From Naegleria gruberi (Eukaryota): a DNA stretch of 64,000 bases. The notes beneath the pieces were generated by a model. It was not told the origin of the DNA. It worked only from the letters and a program-made list of their open reading frames with translations, and did no database searches. The first letter of the stretch is position 1, and every line of letters starts with the position of its first letter. Positions 1-64,000 of this stretch are shown here, piece by piece. A program made the position numbers and the translations under genes. The stretch lies in the NCBI GenBank assembly GCA_000004985.1, contig GG738851.1; one strand, given 5' to 3'.

Positions 1-2
1 CT

Positions 3-869
3 GGTTATGTTATGGAAATGGATCAAGATTTTTCAATTGTAAAGAAATTGAAATTACTTGGTTATCCAAAAATAGTTCATAAGAATACTTGTATTGTTAC
101 TAAAATGTTTACAAGTGATTTGGAAGTTGCAAAATATGAAGGTGCTTCTCTGAGAACTGTCAGTGGTTTAAGAGGAAGTGTTAAAAAACCATTTAGAGGA
201 GATAAAGCATCACCTGGTGATTTTAGAGCAACTTTTGAAGATAAACTCATTCGTGGTGATATTATCTTTTTAAGATGTTGGTATGCTTTAGAATTGGAAC
301 GTTTCTATAATCCAGTTTATAATCATTTAACAAAGAAATGGTATGGTATGAGAACAGTTTCACAATTAAGAAAGTTAAAACATCTTCCAATTCCAGTTAA
401 AGAAGATTCACTTTATAAGGCAATTAATTCAAGATCAACAGCAGGTCATGATGCTCATTTTGTTCCAAAACCTAAATTATTGAAACAATTACCATTCTCT
501 GAACAACGAAAGAAAGTTGTTCAAGTTACAGGTTTAACAAATAATCTTAATGATTTCATTGCAGAAGATGCTCCAATTCATGAATTAACAACTGCATTAA
601 TGAGTGATAAGGAAGTTGAAAGAGCAAATATGCTTCGTAAATTGAAAGCAATTAATTCTGAAAGAGAAAAGAAGAATTCAATTAATGAATTGAAATTAAA
701 GATGAAACAAATGAAACATCAAGTTCAAGAAGAAAGAGCTAAGAGTAAATCAAAGAAATCAACAATGAAGAGAAGAGCTGTCATGAAGGAATTGAGTCGT
801 GTAAAGAAGGCTAAATATTTTGTTAATGAAGAAGGTGGTGCTGGTGCTGGTGGTTCTGCTGATAAATAA
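3..869 (+). CDS. BMS1: BMS1-family ribosome biogenesis protein, C-terminal portion; CDS enters from upstream of window
   Basis: Frame is open from position 3. FRATFEDKLIRGDIIFLRCWY..FYNPV and the lysine-rich tail match the conserved C-terminal region of yeast/human Bms1. Confidence 0.75.
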   Translation, partial: GYVMEMDQDFSIVKKLKLLGYPKIVHKNTCIVTKMFTSDLEVAKYEGASLRTVSGLRGSVKKPFRGDKASPGDFRATFEDKLIRGDIIFLRCWYALELERFYNPVYNHLTKKWYGMRTVSQLRKLKHLPIPVKEDSLYKAINSRSTAGHDAHFVPKPKLLKQLPFSEQRKKVVQVTGLTNNLNDFIAEDAPIHELTTALMSDKEVERANMLRKLKAINSEREKKNSINELKLKMKQMKHQVQEERAKSKSKKSTMKRRAVMKELSRVKKAKYFVNEEGGAGAGGSADK

Positions 870-1047
870 TTTATCCCTAATAATAATAAATTGTATATAA
901 AAAAGTTTAAAAAAGAATCTTAATATGTTTGTTCATGGTACATAGAGTATTATTGGATGGAGGAGACATCACGATGAGTATTTACATTTATCATTTCCCA
1001 TCAAAGAAAATTCCCTCGTTTTTTAACCGTTATCACTCAAAATAAAA

Positions 1048-4000
1048 ATGAACCACCAACACACCAATAAACAGAGGCAATACTCATCCAATGGAGGAGA
1101 CCTTAATTTGCCTGAATATTTGACTAGAGTAACATCACCTTCATCATCAGATAATGGATATGAATCATCATATCAACAACAACAACAACAATCGGAATAT
1201 GATAATAATATTTCAAGCCTTTCTAATCAAGCCTCAACATCATATCAAAATACAAACATGAGTTTAAATGAAGTCTACAGAATTCCTGGATTAAATTATT
1301 CAAATCTATCATTTAAACCTCAAGGATATTCATCCAATGAAACTAATCAAATTAATGATATTTCCACTCTCTTCAAATCAACTTCATCGAAAGGAGTTTT
1401 CAAGATTGTTGGTAGGGTAAGACCTCTCAATAAATCTTCATATATAGTTAGTGATACAAATAGAATAATGGAAATTGGGGAAGATCATAAAACAGTTCTA
1501 ATTGGAAAGTATTTGAATAAGGCAAATTCATCATCAACTTCTTTTCAATTTACATTTGATAGAATTTTTGATGAATTTGCAAATCAATCAATGTTTTATT
1601 CAAGTTGTGGTTATCCTTTATTTAAGAGTTTTGTTGGAGGAGTTAACGCAAATATTATAACATATGGTCAAGTAAGTAGTAATAATACTCTATTATTGAA
1701 TTGTTACAATTGTGATATGATAAATAGACTAGATCAGGAAAGAGTTATGCACTTGAAGGAATTGGAGATGATGAAAGAAGAGGATTAATACCAAGATTTG
1801 TTGAGGATGTTTTTAAATTCATGTACACTTATGGACAAGGACAAGGTGTTTACAATGCTAAATTTACATTATCAGTTTCTTTTGTACAAATTTACAATGA
1901 CAATATCACAGATTTACTATCAAGTAATAATAGTAAGGGATTAAAAGTTGCTGATGAAAAAACTAAAACTGTCATATTGGGAATGAAGAAACATGTATTG
2001 AAAGAACCAAAAGATATTTTCACTGTTTTAAAATATGCAAAACAGAACAGATCTGTTACATCTGGAATGAAACCACCTGATCTTCACACTAGAAGTCATT
2101 CAATTTTAACTTTATATTTGGATCAGAATTGGCCTCAACTCATATCAGCAAGTTCCTCATCTGTAGATATTCAAACTCATTCAATTTCAAGTAGAGTCAC
2201 TTTTGTAGAGTTGGCTGGTTCTGAAAAGGCAAGAGAATTTTCACAAGCGATGAATAATACACCAAATGCAACTAACGAAGAAGGATCAAAAATTGCCAAA
2301 ACTTTTAATGCTCTAGCTGCAGTAACATCAGGAATTGGTAAATTATTGAATGCATCACCAATATCCAACGTATCATTGAATAGTTCAACACTCTCTAGTC
2401 AGAGTAATAGTTCAACACCAAGCAAATATTATGTTCCATATAGAGATTCAAAATTAACTCACATTCTACGAGATACAATGAGAGAAGATACATTTAACTT
2501 ATTTATTACATGTTTATATCCTCTTCCTGATAATTACACTGAAATATTGGCAAGTGCCAAGTACAGTTCAAGATTAAGACAATCCTTAATTTCCAACAAT
2601 CCATATATTAATAATGAAAACACAAGTGTGTTATCAAATGTACACAGATTCCCATCACCACTCAAAAATTCAAACTCTGTTACAAATTCTCCCTCTAAGA
2701 AAGTTTCATTCAATTCAAGACCGAATCAAAATAATCATGTAAATATTAATCAAGATGATAGTGATGAGGAAATTATTAGACCTGTCTCTAATTCACTTCC
2801 ACAATTGAATAATAGTAATGAAATTTCTACAAGGCAGAATTCTATCAATTCAAAATCTTTAACTAATTCAGACTTTGAAGATGAAGACGGAATTCTTGAA
2901 TCTTATAAGGAAGAAAAGGAAAATGTCAACTTGGAATCGGAAGAGTTGAGACAAATTCTCAACATTGAATCTCTAACAAGAAAGAACTTTCAAAAGAATA
3001 TTGAGCGTTTAGAAGAGGAATTGGTTAAAACTGATGAGGAAAGAAATCATTTAAGATCAAAAGTCATGGAAATGAGTGAAAAAATTCAAGAATTATCAGA
3101 ACAAAATATGAAACTCAATGAAAATTGTACTCTTTCAAAAGTTGATTTTGAAAAGCTGTCAGACCAAAAAGCAGCGTTGGAAGAAGAAATGGAAAAAAGT
3201 AGAAAGTATATTGCACAGTTATCAAAGGAAAATACTAAATTGAATGAACAAGTTGTTAATGGAAGGGATAAATACATTTCAACAGTAGCAAAGAATCAGA
3301 TAGAAGCTCTGCAAATTGAAAATAATGAACTAAAATTGAAACAACAAGGAAATGAAACAAAGGCTGCTAAGGAGTTACAACAACAAGTTGAGAGTTTAAA
3401 GAATGAAATCAAATTGAAAGATGTTTCCTTCTCTGAATTGTTAGATCAATTAAAGGAAATGAAACAGAGAAATAATAACTTGAGTGGTGAATTGGAGAAG
3501 AAACAAGAACTGTTTGATCAAACCATAAAAGAGAATGAAGATTTAAGAGTTGAAGTTGAGGGTCTATCAAGTTCAGTTGAAGCTAAAGAATCTGAAGTTG
3601 AAGAAATGTATCAACAAATTGATCAATTACCAAAATTGAATTATGAACTGCAAAGACTAGATAGAACTGTTCAACAACTTTCTCAACAAAATCAAGAATT
3701 ACAATCTAGATTAGAAGAATATCAATCAGTTGCTAGAAATGAACATTCAAAACTTGTTGAAGAAAGAAATGAATTTGAACAAGCTCTTAAAAAACTTTCC
3801 AATGAACTTGAACGTGAAAAGAAGGAGAAGGAAAGATTGAGAGAAGAAGTAATTCAACTCAATTCAAAGGTTTCCTCATCCAATTCTTCCAATCAGACAG
3901 AAATTTCCAAGAGAGATGAAACAATTAAAATGCTAAAGAATGATTTGGAATTGAGTAAGAGATCAGCAGAGAAAACCATCAATGATTTGAAGAATAATAT

Positions 4001-6209
4001 TGGACATGATTTGGAAGAGAGAACAAGAATGAGTTCTGAAATTCATGCAGTTAGTGCTAAAAAGCTTGAACTTGAAGTTGATCTTAAAAAGATACAATCA
4101 CAATTCACTCTACTAAAGAAGGAGAATGAAGATAAGTCCAAACAACTTAAAACACTATCTGATGAAGTGGTGAATCTTAATTTAGATAAGAATAAGAGTG
4201 AATCTGAAATGAAGAATCAAATTAGCACATTGAAAGAAAACTTGAATGAACAACAAAAACAATCAGAATTAACCATCTATCAACTCAGAGAGGAAAACAA
4301 ATCTCTATCAATTAGAGTTAATTCTCTTAAAGAAACAAATAATACTCGCTCATCACAATTAGAAGAAGTATTATTTGCTAAAAAGACGCTTGAAGAGCAA
4401 ATGAGTAAACTTGTTCAATCATGTGGAATTGATTCAAAACTTGGATTAGATTCAGAAATTGAAAGGAGGGTTGAAAATTCAATTAGACTTGCATCACTTG
4501 AAAAACAAGCACTTCATCGAAAGAATGAAATTGATCAACTTGGTATTGAAATTGAACAAAAAGATTTGGAAATTGAAAAATTGAAAAAAGATTTCTATGA
4601 AAATAGACTTGAAATTCAAACATTGAGAAATTCAACAGAAGAATATGAATATACTATTACAACTTTAAAGACTAATTTGAATCAATGTTGTGAAGATAGA
4701 AGAAATTTGAGAGAGGAAAATATTCAACTCCTTTCTTCAAATGATAAGAAGGAAGATTTAATTAGAAAATTAAAACATGATATTGAAGTATCCAAGATGG
4801 AAATTAATTCTATTAAATCAGAGAAGGAAAATATTCAATTAATGCTTAAAAAGACCATTAATAACACAAGTGGTGTACATGATGATTTATCACAAACTAA
4901 ATTTGAATTATTAGAACTTGCTAGAGAACGTGATACATTTGAAATGCAATATTTGAGTAGTGAAAAGAAGATTAAGGGATTGGAAGATGAAATTGATGCA
5001 AAACAAGTTCAAATTTCAGATCTCAAATATCAAATTGAAATTGAAAAGAGAGAAAATAATAATCCACTGTTAGAAGAATCAATTAAAAGATTAACAGAAG
5101 AAAATAAGAATATTTCAAAACAATGTTCAGAATTGAAAGTTGAAAAGGAAACACTTGTACAAGAAAAGAAAGTTTCAGATGCACAATCAAATCATTACAA
5201 GACTCTTCATAATGATTCATTGAAATTAATTGATGATTTAAAGAGAGAATATGAATCAAGATGTAGAGAATTATCAGATTGTAAAGATGAATTAGAACAT
5301 TTAAGAATTCAATTAGAAGAAAAACAAAAATCTTTACAAAAAGCAAAAGAATTGAATTTAGAAAATGAACAATTGGTTGAAACAAAATCTGATGAAATTC
5401 AATATCTTAAAATTTGTTTAGAAGATTCTTCAATGAAATTGAGAGAATATATTGAAAAATGTCAAACACTTGAATCAACCATTGAAAGATTAGAAAAACA
5501 AATTCAACATTCTCAAGATGAATCATCAACCTATAGAAATGGTTTAGAAAAGAAGGAAAGTGAAAATAATGAACTTTTTATGAGATTTAAAATGTTAGAA
5601 ATTGATAGAGATAATTTAAAGAAACAATTAGAAAATACTCAACAAGAATTAACAGAAATTGAAAATTCATATTTGGAATTGAGATCAAGTCAAGAAAATT
5701 TAACAAATTCACTTGAAAAATCACAAGAAGAAATTAAAAAATTGCATGAAGAAAAGAAATTAATTGAAAATCAATTACAACAAGTTCAAGATAACATTTC
5801 AGAAATGTCAGAACAAATTCAAAAAGATCAAGATGAAAGAGAAATGTTCATTTCTCGAATGATTAAATTTGAAAGAACAATTCAAGTATTAACAAAAGAA
5901 AAACAACAAATTGAATTGAAATTAGAAAAGGAAACGAATCAATTCATTGAAAAATTATCAAAGATTGAAAAACAAGAAATAACAATGAAAGAATATCAAA
6001 TTGCAATTGAACAATTAGAACAAGGTAACAAATCACTTCAACAAACAATAACAGAAATGACAAGACAAGTTATTCAATTAGAAGAAGAAAAGAGAAAATC
6101 AAGTAGAACTTTAAATGATATTGAATCTGAATTGGAACGTGTTAAAAAAGCATATGAAAAAACTTCAAGAGAATTGAAATCAATGGTAAATTCATTTGTT
6201 TATCAATAA
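1048..6209 (+). CDS. kinesin motor protein with ~1,300-aa coiled-coil tail; exons 1048..1671 and 1728..6209, intron 1672..1727 (GTAAGT..ATAG, 56 nt)
   Basis: Splicing at TYGQ|TRSGKSYALEG rebuilds the kinesin P-loop (GQTxSGKS). Downstream motifs are GLIPRFVEDVF, VSFVQIYNDNITDLL, SSRSHSI, FVELAGSEK and VPYRDSKLTHILRD, followed by a long heptad-rich tail. Confidence 0.9.
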
Positions 6210-6270
6210 ATATCATCATCATTTTAAATATATTAATACGAGTTAAATATGTTAGATTATTAATAAAAAA

Positions 6271-6927
6271 ATGAATAAAGAAAGTGATTCACTTCATCAG
6301 GAAGAGGAAGAAAATAAGACATTATCGGAAGTTGTACAACAACAACAACAACAACAAGATCATAATAATAGTGATAGTGATAGTGAAGAAGAGGAAAATT
6401 ATGAAGAATTAGGATATACACAAATAAATAATGAAGAATTTAATTATAACGAAGATGACGATGATGAATGTACAATAGATAAAGAAATTACGGAAAAAGA
6501 AGAATTAACATTTGATGATTTTGATACTGATTTTGAAAAAGCCTTGGCATTTGTTTTACAAAATAATCAATCAAATACAAATAATATTAATAATACTAAT
6601 CATACTAATAATAATAATAATAACACGAATGGAAAGAAGAAAAAGATTAAAATAACATTGGGAGCACTTGATCCAACACTTAAAATTCAATATTTAAATA
6701 ATAATGAAAACAATACATCACCATCAGATTATTCAATTAGTAACAATGATGATGATGAGGAGGAGAGAATTAATTCATCCTCATCAGATATAATATTAGA
6801 TTCTGAAAAAGTAAATTCCATAAAGAATATTATTAAAGATATTGAATTGGCTCCACCAAAAGATTTAAAATGGTTTTCAGAAGATGATTGGTTAATTAAA
6901 TTAAAGAAATTAAAAGATCAAGAGTAA
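6271..6927 (+). CDS. acidic low-complexity protein (poly-Q, poly-N, D/E-rich), unknown function
   Basis: ATG-initiated ORF with coding-like codon usage; no recognisable domain. Confidence 0.4.
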   Translation: MNKESDSLHQEEEENKTLSEVVQQQQQQQDHNNSDSDSEEEENYEELGYTQINNEEFNYNEDDDDECTIDKEITEKEELTFDDFDTDFEKALAFVLQNNQSNTNNINNTNHTNNNNNNTNGKKKKIKITLGALDPTLKIQYLNNNENNTSPSDYSISNNDDDEEERINSSSSDIILDSEKVNSIKNIIKDIELAPPKDLKWFSEDDWLIKLKKLKDQE

Positions 6928-7053
6928 ATTATTTTGTAAAATATTTTGTAAAGTATTTTGTAACATCGATCACTAATTAATGATATTGAACCATAATTAA
7001 TTTCTATAATTAAAAATTGATGATATATTTTTCTTTAATTAATTAAAAAAAAA

Positions 7054-8145
7054 ATGAATCAAGATGAATGGAGGGAAATTATTAAATATTTAGAACCCAT
7101 TGATTTATTTACTTCTCTTTCATCAATTTGTAAATCTTTACAATATATTATTGAAGAATGTTGTGTTTTATTTGATGATATTGCAAATGGAAGTTGTTGT
7201 ATTTCATTCCGACCTATTTTAAATATTTCTAATGATAATACTATTTTAAATATTTCTAATGATAATACTAATTACAATAGTATTAGTGAAAATAATAATG
7301 ATAATAATAATAATAATTCTATAGAATATGTTAGAATAATGGGAAATATAAATTATTTTACAAATTTATATTTATTAAAATTAGGAATTAAATTAGGAAA
7401 TATTAATCCTACCTCATTATCAGATCAAAATGATATTGATTTAATATTAAATGAATATCAATGTAATTTATTAGAATTTTATAGAAATAAATTATTAAAA
7501 ATTAATTATCCAATTGAAATACATCCACCAAGTGATTATTTATTAAGATATATAACATTGGGTGATCTTGGAATTGGAAAATCAACCTATCATAATATTA
7601 TTAGAAATGGAAAGTTTGAAATTTATAAAAATATTGGAATTGATTTTTGTATAAAAACATGTACATTACCTATAAATGGATTATTAATTAAACATCAAAT
7701 ATGGGATACAAGTGGAGAAGAGAGATTTTATAGAAATAAATCAAGTTACATAAATAGATTATTAAGATTTAAACAATTATTTATTTATTGTTTTTCAATG
7801 AACAATGAAGAGAGTTTTAATAATTTAAATGATTGGTTTGAACCAATTAAGGAAATTAAAGGAAGACATTTAGAATTAATTATTGGATTACATTCTTATT
7901 ATTATGAAAATTATGTTAATAATGATATTAAGAATAATGTAAATGTACAAATAGTTAATGCTATTAAAAAGGCATATTCATTAAGGAAATCAGTATTTGT
8001 TGAAGTCAATTCAAAAATAATGTTAAATATTTTTGCTCCAATTTGGTATTTACAATTAAAGTATGCCTATTTTATGGATTTATCTAAATTAATTTATATA
8101 TTACCTTCTAAAACTGAAACAAAAAAGAATTGTTTATTACAATAA
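7054..8145 (+). CDS. F-box-like N-terminus fused to a divergent Rab/Ras-like small GTPase domain
   Basis: N-terminal WREIIKYLEPIDLFTSLSSICKSL is F-box-like. GDLGIGKST is a G1 P-loop and IWDTSGEERF is a G3 DTAGQE variant with Q->E. No clear NKxD motif. Confidence 0.55.
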   Translation: MNQDEWREIIKYLEPIDLFTSLSSICKSLQYIIEECCVLFDDIANGSCCISFRPILNISNDNTILNISNDNTNYNSISENNNDNNNNNSIEYVRIMGNINYFTNLYLLKLGIKLGNINPTSLSDQNDIDLILNEYQCNLLEFYRNKLLKINYPIEIHPPSDYLLRYITLGDLGIGKSTYHNIIRNGKFEIYKNIGIDFCIKTCTLPINGLLIKHQIWDTSGEERFYRNKSSYINRLLRFKQLFIYCFSMNNEESFNNLNDWFEPIKEIKGRHLELIIGLHSYYYENYVNNDIKNNVNVQIVNAIKKAYSLRKSVFVEVNSKIMLNIFAPIWYLQLKYAYFMDLSKLIYILPSKTETKKNCLLQ

Positions 8146-8226
8146 TATTGTAAACTTGATAATTTTTTAATAAATTTTTTAAATATTTTGCTTTCAAATT
8201 CAATTATTATCAAATAAATAAATTCT

Positions 8227-9336
8227 TTATAACCAAGGTTTCAAAGTTTCCAAAGTCTTTTCATATAATTTAGTTCCATATTCAGGATCATAACTTTCAG
8301 CATTACTCTTTGCAAGATTACAATGACAAAAATATTTTCCAGAAACTCTTTCCAATTCCTTAGCACAAGAAACATAGATTTGATTAATAGCACCTTCAAT
8401 AGGTGTGAGAGCAACAAGACTAATACCCCAATTGAAAACATAATTGAATGGGAACCAAATATTTGAACCAATATTTGTAGAAACAATACCTGGATGAATA
8501 ACATTAATTGAAACACTACCACCTAATCCTTCCTTTTTCAATAACTTATCAAAATGATAAGTGAACATGATTTGAGCCATTTTAGATTGAGTATAACCAT
8601 GGAATGGATTGTAAGGTCTCTTTTTAAAATCAGGATCTTCCAAATCAACATGACCAGTTTGATGAGCTTCAGATGCAACAAAAACAATTCTACTATCTGG
8701 TCCATTTTCAGCCAAATTATTCTTTAACAATAATGTTAAGAGAACATGAGCCAAATAATTACATCCATATTGAGTTTCATGTCCTTCCTTTGTTAAACCA
8801 TATGGTGGTGTCATTATTCCAGCATTAGCAATGAGACACTTGACCTTATATTGTTGATTAATCTTTTCAGCAAATGATTTGACACTACTCAATGAATTCA
8901 AATCCAATGAAAGGAATTTCAAAATTACTTTTGAGTTTTTCTTATTCAATTCTTGTTGAATTTTGTTTAATGCTTCGGTTCCTCTTTCTTCAGATCGACA
9001 AGCTAAAATTACATTAAAACCAAATTCACAGGCCAGTGTTTTGGCAGTTTCATAACCAATACCAGAATTGGCACCTGTAATAATATAAAATTGATCAGCC
9101 TCTGGTTTAACAAGTTCAATTTTATGAGAAATCATTTCTTCTAAAGTGGACATGAGTGGTTTAATTTTAACTCCGAAAAATGGTACCAATGACTTTATTT
9201 TAGTAAGTAGCTCCAATTCACAAACTAATAAATAAAGTCCATAAAAACAGAAATAAAAGAATTCATACACCATCAATAAACGTTGAATAAGAGATGATGA
9301 TGATGAGGATGATGAAGTGGATGTCCAGTCGCTCAT
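8227..9336 (-). CDS. short-chain dehydrogenase/reductase (retinol-dehydrogenase/WWOX-like) with N-terminal membrane anchor
   Basis: ITGANSGIGYETAKTLA is the TGxxxGIG cofactor motif; NAG and YTQSK (YxxxK) form the catalytic motif. Hydrophobic N-terminus. Confidence 0.8.
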   Translation of the reverse strand: MSDWTSTSSSSSSSSLIQRLLMVYEFFYFCFYGLYLLVCELELLTKIKSLVPFFGVKIKPLMSTLEEMISHKIELVKPEADQFYIITGANSGIGYETAKTLACEFGFNVILACRSEERGTEALNKIQQELNKKNSKVILKFLSLDLNSLSSVKSFAEKINQQYKVKCLIANAGIMTPPYGLTKEGHETQYGCNYLAHVLLTLLLKNNLAENGPDSRIVFVASEAHQTGHVDLEDPDFKKRPYNPFHGYTQSKMAQIMFTYHFDKLLKKEGLGGSVSINVIHPGIVSTNIGSNIWFPFNYVFNWGISLVALTPIEGAINQIYVSCAKELERVSGKYFCHCNLAKSNAESYDPEYGTKLYEKTLETLKPWL

Positions 9337-9557
9337 TTTTTTTCAAGTTGTTTTTTCATGAAGGCTTGTTGACAGAGAGGTGTTATTGAATCAGTCGGCA
9401 AATGTTTGGTTCGGAAAACGTTCTCAATAGTGTGTTTCAATATAAACAACTCATCAAATATTACAAAATGTTTAATACTCTCCAGAATGAAGGCTTTGTT
9501 TTCAACATTTTGAATTTGCATTTAATAAAATTTTATTTTAATTAATATTTAAAAAAA

Positions 9558-10229
9558 ATGCCACCAAGAGGAAGAGGTAGAGGAGGTGCTGCTCCAATGG
9601 GCAGAATTCCTTCTTCGGGAGGAGCTGCTTCACAACAACAAGAAGGAAGTGGTACTGCTGCTAATGCAGGTGAAGAACAAGCAAAGAAACCACAAATTTT
9701 AACTCCTTATCAAGCTATGCAAAGAAAGGCTCTTTTGATTCCTCCTCTTTATCCCGAAGTTAAGATTCATAAATGTAAACCAATCTCTGATGCTCTACAT
9801 GTTATGATTGAACAAATGAGAAATTCAAGAGGAAGAATTAGAAACTCTCCATACTATGTTGACTCACAACATTGTGAAGCTTGTTTGGATGAAAAAAAGG
9901 ATCCACTCATGCAAAGTCTTGGTATAAAAACTGGCTATTTCCCAAGCGAAATAGTTGTCAGACCAAACAAGAAGCGTCTCATGATGCTCTATAAGAGATT
10001 TAATTCTGGAAGTGATGAAGCCAATGTACAACGATTGGAAAAGCTCTTCAAACAAAAAAAGGATGATGACGATGAAGACGATGATGATGACGAAAATGGT
10101 GATATTCTTGCTGAGGATGAGGAATCCGATGGAGGAGATGCCTATGATGCATTCGAAAACTTTGACGATGATGAAGATTACTTGGATGAAGAAGAAGTTG
10201 GAGATGGAGATGAAGGACCAACTATGTAA
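9558..10229 (+). CDS. RNA polymerase III subunit RPC7/Rpc31 (POLR3G)-like
   Basis: N-terminal RGRGRGG, PPLYPE and RKALLIPPLYPEV segments and a long poly-D/E C-terminal tail match the RPC7/POLR3G layout. Confidence 0.5.
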   Translation: MPPRGRGRGGAAPMGRIPSSGGAASQQQEGSGTAANAGEEQAKKPQILTPYQAMQRKALLIPPLYPEVKIHKCKPISDALHVMIEQMRNSRGRIRNSPYYVDSQHCEACLDEKKDPLMQSLGIKTGYFPSEIVVRPNKKRLMMLYKRFNSGSDEANVQRLEKLFKQKKDDDDEDDDDDENGDILAEDEESDGGDAYDAFENFDDDEDYLDEEEVGDGDEGPTM

Positions 10230-10546
10230 ACCCAACTTTCTAATATGGCTGAATTTTTGACACAACTTGAAGCAATATTTGAAAGAGCATAACAATATCC
10301 GAATTGAAAGAACATCCATTGTTGCACACACCAATTTCCTTCCTGATGTATTTGCACCAAAACAATAAGATGCAACAAACAGATAGGCAACATCTCATTA
10401 TCAAATGTGATTAATAAATCTATCTCTTTATGAAAGGAAGTGAGAGTTGTAAATGTTATGAACATTTCAGTAGTAACTGAGCACCAAAATAATGTTATAA
10501 ATCATCCTCTTTACGTCTCGTTAAAAGTTTTGGTGGGAAATCTTGA

Positions 10547-13108
10547 TTGTGTACGACAGATAATTCTCTCTCTGCACTGCAACACACCTCATTCATCCAA
10601 AGGAAAACAAAAATGAGCAGCAGCACCACTAGTAAGGGAACAACTAAAAGGTTTTCTTCTACAAGCAGCCAGAAGGCTTCTTCAGGAGCATTGGCAACAG
10701 CTGGTAGTGGTGCAAGACCAGGCTCTCAACAAGTGGGAAGTTCAAAGAAGAGAATTCCTTCATCATCTGGTAGTACAAGCTCAACTAAAAGTAAGAGGAA
10801 ATTATCTAGTGGTTCAACTCCTTCCAGGGATAATAAAACACAAAATTATTCCTTCTCAGATCAGGGAATGTATAGTACAGTCTCCCTTAAAAACGAGAAG
10901 GCTGTACTATTAAATGATGAGGAAATGATTAGCGAGTTTGAAAAACAAAAAAGAAGGTAAGGATTTGCATTGATGAGCAATGAGCTTATATATATGAAAA
11001 GATTGGAACGATTGGCTTTTGTGATGAAGTTACCTTTCATTGATGTAGAATACTTTTTTAATGCATACGGAAGTGAATACAATATATATAATCTTCATCA
11101 ACTTTCAATGGTTGTAGACCTTTTGGAAAATCACAAGTTAAAAACAATACAAGTAACGGAAGCCATTTGGGAAAGAGAGGATGTTCTTGACAAGCTTCAT
11201 TGTCTTGTTGAGGAATATAATGCTGTAAAGGATTCAAATCCTGGTTTAATTCTTGTAGCACAAAAGGAAGCACTCATACTGCAAAAAGATATTCAGAAAA
11301 AGGGGTTGAAGATTGTTGAACTAATTGACAAGTGGAGGAAAGACCTTAGTCTTGATTATCCTTTTAGGTTTATGGAATATACTAATTATCTTATCAAAAT
11401 GAGATATGATTTGGAATTTGTTGATAATAGCGACCTCTCTCATTACATTTTCCCTTTCAGAGGTCATCCATTACTTGCAAATGTTCCAAGTCTGTATTAT
11501 GAAAATATTGAAAAGTTGTTAGAGGTTCCTGATAAGAAGAATCCATCACTTTCAGCAACTGTAACATATCCACTCACTAAAAAGAAGTTAAAACTTGCTG
11601 ATAAGGCAATGAATGCAGAAAGAAAGTTAAACAAGTACGAGGCTATTATTTTGAGAGAGGAAGATAATGAAAGGACGATCAAACAATTCTTATTTACTCT
11701 CATCAAAAAAGGAAAATTTATTACAGTACTGAATGTTTCAGAAGGAGAATTTGAACTCACTCCTGAACAGCAGCAAAAGATTAAGGGAATTTTCAACCAG
11801 AGCCCAGAATATGTCATTTCCTATTTCAATCTTCATGCAAGAGTAAATCTTGAACCTCAATTTCCAGAGAAGAAACCAGAGCCATCGACACCTAAATCAT
11901 CAGAAAAAACAATCCAAAACGATGTTGTTATAATAGGGAGTGTCATTGCTCCAACTCCTAAAGCAGTTTCAAATGGCCAAGTTTTCCTTACAGAGGAGGA
12001 AGATGATGAGCTAGATGATGAGAACAGACTCGGAATTAACAATGAAAAGGGGTATGCATCCGACATTACAGACGATATTGAATTTGAAATTATTGAAAAG
12101 AAACAGGATCAAAATAATTCTAAAAATTATGATGGATCAGGGGAAGAAACAGAAGAAGAAAATGCTTACAAGAAACAAACTGTCTTGAAAGAATATCATA
12201 CTGAATTGGAAGCAACTCACCAACATCATGAACCATTGGAAAATCAAAATCCTTTATCTCTTAATGATTCACTCGATGAAAAGAAATTCCAAAACCCATA
12301 CCAACATGATGAAAATCGAGATGAAGAAGAGGAAGAAAACGAAGAAGAGGAAAGGGAGGAAAACACATTTGGATACTCCAATCCTTACGAGGATGAGGAA
12401 CCACACAAATACCAACATGAAGGAGAGGTTCATGAAGGAGATAAGCGTGATGAAGAAGGTAATGATTTTTCGCGTGTTTATGGTCTAGATAACATTGAGG
12501 CACCGAACGAAAATCATACAAATGAAGATCTCAACATTGTGGATAATGTACATTTGGAAACAGAATATCCTGAGAATCATGAAGTTGTTCATGCTACATC
12601 CGTGGAAACTCCAATACTTGGTGATATAATGGAACCAAATCTAGAGGTTTGTCCTCCTTCCCCTAAATACCATGAAGAACCAACCCAAATTCATGATGAA
12701 TTATCTCACAAAGAACCTGAAAACCATTCGACGGTTCCTCCATTGTCAACTAATCTTGAAGAACCATCAAATGAAACTGCCGAGGATTCATATAATGTAA
12801 ATTCATTCGAAACACCAAGAGATTTTGATAACTTTTCCAATCCTTACGGGGATGAGGAAGATTCGCAAAAACAGAGCTCTGGATCAATTCATCTCAGTAC
12901 ACCTGTTTTAAAGGGTGATTTACATATAGGTACACCCCTTATGCAGGCCAATATTCATTTTGGAGATCCATTAGTAGTAGCTGCTGGTAGCTCTAAAGAT
13001 AAGGATAGTAAGAAATCAAAACACAAACGAAGTGGGTCGAATTCTAGCAGTAGTAGTAGTAGTTCTGGATCCGATTTCTCAGATTTTGGATCTGATTTTT
13101 CTGATTAA
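10547..13108 (+). CDS. Ser-rich N-terminus plus long acidic disordered protein; two same-frame ORFs (10547..10960 and ATG 10973..13108) separated by one TAA lying inside GTAAGG
   Basis: Same frame on both sides. A globular region of ~300 aa is followed by a D/E-rich tail ending SDFSDFGSDFSD. The single TAA could be a true stop between two genes or sit in a 45-nt in-frame intron (10957..11001). Confidence 0.4.
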
Positions 13109-13423
13109 ATAAACAATGCAATCATTCTCATGAATAAGGTGGAATTGTTCTTTTAATAATCAACCGTTCCTTTTTATTCCCCAATTGATTGAATGCTTTT
13201 TGCTTGTAGTCTTGTTGCCATAAAGGTAGAATTACAAAGAATGAACAAGTTCAAACAATTTGCGGCAAGAAACAAAGTAGGAACAACACATCAAAAAAGT
13301 TCCTGTTGAACTATTTTCTAAAAATACTTGAATTGTTATTTTACAGTTAAATAGTTGAAGATTGAAAAATCTTTTTTCAATGGAAATTCAAACAAAACAA
13401 CAAGAAAAAACAACTTAACAATC

Positions 13424-13885
13424 ATGCAATTATTCGTCAAGACACTCACTGGTAAAACCATCACATTGGAAGTTGAATCTAATGATTCAATTGAAAATGT
13501 TAAAAGAAAGGTTCAAGATAAGGAAGGAATTCCACCAGAACAACAAAGACTCATCTATGCCGGTAAACAATTGGAAGATGGCAGAACTATTAATGATTAT
13601 AACATTCAAAAAGACTCCACACTTCATTTGGTATTGAGATTGCGAGGAGGAATGCAACTTTTTGTAAAAACATTGACAGGAAACACAATTACTATTGAAA
13701 TGGAATCAAATGATACTGTTGAGAATATGAAACAAAAGATATTTGATAAGGAAGGTATCCCTTCAGATCAACAACGATTGATTTATGCAGGAAAACAATT
13801 GGAAGATGGAAGAACTATTAGTGATTACAATCTTCAAAAGGATTCAACTGTGCATTTAGTATTGAGATTAAGAGGAGGTTGTTAA
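13424..13885 (+). CDS. tandem di-ubiquitin-like protein (two 76-aa UBL repeats, C-terminus RGG-C)
   Basis: [28 protein letters not shown] occurs twice, ~75% identical to canonical ubiquitin. A near-identical paralog is at 50810..51271. Confidence 0.8.
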
Positions 13886-14045
13886 ATAATAAGAATGCAA
13901 AATCGAAACGATGTAATAATATTGTAAATAAAACCAGAATCAATTTCGATTTGACATAAAATATCAAACCAAAATTTGATGTACATTTTAGTATTATTTC
14001 AATAAACATATTTCTAACTCCAATGTTTGACTTATTTTTCTTCAA

Positions 14046-16274
14046 TTATCTTTTCTTTACAGGGGGAAAATTTGGAGGAAGAGGATATTCAATTACAGAG
14101 CCAATATTTACAAACTTGAATGGCGTTCCTAGAACTGCCTGGTTACTTGTTGTTTTCTTTGGTTGAACAGTTGCAGTAGTAGTAGTGGTACTATTGGTTG
14201 GATTCTCACTTATTGCACAACATTTTCCATTAACATGATGATACTCGCTCGTTTTGTAAAATCTTCCTCTACAAAAGGAAAAGTAAATGTCCTTTGTAAA
14301 TTTTTCATTTCCAAGAATTTGATAGAGTTGGAGATTATCCAATTCATCGTCTGAATAACCTCTATCTCTTAAATCAATACCAGTTTGATTGGCTGCTTCT
14401 CTCATAGATGTAGTGAGTAATTTTTCCCACAAGAGTTGACTAAAATTCTCTTGCAAATGACTGAAAATACATTCCCCTAATACTTTTCTATCTGCAGAAA
14501 GTTTGTAATTATTTAACATTTTCATTGCCGTTGAATTATTTGGTGATGAGGAGGTTGAATTTTCAACAACTGGACTTGAGATTACAACAACTGGTTCAGT
14601 TTCCAAGTCAATGCTCTTCATTCCTTCATGATAGAGTTTACGCAAGGTACCTGTGGTGTCGCTTTGAATGAGAATTGATGCAATTCTCTTCATTTCTCTT
14701 TCACTGCCACAAATGAAATGTCTAGTGCTGATAGATGCTGCACAATTTTCTGTAAAATCGTTTCGTTTCTTTGTATTCATATCTTTAATGTATCCATCTT
14801 TAACTTTTCTAGAGTAGAATGTTGGTGCCTGGTTCACTTGAAGAACAAGCAAACAGAGCTCTTCATTGAATACTCTTTGATCTACTGAACATTTTTGTAA
14901 ATGTATTCCTGTAATTGAAGAATAATCAATTTCCATACTGAGTATTGTACTATTTTTCAATCTTTCAATCTCATTCTCTAAATATTGAGAACATGAATTG
15001 GTAGAAGCAATTGCTTTGGTAAGAATGGAAAGGTATTTGTCTCTCTCCTCCTCATCATGGAAATTATTGTGATAAGAAGGTAAGAAGGTAAAGAATCTAT
15101 AGTAAATCTTTCTGAAAAGTGGTGAAATTTTGATTCTAAATTGACCATCATAACAAGGACAAGGAGACCATGAACCAATGAGTAATCTTCTAATAGTAGC
15201 TCCTTCTGTCTTGTATTCTCTATACTTCTCCCTATCGTGACCATTGGAAAAATTGATATTATTTTCTGGATCGTTTGAGTCAAAGTCATAATCCTCTGAA
15301 TCCAAATTATTGGTATCAAAACTTTCACAAAATGGAATGTCAGATTCCTCTTCAAAATCTTTCTTTCTCCTCTTTTTTGAATTTATCACAAACTTGGCAC
15401 ATCTAACAAGTTCTTTATCCTCAAGAATATCTTCCTTAACATCTTGTTTCTCCTTTGGAATAAATCTCATTGTAATTATTTTCTTTAAATATTCAACACT
15501 TGGACAAATTTTGAAATCTGACTCACCATAGAATGAATAAGTTTCTGGTCTAATGTTGGATCTCGGATTATCACCCTGTCTTCTTAACCTTTGAAGAACG
15601 AGTAATCTTCTGGTATCTTGTCCAAGTGGATTTAAAACATTAATCATTAAGGAATAGTAAATGGTACTCTCTTCACAAACAGAGTCATAGGCCAATAATC
15701 TAATCTTTGATTGTAAAATACTCATAAATGTATTATTGTCAATGAGATTGTCGTAATATCCAGTTGGAAAATCACTTTTGAAAAACTTGTTCCAATCCAT
15801 AGGTTCTCCAATTGGATATTCTCCACTATCATCACGTTTCTTCTTTTCAACAAGTCCTTTTTCTTCCCGTTCTTGAAATTCTACCAGACCATGCACCATC
15901 TTATCATAAACAGGATCTAAATCATCATCATCATCCTTTACTTTCTTATTCCTTTTCAAACCTTCATTACTTGATTCTCCTTTTTCTTCCGAATAGACTT
16001 TCATCATGGTTACCAACATTTGTTGTAAATATTCGGGTGGCATTTCACTGAGTGTACTTGAAAGCCATTCAGTTTGTTGTTGAGTGGGTCCACCCTCTTG
16101 AAAATCATACATATAGGAAGGAATTGATTCATCCTTTATTTCTTGTTGTGAATCATATGATGATGATGATTGTTGTTGTTGTGTGGAGGAAGAGGCAGAT
16201 GTTTTTTTTTGTTTTTGCTGCTGTTTCTTGTTTTTGCCCATTTTTTTTAAATTTATTTTGTATAACGATAACAT
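14046..16274 (-). CDS. hypothetical 742-aa protein (poly-Q/S N-terminus, acidic patches), no domain recognised
   Basis: Long ATG-initiated ORF. The true start may be the MGKNKK ATG near 16243. Confidence 0.5.
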   Translation of the reverse strand: MLSLYKINLKKMGKNKKQQQKQKKTSASSSTQQQQSSSSYDSQQEIKDESIPSYMYDFQEGGPTQQQTEWLSSTLSEMPPEYLQQMLVTMMKVYSEEKGESSNEGLKRNKKVKDDDDDLDPVYDKMVHGLVEFQEREEKGLVEKKKRDDSGEYPIGEPMDWNKFFKSDFPTGYYDNLIDNNTFMSILQSKIRLLAYDSVCEESTIYYSLMINVLNPLGQDTRRLLVLQRLRRQGDNPRSNIRPETYSFYGESDFKICPSVEYLKKIITMRFIPKEKQDVKEDILEDKELVRCAKFVINSKKRRKKDFEEESDIPFCESFDTNNLDSEDYDFDSNDPENNINFSNGHDREKYREYKTEGATIRRLLIGSWSPCPCYDGQFRIKISPLFRKIYYRFFTFLPSYHNNFHDEEERDKYLSILTKAIASTNSCSQYLENEIERLKNSTILSMEIDYSSITGIHLQKCSVDQRVFNEELCLLVLQVNQAPTFYSRKVKDGYIKDMNTKKRNDFTENCAASISTRHFICGSEREMKRIASILIQSDTTGTLRKLYHEGMKSIDLETEPVVVISSPVVENSTSSSPNNSTAMKMLNNYKLSADRKVLGECIFSHLQENFSQLLWEKLLTTSMREAANQTGIDLRDRGYSDDELDNLQLYQILGNEKFTKDIYFSFCRGRFYKTSEYHHVNGKCCAISENPTNSTTTTTATVQPKKTTSNQAVLGTPFKFVNIGSVIEYPLPPNFPPVKKR

Positions 16275-16360
16275 TGGATATTTAATGTTAAATATTGATT
16301 TAAATATTTAATTTTAAATAGTATTACAATAAAATTTAAATATATTTAAAAAAAAATAGA

Positions 16361-16819
16361 ATGGTCAGAATTACAGATGCAACCACAAAGGAGATTATGA
16401 GGGATACTAGACTGGAGAGCCTAATTAAAAAATTAGTACAGGAAGTATTCAGATTTGGTTTTTCATTTGCCACTGGAGCCTTTGGTTGTTTTCTCATACA
16501 ATTCGGAGTAAGAAGGCTTGTTATGATGAATAATACAACAATAACAACAATTGAAAATATGGAACAATATGAAGAATTATCATCACCATCAAATAATACA
16601 AATAATAGTAATAATAGTAATCATAATAATATAAATAATAATAATACTACTAGATGTAAAATTATGAAATGGTTGATGAAATTATTATACAATAATATTA
16701 AAATTATTTCAAAATTAATGAATGGAGGAATTATTGGAGTGGGGTTGTGGATTGTTTGTCAACCTTTGATTGTGGAAATGAGAAATTTAAATCAAAATGT
16801 TATTTATTATGTTAATTAA
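16361..16819 (+). CDS. small hypothetical membrane protein
   Basis: ATG ORF with two hydrophobic segments and an N-rich linker. Confidence 0.3.
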   Translation: MVRITDATTKEIMRDTRLESLIKKLVQEVFRFGFSFATGAFGCFLIQFGVRRLVMMNNTTITTIENMEQYEELSSPSNNTNNSNNSNHNNINNNNTTRCKIMKWLMKLLYNNIKIISKLMNGGIIGVGLWIVCQPLIVEMRNLNQNVIYYVN

Positions 16820-16939
16820 TAAGCTTCTATCAAATACTAACCAAAAAGTGAATAATTATCATTTTGTGGAGATTTAAATCAAGAATTTCTAATCTCTGCA
16901 AACTCTAATTGACAAAACCAATTACTTTAATGAAAAAAA

Positions 16940-17752
16940 ATGCAAATTGATGAAAATAACCTCCATCTCAAAGATGCACTCGTGATATACTCTGAAAAAG
17001 GTGGAATTAATAGAATTATGGAAAAGCTAAACCGATTCTTCAATAATTATGATCAGAGTAGATCATTATTTCGGAAATTGGACACCGTTCAAGAGCAGGT
17101 ATTGAATGAGAAGAATCTTATGGATTATTTAAACAATTATCAAATTATTTTCATCAGTTTATTTGCAGGATATAACAATTCTATATGGAAAAGAGAAATG
17201 CTGATTAATTTATGGTATTTGGTAAAGAGAGGGAAATTAATGGTTGTCTTCTTGAGATCAAGTTTATCAAAAGTAGCCATAGAATTGGAAGTGTCGAGGG
17301 ATAATCTAAAGAATATTGTTTGGAAATTATTTGATTTTATGGAAGGAGAGAAGATTATGTTACAACGTGAAAATATTATAAAGCTTAAAAGTAGCAGTTT
17401 GGATACGTTTCTAGAATCCTTTGAAAACAAAGAGGATGATAATCTAAACATTGTTTCACTTTCAGATCCTTATGTATGTGGAATTGATAAATCACATTTG
17501 GTCAACCCAAATGATTGGATTTTTTTAGGAAAACAAATTGAAGGAGAGAAAGTTTGTTGGATGATTCACAAGTCAAAAAAGATCATGTTCATTCCATTTT
17601 ATGGATGTTCTAATGGAAATGAAAATCAAACCAATTTAATATTTAGTGCTTTGAAATATCTAATGTTTGAACATTTGGAAATTTCACTTTTGCAAAGAAA
17701 TTTAAATGCCAATCGGAAAATATTATCAGATATACTCATTAATTTGCACTAA
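16940..17752 (+). CDS. hypothetical 270-aa protein
   Basis: ATG ORF, no recognisable motifs. Confidence 0.4.
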   Translation: MQIDENNLHLKDALVIYSEKGGINRIMEKLNRFFNNYDQSRSLFRKLDTVQEQVLNEKNLMDYLNNYQIIFISLFAGYNNSIWKREMLINLWYLVKRGKLMVVFLRSSLSKVAIELEVSRDNLKNIVWKLFDFMEGEKIMLQRENIIKLKSSSLDTFLESFENKEDDNLNIVSLSDPYVCGIDKSHLVNPNDWIFLGKQIEGEKVCWMIHKSKKIMFIPFYGCSNGNENQTNLIFSALKYLMFEHLEISLLQRNLNANRKILSDILINLH

Positions 17753-18120
17753 AGTTGTAAGATTTGATAGTGTTAAATCACTTCGAATATTTGTAATACA
17801 AGAAATATTTAAATCTACCCAAACTCTCTTTTTCACTCAGTCAAATATCATTAACGGTCCAATTTACCTCTATCACCTAAATAATGAACAGGTCAATTTC
17901 ATATTAACTTGTTTGCAACCTGGAGCATCAACTCAATTATATTTGGATTTGCAAAGTTCCAAGATTATTTTTTTGTAAAGAGTTCATTTAACGTTGTTGG
18001 GAGTGAACAATCAGAACTACATTATTAAAATATTAATCTACATGAGAAACACAAACTAATGAATAAAAGGTTTAGCATTGCGATGAGAAAATTAAACAAT
18101 AACAAGAATAAAAAAAGAAT

Positions 18121-18355
18121 GCAAATACAAGTGAGAACTCTCTCAGGTGGTGCTACCAAGTTTGATGTAGAAGTTTCCGATAAGCTCATCTATTTGAAGA
18201 AGCTTATTCAGGAAAAGATTGGAGTTACCATTCCACAACAAAGATTAGTTATGAATGGAAAAATTCTTCCTGATGATTCATCTGTGAATGATGTAGGATT
18301 GAAGAGTGGTGATATAATTCAACTCATTCTCCAATTGAAAGGAGGTTCTTTGTAA
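18121..18355 (+). CDS. small ubiquitin-like protein (single UBL ending ..LKGG-SL)
   Basis: MQIQVRTLSGG..QQRLVMNGKIL..IIQLILQLKGGSL has a ubiquitin/NEDD8-like fold signature with di-Gly plus a 2-residue tail. The ORF track starts earlier (18059) on the same frame. Confidence 0.55.
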
Positions 18356-18913
18356 ACAAATGAAACAAAATGAAATATTGGAATACTAGGTTATCTTTAT
18401 CTCAGATTTTGTCAAAACAAAAGCTTCAATAAATAACAAGTTATCTTCAATTTAGTTTTGGCTTTTAAAAACGCAAAATTATATAACCTCTATCAACCAG
18501 GGCTCCATCCATTTTTTCAAATATTGGAAACCAATCAATACAGAAAGTCCAATATTTTCTATAAAGATTCTCCCAAGTATCCCAGTGGAAATGCCAATTG
18601 AAAAGGAAGTTTTAAGTGAACTACCTAATGTTGGTAAAACACTCTTTATGCTTAGAGTGTATGGACATTCTCTGATTTGAATAGACAACTCTATCTGTCC
18701 CATTTCAGAATCAGTTACTGAAGTTTTGATGATCAAATTGTGGTCAAAACGAACACTTGGTACCCATCAGAAGAAGAAATACCAAATAGCCACTATTTTC
18801 ACTTTATCTTGTTCATCATTGTGTTTTGTCATCATGTAAAATTACTTGATTCAAAAAACAATAATGTGTTGGATTTCGAAATCAATTCCCTATCCAAGCA
18901 AGTGAGGATAAAA

Positions 18914-20157
18914 TTAATTTATGAAAGAGATATCTGAAAAGTTTTGGATTCTTTCTTTCAAATTATTGATGAAATAGTCGAGGCCTTTGGTGGATTTTAG
19001 CTTTCTAATTTCAATGAGGTATAGTTCAGTATTTTCAAGAATTAAGAGGGTGTCCTCATTGATTTCACAAATGAACTTGGCATCCAATTTTTCAAATGTT
19101 GATTCTAGTTTTTTCGGTACCTTATATTTGATGCGTTCTCCTTCTTCTTCGTCGTATTCATAAATAGTTGTTCCCCCATTGTAATACAGTATGAGGAAAT
19201 TATTATAGTTTGGAATACCTCTGTATTTACCTCTCAAAGTAATGCACCTTGAATGGAAAGTATGTCCATCTGAGTGAATCAAATTTCTAACTGAATTTTC
19301 CCACTTGTTTCTATTAAAATCAAAGTGATACATATCAGTAACGTATTTGGACATAGTATAACCACCAAATATTGTCAAATAATCCTTAGAAGCGTCAGTA
19401 TTCAGAGAAAGAACTGTCAAGGATGGAATATCATGTGAATAGTTCAAAAGTTGCCATTCATTAGTTTCCAAATCCAACTCATAAAAATCCTTCAAATAAT
19501 CTCCATGATATCCTCCAAAAACATAGAACTTTCCTCTAGAAGGAGCATAACAACCAGAACATCCACACCTAGGTGTAGGAGCAGTTCCTGTTGTTTCAAT
19601 TTCAGTCCATTCCCTAGAAGCCAAATCAAATTTCCAAAAATCATTCAAATATGTATTTCCAAATCCTCCAAACAAGTAGACACATTGATTTTGTTTATCA
19701 TAGGACAAACAAGGAAATTCTCTTGCTGGTGGCCTTTCATCAACTCTTATTTCCTCCCATTTCAGTTGTAATGTATTTTCAGTGTCCAAGTCATTTGTTG
19801 ACAAGTCACGTAGTTGTCTATCAGTAAATGATGAAATAATATTAGAAAGTTTCAAAAATTGAACATGCTCTAAAAAATCACCACCTCCCGAAATTGATCC
19901 TGAATATATATAATCATTATAGAAATAATATTAATCAATTTAAATTCATGTGATTATTATTTAAACAAACCTCCGAAAACAAACAATGTTGGACAATGTG
20001 TTAATACATTTTCAGATCCAAGAAAAACAGGATGATAATTATCTTGTACTATTAAATTGTGTTGAAAGGAGGAATACCATGTTGTTTCAAACAATTTTTC
20101 TTTTGGGGATGGTTTAGTAATGCTGGTAGCAATTTTCTTGTTCTTTTTCCTTCCCAT
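18914..20157 (-). CDS. Kelch-repeat protein; exons ~19970..20157 and 18914..~19898, intron ~19899..19969 (GTTTGT..TTCAG, ~71 nt)
   Basis: Repeated ..FGG..Y..D....D....W motifs (VYLFGGFGNTYLNDFWKFD, FYVFGGYHGDYLKDFYELD, IFGGYTMSKYVTDMYHFD). Splicing joins ..LFVFGG to SISGGGDFLEH. Confidence 0.75.
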
Positions 20158-20518
20158 TTTTTTTTGTAAATTCGATGAAATTTACAACCCATGAACTTGG
20201 GTGATTTTCAGAATAGTTTCACAGTTCTATAACATTAGAAACACTTGGATATGCTAATATTTATGATAGAGTTTATCAAAAAGTGGATATTATATTACCA
20301 TTGATAATGGATTAGCTTTCAAAATTGGAGAATCTTATAGAATAAGGCAAATTATTGGTAGCTCATCAAGACAAAGAGATGGTTAGATTGGCAATTATCA
20401 ATTTAAATAAATTGACAGAATTTGATTTTTGGAAGATTGTAATGGCAACTTCTTGAATCATTAAACTAAGCTAAAATATAATCCCTATCCTTCAAAGCTC
20501 AATTTTAAAAATCTCATC

Positions 20519-22047
20519 TTAAAAGTATTGATCTTCCCACAATTTAATTGTAGAAATTTCCTCATAATAATCATAAAATTCTGAAAACCTTGATAAATGT
20601 CTTTCCCAATGTCTCTCATAGAACGTTTCGTGGTTTGCTATTTTGTGTCCCTCTGCATTCACTTCATAATATGAAGTTTCAACCTTTGCCTCCTTTCCTT
20701 GATTACTGATATTGAGAATTCTCTCAGTGTAATCTCTTATATCCAACATTGAATAAATTGAAGGACCTCTCTTAATGGACTTGCTTACATTTTGACTAAC
20801 ATTTACAAATACTGAATATTCATTATTGAGTGGTTCTTTTTTCTGAGCTATTACCAAATAAATGTAAATAAAATCAAGATACTCATTAGTGTTTCCTCCA
20901 AATTGAAGAGAAAAAACAGAATAGTTTGAATATGTGTTTGTGTCCTCTAATGAAAACCCTCTAGTATTGAGGGCTTTTGTAAAATTAATGAGATAACTTG
21001 CATGAAAACTATTTCCTGAATAAGGTGTGATTGATGGACTTGTTGCAACATGACCTGTTCGTACATAATGAATGATTCCATGATTAGAGACTAAATATAA
21101 ACAATCTGGAGTTGTTATGACAACTAGATCCATACCAACATGTTCCCATCCAGGAACAGAAAGAGAGCCTTCACAGTTATGAGTCGTATTAGTCATCATT
21201 AGACACTGTTCTTTGACAAGAATTCTCCTTTAAGATTATCACATACAAGGTATTTCTTCAAGTTGAAACCACCTGTAGTATACGCACAAAGAACATATAG
21301 ACAATAAATGTTAACATCTGGTTGTTTTGGATCAATATTCAACATTTTTCTATGTTCTGAACTCATTAATGGATGAAATGTGAGAGCCATGCTTGAAATT
21401 CTCACATTCTCTCCAATCCTGAACTCTTTCAATAAACACTCATTGTCAACTGAGGAATAGAAAGATATTGAGGAATTTTTTGTATCAGAAACTGCAACCA
21501 AAAATTGGCAACATGAAGCAATGGAACCTTGAAACATTTTTGGAATTGAATTGGCTTGAGATAACTTTCTAATTGCCATATGAGGATTTCGATTAGAAGC
21601 CACCAATGGACAATAACAACCCAATGTCATGTATCTCTTCTTGAATAATTTAGTACTAACAACCTTCTTTTTATGTTTCAATACTTTTCCAATAATTTCT
21701 CCACTCGAAAACAATTCACATTCAAATTGATTGTAAAGATTATAATAAGGAGCAGTTCCCATCCATTCAGAATATTGACCTGACAAATCCAAAACTTCTG
21801 CCATCCTATTCATATAAACAATCTTATCAACTATTTTGCAAAATGATGAATTATGAAGAGGTTGCAAATTCCTATTCCACTTTTTATCGGAGCTTTCTGC
21901 AAAGAATGTTCGATACCAATCTCTGCAGACGCGAGAACAAGATCCGTACAGTGTTTTTAGATCATCAATGTGATAGAAAATTATGAGAAGAGCGTATGGG
22001 TCAAGTTGAAGTGTTGTTGACATTTTTTTAAAGTTATTAAAGTTCAT
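20519..22047 (-). CDS. F-box-like protein; reading frame switches at ~21199 (frameshift or 38-nt mini-intron)
   Basis: N-terminal LLIIFYHIDDLKTLYGSCSRVCRDWY is F-box-like. The two ORFs (21199..22047 and 20519..21199) abut in different frames. Removing GTGTCT..GTGAAG (38 nt) joins ..FLSKN to SSLSVPGWEHVG in frame. Confidence 0.5.
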
Positions 22048-22774
22048 GGAAGTGTTGTTGTGGATTTCTCTTGGGTTGATTGATTTATTTACCCGCCATT
22101 GTTATTAAGGGAAAATTCTTTAAGACAGGAATCAGTAACTTTAACAACAGAACCAACAATAGCAATAATCAGCAGTTACAAATACTGATTTGACAGAAAC
22201 GGTAACTTGAAAGCGACAAGTGGATTACATTATCTGAAACATTATCTGAAAGAAATGACTCTGTTAAAGTATTGGAAATGGCAATTCATTATCATTACAA
22301 ATTAAATCACTATTCTGAATCATCATTTCTTCAGATTGATCTTTAATTACAAACAACAGTATTTTTCATGAACACTTCTTTGTAAATTAACAAATCAAAG
22401 AATCCTATCAAAAACGATACCCTATGCCACTGTTTTTGATAGAATAAAAAAATCCCTAAAATTTCGCGATTTTCCATATTAAATTGAGCGAATGCGTTCC
22501 AACAAAGAGGGACCAAAGCTTCAATCATTTTGCCCGGTGCTGATTTTTTATTGCACCTCATGGTTTCTTCTTTCATTAAACATTAAATAGTAAAAGAGAA
22601 TCGTTTATAAATAATAGTTGTAAAGTGTTGAAGCTGCAGTGTTTGGTATACAATATATAGTGGTGTGCTATTATATTGAGCGGTGCTGAATTGATTTTTC
22701 AAGCATAATAATTTGTCGCTTTGAAAAGGATTAATAAAGCTAATAAATCGCGAATAACAAATACACAAAAAAAA

Positions 22775-25700
22775 ATGCTCAAGTCCCAACTCTTAAAATC
22801 TGCCGGCAAGAATTCAACATCAGTCGCCAAGCAAGTATTTTCTGCCAAGTCGAAGAAGCAAACTGCTCAATTGATGCAAGGTTTGAACTCACAAAGAAAC
22901 TTGAGCAGTTCTTTTGTTACAAAGTCAACCCCATCCGACAGTTTTGCTTGGGTTGGTTCTAATTCTCAATATCTGGAAGAACTCGAACTTCAATGGAGAG
23001 CAAATCCATCAAGCGTACCAGTTGAATGGCAAACATATTTTGCTTCCCTTCCAGAAGTAGGATCATCAAGTGCTACTTTCCAAAGTGAATCATCTGGTTC
23101 CTCTAGCTTAAGTAGTCAAGCAGGTGCTCAAGGAGAAATTATTTCTCTCATTAGAGCCTTCCAAGTTTTTGGTCATCACGTAAGCAAATTAGACCCTTTG
23201 GGAAAGTATTCCGCTGATCTTGACTTCCAAGATATTCCTCAATTGGTTTGTATTTTGTTATTTAATTTAATAATTAATTTAAATAATTAAATTCATAACA
23301 ATAATTTAATGATGATGAAAATTTAACAATGGAATAATAGCATATTGAAAATTACCCACACCTCTGCAAGATGGACCCAAATACCCCAATTACTCTCTCC
23401 CAAGATTTGATCAAGGGTTTCCTCTCTTCATCAAATCCTCCACAAAATACACAATGGACATTAAAAACTTTGTTGGATAGACTCCAAGAAACATATTGCG
23501 GAACTATCGGATATGAATACATGCATATTAACAATAGAGATGTTTGCAATTGGTTAAGAGAAAGAATTGAAACAGCAACCAATGTAGATTTAACAGAAAA
23601 CGAAAAGAAAGTACTTTACGAAAGATTGACTTACAGTCATATGTTTGAAGATTATTTGGCAAACAAATTCCCAACAACAAAGAGATTTGGTTTGGAAGGT
23701 TGTGAATCATTGATTCCAGGTCTTAAGAGTATGATTGATACATCATCATCATTGGGTGTTGACAGTTTTGTTGTTGGTATGCCTCACAGAGGTCGTTTGA
23801 ATGTTTTGGCCAACGTTATGAGAAAGCCATTGGCTCAAATTTTCAGAGAATTCTTAGGAAAGACTGAAAACAAGTTGGGTTCCGGAGATGTTAAATATCA
23901 CTTGGGTACCTCAACAAAGCGTCACCTTCCTTTCACAAATAAGGAAGTTGAACTTTCACTTGTTCCTAATCCATCCCATCTTGAAGCTGTTAACCCAGTT
24001 GTTGAAGGAAAAGTTAAAGCTAAGCAAGTTCTTATGGGTGACAATAATAGAGAAAAAGTTTTACCAGTCTTACTTCACGGTGATGCTGCTTTTGCTGGAC
24101 AAGGTGTTATTTATGAAACTATGGGATTGAGTCAATTGGATGAATATGGAACTGGTGGTACTATTCACGTTGTTGTCAACAACCAAATCGGTTTCACTAC
24201 CAATCCAAGAAGTTCTAGATCTACTTCTTACTGTACAGATATCGCTAAATTCCTTAATGCTCCAGTTTTCCACGTCAATGCTGATGATCCAAATGCTGTT
24301 GTCAAGGTCTGTAAATTGGCTGCTGAATATAGACAACAATATCACGGAGATGTTGTCATTGATATTGTCTGTTATCGTAAGAGAGGTCACAATGAATTGG
24401 ATGAACCAATGTTCACTCAACCTCTCATGTATCAAGCTATTGCTAAACAAGAACCAGTTATTAGCAAGTATCGTAAACAACTTTTGAAGGAAGGCATTGT
24501 CAATGAAGAACACCTCAAGCAAGTTGACGAACAAGTTAAGAATGTTTTCGATGTTGAATTTGCTAGAGCTAAGACCGATGAAAAGTTGGATGTTACTGGT
24601 GAAGTTTGGTATTTGCAAGGAAGTAAGTGGGATAGAATGAAGACTCCACACGATTACTCTCCAATCAGATCTACTGGTATTCCAATGGAAGTTTTGAAGA
24701 CTCTTGGTAAACAAGTTTCTACTCTTCCAGAAAATGATAACTTTAAGCCACACAAGGGTATTGCTCGTGTCTATAATCAAAGATCTCAAATGATTGAATC
24801 TGGTGAAGGTTTGGATTGGGGTATGGGTGAAACTCTTGCTTATGCTACACTTTTGAATGAAGGTTATCATGTCAGAATCAGTGGTCAAGATGTTGAAAGA
24901 GGTACTTTCTCACACAGACATGCTGTTGTCACTGATCAAGAATCTGAAAAGAGATACATTCCACTCAAGACTATCTCAAATACTGCTCAATTTACTGTTG
25001 CTAACTCTAGTTTGAGTGAATTTGGTGTTCTTGGTTTCGAATACGGTTATTCTATGGAATCACCAAATCAACTCGTTATTTGGGAAGGTCAATTCGGTGA
25101 CTTTGCTAACGGTGCTTCAATTATCGTTGATCAATTCATTTCTTGTGCTGAACAAAAGTGGATGAGATCATCTGGTCTCACTCTTCTCCTTCCTCATGGT
25201 TATGAAGGTCAAGGTCCAGAACACAGTAACGCCAGAATGGAACGTTATTTGCAACTCTGTGACGAAGATGATGAAACTCTCCCAGAAAAGGATTCAAGCA
25301 AGACTCTCCAAATTCAAAAAGCTAACATGCAAGTTGTCAATTGTACCACCCCAGCCAATTTCTTCCACGTTTTGAGAAGACAATTGCACCGTGATTTCAG
25401 AAAGCCATTGGTTGTTTTCACACCTAAGAGTTTGCTCAGATTGAAGGAAGCTGCTTCATCCTTGTCTGAATTTGCTGCTGGTACTTCATTCAAGCAAGTT
25501 ATTGATGATGAAACTGGTGCCATCACTGATCCAAAGAAGGTCAAGAGAGTTGTTTTCTGTTCTGGTAAGGTTTATTATGATCTCCTCAGTGCTAGAACTA
25601 CACAAAATGTTGCTCTTGTTCGTGTTGAACAATTGGCTCCTTTCCCATTCCATAGAGTTATTGAAATCGCTGAAAAGTATCCAAATGCTGAATATGTTTG

Positions 25701-25902
25701 GTGTCAAGAAGAACCAAAGAACTATGGTGGTTGGTCACACGTTTATCCAAGATTCAAGACCTGTCTTAAGAACACAACTGAAAAGATTAAGCATCACGAT
25801 ATAAGGTTCGTTGGCAGAAAAATTTCAGCATCGCCTGCCACAGGGTATGCTTCAAAACATAATGAAGAGCAAAGAGAAATTGTTACTCAAGCTTTGAACT
25901 GA
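22775..25902 (+). CDS. OGDH: 2-oxoglutarate dehydrogenase E1 component; exons 22775..23245 and 23341..25902, intron 23246..23340 (GTTTGT..AATAG, 95 nt)
   Basis: End-to-end collinear with OGDH E1: YLEELELQWRANP, LIRAFQVFGHHV..LDPLG, GMPHRGRLNVLANV, LLHGDAAFAGQG, HVNADDP, MFTQPLMY, GQDVERGTFSHRH, EGQFGDFANGA, LLLPHGYEGQGPEHSNAR, WCQEEPKN. The presequence is MLKSQLLKSAG. Confidence 0.9.
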
Positions 25903-26215
25903 TTGATTTGTTGAGAAAATGATTAAATAACAATTTTAACAATTTTAATAATTTTTGAAGAAATCATGTAGCACTGTTCCACTTCCTTAGTCGTGACCTG
26001 GAATTATGGAACTGAGCTAAGTACCTATGTTTCCTCTCTCTTTATAACTTGATTCCTGAAAAATGTTAACGAATACTACTAGAAGTTAATGGTGTTTTAT
26101 TGAGGTGAAGAGAATAATGTTTTTACTTGAAATTAGGAAAACTTTTTACTAACAGTTACACAATTAGAAAATATTTTTAATACAAATTACATATACAAAT
26201 ATTAATTACATAAAA

Positions 26216-27730
26216 TTATTTAGAAAAGTCAAAATCATCAAAAGACTTGTTTTCATCCTTGCTAACACCAATAGCAAAACTGTCGTGAGCACGTTCGGAA
26301 GTAAATTCTGTGTCAACATATTTGGTATCGTTACCATCATGCAATTGTGGTTTGAATGGAGCAGAAATACCCTTACTATAGAGGTTATCCCAGTTAATAT
26401 TCTTAAAGAATGGATGTGCTCGGATTTCAGCTCCATCTGATGGGCCACCTCCTAAACGTTTATATTCTTCTCTGTCTAATAAACCTTTAAGAAGAGATTG
26501 TGCATCAGCTGGAACACTACTTGGGAATTTGAGTGGGGCCTTCAAAATTAATTCATACATTTCATTAATATTTTCAGAGTAGAATGGTGGCAAACCAACA
26601 ATCATTTCATACAAGAGAATACCGAGAGACCACCAATCGACAGCCTTACCGTGTCCTTGTCCCTTCAAGATTTCTGGAGCTAAATATTCAGGAGTACTAT
26701 TAATGTTAAAAATGTTTAAAATCATTTCAATCAACATACCCACAGAATGTATAAGTTGGAGTATTATTTCCCATAGATGTCTTGGCCAATCCAAAATCTG
26801 TTAAAACAGCATAACCATCACCATCAAGAACAACATTTTCAGGCTTCAAATCTCTGTAAATAATATCATTCTTGTGCAAATGTTCAATAGCCATAACAAT
26901 TTGAGCAGCATAGAATTTAGCACGTTCAACATCAAATTTAGTTTCTTCTCTCAAGTGGAAGAATAATTCACCACCTGGTAAATAATCTAATACTAAATAC
27001 AACTTTTCTTCAGTTTGGAAAGCATAATGCAAAGAAACAATGAATGGGTGATCAATACTTTGCAAAATTTTCTTTTCAGCAAGGGTATGTGACACCATGT
27101 TTTCCTTGATGATCATATCCTTTCTAAGAACTTTCATGGCATAGACTCTAGAAGCACCCTTTTGTTTAACCTTCATAACTTTACCGAATGAACCTCTTCC
27201 GACAACTAACCAAATAATTAAAAAACAAAGCTTTGTGTTTTTACATACCTGTAAGTAATTCAAAATCGTTCAAGGAAACCTTAACATCTGACGATTTGTT
27301 ACCAATAGTAATTTGTTCCAAAGATTTAGCCTTAAGAATTTCCTCCTTGAATTCTTCCAATCCTTCCTTATCAGATGATGGATTATAATTCATAGCTTTG
27401 TTCAATTCTTTCATCCAAACTTGGAACTCTGTTTCATTTTCCGCACTAATTTCATAAACTCTGGCCAAGTTTTTACCTCTAAGTTTAAAGCTCATAGGCT
27501 TTGTTTCATCAATTTCAACTTTAGCTCCTTGGATATTGATAAAACCTGTTGGCTTGAGCTCACCTTGTTTCTTGAAGTAGAAAAGAAGCTTTCCTCTCAA
27601 TTCAAACCATCTTCCTGTTATCATCATGGTGATCAATATTATTAAATTAAAATTTTAATACTTACTCTTGTAGGTTTTAATTTTACCTCCCTTCTTCTTT
27701 AAATATCCAGAGAAGTCTGGCTTTTCCATA
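26216..27730 (-). CDS. AGC-family protein kinase with N-terminal PH domain (PKB/Akt-like); 4 exons
   Basis: Exon 1 ~27667..27730 (MEKPDFSGYLKKKGGKIKTYK), intron GTAAGT..AACAG. Exon 2 ~27249..27614 is the PH domain (..EFQVWMKELN). Exon 3 26740..27205 carries GRGSFGKVMKV, HRDLKPEN and DFG; intron 26697..26739 (GTATGT..TAATAG, 43 nt). Exon 4 26216..26696 carries TPEYLAPE and the AGC tail ending FDDFDFSK. Confidence 0.85.
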
Positions 27731-28408
27731 GGATTAACCTGTGTATACAAAATAGATCAATGATTTTGTTGTTTCCGTAAATAAAACCTCTCTTTTCCCT
27801 TGTCTACATACCTCCATTTTATTCTTCTTGTTGTTGTATAAATTGCTGTGGGGAGCAATACGAAATTTTTTTACAAAGTGCTGTGATGGTGATCTCTCTC
27901 TGAGCAACCTTCTTGAATACGTTGGACATCTCTGCTGAGGATGAGCATTTTTGGAAAAGAGTACCTTTAATACGAACAATGAAGGGTTGTAAAGGGATGT
28001 CATACACTTGCAACCAGACATCTTGCAAACTACAATTATTATTACATTGCCATTGATTGTTGTTGATTATCAAATGTTTTAAATTTGCCTTTCATTGTAT
28101 TATCCTTCAAGTTAGTTTGGAATTTTGTGTTTGAGGGAAGATACAAGCTGAGATAATTATAAATCTCTAAGGGCGATTGTTCATAATAAGGATATATTTG
28201 AACAAATAGACTCATATGTGGAGTTATGATTAAGGCAATGCAGTTGGAGGGTGCTCTTTATTCTGGAAGATTCAATCTCTAACTGCTGCTTGCTAAAGAG
28301 AAAAAATAGGAGAGTTTTTTATTAAGGCAAACAATAGACCTTGAATTCGCTCTCATGAACAATTGGTGTTTCGCATTAAGGGTGTTACTTCCCTCTCATG
28401 TGGAATAA

Positions 28409-29701
28409 TTAGACGGTTTTATAAGGATCAAATTCGATCGAGGTATTGGAGTTTCCGAAATATTGCTTGCTGTGGCTTTCAATCATTTTGGAAAGCATTT
28501 TGACACTGCCCATGATACCGGACTTGCTTATTGGTTGTAAGAAACTTTCATTATTCAAAATTCTTTCGGTTTGATACGAGTCGTCCTTCTTAAAAACTGG
28601 CAATGTTTCAATTTCCTCACTTTTCTCATGAACTTTTTTGGAATAATTGGACATGATAACTGGGAATAAAGACAAAAGTGAGAGGCAAATAAGGAATATG
28701 ATGGTTTTTGGTTGATAAATGTCATTCACACTTTTCAATTCTGAAAGAATTAATCCAGCATGAACAGTTATATAATTAAATGGAATCATTCCTATAAATA
28801 CAGAATATGTTTGTTCAGCAGCAGAAATACCAAGAACAGGTCCAGCAATATTTACAAACCAGTTTGGTGTCAGTGGAAATAATCTTAATGAAATTAAAAA
28901 CCAAACCATTTTAAAACCTCCTAGTTTTCTATTCCTATTCATTAAGGAAGATAGTTTTGAAATTTTTGTTCTGAACCATTCGAAACTCAATAGAAAATCC
29001 TTTCCACTAAAATACCACAATACATGACAAAGAACAGCTCCAATAGTATTTAAAACTGTGCAAATAAATGTTCCATAAAAAGTTCCCATCAAAGCACCAG
29101 ATATTATATTCAAAAATATTGTTCTGAATAGAAATACATATTTGTTAAATATGATGGAAATAAATTAGTAAAAATTAGCACACTTTCCACTTACCCTGGT
29201 ACACAACAAATTTGATTCTTTTGAAGGATCATTCCTAATATTTCATTATTAATTACTTACAAATAAATATAAACAACAAAAAAGGCAGAATAATTCAAAC
29301 GAATGCTTGTCAGCTTCCTCACTCTTGAGTATTTCATAATCCTTCTTAAGATCATCCAAAGTCCATACCATTTTAATATTTAGTTTTGAATGGAGTGGAA
29401 TATAAAAGTATAATACAAAACATAAATTCAAAATTGACACTAGTGGTATTAATAATAATCTCCGATAAGACTTTTTGTATTGTTTTGATGAAGAAATAAT
29501 TTCCTCCTCATCAAAATTGTTCTCCCTATGATTCATTGATGAATAATTTAGTGTCGGAACAAAATCTGTTGTTGTTAATTTATCATGGTGTAGCCTCTGA
29601 TTATTGTTGGTATTATTAAATTCTTCTTCCGATCCTCCTACCACATAATTATTGATTCGATGTGTTGTTGTCGTAGTATTCAAAGATGTTGGAAATTTCA
29701 T
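28409..29701 (-). CDS. TVP38/TMEM41 (DedA, SNARE-associated Golgi protein) family membrane protein; at least 2 exons, junction in 29114..29248 unresolved
   Basis: The upstream ORF ends ..SFELFCLFCCLYLF|GTAAGT. The downstream ORF carries IFLNIISGALMGTFYGTFI and FPLTPNWFVNIAGPVLGISAAEQ, typical of the DedA/TVP38 core. The frames differ across the gap. Confidence 0.5.
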
Positions 29702-30174
29702 TTTTTATCAGTTGTCTTAACAAAATTTGTATTAGAGTTCATAAGGAACACTGAATCGTACAAATAACATTATCCATGGTCAACACTATCAAGTTAGCAT
29801 TCTTTGTTAATGAGAAACGGTCAAAGAGCTCGAAACAAGATCGATTGATTTCAAGGATTTGTGAATTTTTATGCTTCCTAGAGCAAGTCATCACCCAACT
29901 TTCAAGATAATGAATACACAAACGAATTGCAACATCATTGGATAAAAACATCTGAATGATTGCACAAACTAGATTGCCTTTCAAATTCACTTCATGTCGT
30001 TGTGTGATTGAAAAAAATGGAAATGATTATCATGTGAAATGCTTATTTAACCCTTACAATAGAATACCAATTTGATGATACTTTAGCTTTAATTATCACC
30101 TCTAACTATTACTTTTATACTAATAAATATATTCGCCATTAGTACTAAGCCTTAGTGAAACTTCATCATAAAAA

Positions 30175-31940
30175 ATGGATCCAATTAGCCAAGAAACTCA
30201 AGCAGAGATTTCTTCGGATGCTGTTGCTACTGATAATGTTACTATAAATGAGGAGCAGCCTCAACTTGTAGTGAGTGTTCCACCAACAATAACAATCAGT
30301 ACAGAGAATAACGATGTTGAGGTTATTAGTAACAACAATGAGCAAGGAAGCGTACCGAGTTCTCCAACGCTACTAGTAGAAGTCTCATCTTCGTCAAACA
30401 CTCCAACAATTTCAACTTCTGATGCTATGAACGTTTTGGTTGCAACTTCCACAGGCAACATGGCCTCAATTGCATCATCAATGACGAGACAACTAACAGA
30501 GAAAAGTATAGGTAAGATTTTTATTGAATTTGAAATCCTTAATCTTCTTTATCAGAGGAAGATTCAAATGAAGCAACTTGTGTGGATATGGAAACATCTA
30601 CATTCGTTGATGATTATTCATCTGGCGATGAAGATGATCAAAACAAAAAGAAAAAGAAAGATGATCCTAAAAAGTTTAACCTTGACGGAATTAATACAAT
30701 GAAAGGAATCATAATGGAAGAATGGAAAAAGTTTGGTTTTGCTGCTCAAACAAAACGAGATGCTGAAATGTGGGCACAAACACTTCAATTTCCTGGAGTT
30801 CCCGAAAGAGGAGAGGTTCTTAGAAGATTATTTTCTGTGTTTAGATGGGGTGGATTGTGTTTTAGACATAAGGCAATTGCATTTGATAAAAAGAAGAGTG
30901 ATGACGATTCAGATTTTGTTTGGAAAAATTGGTATGATGTTGGATGGCCTATTTGTACAGCTATTTCTCATGGTGGTAGAGTAATTATTCAATTACCTAA
31001 GAAAACAGGATCCGACAGAACATATGATTATTCATTTTGGAATTGGATCATTACAGGATCTAAAACAGGGGATGTTGCAAAGCATGTGACAACAGGAACA
31101 TCTGGAGACCATTGTATAAAGCGAGGAAAGATAATATTCAAGAGATTGAGTGCTACGCATGGTATTGATTTTGAAGAAAATGAGTTACCTCTCATGGATG
31201 GAACAAGGAAGGTATTAATTGAACAAAAAACCACAGGTTTCAGTTTGAGAGACACCAAAATGTTAAGATCAGTTGAATATACATTGAAACATCACAGACA
31301 TTGGGGAATGAATATTCCAATTGGTGGTGAAGGGCAAACCTTACTTACAGGAAGTAAATCTTATGCAAATGGATCCAATGGCCATTTATACATTTATCAC
31401 ATGGCACCAAAAACTGACTCTTATGGTGGTATTATGCTTGGGTTAGAAGGAAGCGAATATGGTAAATATGATATGTGTGGTGAATACCACGGTGTGAGTG
31501 CCAAGTCAAGTGCATTCTCACCCACACTCGGTTTCAAATGGCATTCCAAGGAACATCTAGATTTGACAACAGTGAAAGGCCCAGGTAAATATGATTGTAT
31601 GTTTGTGGATTTGTCATATGGTTGGGATTTTATTGTTGAAAAGTATGAAAACGAATGGAAGGATGATATGGTCAAGCAAACATCATTACCTAATCCAAAC
31701 CATCCACAGTTTACAGAAATTTCAACAAAACTCAATCTTTCTCCAAAATTTATTTCATCCATTGTAAATTTGAGAAACACTGAGAGAGGAAGAAAATGGA
31801 AATCACTTGTAGACAAACGATTAGAAAAGACAAGTAATAATTTTAAGGACAAAATTACAATATCAAAGAAGAAAACCAAGTTTTACAATTTTACAACAAC
31901 CCGAGCAGCAATCTCCTTCGCCAATTTATACGGGCAATAA
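30175..31940 (+). CDS. hypothetical protein: Thr/Ser-rich N-terminus plus ~380-aa Trp/His/Gly-rich globular C-terminal domain; exons 30175..30511 and 30556..31940, intron 30512..30555 (GTAAGA..ATCAG, 44 nt)
   Basis: Splicing joins ..LTEKSIG to EEDSNEATCVDMETSTF in frame. No known family recognised (segments such as WGMNIPIGGEGQ, HLYIYHMAPKTDSYGG, CGEYHGVS). Confidence 0.55.
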
Positions 31941-32755
31941 ACTAAACACATTTTGGAAAAGTATTAATAATGATTGGAAATTGAAAAGAATTGTACAACC
32001 AATTTTTGATATAAATGATTGCACAACTTTCAAAGAACTGAACAATTGGTATATAAAGTGAGAAAAGACACTTTAACAACCAGTGAATTGACATTACTTT
32101 TAAGTTTTTTCCCAAATGATGAAAAATTATATTCAAAATTTGTAACATTTATTACAATCTTCGTCATCAATCTGTACAATACAGACAATTCCTTGAGGAT
32201 AGTAAAATGTTTTCCTATAGAGCCGCACCTATTACTGATGATATTCAAAATATAAATATGGAATGGGGAACTAATCATGAAGATAATGCATTGGCATGGA
32301 GAAAAATAATGACTTGGAATCTTTAGATTATTTGAATGAAAATTTTAACATCAATTTACCTCTACCTTTAGGAGCTTTCCTGACGCTATTCTCTATGAAG
32401 AAATTGTTCCAAACAAACAATGCATTTTAAGAGGTTTAAATGAAATGAAATCCTGTGTTGAAATCAAATGTTCTTCTCCTTTTATTTTAAACAAAGATGG
32501 TTCTTTTGCATATAGACATCAAATACGATATTATTATATTCCACAAATTCAACTTCAAATGCACCTAACACAGAATGATTCTTGCTTAATGGTTAATTAT
32601 ACACCAACAGCAGGATGTTCTTGATGATATTTTACATGATATTTTCCAATTATTATCAATCTTGATTAATTTACTTTATCCATATGTGGTGCATCAAATA
32701 TATTATCACTATCTTTATTGTTTGAATTTATTGAAGTGGAGTCATAACTAACGTT

Positions 32756-34560
32756 TTATTTGTCTGTCTTTTGCACAATAATTGGAGTACCTACTTGTAC
32801 AACTACAAAGGCATGGATTGGTTTTGTAGAAAATTTCTTATTCTCCTTCAACAATTTAACATAATCACTAAGTTGTGTTTTTGCTTTTTCAACAACATGA
32901 CTAACTATTTTCATTTCCTCCTTATCTGTTCCAAAGAGATATGTTTCATTTAATGGTAGATTAAGTAATTCATTTTCGAATAATTCAGAAAGTCCTTCAT
33001 TAATTCTTTCAACAGTTTTGGGACGTTTCCATTTTCCACTCAATACATCAAACATAGTTCTCCTATATTGCTCTATCAATATCTTTGATTTCGATTTAGT
33101 TCTCTGTTTTAAAACATATTTCAATTGTTTATCATTCCAGGTTAAACCATTAGGACTAATTCTTTTAAGTTCAAATATTATCACATCTTTATCACTTTCC
33201 AATATTATATCAGTTCTTTTATCAAAATCATTATCTACTTTTTGATTCTCACTGAAATGTTGTTCATTGATTCCACTTTCTGTTTTAACTTGGAAATAAG
33301 AGTTTCCATGTTTATAGTAAGCTTGTAAAACACAATAAATTGCATGTTGAAGTGCTCCCTCTGAAAAAGAATTATCATAATGGATATACCTTTCTCCAAT
33401 AATATTTTCCAATATCTTTTTTACAATGTCCACAGAAGGATGTTTGTAACGTAATATCATGTCATTTTGAGTTAGTGAAACAATATTTTCCAGTTCATAA
33501 AAATATTGTTTTTGTGCTATTTCATTGGGAATTAATAATGTTTTACAGAATGAATTATCTTCTTCTGAAAATGTAAGCATTCCATGGTAATACATGAAGG
33601 ATAATGTATTATCCCATACTTGTTTTACACTTAACTCAGTCGTTGGTGGTTCTATAATCTCACGAAGTTTGAAAGAACTAACAATGGAAGTATTAACTTG
33701 AACAAAATTTGTGGCTAAAAGTTGTTGAATGATAGGAGTAGAAACTGAAGTTGTTGCAAGAGTAGCAAAAACATTCTCACTAATTTTTGTGTTATTATCT
33801 ATCATATTGATGAGAGGAATATCTTTACCTTCCATAACATCTGATCTGAATTGATTATTACTCAAAAGCTTATCCATAAAATACATTGACAGAGTGGGAT
33901 TGAAGAGGGGTTGAGATGATCCTGGAAAATGATAACCTTTATAGAATCTTTTCATTATTGAGATTGCATTATTATTCTGATGATCATTTAAAATACCTAT
34001 ATTATTCAAGGCCAGTCTCAAATCACTTTCAGTGAAACCAACTAAATCACCAAACATTTCCCAATCTGCTTTTTCCTTTCAACATTGCTGTTACCAAGTT
34101 ATCAAATGACACAAGAGCATCGGATGAAATAATTTGTTGAATATTACCTTCCATATTATGAATGGTTAAAAATCTTGTGATATCCGAATTGATTTTGTTG
34201 AATAACGCTTGTTTGATATCTTCAGGAGAACCACTAACATCAATTGAAAAATGTGTATGATTCTCAGGTTTGCCAATCCACAAACCACCAAACAATTCAT
34301 CAAATTGATCTTTCTTGTTAATATCATAATATGACGTCAACATTGATAATAACAATGACTTTCCCCATCTCGGGGGACGAACAAAGAATAATTGTTTACC
34401 ACTACTTTCCAACAAAGGAATCAAATGAGTCTTATCAACATAGAATTGTTTGCTTCTTCTGATGGACGCAAAGTCTGCTTCACCATACGGAAAATAGGGA
34501 ACAGTAACATCAATTAGATTGTTATTTAAATTTAGAATTGTTGAAAATTGTCTGAGTTGA
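32756..34560 (-). pseudogene. bacterial-type AAA-ATPase-like (PF09820-like) plus C-terminal PD-(D/E)XK nuclease (DUF1703-like) gene, apparently disrupted
   Basis: FYVDKTHLIPLLESSGKQLFFVRPPRWGKSLLLSMLTSYYD..DELFGGLWIG is the hallmark of the predicted-AAA-ATPase N-domain. The C-terminus DIILESDKDVIIFELK is a D..E.K PD-(D/E)XK core. There is a +1 frame change at an A5 run near 34050, and the frame extends upstream to a TAA with no in-frame ATG. Confidence 0.6.
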
Positions 34561-34689
34561 TGGTTAGTGAATATAGACGGAGTAGTACAAGGTTGATGAT
34601 TGAATTTTATATTGTTGATGAGTTGGTGATCACGGATAAAATTTAGATGTGATGAAAAGGATGTTTTATGAGGAGTATGTTAAAAAAAA

Positions 34690-34910
34690 ATTTGTTTTGC
34701 GGAGCAAACAAGGCGTGTGTTGCGCATTTTTTTCAACAATGTACCAAAGGTACTGTGGGCAAACTCGTTAAATATTTGCATCGATGTGCAAATCTGTCAA
34801 GTCGACACAAACCACCTTCCGAGGCAATGGATTCCTACGAGATTTACCAGGCAGCAGTAACTGTCCTGGGTTTACATTGGGAGTGGAGAGTAAGGTAAAT
34901 GGATGCTCAC
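34690..34910. ncRNA. GC/CpG-rich intergenic island, candidate small non-coding RNA (strand and identity unknown)
   Basis: ~220 bp with many CG dinucleotides (gcggagc, ggcgtgtgttgcgc, catcgatg, gtcgac, ccgagg) set in ~75% AT intergenic DNA. Contains local stems such as ACCAGG..CCTGGT. No credible ORF. Confidence 0.25.
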
Positions 34911-35209
34911 TATCTGATTCTTTCTATATTATTACTTGTTCTTGAATTGTAAGAATTTTTTAGGCCAAAAGCAATTTCAATTACACAAACGACTTGTTTT
35001 AAGTACTCCATTGTTCTTTTCTTTTTTGATTATTAAAAAAATCGATTGATCCATATTTAATTAGTATTTAAAGTGTCTGAATTGAATTAGCAGCAGAACT
35101 CAAGCGTGGATGGATTGAAGGGAAGGAAAAGCTAAAAATATTTCTACTAGTTTTAATAAAAAAATTGTACAGTCTGATCCTGTGTTTGCTGTGGTAATAG
35201 GAGGAAACA

Positions 35210-38200
35210 ATGTCTAACTTTATTAGAAGGTTTTTGCTCAATTCTGGAGGTGGTGATGGAGAAAATCAAAATCAAAATACATCATCAGATAATACCACAC
35301 CATCAAATGATAGTAATACTACAACCAATAACACAACTACTCAACCTACACTTCCAACAACAACACCAACAACACAAACAAATCAAAGCCCTAGTAATGT
35401 TGACAGTAATGCTGGATTGTCTGCAGATGAAATCCGTTTGAGGAGATTAAATAGGCTTGGGGGCACAGTCACTCCAATTACAACACCTATCAAGACTTCT
35501 TCACCTCCTAAATCTAATGCTATGGATACACGAGATGATTTTGTACCACCATCAAAAACTCTCACTCCTATTAGTACTCCAAAGGCTACAACTCCAACAT
35601 CAGCAAAATCACCATCAAGTAATCTAAACAAAATGGATACATCCGATGGTACGTATTTTTCAAATTTATTTTAAATTTTACACTGATCAATTTATTACAA
35701 AATTGAAATCAGATATTATCAAGAAGAATTTGAGTTTGGAGGAAAGATTTGTTCATGATACAATTTCCAAGATTTTCAGAGTCACTTTGACTCCAAGTAA
35801 GGATAGTACTTTGTACTACTTGAAAGACTATGCATCTGAATTATCTAACTCACAATTTACTGAAAATGATGTGGAATCTATTTTGATTGAACGTATTTCT
35901 AAAGGAGGCTTCGAACATAGTGGTTCAAAAACTATTTTCTCCTTCTTGATGGAATGCTTTGAACGATCAGAAAGAGAATTAGACAATAAGAAAAAGGAAG
36001 AACAAATCAAAGTCATCAAAAATATCAAGGAAATTATTACTTCATATTGTGGTATTGTTTTGACAGATCCAGATATGTTCGATCAACCAGAGCATATTTC
36101 TAGACAAGGGTCTTTACAACTTGTTGATTATGTTTGTGGAGATATTCCAGGCACATTCCTTCAAGATTTTGTCACAAGATTTGCTGATTCTCCAAAAACT
36201 TTGGAAACAATCTTTGCTCCCGTCTTCAATGATATTTCAACTAGATTTTTGAAAATTACACTTGTTGATGACTATTCTCCATATATTTATGGATTTAAGC
36301 GACTCACTGCTTTGAGAGAACTTTCTATTGTACTTGTAAATCATCCACTCTTTTTACCAAGAAGAAAGAATGGTAATTCTGTCGAATTTGAAACTATTTT
36401 GGGACCTCTTTTCAAAATTACTGCCTATTACGATCAACCAAAAGTTGGTGAACAATACTTTAGAAATGATATTGAGAGATTGACAAATCAAGATGTTGCT
36501 AACATCAAAGATCAAATCAGATCCAAGATTAATATGTACCATACATCATTACAGCAAATTTTCATGAATCTTTTGAAACCAAAAGAAACCAGAGACAAAA
36601 CAATTGAATGGTTATCACTGAGTGTGGACTATAATTCAGCAAGAGCAAAAATGCAAGCAGATCCTCATGTTATCTCAACGGAAGGCTTTATGACAAACTT
36701 GTGTGCTATATTATTGAAGCTTTCCCAACCATTTACTAAAATTGAAGATAGCAAGATACCTGCTACTGCCAAAATTCAAGTTGACTATCCTATGATGAAT
36801 AAGGATGTAAACTTCAAATCAGATGCAAGATTTAATATGGCAGAAAAAGAATCTGAAGAGTACTACAAAACCAAACCTAACACAGATTTTAGTTTTGTAA
36901 GCTCGTGCTTCTTCCTTACATATAGAGCCCTTCACCTTGGCTATTTAGTTACACAGGAAAAGTATCAAAACGCCATAAAAAGACTGCAAGATGTTCAAAG
37001 ACATTATGGTGCAACTCCAAGTCCAGAAGTAAGAAAAGAAATTGATTTATATTACATTATCAGATGGACAGCTGAAACTCATCTTTTCGATCAAAATTTA
37101 CTTGAGGCAATGCTAGATTATTATAGATTCTGTAGCATATGGCTTATAAAGTTGGCAAATCCTACGAATACCGCCAATTATCCTTTGACTCCTCTTGTAG
37201 CAGGTAACACTCACACTACATTCCCTTCTGAGCCTTCAAAGGACTTGGCTGCCATGCCAGAATTCTTCCTAGAAGATATAGTGACATGTTTCACTTTCTT
37301 ATTGAGATACAAGCCTGAATCCTTATCTAGTACTGTTCTTACCGAGACATTCGACATGTTTGCTATGTTCCTCTATCATTCAAAATATGTGAAAAACAGA
37401 TATTTGTTGGCAAAACTACCAGAATTATATTGTGCTATGCTTCCTGCTGGATCAAATGATTTTATTCCACCAATTCTTGTTGAATATTTACCAAACCACA
37501 AATTCTCTCAACTTAGCCTTACCTCAGGTTTGCTGAAATTATATATTGATATTGAACATGAGAGCTCGTTCTATGAAAAATTCAACTACCGTTATTATAT
37601 CTCTTTGCTTTTGAAGAGCTTATGGAATAGTACTCCTTACAAGACTTCATTCATTCAAATCACAAATAAGACGGATGACACAAGCTTTATGAAATTCTTC
37701 AACTTGTTGCTTAACGATGCCATTTACTTATTGGACGAAAGTTTGAAAGATCTTCAAAAAATCAAAGAAATTCAAACTGTTATGGACACTCCAACTGAAT
37801 GGAATGCATTAACACAACAAGAAAAAACTGACAAAACCACAGCTCTTGCACAATATGAGCGTATGGTCAAATCATACATGCTTTTAGCTAATGAAACTGT
37901 TCATATGTTAAGCTACCTTTCTAAAGATATTCCAAAACCTTTCCTTCGTCCTGAGATGATTGACAGAGTTGCTTCTATGCTTAATTACTTCCTTGTAGAG
38001 TTGGCTGGACCTAAGTGCCAAAACTTGAAGGTTAAAGATCCTGAGAAATATTCATTTAGTGCAAAGTACCTATTGACTGAAATTACTGATACTTACATCC
38101 ACTTCTCTCCATTTGATGAATTTGCTACTGCAGTTGCCAAAGATGAACGATCATTCAAAGCAGACGTATTCGAAAGAGTTGTTGCTATTTTGAGAAAAAT

Positions 38201-38525
38201 AGGTAAAACTGAGGATTACGTAAAGAAATTCGATTCATTTGCTTTAAAGGCATTGGAGGAGGCAAAGAAGTTAATTGACCTAGATGTGGATTACAGTGAT
38301 GCACCAGATGAATTTTTGGATCCTCTTACCTATACCATTATGGAAGATCCAGTTCTTTTACCTGTATCTAAGATTTACATTGATAGGGCAACTATTGAAA
38401 GACATTTACTCAATGATCCAAAAGATCCTTTTAATCGTTCTCCTCTCTCTGTAGACATGTTAGTTCCAGCTCCAGAATTCAAGAAACAAATTATGGAATG
38501 GAAAGCATCCAAAAGAAAACATTAA
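35210..38525 (+). CDS. UFD2: ubiquitin conjugation factor E4 (UFD2/UBE4 U-box); exons 35210..35648 and 35713..38525, intron 35649..35712 (GTACGT..AATCAG, 64 nt)
   Basis: The Ufd2 core region is collinear with yeast Ufd2/UBE4B. The C-terminal U-box is [44 protein letters not shown]. Splicing joins ..MDTSD to [26 protein letters not shown]. Confidence 0.85.
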
Positions 38526-38645
38526 TTTATTAAATCAAATATGTAAATAAAAAAAAGCAATTCCTTTATTCCATCAAATAATTATTAAATGGTTTAAATG
38601 GTTTAAACTGATTCCTTTTGTAAAGCTATTTGAACTTTAAAAAAA

Positions 38646-39465
38646 ATGTCATTCTATGAACTTGCCATTGAATTTGCAACTGAAAAACATAAAGGCCAAT
38701 TCCGAAAGGGAGGTGTAATTCCTTATGTTGAGCATCCGAAGGTTTGTAATTTTAATTGCAATAATATATTCTGATAATGTGTTTAGAGAGTTGCAAACAC
38801 TATCAAGGAATTGTTTGAAAAATATCATGATGATCAATATATTAAAACAATAAAAGATCAACAAGCAGATATTGTTAGCAATGGAAAGATTATTTCCGTT
38901 TATGAATCAATTATTTGTGCTGGTGTTTTACATGACACATTGTAAGTAGAGTTATTTATGAATAATGAATCAGCTCATAATTTACAGAGAAGATACTGAT
39001 ACGACTTTTGAGGAAATACTAGATGATTTTGGCTATACCACAGCTTACATTGTTAAAGAATGTACAAATGATGATAAGAAGGTTGCATCTTTGGCAACTG
39101 AAAAGTTTGAACTCTTCAAAAGTAAGAGTCTTGATGAAAATTGCAATTCCTTGTTAGTAAATGTTCTTCAAAATGAAATTGACGAAGTTTCAGAACAAGT
39201 GATGAAGAAGAGATTAGGAAGAAGTTATTATTTCATTGAAAAATTGAATACCATGAGTTTGGAAGCAGCCTTTGTAAAACTTGCAGATCGTTTAGATAAC
39301 ATTTCAGATATTAATGAGATGGCATCTAAATCAAAACCAAAAGGAGGTGATTTCACAATAGAGTACAAATCTGAAACCAATTTTGTAATGAAATCCATTA
39401 ATTTGGATAGATTTACTCCACTTCATAGAGAATTAATTAGTGCTATCAGTGAAATTGTTAAATAA
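38646..39465 (+). CDS. HDDC3: HD-domain (p)ppGpp hydrolase-like protein (MESH1/HDDC3 family); exons 38646..38741, 38787..38941, 38988..39465
   Basis: GQFRKGGVIPYVEHP, AGVLHDT|LEDTDTT (split by a 46-nt intron) and FVKLADRLDNI (KLADRLHN signature). Introns 38742..38786 (GTTTGT..TTTAG) and 38942..38987 (GTAAGT..TTACAG) both carry in-frame stops. Confidence 0.7.
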
Positions 39466-39470
39466 ATAAA

Positions 39471-41266
39471 TTATTGTTTGTTTATTTGTTTTTTCAAACT
39501 TGAAATAATAGATTCAACCTTTTCGTACTTTGAAGAGGAAATATTATGTAAAGAGCTTACTAATTGAGCGTAGGCATTAAAGTTACCTTGAGCAAATAAG
39601 GTATCAGTCATTCTCAAGTACGTAAATCCAGAAATTGCCTTTCCATTTGAGAAAGATTGATTGATAATTTGAGAGTTAGCTTGATAATTTCCTTCAATGT
39701 CAAGTGCATTTTCACCACCATATTCAAGACCATACTTCCAAGCAGTGGCTCTAGTTTGTGCTACTAATTCTTGTGGTCCACAAGCACAGTTACTTGGCTG
39801 TTCATTGTCTATCATTTCCATGCAAGTAAATTCAAAATCAATGTCATATTGAGCAAACATTTGTGAAATAGCTCCATATCCATCATTGAAAGCATTATTG
39901 TAATAACCAGCAGTAAGTTCAGCAGCATGGCTAGAAGAGAAGAACCACCAATGGATGCCTGCAATTTTACCAGCAATTCTGATATTCTTACCAAAGATAT
40001 TTCTTGCTCTTGATAAAATGTTTGCACCATGTTGAATGAGTTGTCCAGAATACCATGACAAGAAGAATTTGCCATATGGTGAATCATAATTGTCAGCAGT
40101 ATTTTCACTAAAGAATCCAGTTTGATATGGGAATGAATTATAGTATCCAGCATCATCTGGACCAGCATAACCCCAATCAGCATGACCAACCTGTGAGGCC
40201 GATTGTGACAAGTTTCTCAACATGTATTTATCATAACTAAAAATTATTGAACTATTCAATGCAAAAAAACTTACCATTGGAATGCTCCAACACCTGGGAA
40301 TGTCCACAAATTATTTTGTAATTGATAAGATGGGTATCTCATTTCACCTGCAGGTCCAAGGCCAATCTCAATAACTTCAATGACTCCACTACTAATGAAA
40401 GGAGACATTGTTTGCATAAAAGAGCTCATGTAGTCACTATACATATCAACAGCTGTTCTATTCTTTCCTGGAGTACCTGATGGGAATATTGCTACATTAT
40501 CAACACCAAGTGAAAGATATTCTCTGTCACGATGGCCATTTTGATCTGTGTAGAAAATGTCTGGATTATTCTGACCCACTTGAAGAACCCATTTTGGAAG
40601 TGGAATATAAGCAGCATCTCCAACATTAGTACCACATTGATGGAAGGACATGACAGGTTCAACTTTTAATCCCAGTTGTTGGCACATGGTAAATAATTGA
40701 GTATAAGCTGTGAAATTATAAACTTTAGGTGCTAACCCCTCTACTATGCCCCACCAAACATCTATCATAATTCTAATAGATACATTCAAAATTTTCAATT
40801 GTTTGAATTTCCAAATTATCCAACATTCAAATGAACGAAGATTTGAAATATTTAGAAAATTGTCAAAATTTGGGAAAGGAGTTTTGACCACCACCACAAC
40901 AGTTGCAATAAACCATGCAATTGAGGACCAATGTGTGTTAGAATATTGAAATCACAAAAGAGAAAAAACCTACCCATCCGTACCAACTTGTTTAACTTGT
41001 TTCAGATTATTGTAAATCTTTGTCGGATTGTTTAGGGTGCCATCATTATTCACTGTATCCAGTGGCATCATGATATAGACTGGAACATAGGAGCCACCAG
41101 TAGTAGTACTTGTGGATTTTGCTTCTTTACTATTAGTAGACAATCTTATTTTACAATATACAGACTTGTTGAATAACAAGAAACTTATTAGAACAATAAG
41201 AACAATCAGTAAACTGCTAGTAGCAGTAGCAGATCGTGAATGTGTTGCTGAAAATTGACGATTCAT
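39471..41266 (-). CDS. beta-amylase (glycoside hydrolase family 14) with signal/TM N-terminus; exons 40974..41266, 40275..40772, 39471..40236
   Basis: YVPVYIMMPLD, QVGTDG|IMIDVWWGIVE, MSFHQCGTNVGD, IPLPKWV, NPDIFYTDQNGHRDREYLSLGVD, GPAGEMRYPSYQ, GAFQ|CYDKYML (intron 40237..40274, 38 nt), HAAELTAGYYN, FTCMEM, GENAL. Intron 1 is 40773..40973 (GTAGGT..TATTAG, 201 nt). Confidence 0.9.
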
Positions 41267-41801
41267 CCTTTGATTATTGTACAAATATTATTTAAATTAT
41301 AATAATTATATGATGATGATGATGATGTTATCGGATCTCTTTACAATGATAGTAGACTACAGTTAAATATCTCGCGCAGTAGATAATGATCTGATGAGCC
41401 AAATAGTAGTAGTATTAGTAGTAGAGAGAAATAGGTCTAGTTTTCAAATCACACACAGAATTTGATCAAGTCTTTGAATATTATTATCGACTTGTTGATG
41501 AGTTTGAGTGTGATGATGGAAGAAGAGGTGCAGGGTAAATTGTCGTCGCAGTTTTCGTGCCTTTTTTTCAAAGCCTTTAAACGTCTAAGATTTTTCATAC
41601 TCCGAAAGTTTTTTTGTAAACAAGTGTTCAGTTAAAAGTGAAAGGCTTGGTTTGTGAAATGAGTGATCATGAAGGTTCTGTTGGATGTTTAGAATCATTT
41701 CAATGTGTGATAATGTGAAATTTTCAAGTGTGTGAATTAATAATCAATAATTTTCATATTGATTGGATTTTCCAAATGTTTTAATTTCAAAAATTAAAAA
41801 A

Positions 41802-42212
41802 ATGTTCAAACAAACATCGCTTTTAAGAAATATTATCAAGTCTTCAACATCATCATGCAATCCAATGATGATGATCGGAAATTATAGAACATCATTGATA
41901 AATCGTTCTTATCACTCTTCCGTATCATTGTTTGCAGAAATGAAGAGAACAGAAAAGGATTTGGCACAAATTTTGGAAAATAACTTTGTTGATGGAGAAA
42001 ACAAGCCAATTATTAGAGTAAATGATATTTCGGGTGGATGTGGAGCAATGTTTGATATTCTTGTTGTTTCCAATAAATTTGAAGGACAATCTCTTGTCAA
42101 ACAACACAAGATGGTGATGGAAATTTTAAAGAAGGATATTCAATCAATGCACGGATTAACAATTAATACAAAGACACCAAAACAATATGAAGATATTATC
42201 AAGAAGAAGTAA
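41802..42212 (+). CDS. BolA-like protein with mitochondrial-type presequence
   Basis: IRVNDISGGCGAMFDILVVSNKFEGQSLVKQHKMV..HGLTINTKTP matches the BolA fold signature (SGGCG..F.I.VVS..F.G...V.RHR). Confidence 0.65.
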   Translation: MFKQTSLLRNIIKSSTSSCNPMMMIGNYRTSLINRSYHSSVSLFAEMKRTEKDLAQILENNFVDGENKPIIRVNDISGGCGAMFDILVVSNKFEGQSLVKQHKMVMEILKKDIQSMHGLTINTKTPKQYEDIIKKK

Positions 42213-42541
42213 ATTTGTAAATTTTGTAAATTCTCAATACTACTTTCATTTTGGAATAATAATTATTCAATTTCAATCTTGGTTCATTAGTTAAATGGGA
42301 AATTAATAATTTAATATATTAATTATTTAAAAAATCATCGGAATAATTCCAAATATTTAATTCTATTCATTCTCTATTATTCACTACAATAAAAATTGAA
42401 ACACAGTGGAAACACAATAGTGGTGGCTATTTTCAATCAACTTGTTCACAACAATTCGTTTTTCGCCTTTTTTGAATGGCATGATTTTTGGCCGCCTCTT
42501 CAAGAAGATGGCGAAATATCAAACAACAACAACAGAAGAAA

Positions 42542-42955
42542 ATGCAAACAAGTCTTGTTAATAAATCACTGAGAGTTGCAAGAGCAGCAACAGGAAGAGC
42601 ATCATGTTGCTCCTTATTGAATAATAACAGTAGTGGAATTGTAATGATGATGATGATGAATCGATTGGTGCAACAAGGAAATCATAGAGACTTTTCAAAA
42701 CTCTCACAAATTGTTCATTCTTCATTGTCATCTTCGGAACCAGAAATGAAAATTACACAAGAACAATTGAAAGCTGCTTTGGAGAGAAAAAAGTTGGAAC
42801 AAGAACAAAGAATTGCACATAATAAGAAACAAGAAAAGGAAAGAAGAAAGGAAAGGAATAGAGAATTCTTCAAATGGGTTGGATTGTTTAGTGCCTTGTT
42901 CTTTGGTATTATGGTTTATCACTTGGCTTGGTTGGTAAGTTTTTTAACAGAGTGA
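42542..42955 (+). CDS. small hypothetical protein, basic/coiled segment plus C-terminal TM helix
   Basis: ATG ORF. GTAAGT lies immediately 3' of codon ..AWL (42937), so it may continue by splicing. Confidence 0.35.
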   Translation: MQTSLVNKSLRVARAATGRASCCSLLNNNSSGIVMMMMMNRLVQQGNHRDFSKLSQIVHSSLSSSEPEMKITQEQLKAALERKKLEQEQRIAHNKKQEKERRKERNREFFKWVGLFSALFFGIMVYHLAWLVSFLTE

Positions 42956-43004
42956 GGGTTGACTGATTTTATTGAAATAGTGGGCTCCAGAAATTGAAGG
43001 TGCA

Positions 43005-43715
43005 TTGAAAGATTCATTGATTTACTATTTCAGAGATAGTAAGACTCTTACACAACTCTTTTTGAGTGTTTTTGATGAAAGTAAAAAGTTAACACATAGA
43101 ACTCATTTGGAAAATGTGATGGCTACTTTGAGAACGAGTATTAGAGTTGCTAATTCAGGCACTTTTATTCAAGAGTTTGGAACGTTGCAAACTTGTAAAT
43201 GTTTATTGGAATTGGTTAGTACCAATCAATTGACTGAAACTATTGGACAAATTTATCAACAAAAAGTCAATGAGGAAGAAAATGATCTCTCTAAATTGGC
43301 TTTCGTTACTTTGAATTCATTCCTTAAACATTTGACACATCATCCAGAGATTATTAATAATATTAGCTATTTAGTTTTAAATGGAAAAGAGGAGAATTTG
43401 GAAATGTTTATTGTAGATTCTACAGCAAAGAAAGTGGCAAATATTAATTTTGATATTCTTGAAGTTTTACTTTCAAATTGTCAAACATCACTCAAATCCA
43501 AATCAAACACTGATAATATTGAACTCATAGAAAAGAACGAGCCTTACATGGAATTCATACAATTGTTATTTTCAAACTCTAATTTCATTAATGTTTTAGA
43601 AAAATCTCCATATTCTAGTGTGGTTAACACAAAGTTACAATCATGGTCTATTTCAAATGAAAGAGAAAAGAAATTCCTTGCCAATAAGATATCATCCTTC
43701 ATCAACTCAAAATAA
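43005..43715 (+). CDS. hypothetical protein (start uncertain; first in-frame ATG ~43115)
   Basis: Frame is open from 42981. No recognisable domain. Confidence 0.35.
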   Translation: MKDSLIYYFRDSKTLTQLFLSVFDESKKLTHRTHLENVMATLRTSIRVANSGTFIQEFGTLQTCKCLLELVSTNQLTETIGQIYQQKVNEEENDLSKLAFVTLNSFLKHLTHHPEIINNISYLVLNGKEENLEMFIVDSTAKKVANINFDILEVLLSNCQTSLKSKSNTDNIELIEKNEPYMEFIQLLFSNSNFINVLEKSPYSSVVNTKLQSWSISNEREKKFLANKISSFINSK

Positions 43716-43732
43716 ATTTATCAAACATTCGG

Positions 43733-46487
43733 TTAACATTGAATTTTAATGTTGGGAATCTTAGTGAGATCAACTTGTGAAAAGTCTACAGTTGATCTTG
43801 TTGAATTCCACAAGCATAATGAATCCAAAATAGTTTCTACAGATTTCAATGGATTTTCAATAAATATACAATCTGGAGTGTGCAAATATTTAAGCCCAAA
43901 ATGCTTATTCAAACAATTGCCCAATTGATCATCCTTAATACACGTGCTTCCTACATTGAGATAGGTCAATAAAGGGCAGTCAATGTTAAATGATTCAATG
44001 TTGGATCCAAAAATTGATATTGAAGAAAGTGTTTTGTTTCTGATCACCACTGCAAGAGGTTCAGTATTGCAGATGTATTTCATTGATAGGTGAACAAGAG
44101 ATCCCAAATTTTCAAAATCAACCTTTACATCAGATCTATCCATTACTAGATGAGTCAAATTAGGAAGTCTTGGTAGGATTTTTACAATTTTACATCCTGA
44201 AATATCTAAATATTGGATTGATTGTGGAAGTGTTAACTCTGGAATAACTCTTTCAACAGAAAGGCAGAGATGCGTTATTAAATGTAAGTGTTCAAACTGA
44301 TCTAGGTTGTCATTTCCACTCAATTTAAGCTTTCTTAATGAGGTGTGTAATTTAGGTGAATCAATATTGGATCCTGAAATATCTAAATCTGTGATAGAGC
44401 TATAACACTCAAACATTCCTATAATGCCACAATTAATAATGTGAAGTTTTTTGAGAGATGAGTTTGGATATCTAGAAGTTATTTTCAACTTTTTACAATT
44501 ATAAATTATCAAACTCTCCAAATTAGGTCCCTTGAAAAACCAATTTGTCTTGATTGTTGGACATAAAAATGTAGATGGAGATATAACCACCAGAGTTTTC
44601 AGGTTGGATTTGACTTTTGTAGTCAGGGCTTTGATACATCTGACTGCCTCTCCTTTCAGGGTAATAGTCTGTAAATTCTTGAATTCATTCAAAAACTTGG
44701 TAAAGAAATTCCTATCAAAAAGTAGTGGAATTGTGATGGATTTCTTCTCGAATAAGCATTCTCTGAATTGTCTGTTAACAGATGAAATTGTTGGATAATG
44801 TCGAGTTTCTATATATTCAATAATTTTTCCAACAAGTTCGTTCGGTAAATCAAACCTATAAGCTTGCTTTACAATATTGCTACTTGCTTTTCTTCGTTTT
44901 AACATGTCAAAATAATTGGTGTTTGGCATTTTAGACATTTCAGAAACAATTATTTCTCTACGAATATTCTTATCAAAATCGCAAGTAATTGGATTCTCTG
45001 GATCTTGAATAGAGAAAATTGCAGATGATAATCCATACCTTGACATCTCTTTCAAATCATCTAGTTTATAAAAGCCAAGTTTAGCAGGTGGACCAATAGT
45101 ATCTACACTCTGATAAAGGTTGGTTGTCATTCCAAATGAAAATAATGATTTGTCATGGTTAACAGCTCCAAAACTACATATTTGCGTTGTTTCACTATTT
45201 TTAGGTTTGATTTGAAATAACTCTCTTGATTGTTTTAAATTTACAACTTTGCAAGTATTGCATCCTGTTATAAATAAATAATTATTATCAATTATATCAA
45301 CACTATTTACAGGATATACATGGTTTTGAGGGTAGCCTGATGGACTTTTAAATATTGAAAGATATTCATTGGATTCAAAATGAAAATTGACCAAATTATG
45401 TAAAATAATTTGACCTCCAGTTGTTCCCAAAATTATGCCTCTCTCTGGATCGTTTTTGAAATTAACTGTTGTAATAAATCCAAAGACGCCAATAATTTCA
45501 GCTGAATAGATCTCCTTATCTCTTGTCATATCATATATTTTAACAGTTTTACCACTACAAGTAGCCATAAATGGAAAATTAATATCGAATACAGATGCAT
45601 TATGCATTGGCAAAGTGACTCCTTCATGAATGTTTCTGATATCATACGATATAAAAGCTGATCCATCGAATGGGTTTGATATAATAGTATTCAGGGAATG
45701 GCAATATTTGATTTTTCCAGGACGGAGGGTCTTATCACCACCACAGATGTCATTATTACAAGTCTGTTTTACAAAATCAATAGAATGAATTTTTCCATCT
45801 ATTGTACTACTATATACAACGTTATTTGCATCCATTACTGAATTAATTACTGGTAAAGAATGATTAAAATTGGCCAATTCCAAATTATTTTCATCCATTT
45901 TTCCAAGAAATGTCTTTAATTATTTGTCAACAAGTTTAAATAATCTAAAAACACTTACCATACCATTCCAAGATGAAAGACAAAATAAATGTCTGTCATT
46001 GAGTGAATAAGTATGACTTGTAATACCTTCTTTCACAATAGGATTAATCTCGAATTCTAAATGATTGGCTTTGTACGAATGATGCAAAGGAATTTGTTTT
46101 GGAAAACCATAAATTGAAGAATCATTCGTAGAGACAAACTCCAAACTTGTTACTTTCAAAACACTTTAAATGTAAATATGAATAAAAGATTAATTCCTAC
46201 CTCTTGTTCGATTGATCAAACATGGAATAACCCGATAACAATCGGATACAATCCTTGTATTTTAAACGAGTACTCATATTGGATTGAATAACAATCGGTA
46301 AACAATAAATACTATCACTAACTGTAGCAAAAATATGAACCCGATCTTTAGATAAAATTGGATAATCAATTACTTGAACAATTGGATGGTCAATTAAATC
46401 AAATGGAATATTGGAGGCAATTTGATCGCATATTTTAGAACACCAACCAGAGGATAGACGGACCGATGACGATTCTTGTTGCGACAT
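43733..46487 (-). CDS. WD40-like N-terminal region plus internal F-box plus C-terminal leucine-rich repeats; exons 46201..46487, 45959..46163, 43733..45913
   Basis: Introns 46164..46200 (GTAGGA..TTAAAG, 37 nt) and 45914..45958 (GTAAGT..TTAAAG, 45 nt) join ..FDQSNK-S-VLKVTSLEF and ..LSSWNGM-TFLGKMDENN. The F-box is LPNELVGKIIEYIETRHYPTISSVNRQFRE. Repeated L..L.L..C/N LRR units follow. Confidence 0.7.
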
Positions 46488-46546
46488 TTTTTTTTCTAAT
46501 ATTTTCGAACTTTTGTAAAATATTTTAATCTTTAATATTATTGATT

Positions 46547-47434
46547 TTATATTATTCTTGGGATTACAGTTATTAAAAGTAGCATAAATACAAAGGAAAT
46601 TAAAACAACCACGATGAAGGTAATTTGTGAATAGAGATAGGTCTTGGCAAGTGAAATTTGTTGATTCAAATCAGTTTGAGCTCTATCCAGTGATGATTTG
46701 CTCTTCTCCAATATTACACTCTTTCTCTTTATGGAATCTACATCTGATTTGATAAATTCATTCACTTGTTGAGCTTTTTCTTTCAACATGGATGTTAATT
46801 TGGAAAGTTCTTCCTTGGTTTTTTCCTGTTCTTTCTGTTGAGTATCGACCTCTTCCTGTTCATTGGCTTGTAAATCATCATCTTCATTCAATTCTCCAAA
46901 TTCATCCAAAAGTGATGATTCTTGATTTTTCTGTTCAATTAAATGTTTTTGAATATTGGATACAATCTTTGAAAGTGAATCAGTTTCAGGCAGAGAAGGT
47001 AACTCTACATATTTAAATTGTTTCTTTGATTGATATAGTTTTTGAATTCTTTCATTCACTAAATTAAATTCCTCCTCCACTTGATTATAAGCATCCACTC
47101 CATAGGCTTTGATGAATGGATTTTCAATATGAATTAATAAATCCCTTGCATCAGAACAAAACGTTAATAACTTTTGCAATTGCAAAACATTTTCAAAACT
47201 CTCCATTCCTTCCTTTATGTGTTCAAACAGCCTTCTGAAATTTACAATTTTCCTAAAATCTTGATCCGAAATAATATTGGTATGGTCTTCCAGGCAATCT
47301 ACAATATTATTATTATTTAAAAGAGAAGAATTATTGGTAGTACTATTATTTAGACTCAGGAAGAAATTATTTGGATCGGAAGATTGATGATCATTATCGT
47401 CATTCACTAACAAGCCTTTCTTGAGTAGAAACAT
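46547..47434 (-). CDS. tail-anchored coiled-coil protein (SNARE-like, Use1/Sec20-type topology)
   Basis: Heptad-rich segment LEKSKSSLDRAQTDLNQQISLAKTYL followed directly by a C-terminal TM (ITFIVVVLISFVFMLLLI). The family assignment is tentative. Confidence 0.45.
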   Translation of the reverse strand: MFLLKKGLLVNDDNDHQSSDPNNFFLSLNNSTTNNSSLLNNNNIVDCLEDHTNIISDQDFRKIVNFRRLFEHIKEGMESFENVLQLQKLLTFCSDARDLLIHIENPFIKAYGVDAYNQVEEEFNLVNERIQKLYQSKKQFKYVELPSLPETDSLSKIVSNIQKHLIEQKNQESSLLDEFGELNEDDDLQANEQEEVDTQQKEQEKTKEELSKLTSMLKEKAQQVNEFIKSDVDSIKRKSVILEKSKSSLDRAQTDLNQQISLAKTYLYSQITFIVVVLISFVFMLLLITVIPRII

Positions 47435-47586
47435 TTTTTTAATTTTAGATTTGCCATGTCATCTTAATTTTTATAATAGTATCTTTCAATAAGTATTGAA
47501 AGTTAATATTAATGTAATGTTATAATATTTATTATTACTTTAAATGTTAAAGTATTTAAATATTTAAAGTTTGAATTTTTAAAAAA

Positions 47587-48309
47587 ATGTTAAAACAATC
47601 TATTCTTTCATCGAGGAGACTTTTGTCATCAGGAACTTTTAATTATTTCCGTACCAGTTTAAATAATAACAATTTTCTGTCTGTGATCGCTAATCACAAA
47701 GGCTTGGATCATCAATTTTCTTCATGTTTATTCGCAAAACAATCATTAAATTCAAATCAATCTAGTAGTAATAATAGTAATAATACAACAACATCGGAAT
47801 CATCAAAAACTGAAGAAGAACTTAGACAAGAAATAGCAGAAGAAGAACGTAAAATTAAAGAATTGGAAAAACAATTATATTCTGAAAAACAAGCCATGTC
47901 AATGATTTTCAAAGCCTCTGGATCTTCGTTCGGATTTAAACGACGTTCCGATGACGGTGATGCAAATAATCCAAATATTCCTCAATTAAGTCCAGAAGAA
48001 TCATTAAAGGCTAGAGTATTAGGTTATAAATTAGCATCACTCGCACTTGTCTATGGAACATTATTGAATGTTGCCGCTGCTATTATCTTTATTTTGATTT
48101 GTTACTTTGTTTTCGATATTAAAACTGTTTTGGATTTGAAAAATGTGATTAGAAGGATAATAAGAGGCAAAGATTATCAACATGCAGATGAAAATTTAAC
48201 ACCAGAACAACGAGTTGAAAAGATGACACAATTATTCAAATCAACAATTGTTAAACAAAATGAAATTAAGGATTCAGAAAAGGAAGATAAGTCTGAGAAT
48301 CAAAATTAA
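47587..48309 (+). CDS. hypothetical protein with mitochondrial-type presequence and one TM helix
   Basis: MLKQSILSSRRLLSSG.. presequence, a coiled EEELRQEIAEEERKIKELEKQ segment and a single hydrophobic helix. Confidence 0.4.
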   Translation: MLKQSILSSRRLLSSGTFNYFRTSLNNNNFLSVIANHKGLDHQFSSCLFAKQSLNSNQSSSNNSNNTTTSESSKTEEELRQEIAEEERKIKELEKQLYSEKQAMSMIFKASGSSFGFKRRSDDGDANNPNIPQLSPEESLKARVLGYKLASLALVYGTLLNVAAAIIFILICYFVFDIKTVLDLKNVIRRIIRGKDYQHADENLTPEQRVEKMTQLFKSTIVKQNEIKDSEKEDKSENQN

Positions 48310-48571
48310 CAATATAATCTTGTTTCAATTGACTGTCAACAAGTACAAATGTTGGTTGTCCATAGTTCAAAATTTACTACGGTGATTTTTTTTATAAATG
48401 GCCCTTTGACTTACCATTCTAAAACATTTGTCACTAATCAAATTGCCAAAAAGTAAAGTTTGAGCAAAAATCATCCGGTTGATTATCACTTCATATCGTG
48501 CTGGCCAGCAACATGTATCATTCATAGGATTTTGCCTTCATAACGAATCAATCCCATTAGTTTATGAGAAA

Positions 48572-49852
48572 CAAAGAAAAATGGCAACAACACCTCAACA
48601 ACAATTTACCAACAACACCAACACGACATCCATATTTTCCCTAAGCAATAACCAACAACAGCAACAACCACTCCACAATCAGCAGCAACAATTCCACAGC
48701 AGCACAAATCACAACAACATGCAAATAATGAATCATGTGAATGAAAACTCCAACAATGGCAACAAACCAACAACTCCTCAAACCATTTTCAATCATAATG
48801 CAATGAATGGTGTTTCGTCTGTTGTTACTCCTCCTCAACAACAACAACAACAACACCATACAGTTTTGCAACATCGAGTGATTAACATGTCATCCAACAC
48901 AACCAATAATTCCACTCAACAACAAACTCCTGTTATCTTTACTGGTGGTGGCAAGGGAAGTAACATGTTGCTGAATGCAAATACCTTGAATCAACAACCA
49001 GGTACAAACCTGATTCAAAACATTCAATCGTCATCATCTTCTACACAACTCATGAAGGAAGAATCTATGGAAGAATTATTGGTTGAAGGATTGGAAAGAT
49101 ATAAAACATTTGGTGACTTACTCAAACAACAACAGCTACCAAATAATAATCAGAGAATGAATGTGGTGATGAATCAATTAGTTTCGAATATTGACATGCA
49201 CAATCTTCAACAAGATGTTGCTAAACAACAAACAAATTCTCCAATTGTGGATGTGGATTCGATTGTTTATTCATTAACTAATCATTTACAATCTTCGAAT
49301 ATTGGTTTGGTCAATCCTCAACAATTTCAATCCTCCTCACCAAATGCTTCCCACCAATCATTAATGAATCAAAACATTCCTGCAACCACCATTACCACTT
49401 CTTCCTCCGTTTTGAAAGCAAATAATTCCCAACTTTCGAATAATATTGCATCCAATTCTTCAACTTTTTCTAACGTGATTAATCTTTCCAACTTTAATGA
49501 CAACAATTCATCACAATTCATTTCTAACAATTCAAATGAAAGCTCCAGTGCTTCTTCTACCACAAACTTTCTTAGTTTATTAACATCCAATACAGTTTCG
49601 AATAGCAATAATACTATTGTAAACTCCTCAAATACAATTCAACAACAACCTCAACCTTCAACTTCAACAAGTGAAATGCCAGCCCCTAAAAAGAGAAAAT
49701 CAAAAGATAACACAAATAAGGAAACCAAAAGAAAGAAGAATGATGTTCCATATTCTTCCATTCTTTCTTTTCAATCAGGAAATTCAAAGGCGAAAAAAGG
49801 AGTTCAATTTCATAATTATGATCCAAACCAAGATTATCAAACAGAGAATTAA
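48572..49852 (+). CDS. Q/N/S-rich low-complexity nuclear-type protein with basic C-terminal KKRK patch
   Basis: ATG MATTPQQQF..; poly-Q runs; C-terminal PKKRKSKDNTNKETKRKK. Confidence 0.45.
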   Translation, partial: QRKMATTPQQQFTNNTNTTSIFSLSNNQQQQQPLHNQQQQFHSSTNHNNMQIMNHVNENSNNGNKPTTPQTIFNHNAMNGVSSVVTPPQQQQQQHHTVLQHRVINMSSNTTNNSTQQQTPVIFTGGGKGSNMLLNANTLNQQPGTNLIQNIQSSSSSTQLMKEESMEELLVEGLERYKTFGDLLKQQQLPNNNQRMNVVMNQLVSNIDMHNLQQDVAKQQTNSPIVDVDSIVYSLTNHLQSSNIGLVNPQQFQSSSPNASHQSLMNQNIPATTITTSSSVLKANNSQLSNNIASNSSTFSNVINLSNFNDNNSSQFISNNSNESSSASSTTNFLSLLTSNTVSNSNNTIVNSSNTIQQQPQPSTSTSEMPAPKKRKSKDNTNKETKRKKNDVPYSSILSFQSGNSKAKKGVQFHNYDPNQDYQTEN

Positions 49853-50809
49853 CAATTTTTGAGATTAAAATCAGGTATAAAACTTGATTTTGGGAATTCA
49901 AACTAAAGTTTCTTTTTGATTAAATTATTCGAAACGTTTCTTTCAGACAAAATTGATCACATTGTAACAATACAAATGATTACAAATGATAGTGAACAGT
50001 TAGGGCTTCTTTTATTTACATTTCTAATAATATTTACAAAAACTGATCATTCGAAACACTTTAATGCTTCTCCTTTTCTCTTTCTTCTCTTTCTCTCTTC
50101 AACATTTCCTGAAAGAATGGAGTATCAAATGCACCACATGATATTCCAATTCTTCCCGTTGACAAATCACCTCCATAGGTAGCCAAATGTGAACAAGATG
50201 GTTTCACTGTGGATGTTGTTGAAGTATTGATAGCAGCAGAAGTTGGGTTGTTACTAGTTGATGAATTCATGATATTTTAATTGAATGTTTTGTTTTGATC
50301 TTTTTGTTCTGGATTTGTTTTATTTCTAATTTTAAGTGCACAGTTCAATGAATGCAAAATGAAAATGTTCAAATTGAACCTCAATTTCAAAAAATTAATA
50401 ATGAACAGTTTACAAAAGCCAATTCAAGCTCTTGGCGTCAATCCAATTGTTTCTTCTCAAAATCTAATTTTTAAAAAAGGTTTGAATACCAGGTTTGAGA
50501 AAATGGTGGAGAACACAACGATAATGGTTTTCTTGTTGTTTGCTTAATGTCATCTACCAGTTCTTGCAACTGATGTTCAACTGATTCATGTATAAATTTC
50601 TATGAGGATGAGCAACAAACAAGCACTGAGTTACTCAATTATTACATAACATGAACCAGGTTTGTGTCCAGAAACAAAAATCAGTTCATTGAAAGAATTT
50701 CTTTACATACGAACTATTTGCTAAAAATACACTCCAAAAACAAGTATAAAAAGTGAGGAAGTGCTTTGAATTCAAGAAAAACAATAAGAAAAACAAAACA
50801 ACAAACACA

Positions 50810-51271
50810 ATGCAATTATTTGTCAAGACACTCACTGGTAAAACCATCACATTGGAAGTTGAATCTAATGATTCAATTGAAAACGTCAAGTCAAAGATTC
50901 AAGATAAGGAAGGAATTCCACCAGAACAACAAAGACTCATCTATGCAGGTAAACAATTGGAAGATGGCAGAACTATTAATGATTATAACATTCAAAAAGA
51001 CTCCACACTTCATTTGGTATTGAGATTGAGAGGAGGAATGCAACTTTTTGTAAAAACCTTAACTGGAAAGACAATTACTATTGAAATGGAATCAAATGAT
51101 ACTGTTGAGAATATGAAACAAAAGATATTTGATAAGGAAGGTATTCCTTCAGATCAACAACGATTGATTTATGCAGGAAAACAATTAGAAGATGGCAGAA
51201 CAATTAGTGATTACAATCTTCAAAAGGATTCAACTGTACATTTAGTATTGAGATTGAGAGGAGGTTGTTAA
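50810..51271 (+). CDS. tandem di-ubiquitin-like protein, paralog of 13424..13885
   Basis: Same two-UBL architecture ending RGGC. The CDS is roughly 95% identical at the DNA level to the first copy, while the flanks differ. Confidence 0.8.
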
Positions 51272-52000
51272 TCATAATATTATGAGAATGAACCATTGAA
51301 AATAAATCTTGTATTATATCCCACTTGTTCAGAATTTTTATTGGATAGTCAATTTGTTTTACTCTTTGTTATTAGATCTGAAAATATTTAATAGGATTCT
51401 CAGAGAAGATTTCATTAACAATTAAGTTGGTATTCATAATTTTGAAACCCTTAAAAGAATTTGTCTCCGTAAATAGTGCTCAATGTTTAGTTATCAATAA
51501 GAGAATGTCAAATGTTGTTTGAAATGAAAAACATCAACCAGTGCTCTCAAAAAGGTTAGAATCAGAATACTGCTGGTTGTTCTCATTCTAAAATGTTATG
51601 AGATTGAGATTTGGAAGTTTGCTTCCCAATATCATTCAATATTTTGCAATCACTAAAATTTCTTATATCTTAGCCAATTCAAATTTGAATAAAACCATTT
51701 GAACTCTATCAATAGACCAACTCTCTTCTCAATTATTAACAATGTTCATTCCACTACATGAACTCTTGTTCTTCCTCCACCACATGCTATCAAACTCGCT
51801 CTTACAAAAAAACCCATAAAACGAAATCCATCATAAAAATAAATTCTTTTTTCCAGAGCAAAAAAAATCGTAAAATTTCTTTTTGCAAAACCGGCACAAC
51901 GAATCTTTTGTGTGTCGTCATCCACTTCCTCTCCTCTCTAAAAAGAATCCTGAATAATTATTATTATTATCAGTAGTATTAGCATTAGTAGTATCGGAAA

Positions 52001-55000
52001 ATGCAAACCATTGTAGATATTGTCAAACCAAAACTCGATACAAGAGAGTATAAAGTCTTGAAATTGGTGAATGAATTGGAAGTCTTATTGGTGAGTGATA
52101 GTGAATCACAAACATCTGCAGCTGCTATGGATGTTAAAGTTGGACACTTTTCCGATCCTGCTGATTTTCCTGGAGTAAGTTATTATGAGATTCGGAGCCT
52201 TTTTAAAGTTATATAGTTGGCTCACTTTTGTGAACATATGTGTTTTTTAGGTTCATCTAAATATCCACAAGAAGGAGAATATCAAGAATTTATTAAAAAG
52301 AATGGAGGAAGTACAAATGCAGGCACTTCTACAGAAACAACAGGATTTTACTTTTCTGTTCAAAGTGGACAATTGGAAAAGGCATTGGATATGTTTGCAC
52401 AATTTTTCATTGCACCATCTTTTACTGAAAGTGCAACTGGAAGAGAAATTCTTGCTGTGGACAGTGAACATAAGAAAAATTTGAATGAAGATCATTGGAG
52501 ACAATATCAAATTTTAAAATCTAATTCAAATTCTCAACATCCATTTTCAAAATTCGCAACAGGTTGTGTGGAAACTTTGGATACTACACCTAAGGAAAGA
52601 AATATGAATGTTAGGGATGCCTTGATGGAATTCCATTCAAAGTATTACTCTAGTAATCAAATGAAACTTTGTATTCTTGGAAATCAACCAATTTCACAAC
52701 TTGAAGAATGGGCTGTCACCAAATTTAGTGAAATCAAGAACATGGGTTCACAAACCCATCACTTTTATCCTAAAGATGTTAAGCCATTCGAAAAGGAACA
52801 AATTTCAAAGTTTATCAGAACCAAGACCATTTCCGATATTACAGAATTACTAGTTTTATTCCCAATTACAATGAAATCTGATCATGTTGAGGGAAGAAAT
52901 ATGATTTACAAGTACAAACCTGACAAGTATATCACCCATTTACTTGGCCATGAAGGAAAGGGGTCATTGTTTTCATACCTGAAAAAACTTGGATGGAGTA
53001 GTAGTTTATCTGCTGGTCCTTTCCTTAGAGTTGGAGGAGTTCATCAAGAAATTGACTCCTTTACATCATTCACTCTTTACTCTGTTACTATAGAATTAAC
53101 ATCAGAAGGTGAATCGCATATCAAAGAAATTGTAGAAAAGCTCTTTGAGTTCATTGATTTGGTAAGAAGTCAACCAGTTCAAAAATGGGTATTTGACGAA
53201 ATTACTCATTTGGCTGAAATTGGATTGCAAAATCTTGAATTCCCAAGTGCAATGCAATGCGCAAGTGATTTGTCTCAAAATTTGACCAAGTATTTGCCAA
53301 AAGATGTTATTTCTGGAGCTCATCTCATTGAATACAATGAAGTTGCAATCATTGAATTCATGCAACAACTCAAGGCCAATAACTTTAACATTTATTATCA
53401 AAAGAATAGCTTTGATGATACTAATTTCCTTGAAGAAAAGTGGTATGGAACCAAGTACAGTGTAGAACATATTGAAAAAGATTGGATTGAACACCTCTCC
53501 AATGTTAAACACGTAACACCTGAATTGGATTTCCCACCAAGAAATCCATTCATTCCTGAAGATTTATCAATCAAGGGTGTTATTGACCAAGCAGAAAATA
53601 GTCAACCTCCTGTTCTCATTACTGATGATTCTAAAATCAAAACTTGGTTCAAACAAGATAATTATTTCGGAACTCCTCGTGGTAGTTTAATTTACAATAT
53701 TATTCTTCCTCAAACTAAAGCAGATCCAAGAACTGTTATTCAAGCAGAATTATTTGCAGAACTTGTTATGGATTATTTGAATGAAGAAGCTTATTTGGCT
53801 CAAGTTGCAGGAATTCAATATACCATCTCATTCAATCCAAATGGTATTAACGTTATTGTAATTGGTTTTAATGACAAACTCTTGCAAGTTAATAACAAGG
53901 TTTTGCAAACTATGGTTGACTGTGCTGATAAGAAACTTCTTTCTGAACAAAGATTTAATGTAATTATGGAGCTTCTTTCTAGAAACTACAAGAATTTCCC
54001 ATTCTCTCAACCATATGAACACGCCATGATTGAAAGTATTAGATTCATGTATCAAAGAAAATTCTGTGCTCTTGATTACATTCAAGTTGTTGACTCTATC
54101 ACTTTTGAAAGTTTCTATAATTTTGTTCAAATGTGGATGACAACATTGAGAGTTGAATTGTTAGTTCATGGTAACTTTACAAAGGAAGAAGCAGAAATAA
54201 TTTCAATGGAAACTGAAAATATTCTTTACAAAAATAGAAGTACCACAGTTAGTGTACCACTTCCATGTCAAGAAAATAGAGAATATGTTGTTCAACTGCC
54301 AGCTGGTACTGATATTCTAGTTCCAGTTTTAAGTTATAATCCATCAAATCCAAATCATGGTCTTGAAATTGTTTACCAACTAGGTTTAAGAAGTTTTGAA
54401 TTAGATACTGTAAGTTGAATGATATTTATTAATTTTATTAACTCTACCAAGTTGGCTGAATTATTTAATCAAATTGTTTCTACACCATACTATAGTTATT
54501 TGCGTACTGAAAAGCAATTGGGTTATATTGTTCACTCTAGAGTTAGATTTGATCATAACGTTTGCTCGTTCAGTTGCATTTTACAATCACCAACCTATGA
54601 TCCAAAGCACATTCTCACAGAAAATGATACATTTATGGAAAGCTTTGGAGAAATTTTGGCTGCAATCACAGAACAAGATCTTCAAGAAATTATCAATTCC
54701 TTAATTACAAAGATAATGGAAAAGGAAAAGAAGATGAAAATTGAATCAGCCAGATTAATGACTGAAATCTCAAATCAACAATACAAGTTTGATAGAAGAG
54801 AAAGAAAAGTTGAAACTCTTAAGAAATTTACAAAGCAACACCTTATTGATTTGTATAATGATTATTTGATTCCTAGTGGATCAAAATTCAAGAGAGCTTC
54901 ATTCCTTCTCTTTGCTAGTTCTGATGCTAAATCATATGAAAATGTTGCAACATTCAAAGATGAAAGAAAATCCATTCTCGTTTCAGATAGATTCAATTTC

Positions 55001-55042
55001 AAAAATTCTCTTCCTCTTTTCCCAACTTTGACTGATTATTAA
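52001..55042 (+). CDS. IDE: insulin-degrading-enzyme-like M16A zinc metalloprotease; exons 52001..52174, 52217..54409, 54452..55042
   Basis: SAAAMDVKVGHFSDPADFPG|LAHFCEHMCFLGSSKYP is the HxxEH zinc motif, split by a 42-nt intron (GTAAGT..ATATAG). A second 42-nt intron (54410..54451, GTAAGT..CCAAG) precedes LAELFNQIVSTPYYSYLRTEKQLGYIV. The full length is collinear with IDE/nardilysin. Confidence 0.9.
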
Positions 55043-55248
55043 ATTATTTTTTAAATTGTTAATAATTTGTTATTTAATATTTTTATTTTTTGAAACATCA
55101 GGAACTTTGTATATTTGTGTATCAGTGAGAGGAGTGGATATTGGCTGGGATAATTTGTTGTGGATGGCGGGAAATATATTCATCGGAAGAAGGTAAATAG
55201 TAGTGGTACATTTGTGGTGAATTACAAATTCGTGTTGTGCATTGTGGA

Positions 55249-56142
55249 TTATTTTCCATTTTCATTTCTCTTCTTTAAAATATATCGTGTTATGTGGGAT
55301 TTTGTTATCTTTCTGTTTACATTTCTTACAGGTTTAAGTAATGATTCCAATCTATAATTCTGAATCAAAAAATGTGGACTTAGTGATAAATCTTCAAGAA
55401 GTGTTTGATATGCTTCCTTATTTCCTTTACAAATATCATTTAACAATACAGGGTGAACGTGTTGACTTAAAAACTTCTTTCTTTCTGGAATTGATCTATC
55501 AAATACTTGATCAAATGATGTGGCTTCTGGAGGGGGTAAAAGTACTGATTTTTTCTTCTTTGGTGTTTTTTGTTTTGACTTAGGTGAAGTTATTTTTCTT
55601 CTATTATCATTCTCTTCGGAATAATTATTGGAAATTAAATTTACATTACTACTACTAGGATCAGAAGGAAATTCACCAATTATAGGTTGAATTTTAGTTT
55701 CCCAACATTGATCACAACAAATATTCTTTGCTTGTCTTTGTTTTTTAAGATAGTCTAGGTGTTTATCGGAAACCATAAAGCTCAAATTACTAGGTAGTCT
55801 TTTAATTTGATCTGTTGCAACAAGAAAACCATTTGGATGTCCCTTTTCATTTTCGCACAAACAACATAATTTTCTAACAAGACCATCTGATGATTTTTTC
55901 TTCCTTTCAGTAGGTACTGCTGTAACTTGATTATTTGTACTACTACTACCACTAGAATTTATACCACCAATAGAATTACTAGATTTATCACTTGATGATG
56001 GTGATGGTAGCTGTGGAATTGACATTGAATCCGGGATATCAAATGTTGGTGTAGCAGCATTTAAAACATATATTATATCATCAGGGTCAAAGGGTGGTAA
56101 AACCATATTCATGTTGTGGCCTGTTGGTTGTAAGTAAGACAT
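55249..56142 (-). CDS. hypothetical protein with Cys-rich central segment (possible zinc-binding) and basic region
   Basis: ATG ORF with LCCLCENEKGH..ICCDQCW. No family recognised. Confidence 0.45.
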   Translation of the reverse strand: MSYLQPTGHNMNMVLPPFDPDDIIYVLNAATPTFDIPDSMSIPQLPSPSSSDKSSNSIGGINSSGSSSTNNQVTAVPTERKKKSSDGLVRKLCCLCENEKGHPNGFLVATDQIKRLPSNLSFMVSDKHLDYLKKQRQAKNICCDQCWETKIQPIIGEFPSDPSSSNVNLISNNYSEENDNRRKITSPKSKQKTPKKKKSVLLPPPEATSFDQVFDRSIPERKKFLSQHVHPVLLNDICKGNKEAYQTLLEDLSLSPHFLIQNYRLESLLKPVRNVNRKITKSHITRYILKKRNENGK

Positions 56143-56424
56143 TTTTTAATGATGATGATGATGAATTTTTTCAGTTCAACTGCTGATGCTGCAATTGTGT
56201 TTTTTAGTGTGGTGTTGTTGTTGTTGATGTTGAAAGAACTTTTTTTTCTAGAATTTTACAGCCTTTTTAAAAGCATTCTAATAGGACCATCAATAAGAGA
56301 GACAATCACCATAAATATCCAAGCATTTCATCATGGAACAAGTATCATGAAGAATAGATAATACAATAACAAAACATGTAATCATTATGAATCATATTGT
56401 CAGGTTGCAGTCTCAGTTATCCAT

Positions 56425-56600
56425 CAGCTTTAAATGTGATTTTTAATGATGATGATGAATAATGTGGATCCGACATGGATATCTTCATCATGATGATGAA
56501 TTATTTAGTAATCCACATTTTCTTCATCATGATAATGATCATTAAAGCACTTGGACTTGCTCTAACTGTTGCAATTTCTTGGTGGCAGGTGTATCAAGCC
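56425..56600. repeat. ~175-bp dispersed repeat copy A (degenerate copy of the 3' coding end of gene 60235..60868)
   Basis: Aligns to 60160..60335 in the same orientation (..tttaaatgt..aatgatgatgaataatgt..ttttcttcatc(a/g)tgatgatgatcatt..cttggatttgctctaactgttg(c/g)aatttctgg). Copy A carries indels and in-frame stops. Confidence 0.6.
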
Positions 56601-56677
56601 TTGAAACTGATTACATTCTCCAACTAATTAGTATTATTTCAAGTTGATAAACACTTGAAAAGAGAATATATCATACT

Positions 56678-59533
56678 TTATTCAAAATGTTTCAATTTAC
56701 AAACCTTCCACCATTTCCACATTTTGAGATTGGATGGTTGTCTAGCTTTGGATTTCCTTTTCATTAAAACCACAACTAATATGACAATAAGGATAATTAT
56801 GAGTGCAAGAATTGAAACCACAACTATTGGAACAACCACAGCAGCTGCAATGGCCCCACCACTCATTAATTCTTCCTTTGCAAAATCATTTCTTCCCTCA
56901 GAGGTTGATGGGATTGAAACTACTATAGTTCTAGAAGGATTCGAATACTTATGAATAGAAATTGGAGAAGTAGTTTGAACGGAATCACTGATTATTGTTT
57001 GATTTTTGAAAATTAGATATGATAATGCAGTCAGTTTTCCAACTGTAACTCCGATAGGAATACTTGTTGTAAAGTTTGATGAAAGCAATGGAAACTGATG
57101 GAATGACAAAAATTGATCATCAATATAGTAAGCAATAACTAATTCGATCTGCTCACTGGAATTGAAGTAGCCCAAGAAGTTGTCTTGTACAATACTGAAG
57201 GAAAGCGATGAAGTGATAAATTGAACATAGTCAACCGAAGCATTGAATTGCAACAACATGGAAGAATTAGTGAGATATCTGTACTGACACTGTTCTCCCA
57301 CAATGCCTTTCATACATTTGCAAGTGTTGAAATTTTCACATTCTCCCTGGGAATTGCAAACTGTTGAATCGTTAGATAACTTATCGAAACAAAAGGTCAC
57401 ATTACATGATTCTCCCATCCACTTTGAAATATTGTTGCACTTGCAAGTATCGAATGATAGACAAGTACCATTTCCTTCATTACAAACATGTGTGGAGTAT
57501 TGTTCAATTCCAAAACATGTGGTAAATTCACAATTCTTTCCAGAATATCCTTCATTACATTTACATTCGTCTACATCTATGCATTTACCATTTTGAGAAC
57601 AAACTGATGAGTGGTTATGTAGTATTTCTTTACATTTGAATAGCTGACAATTCTCTCCAAAATAACCCTCCACTTCTCTGCACGAACATTGATTTGGGGC
57701 AAGGCAATTACCTCTTGAAGAACAAACTTGTGAGGAATTCTTCTTAATTCCAAAACAATCAAACATTTCACATTGATCTCCATAATAACCATCATGACAT
57801 GTGCAATTATTAGCAGAAGCACATCTACCATGAGAAGAGCAAACTGAGCTATTATCAAATTTGACTCCAAAGCAATCGAAACTTTCACATTGATTTCCAT
57901 AATAAGCACTGTTGATACATGAGCAATTGTTTGGTGAGGTACATACACCTCTTGAGGAGCAAACAGATGAAGAATTCTTCTTAATTCCAAAACAATCATA
58001 CATTTCACATTGATTTCCATAATAACCATCATGACATGTGCAATTATTGGCGGAAGCACATCTACCATGAGAAGAGCAAACTGAACTATTATCAAATTTG
58101 ACTCCAAAGCAATCGAAATTTTGACAGCTGACTCCATAATATCCTTTCATGCAGGTGCAATTATTTGGAGATGCACAACTTCCACGTGAAGAGCAAACAG
58201 ATGAGGAATTCTTCTCTACACCAAAACAAGCATGCATTTCACATCGATTTCCATAATATCCACCACTACATGAGCAATAGTTTGGTGAGGTACATACACC
58301 TCTTGAAGAGCAAACAGATGAAGAATTCTTCTTAATTCCATAACATTCATACATTTCACATTGATTTCCATAGTAGCCCTCCTCACAAGTGCAATTATTT
58401 CTGGATGAGCATTGCCCATGAGCAGAACAAACATTTGACTGATTTGAAGGAATGTTATAACATTCAAATGAGTTACAATAAGCTCCATGATAACCACTCC
58501 AACATTCACAAGTGTGTGTTGATACATTGAAAGAAGAGAATCGATCACAAAATGGAATAAGCTTTCGAATCTCAGATTGGGTTGCAAAAATGATTTCTCC
58601 ATTAGTGGGACATATTGAGATACTTGAAGGTCCATATATTCTCCCCAATGTAGCAAGAGAACCATCACCACTAGTTCCAGAAGTACCAGTTCCTGCCACT
58701 GTTGTTATAATACCATCCTTTGACACTCTTCTAATTCTGTGATTATTGACATCAGCAATGAAAACAACACCTGTTGGCAGGACATCTAAACCAGCAGGAG
58801 TATATAGCTGTGCATTGACTGCCAAACCACCATCACCACTAAAACCTAGAGTACCAGTGCCAGCAATAGTTGTAACTATTCCATCCTTATCAATCTTTCG
58901 AATTCTATGATTGAATGCATCTGCAAAGTAGATTGATCCAATTGCAGCAGTGATACCTCTTGGAGATGTAATTTTACAATCTTTAGCAAGCGAGCCATCG
59001 CCACCATAACCATAAGATGCTCCAGCAATGCGAACATTGGTTCCATTCTTGAATATTTGCTTGATTGAGTAGTCAGTACCAACCAACACATCATCAGTTT
59101 CACTCATTGTCAAGCTCACTGGAGAGAATGCTGAACCGTATGTTGAAATTATACCATTCTTGTCGACCTTTCTAACAATATTATTGATATTTTCAGTGAA
59201 GAATGTATCACCATCCTTGCTGAATCCAAGACCCATTGGTGAATTAAGTTTAGCATTGATTGCAAGACCACCATCACCTGAATATCCTCTAGAATTAAAT
59301 TGTCCTGCCAACCCAACAGATGTACCATTTGGATACTGGACAAACACATAGCTTTTTACTGTGTGTGCAACGTAGATTTCTCCACCTGAACCACAATGAG
59401 CATAGTATGATTGTTGAATACCACTAATAGGTGTGGCAAGTTTGTACTGAGGGTCATAACATGTGACCACATGTGATACACAATGCACAACTAGAAGGCA
59501 TATTAAGATGAATGAGAGTGTGTAGCCTTGCAT
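56678..59533 (-). CDS. type I membrane protein: signal peptide, NHL-repeat beta-propeller, ~10 EGF/tenascin-like Cys modules, TM helix, short basic tail
   Basis: Signal MQGYTLSFILICLLVVHCVS. NHL-type repeats (GDGGLA.NA.L..P.G.., NHRIRK..KDGI.TT.AGTG). Repeated C.S.G.C.....C.C..GY.G..C modules. C-terminal AAAVVVPIVVVSILALIIILIVILVVVLM then KRKSKAR. Confidence 0.75.
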   Translation of the reverse strand: MQGYTLSFILICLLVVHCVSHVVTCYDPQYKLATPISGIQQSYYAHCGSGGEIYVAHTVKSYVFVQYPNGTSVGLAGQFNSRGYSGDGGLAINAKLNSPMGLGFSKDGDTFFTENINNIVRKVDKNGIISTYGSAFSPVSLTMSETDDVLVGTDYSIKQIFKNGTNVRIAGASYGYGGDGSLAKDCKITSPRGITAAIGSIYFADAFNHRIRKIDKDGIVTTIAGTGTLGFSGDGGLAVNAQLYTPAGLDVLPTGVVFIADVNNHRIRRVSKDGIITTVAGTGTSGTSGDGSLATLGRIYGPSSISICPTNGEIIFATQSEIRKLIPFCDRFSSFNVSTHTCECWSGYHGAYCNSFECYNIPSNQSNVCSAHGQCSSRNNCTCEEGYYGNQCEMYECYGIKKNSSSVCSSRGVCTSPNYCSCSGGYYGNRCEMHACFGVEKNSSSVCSSRGSCASPNNCTCMKGYYGVSCQNFDCFGVKFDNSSVCSSHGRCASANNCTCHDGYYGNQCEMYDCFGIKKNSSSVCSSRGVCTSPNNCSCINSAYYGNQCESFDCFGVKFDNSSVCSSHGRCASANNCTCHDGYYGDQCEMFDCFGIKKNSSQVCSSRGNCLAPNQCSCREVEGYFGENCQLFKCKEILHNHSSVCSQNGKCIDVDECKCNEGYSGKNCEFTTCFGIEQYSTHVCNEGNGTCLSFDTCKCNNISKWMGESCNVTFCFDKLSNDSTVCNSQGECENFNTCKCMKGIVGEQCQYRYLTNSSMLLQFNASVDYVQFITSSLSFSIVQDNFLGYFNSSEQIELVIAYYIDDQFLSFHQFPLLSSNFTTSIPIGVTVGKLTALSYLIFKNQTIISDSVQTTSPISIHKYSNPSRTIVVSIPSTSEGRNDFAKEELMSGGAIAAAVVVPIVVVSILALIIILIVILVVVLMKRKSKARQPSNLKMWKWWKVCKLKHFE
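57650..58400 (-). repeat. near-identical tandem EGF-module repeats inside the NHL/EGF gene
   Basis: The ~70-aa unit FDCFGVKFDNSSVCSSHGRCASANNCTCHDGYYG(N/D)QCEM(Y/F)DCFGIKKNSS(S/Q)VCSSRG.C occurs twice almost verbatim, flanked by further diverged copies. The off-frame ORFs in the track (57577..58137, 58216..58671) reflect the repeat periodicity. Confidence 0.6.
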
Positions 59534-60159
59534 TTTGTTTTTTTCAATTTTTTAACACAATTTGACTCTTGGTGTGAATAAATCGTACTTTCATACTAAT
59601 ACTAACTGCGCTCTGATGACAGAAGATATTACTGTACACCAACAAATTTCAGTGATAAAACATGATAAGACTAACGTGTCATAGGTTGGTTTTAACAATT
59701 GTCATGCTGAATTAGTGTATTGGATCCAATTACAATCCATACATGGCTGTACGAAAGATAATTCGATTACAAAGTTATAACATTAAAAGGAAGAATTTTG
59801 GATTTCTCCTCGGTTTCAGTGACTATCCAACAAGATTGAGATAAACCCAAATTTCAAGTTATGGATTTTCCATGTTTTGATTCCAGAGTTTGCACTTTAA
59901 GACAATAGTATGGTTGTAAAGTTAAATTGATTTGTTTGACATCTCATATGTCCTCAAGTTACTGTAAGTTACAAACAACAATCCAAGGAGATTGATGCCA
60001 AAAGTTGAGAAATTGTTATTGGCAACCTAAACTGTCCCTTGTTTCCTTCAATTTTTCTCCTCTAACATTCGTTCCAATCCAGGTAATAATAACAAGCAAA
60101 GCAATAATAAGATATTAAATCATAATACAATTTTTATTGAGATCAAGTTATCGTCCCAT

Positions 60160-60335
60160 TATCCATCACTTTAAATGTTTTAATGTGATGATGAATAATG
60201 TTCACTCCAACATTGTCATCATTGTTGTGATGAATTACTTATAGTAATAATAATCTCCATTTTCTTCATCGTGATGATGATCATTCACAGCACCTGGATT
60301 TGCTCTAACTGTTGGAATTTCTGGATCGGATGTTG
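60160..60335. repeat. ~175-bp dispersed repeat copy B (intact; overlaps C-terminal codons of gene 60235..60868)
   Basis: Encodes ..DPEIPTVRANPGAVNDHHHDEENGDYYYYK* on the minus strand. Homologous to 56425..56600. Confidence 0.6.
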
Positions 60336-60868
60336 TTGATTGTGATTTACATGTTTGAATGAGAATGTATGATTCCAAAAAGCTTTCAACTCCAGTTCTC
60401 TTTTCCTTCTCAATATCAAATATTGTGATTACATCCAATCCCTTTGGATGAAAGATGATAGAATTTGCGTTAGCGATTAGTCTTTCAATATCATACTTGA
60501 TTTTATCTGTTTCCTTAACTGCCTTTCTTTGAGTTAGCAAATTATTAACTAGATACCACACACCAAATACCACTAACCACAGTCCTAATGTTAAAATACT
60601 TAATATAATATGCACAATTGTAATATATTTAATGAGAGGACTTGGTGTTAATCTCCTCTTCAGGGACTTGATAAGCTTATTCACCTCGCCAACAAAGTTT
60701 TCATATGTAGCCCTTTCTATATCATATTGTTCCAATAATTTAGGGTAAATATCATTATAGTTTTCCGAGTAAGGATTGAAATTACAGTGCCACAGAGAGG
60801 AGGAATCGAAATGACCATGCATCATAATGATTGTACTACTTTTTTTTCTAAGGTTAAACTTATTCATT
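60235..60868 (-). CDS. hypothetical small membrane protein (single TM, His/Tyr-rich C-terminus)
   Basis: ATG MNKFNLRKK.. (or MMHGHFD..); TM YITIVHIILSILTLGLWLVVFGVWYLV; no family recognised. Confidence 0.5.
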
Positions 60869-61099
60869 ATCAGCACACTCGCACAATTGTTGCGTGTGAA
60901 ATCGTGCTCTCAACGTTGAACTCTTGTGAAATATCCAGTTTGATTGTCGCGTCAATGTGCTACTACCTACTATTCCACATCAGGCTGATGTTGATACAAA
61001 GGAAAACCTCAGTAAAATATGCTATCTACATAATTCCCTTCCTAACAATCCGATTAAACGCAAGAATCTTACAACTGGACTTCAAATAGACTCTACACT

Positions 61100-61891
61100 T
61101 TAAATTAAATTGTGGAGGGAATCAATTAATTGCTGAATGTTTTCTCCCGATTGTGCACTCAGTTCAATAAGTTCAAGATGTTTACAACTTTCCTTAATAT
61201 GATTGAATTGGATAAAGTGTTCGAACAATTGAGTGCTGAAAATACAAGGAGCATCTCTGGAGTATTGTTAATTTTCTCATTTCCTTAAATCAATGAAATC
61301 TTACCTCTTATTCAAAACGACAATGAAATTCTTTTGATCTTTGAGTTTTGCCAATAAATTCAACAATTCAATACATGAAGCTGATAATTGCATTGAATTG
61401 GAAGCATCAATCACAAACTTTTACTTGATTCAGCACCATAAAGATCATTTAAACTTACTACAATAACTTTACACTCCTCAAAGTAACGATGCCAAGTAAG
61501 AATGATTCCTCCTCCAACTTCTCTAATCTTGATCTTCTTAGCCTTTTTCTTTCCAGATCCAATTATTAACTCCTCCAAATTCACTCCATTCGTTGGTAGG
61601 CCATCATAAAACACTAATAATTCACTATTGGTGATCACATCTAATTATTATTAAATTATTATTGAAATATATTAATAAATGATAATATTATTCGGAATTG
61701 TATTATTTTCAAAATCAAACTCCTAAGTAAGTAACAATATAATCCAATTATTATATAAACCTACTCTTCATTTGTTTAATGAGAAAACTCTTTCCACTTC
61801 CTTGCAAACCCAACATTAATACATCCACTCCATTATTATTAGAAGATGAAACAATTCCTCCACTATTACTCCTTGCCAAATTATTGCTCAT
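61100..61891 (-). CDS. ARF-like (ARL) small GTPase, 184 aa, 4 exons: 61765..61891, 61462..61640, 61305..61417, 61100..61235
   Basis: G1 VLMLGLQGSGKS; G3 region IREVGGG with ILTWHRYF (ARF WDVGGQ..IRPLWRHYF); FVIDASN (ARF FVVDSND); VVLNK (NKxD region); CSA-like LSAQSGENIQQL. Introns: 61641..61764 (GTAGGT..AATTAG), 61418..61461 (44 nt), 61236..61304 (GTAAGA..TTTCAG). Confidence 0.75.
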
Positions 61892-62169
61892 ATTATAATC
61901 ACTCGGATATGAAAACAAATCTTCTCTATTATTGTTATTTCAACTTTTTTATAATTATTTCTTCCCGCCAACAATTTTAAAAATACATACGAATTGTAAA
62001 TTACTAAATTAATTTGAAAATAATTTAAAAATTAAATATAATTAAATAGTACTTGGTTTTGAATTTTGGGATAACGATAGGTAATGGGGCGTAAATGGAA
62101 GTGAACAGTTAAAACTTGCCACGTCCACGCTTCACTTGTCAATTCATCTTGTATTAATCTTTAAAAAAA

Positions 62170-64000
62170 ATGTTTAATTCGAAACTGGCAAGATGGGGAG
62201 GTCTTGTTATTTGTCTTTTAGTTTTGGGAGGAATTTTAATGAATTCCAGTCATATATTAAAGAAGAAACCATTTGGTTTATTAGGAGGTTCGAATACTTC
62301 TAATACGAAAGTAACGACAAATAATCCGACAACAACAACACCAACACCAACAACTCCTACAACAACACCAACATCAAATAACAACATTGAAGATACAGTT
62401 GAAATTTCCCGATTGGAATTGGAAGAATTAAAGATCAGTGCACAATCGTGTAAAGTTCTGAAACATTTTTCAATTGTTTTAATTGATACTGGAGGCGAGG
62501 TACATAAGAAAATTAGACAATTGGTTGGTTCAATCCATCGTTATCATGAATATGAATTATTAATTTATATTTATGGATTGGATCTTGATGAAGCTGCCAA
62601 AGGTGAAATTCATATTTGGAGAAATGTTGAATATTGGGATATTAGAAGTATTTATCAAGTTTCTACTAATGTTGATAGAACTGAGAAGATTATTGCAGAA
62701 TATTGGAAACCTGTGATATTTAAACATAGTGTTGAACGTTTGGGAAAGTTTGTTTACATTCAACCAGGTTATTATCTTTCACAAAAGTTGGAAGTTGATG
62801 CCATTGATGAATATTTGGAAAGACATGGCAGTTTTTATGCATCGCCTGAGTGTAAGGATGCATTGTCTAGTGAGAAATATCTGGCCATTGCTTCAACTTT
62901 TGATGTCGCCATGCATGGTATTCAATTCAATTCTTATGCCTATAAGAATATTTATACACCATTGTATGATTGTGCTAGAGCTCATTGTTCTCAAATTCAA
63001 ATGAAGGATTTGGATGCTGATAAGTTTATTTCTCTATCAGATGATTTGAAATTATCTGTTTTCTGTCAGGATATCACAAAGATTACCAAGTCATTAGTTA
63101 GTACACCACCTGGAGAGAGTGCTTGTTACATTATTAATAGAGAAGATTTTATACTTTCTGGAACTCAATTACCAGGTAGCCCACAAAAGTCATGGCTTGC
63201 CTTTACACCTTCAAAGGATGACAATGGAATCATCAAACAACCAGATGATAAGAGAATTCATGTTGCATTGGGTATACCAACAACTTCAAAGGGACACAAC
63301 CATGTAACTGAAAACCCACTGTTCAAAGTCTTGTTACCATCTCTCAAAAACACAATAGGAAAGAAGGGAACTGAGGAAGGCGACAAGTATGTTTACAAAC
63401 TCTATTTGGCTATTGATCGTGGTGATCCAGTTTACGATAAACCTGAAAATCAAAAGCAATTCAAAGAGTTAGTGAACAGTATGATGAGTGAGTACAATTT
63501 CCACTTCCAAATCATTAGGGTTATCAACTCATATGGTTGGGTTCCAATGCTTTGGAATACAGTTTTCCATCATTCTATTGATGATGGTGCCGATTACTTT
63601 TATCAACTTAATGATGATGTTAGGTTTATTACTCCTGGCTGGACTCAGACACTTATTGATAGACTGGCCAAAAATCCTGTCAGATCTAATTTTGGTGTTA
63701 CAGGACCAACTGATGAAGGAAACAGATCAATATTAACACAAGCTTTCGTCCATCGTACCCACCACAAGATATTCGGCTATTTCTATCCATATGTCTTTAA
63801 GAATTGGTTCAGTGACGACTGGATTTCACTAGTTTACAGAGATTATCATTCATACTTTAAGGATCCTCATCAACCAATGGTTCACAATCAACAAACATTT
63901 GGTACTAGATACGATGTTTGTAATGCTAATGGTAGAGAAAACTTGAATAAGGTTCTTCAATCATCTAAGATCAAAATTAAGGAATATTTGGAATCACACA
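62170..64000 (+). CDS. type II membrane glycosyltransferase-like protein (signal anchor, Thr/Pro-rich stem, globular domain with DD motif); 3' end outside window
   Basis: ATG at 62170, uninterrupted frame to the window end (>600 codons). It is absent from the ORF track only because no stop is reached. MFNSKLARWGGLVICLLVLGGIL anchor; TTTTPTPTTPTTTPT stem; YQLNDDVRFITPGW. Confidence 0.55.
   Translation, partial: MFNSKLARWGGLVICLLVLGGILMNSSHILKKKPFGLLGGSNTSNTKVTTNNPTTTTPTPTTPTTTPTSNNNIEDTVEISRLELEELKISAQSCKVLKHFSIVLIDTGGEVHKKIRQLVGSIHRYHEYELLIYIYGLDLDEAAKGEIHIWRNVEYWDIRSIYQVSTNVDRTEKIIAEYWKPVIFKHSVERLGKFVYIQPGYYLSQKLEVDAIDEYLERHGSFYASPECKDALSSEKYLAIASTFDVAMHGIQFNSYAYKNIYTPLYDCARAHCSQIQMKDLDADKFISLSDDLKLSVFCQDITKITKSLVSTPPGESACYIINREDFILSGTQLPGSPQKSWLAFTPSKDDNGIIKQPDDKRIHVALGIPTTSKGHNHVTENPLFKVLLPSLKNTIGKKGTEEGDKYVYKLYLAIDRGDPVYDKPENQKQFKELVNSMMSEYNFHFQIIRVINSYGWVPMLWNTVFHHSIDDGADYFYQLNDDVRFITPGWTQTLIDRLAKNPVRSNFGVTGPTDEGNRSILTQAFVHRTHHKIFGYFYPYVFKNWFSDDWISLVYRDYHSYFKDPHQPMVHNQQTFGTRYDVCNANGRENLNKVLQSSKIKIKEYLESH

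Follow-up and report, generated by a model that had tools for sequence, protein, structure and literature searches.

The window analysed here, a 64,000-nucleotide stretch of the genome of Naegleria gruberi, carries on its minus strand (34727-32756) one copy of a DUF1703-type gene, in which an AAA-ATPase_like domain (PF09820) is followed by a PD-(D/E)XK nuclease. We consider that this locus is probably a recently disabled copy of a heterolobosean gene of this type, its nuclease ORF being intact through the youth of the damage. The ATPase half has been wrecked by an in-frame TAA, a 33-nt deletion, a 249-nt deletion and an extra G, all directly visible in the DNA, and the nuclease half persists as an open 433-codon ORF. 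That this ORF is still open because the damage is very young, and not because it retains a job, seems most likely to us, but it is the weakest step of the explanation. The host belongs to Discoba, Heterolobosea, and the chromosome is not amoebozoan as had originally been supposed.

Identity of the gene and predicted function of the intact protein

The gene copy shows collinear homology over its full length with 22 eukaryotic and bacterial DUF1703 members (alignment A1), and its 433-codon ORF is 100% identical to the N. gruberi protein XP_002681211 (P0001; D2V469, NAEGRDRAFT_63616). Both strings from which the family had been recognised are genuine: the N-domain string PYGEADFASIRRSKQFYVDKT...RPPRWGKSLLLSML..YY...ELFGGLWI is encoded at 34490-34270 of the minus strand, and the C-terminal core string TDIILESDKDVIIFELK at 33214-33164. 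A literature search with the gene identifiers found no mention of them, and phage-defence profiles (PADLOC) gave no meaningful match. The gene beside the locus encodes another bacterial-type domain, Ntox11.

Intact family members are single-exon proteins of about 650-750 aa made of four parts: first a basic N-terminal extension, which probably directs the protein to an organelle (the mitochondrion); then an AAA+/STAND-like ATPase whose Walker A is modified (RPxRWGKS) and whose Walker B reads DEYD; next a lid/winged-helix/helical region; and, at the C-terminus, a PD-(D/E)XK nuclease. Such a protein would most likely be an ATP-controlled DNA nuclease. This role is deduced from the domain content; our literature search found no biochemical data, on ATPase or nuclease activity, for any DUF1703 member.

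Four lesions in the ATPase half

The lesions were mapped by tblastn, alignment and DNA comparison against the relatives P0002, P0003 and P0005, the reference being the intact N. lovaniensis protein C9374_000909 (P0002, 744 aa). Residues 1-233 of P0002 map by tblastn to 34727-34062, which places the ancestral start codon (MRNTRLVCSAKQIFF...) at 34727-34725; the protein start encoded there (MRNTRL..) aligns with those of N. lovaniensis and N. fowleri (MRKTKQLAS and MRKSNLFVA). The first lesion, an in-frame TAA, follows at codon 16 (34682-34680). It was correctly noticed in the original prediction that no ATG lies between this TAA and the domain, but the same frame does contain the ATG at 34727, 15 codons upstream of the stop. 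The next in-frame ATG after the TAA is beyond Walker A. An upstream spliced exon had also been named as something to look for. The N. lovaniensis gene is a single exon (L001 10001-12235), thus no missing exon need be invoked, and no frame-keeping GT..AG intron removes the TAA: on reading the sequence, a single GT lies between the start codon and the stop, and this phase-0 donor has no in-frame AG acceptor.

The TAA interrupts an N-terminal extension (34727-34497) of 77 codons that resembles organelle-targeting sequences, with 7 R+K versus 2 D+E and a richness in S/T. A comparable extension of 16-109 aa is present in 17/17 members of the eukaryote-like clade examined, whereas in bacterial members the PYG motif is preceded by a median of 2 residues. 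In the eukaryote-like clade this extension looks like a mitochondrial targeting sequence.

The AAA-ATPase_like remnant (YFPYG ... KGKSRL) spans 34496-34062 and has no internal stops over 142 codons. Positions 1-119 of the 201 of PF09820 match at 34490-34140 (E 2e-24; 86.9 bits versus a cutoff of 26.1), and positions 120-201 are unmatched. The modified Walker A, RPPRWGKS (34379-34356), is kept, its R, P, G and K being invariant in alignment A1; the form given for the family is RPRRFGKS (Knizewski et al. 2007, PMC1913061). The second lesion lies downstream of this motif, an in-frame deletion of 33 nt (11 codons) seen as a tblastn gap, in columns 270-285 of alignment A1 and by DNA comparison (ENHTH|FS, 34265-34245). 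Its breakpoint is near 34251/34250, and it took out a conserved core beta strand, ..N.YHVLxLD. It had escaped the original prediction.

The third lesion is a 249-nt (83-codon) deletion with its junction at 34062-34060. Residues 234-316 of P0002 are absent there, from Walker B (LIDEYD) through the sensor-1 region (..FITGITP..) and ..NIS. The D, E, Y and D of Walker B are at least 90% conserved in a 59-sequence alignment. In N. lovaniensis the block is bounded by short direct ATTG repeats (AAATTG| and CAATTG|); the window reads AGATTGGGAAATG, and tblastn did not find the missing block elsewhere in it. An extra G at this same junction (34061) constitutes the fourth lesion. Homology continues via KGKSRL to 34062 in one frame and restarts at 34060 (EMFGD) in another, and the N-terminal frame, once shifted, terminates at a TGA (34049-34047, ..SRLGNVW*). 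The two halves had thus rightly been assigned to different frames, the N-terminal one ending at this TGA and the ORF starting with the ATG at 34057, but the switch had been placed at an A5 run (34075-34071). This run is not the cause of the break, which lies in the absence of 83 conserved codons and the presence of the extra G. Removal of one base restores no working ATPase: in the repaired protein the PF09820 match is still confined to profile positions 1-119/201. The PF09820 match that had been expected of this repaired fusion was obtained, and that to PDDEXK_9 was not (see below).

With the ..YHVLxLD strand and ..FITGITP.. lost, the complete alpha/beta ATPase core with its sensor-1 (F/I)xTG is not present, and owing to the TAA and the frameshift at 34061 the two modules do not share one open frame. 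This gene copy can make no full-length protein and no working ATPase. Disablement by four lesions that the intact relatives lack, and that splicing does not mend, is what is expected of a unitary, non-processed pseudogene.

The intact C-terminal ORF and its nuclease fold

Encoded in the intact 433-codon ORF (34057-32756) are the lid of the AAA+ module, a middle region of winged-helix-like and helical character, and the nuclease. It opens with the ATG at 34057 and is 69% identical to residues 317-740 of P0002; the public model NAEGRDRAFT_63616 (376 aa) covers 33886-32756 only. Its first Met is unique to the N. gruberi copy, the relatives having E, I or Q there. The lid or 'sensor-2' region (..YNP/FNP) is represented by QPLFNP at 33913-33896, with G7, G41, F44, N53 and F60 conserved. 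An AlphaFold2 model of the ORF alone (pLDDT 85.8, pTM 0.83) shows a helical bundle and a winged-helix-like fold in the middle region. The nuclease core (33361-32873) has a restriction-endonuclease-like fold with motifs E, D, ExK and Q, and the catalytic residues E233, D283, E296/K298 and Q395 are retained. Pfam gave no match to PF08011 (PDDEXK_9) at E<=1, whether the query was the ORF or the repaired fusion; the same model finds the relatives P0003 and P0005 below threshold (E 0.003 and 0.012) and the bacterial P0065 at E 7e-21. Sequence searches of the PDB with P0002 or alignment A2 yielded nothing useful.

Constraint, age of the damage and a possible live nuclease

Compared with N. lovaniensis, the ATPase remnant has a dN/dS of 0.27 and the C-terminal ORF one of 0.28. 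Window-specific and lovaniensis-specific changes number 5 versus 5 in the remnant and 12 versus 11 in the ORF, which is no excess, and 26/27 and 22/23 of the highly conserved columns are kept. The relaxed constraint of a pseudogene (dN/dS near 1, a lineage-specific excess) is therefore not observed. Since the substitution rates reveal no relaxed constraint, the lesions are young. The proposed pseudogenisation holds insofar as the gene is broken by four lesions, but there is no sign of prolonged decay; a pseudogene with a dN/dS of 0.27-0.28 would be compatible only with very recent inactivation.

The same data could mean that a domain has been lost and the gene is alive, the 433-codon ORF being expressed as a stand-alone PD-(D/E)XK nuclease without ATPase or targeting, with its ATG arisen exactly at the deletion junction. 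We regard this as a serious possibility, though doubtful. None of the four lesions falls within the 1.3-kb ORF; all lie upstream of its ATG at 34057, a clustering that speaks against a recent relic and that we estimate to be mildly unlikely under uniform neutral decay (p ~0.03-0.08 if the lesions are independent). This clustering, the unique Met and the confident stand-alone fold (pTM 0.83) therefore favour a retained, ATPase-less nuclease gene, as do the kept catalytic residues, the lack of excess substitutions (12 versus 11) and the existence of a public gene model for most of the ORF. Nuclease-only DUF1703 relatives are also reported in Cardinium (PMC6387759), but the authors of that study suspected artefactual truncation at scaffold borders. 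Against these points, the dead ATPase remnant is conserved equally, by dN/dS, by its 5 versus 5 changes and by its lack of stops, and because of this the ORF would be expected to be intact through its recency by itself. Moreover, the deletions and the extra G may have arisen together in one complex event, in which case their clustering would carry less weight. A promoter and a transcript of the ORF would have to be assumed, and the public model, a 'predicted protein' made ab initio, begins with another Met (33886).

That the organism really has an intact full-length gene here, and that the sequence shows a defective allele or an error of sequencing or assembly, appears improbable. The extra G does lie in a GGG run, the TAA abuts a T9 run, and the ATPase remnant is free of substitutional decay. 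However, the 33-nt and 249-nt deletions are clean and multi-codon, and homopolymer errors are unable to produce them; on reading the sequence, a change of the T run by one base meets another stop. The block missing at the junction was not found elsewhere in the window, and no near-identical intact protein was found in a collection of 5.8 billion proteins, in which the next best is 61% identical and from a different species. A young, disabled gene copy remains the reading that we prefer.

Relatives and origin

The best matches are in N. lovaniensis (61%), N. fowleri and N. gruberi itself (NAEGRDRAFT_78045). Intact relatives were found in N. lovaniensis (3), N. fowleri, N. gruberi (NAEGRDRAFT_78045), Willaertia magna, a choanoflagellate and an aphelid. 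In a numpy distance and neighbour-joining bootstrap tree, from which the window copy itself was left out, Heterolobosea are grouped at 99.5%, and a single clade (71%), separate from the bacterial proteins, holds every eukaryote-like sequence. The window copy is placed by its 69-71% identity with P0002 and by an insertion of ~35 aa between motifs III and IV, shared by these two only in alignment A1. Besides Heterolobosea, the eukaryotic DUF1703 clade takes in a choanoflagellate, an aphelid and a number of marine or metagenomic protists.

The family had been attributed to Bacteroidetes and Firmicutes. It is indeed overwhelmingly bacterial, prokaryotic genomes accounting for more than 535 confirmed loci (cf. 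PMC1913061, PMC6387759), but the closest bacterial relatives are in Desulfobacteraceae, Thiothrix and Methylococcaceae, at 28-48% identity. A recent horizontal transfer from Bacteroidetes or Firmicutes into the N. gruberi genome, with the gene now being lost, would agree with this bacterial preponderance, with the lack of synteny with the N. lovaniensis locus within +-10 kb and with the neighbouring Ntox11 gene, but it is very improbable and finds no support, because intact relatives exist in Naegleria and Willaertia, the eukaryote-like sequences form one clade and N-terminal extensions are typical throughout it; against it are also the monophyly of Heterolobosea, the insertion common to the window copy and P0002, the identity of the best bacterial matches, and a base composition of the gene copy (29-32% GC) equal to the host background. 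The original suggestion of a horizontally acquired or lineage-restricted gene, taken as a recent event, is not supported.

Comparison with known systems

The N. gruberi copy has the domain order of DUF1703 (AAA-ATPase_like PF09820 plus PDDEXK_9 PF08011; PMC1913061) and a modified Walker A in common with it (RPPRWGKS versus RPRRFGKS), and bacterial members are collinear with it end to end. It differs from the family in the loss of Walker B (DEYD), the sensor-1 region and one core strand, in its broken frame, and in the failure of the PF08011 model to reach it. The N-terminal extension is an addition of the eukaryote-like clade, and the ~35-aa insertion between motifs III and IV is an addition seen in this copy and its closest relative P0002. 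The latter protein is similar in both halves (69-71% amino-acid identity) and has the same N-terminal start (MRKTKQ.. versus MRNTRL..) and C-terminal end, but it is intact, matching PF09820 at positions 1-199/201, and its locus is not syntenic within +-10 kb.

PD-(D/E)XK nuclease-type domains are likewise found in the Wolbachia cytoplasmic-incompatibility factors CinB and CidB (PDB 7esz_A, 7esy_B). A PDB profile search with alignment A1 found only CinB, and weakly (E 2e-5). Sequence identity with these factors is only 10-12%, and the architectures differ overall (no AAA-ATPase_like module, no partner-protein context); the likeness is at the level of the fold and shows no common function. The logic of an ATPase switch with a nuclease effector is also that of fusions between STAND/AAA+ NTPases and the restriction-endonuclease fold (for example Mrr-NACHT; archaeal ATPase PF01637, PDB 2fna), and Knizewski et al. 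tied the DUF1703 N-domain to PF01637 (PMC1913061). The kinship with these fusions is distant and at the fold level only, and the N. gruberi copy lacks the NTPase core.

A GC-rich patch at the ancestral start

The CpG-rich island predicted to adjoin the gene does exist. No other 200 nt of the window are as rich in GC and CpG as positions 34700-34900, over and upstream of the ancestral start (GC 0.45 versus 0.32; CpG observed/expected 0.80 versus 0.37), and this patch may be outside the gene. Strings resembling U1 snRNA were seen by eye (AUUUACCUUAC, AUCCAUUGCCUCGGA and GAAGGUGGUUU), but U1 or another structured RNA was rejected as a candidate: Rfam gave nothing in the patch at the gathering score nor at E<=10. 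Its folding gave z-scores of -1.76 and -0.06, and a search for tRNAs in the patch was negative. A plus-strand ORF of 76 aa (34668-34898) was also rejected as a small gene, having no Pfam match and no homologue among 1.84 billion representative proteins. No counterpart of the patch was found upstream of the N. lovaniensis gene, and no repeat of it within the window.

Implications

The annotation of NAEGRDRAFT_63616 should carry a flag as the C-terminal remnant of a disrupted gene. What had been taken for an exotic bacterial gene in an amoebozoan proves to be a young, truncated paralogue of a family resident in Heterolobosea. More tentatively, the eukaryotic DUF1703 clade, so far unstudied, could derive from one ancient bacterial acquisition that gained organelle targeting, probably mitochondrial; one of the N. 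gruberi paralogues would just have lost its ATPase and targeting, and may persist as a free nuclease. If this is true, an ATP-controlled PD-(D/E)XK nuclease acting on organelle DNA would be suggested. An organelle-targeted DUF1703 protein in tractable protists would, if the clade holds, be a useful starting point for testing a function of the family.

Gene structure and lesions

The window is AT-rich (GC about 32%). The conceptual protein obtained by joining the two frames of the locus matches at 100% the 376-residue 'predicted protein [Naegleria gruberi]' (P0001; XP_002681211, NAEGRDRAFT_63616, UniProt D2V469), a name that is all the public annotation gives for this gene. This identifies the source of the window as Naegleria gruberi, a member of the Heterolobosea (Discoba) and not, as in the original prediction, of the Amoebozoa. 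On the minus strand, a frame closing at TGA 34049-34047 encodes ...PYFPYGEADFASIRRSKQFYVDKTHLIPLLESSGKQLFFVRPPRWGKSLLLSMLTSYYDINKKDQFDELFGGLWIG... and matches Pfam PF09820 (AAA-ATPase_like, E-value 2e-24) over profile positions 1-119 of 201 only. The second frame is a 433-codon ORF (34057-32756, minus strand) containing RTDIILESDKDVIIFELKR. Translation confirmed that the motifs quoted from the sequence exist, that they lie in two separate frames and that no ATG occurs from the TAA to the domain.

The closest relative is C9374_000909 of N. lovaniensis (P0002, 744 residues), an intact single-exon gene at 10001-12235 of the stretch L001 (PYSW02000011.1). Its residues 1-233 and 317-740 align with the window as two collinear tblastn segments in different frames, 34727-34062 and 34060-32762, the latter with 69% identity. 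Other close relatives are P0003 of N. fowleri (670 residues), the N. gruberi paralogue NAEGRDRAFT_78045 (P0005, 705 residues) and additional proteins of N. lovaniensis and Willaertia magna. P0003 appears to be a mosaic: in its N-terminal half it is close to the window copy and P0002 (61% identity with the window remnant), whereas the C-terminal half is P0005-like, with 45% identity to the window ORF and without an insertion of about 35 residues that, in the alignment, only the window copy and P0002 carry between motifs III and IV. Paralogues may have recombined or undergone gene conversion to give this pattern.

Comparison with the intact relatives, chiefly P0002, by tblastn and alignment revealed four lesions on the minus strand. 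The ancestral start lies at 34727 (MRNTRLVCSAKQIFF versus MRKTKQLAS in P0002 and MRKSNLFVA in P0003), and translation from it meets an in-frame TAA at codon 16 (34682-34680). The next in-frame ATG comes only after Walker A, and no GT..AG intron could remove this TAA and keep the frame. Secondly, alignment of the relatives shows that 11 codons are lost in frame after KPENHTH, near 34251/34250, removing the conserved strand ..N.YHVLxLD. Thirdly, 83 codons (P0002 residues 234-316) are lost after KGKSRL, which runs to 34062, and homology picks up again with EMFGDLVGFTE from 34060; tblastn found the lost block nowhere else in the window. With it went three elements whose conservation in the family is 90% or more: Walker B (LIDEYD), the sensor-1 region (FITGITP) and ..SGYNV..NIS. 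Finally, an additional G at this junction (34061) puts what follows out of frame. In N. lovaniensis the lost block is bounded by AAATTG and CAATTG, which are short direct repeats, and the window junction reads AGATTGGGAAATG; this fits a slippage-type or microhomology-type deletion.

The frame switch had been placed at the A5 run 34075-34071. The S-R-L encoded after this run still matches the family (KSKL, NLKL, GAKL), and since homology extends to 34062 and resumes at 34060, the frameshift belongs to the deletion junction. The proposed one-base repair does restore a single frame, by removal of either an A or the G, but not the ATPase, as the repaired proteins match PF09820 at positions 1-119 and nothing beyond.

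The C-terminal nuclease domain

A Pfam match to PDDEXK_9 (PF08011) was expected and is absent in both the ORF and the repaired fusion. This profile gives sub-threshold hits at the right place in P0003 (E-value 0.003) and P0005 (0.012), and 7e-21 with the bacterial member P0065. Despite the failed Pfam search, assignment of the C-terminal domain as a PD-(D/E)XK nuclease is supported by several lines of evidence. In the full-length alignment, collinearity with bacterial proteins that bear both PF09820 and PF08011 extends through the last strand, and when the eukaryotic C-terminal region was compared profile to profile with the bacterial PF08011-bearing region, the probability was 99% (E-value 2e-18). 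ORF residues E233, D283, E296 and Q395 are near-invariant in a 59-sequence alignment, K298 completing the ExK, and correspond to the four DUF1703 motifs of Knizewski et al. 2007 (PMC1913061). The AlphaFold2 model of the 433-residue ORF is confident (pLDDT 85.8, pTM 0.83); Foldseek by itself gave no significant match.

Age and nature of the damage

Compared with the N. lovaniensis gene (dS 0.7 to 1.0), 142 codons of the ATPase remnant have a dN/dS of 0.27 and 423 codons of the C-terminal ORF one of 0.28. At sites where the outgroups P0003 and P0005 agree, window-specific and lovaniensis replacements number 5 versus 5 in the remnant and 12 versus 11 in the ORF, with no excess in either half, and 26/27 and 22/23 highly conserved columns are retained. 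These values indicate that both halves were under constraint for nearly all their history and that the lesions are recent. The predicted decay is thus limited to its first steps.

We lean towards a young relic of a disrupted gene, which we consider somewhat more probable than all other readings together. About one chance in three is left to a nuclease retained as a gene without its ATPase. None of the four lesions falls within the 1.3-kb ORF; all are upstream of its ATG at 34057, a clustering that is mildly improbable for independent and neutral lesions (rough estimate 0.03-0.08), but a single complex event may have produced both deletions and the extra G. The Met opening the ORF is found in the window copy only, relatives having E, I or Q, and the ORF folds well by itself according to AlphaFold2; against this, the dead remnant is preserved equally well as the ORF. 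An artefact of assembly or sequencing is unlikely: two lesions consist of the clean loss of several codons, and the protein search found no intact near-identical protein in databases.

Genomic context

The genes adjoining the locus are eukaryotic in kind, such as a UFD2/E4 ubiquitin ligase gene (35210-38525, plus strand; Pfam Ufd2P_core and U-box). The latter is split over two overlapping ORFs (35210-35674 and 35646-38525, plus strand), pointing to a short intron or frame change near 35650. Directly downstream of the relic, a 452-residue ORF (30582-31940, plus strand) matches PF15521 ('Ntox11, novel toxin 11', E-value 2.7e-36), a domain described from bacterial polymorphic toxin systems. On L001 (1-22235), the neighbours of the P0002 gene are RGS, trypsin, periplasmic-binding-protein and guanylate-cyclase genes; no flanking gene is shared with the N. 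gruberi locus, which is uninformative at such divergence.

A CpG-rich island beside the gene was correctly noticed: 34700-34900 has the highest GC (0.45) and CpG observed/expected ratio (0.80) of any 200 nt in the window. This patch holds three short hairpins, gave no match in Rfam, tRNA, Pfam or protein-homology searches, and has no conserved counterpart upstream of the N. lovaniensis gene.

Origin and family

The locus belongs, in degenerate form, to DUF1703 (AAA-ATPase_like plus PDDEXK_9); the family has been known since 2007. It keeps Walker A, the lid and helical regions and the nuclease motifs, but Walker B and the remaining ATPase core are gone and the two modules no longer share one frame. 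No data on biochemical characterisation of any DUF1703 member were found in the literature. PF09820-type ATPases, RADAR RdrA among others, are listed as phage-defence components (PMC10952713); PADLOC phage-defence models did not match these DUF1703-type proteins.

The family, predicted to be overwhelmingly from Bacteroidetes and Firmicutes, is indeed mostly prokaryotic (PMC1913061, PMC6387759), but in the prokaryotic genome set its confirmed loci, of which there are more than 535, come from many phyla. The best prokaryotic matches are in Desulfobacteraceae, Desulfamplus, Thiothrix and Methylococcaceae, with many in Bacteroidales and Clostridia too. Heterolobosean sequences are monophyletic (NJ bootstrap 99.5%), and all 19 eukaryote-like sequences (Naegleria, Willaertia, the choanoflagellate Savillea parva, the aphelid Amoeboaphelidium, MMETSP transcripts and metagenomic proteins) fall in one bipartition (71%, or 85.5% without the choanoflagellate group). 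An N-terminal extension of 16-109 residues, basic, acid-poor and S/T-rich, is present in 17/17 eukaryote-clade members examined (relatives among P0002-P0028, P0063 and P0064), versus a median of 2 residues before the PYG motif in bacterial members. Because of this monophyly, the single bipartition, the extension, the insertion shared with P0002 and a locus GC at host background, we reject the suggested recent horizontal acquisition; on sequence grounds the window copy is not a recent import.

What is new here is small, namely that NAEGRDRAFT_63616, whose identifiers were not mentioned in the literature searched, is recognised as the C-terminal end of a recently disrupted gene. The more interesting by-product is the eukaryote-like clade, whose extension resembles an organelle targeting sequence. 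Its presence in every member examined, together with the single NJ clade, suggests that eukaryote-like DUF1703 proteins may be an unstudied family of organelle-targeted ATPase-nucleases in diverse protists.
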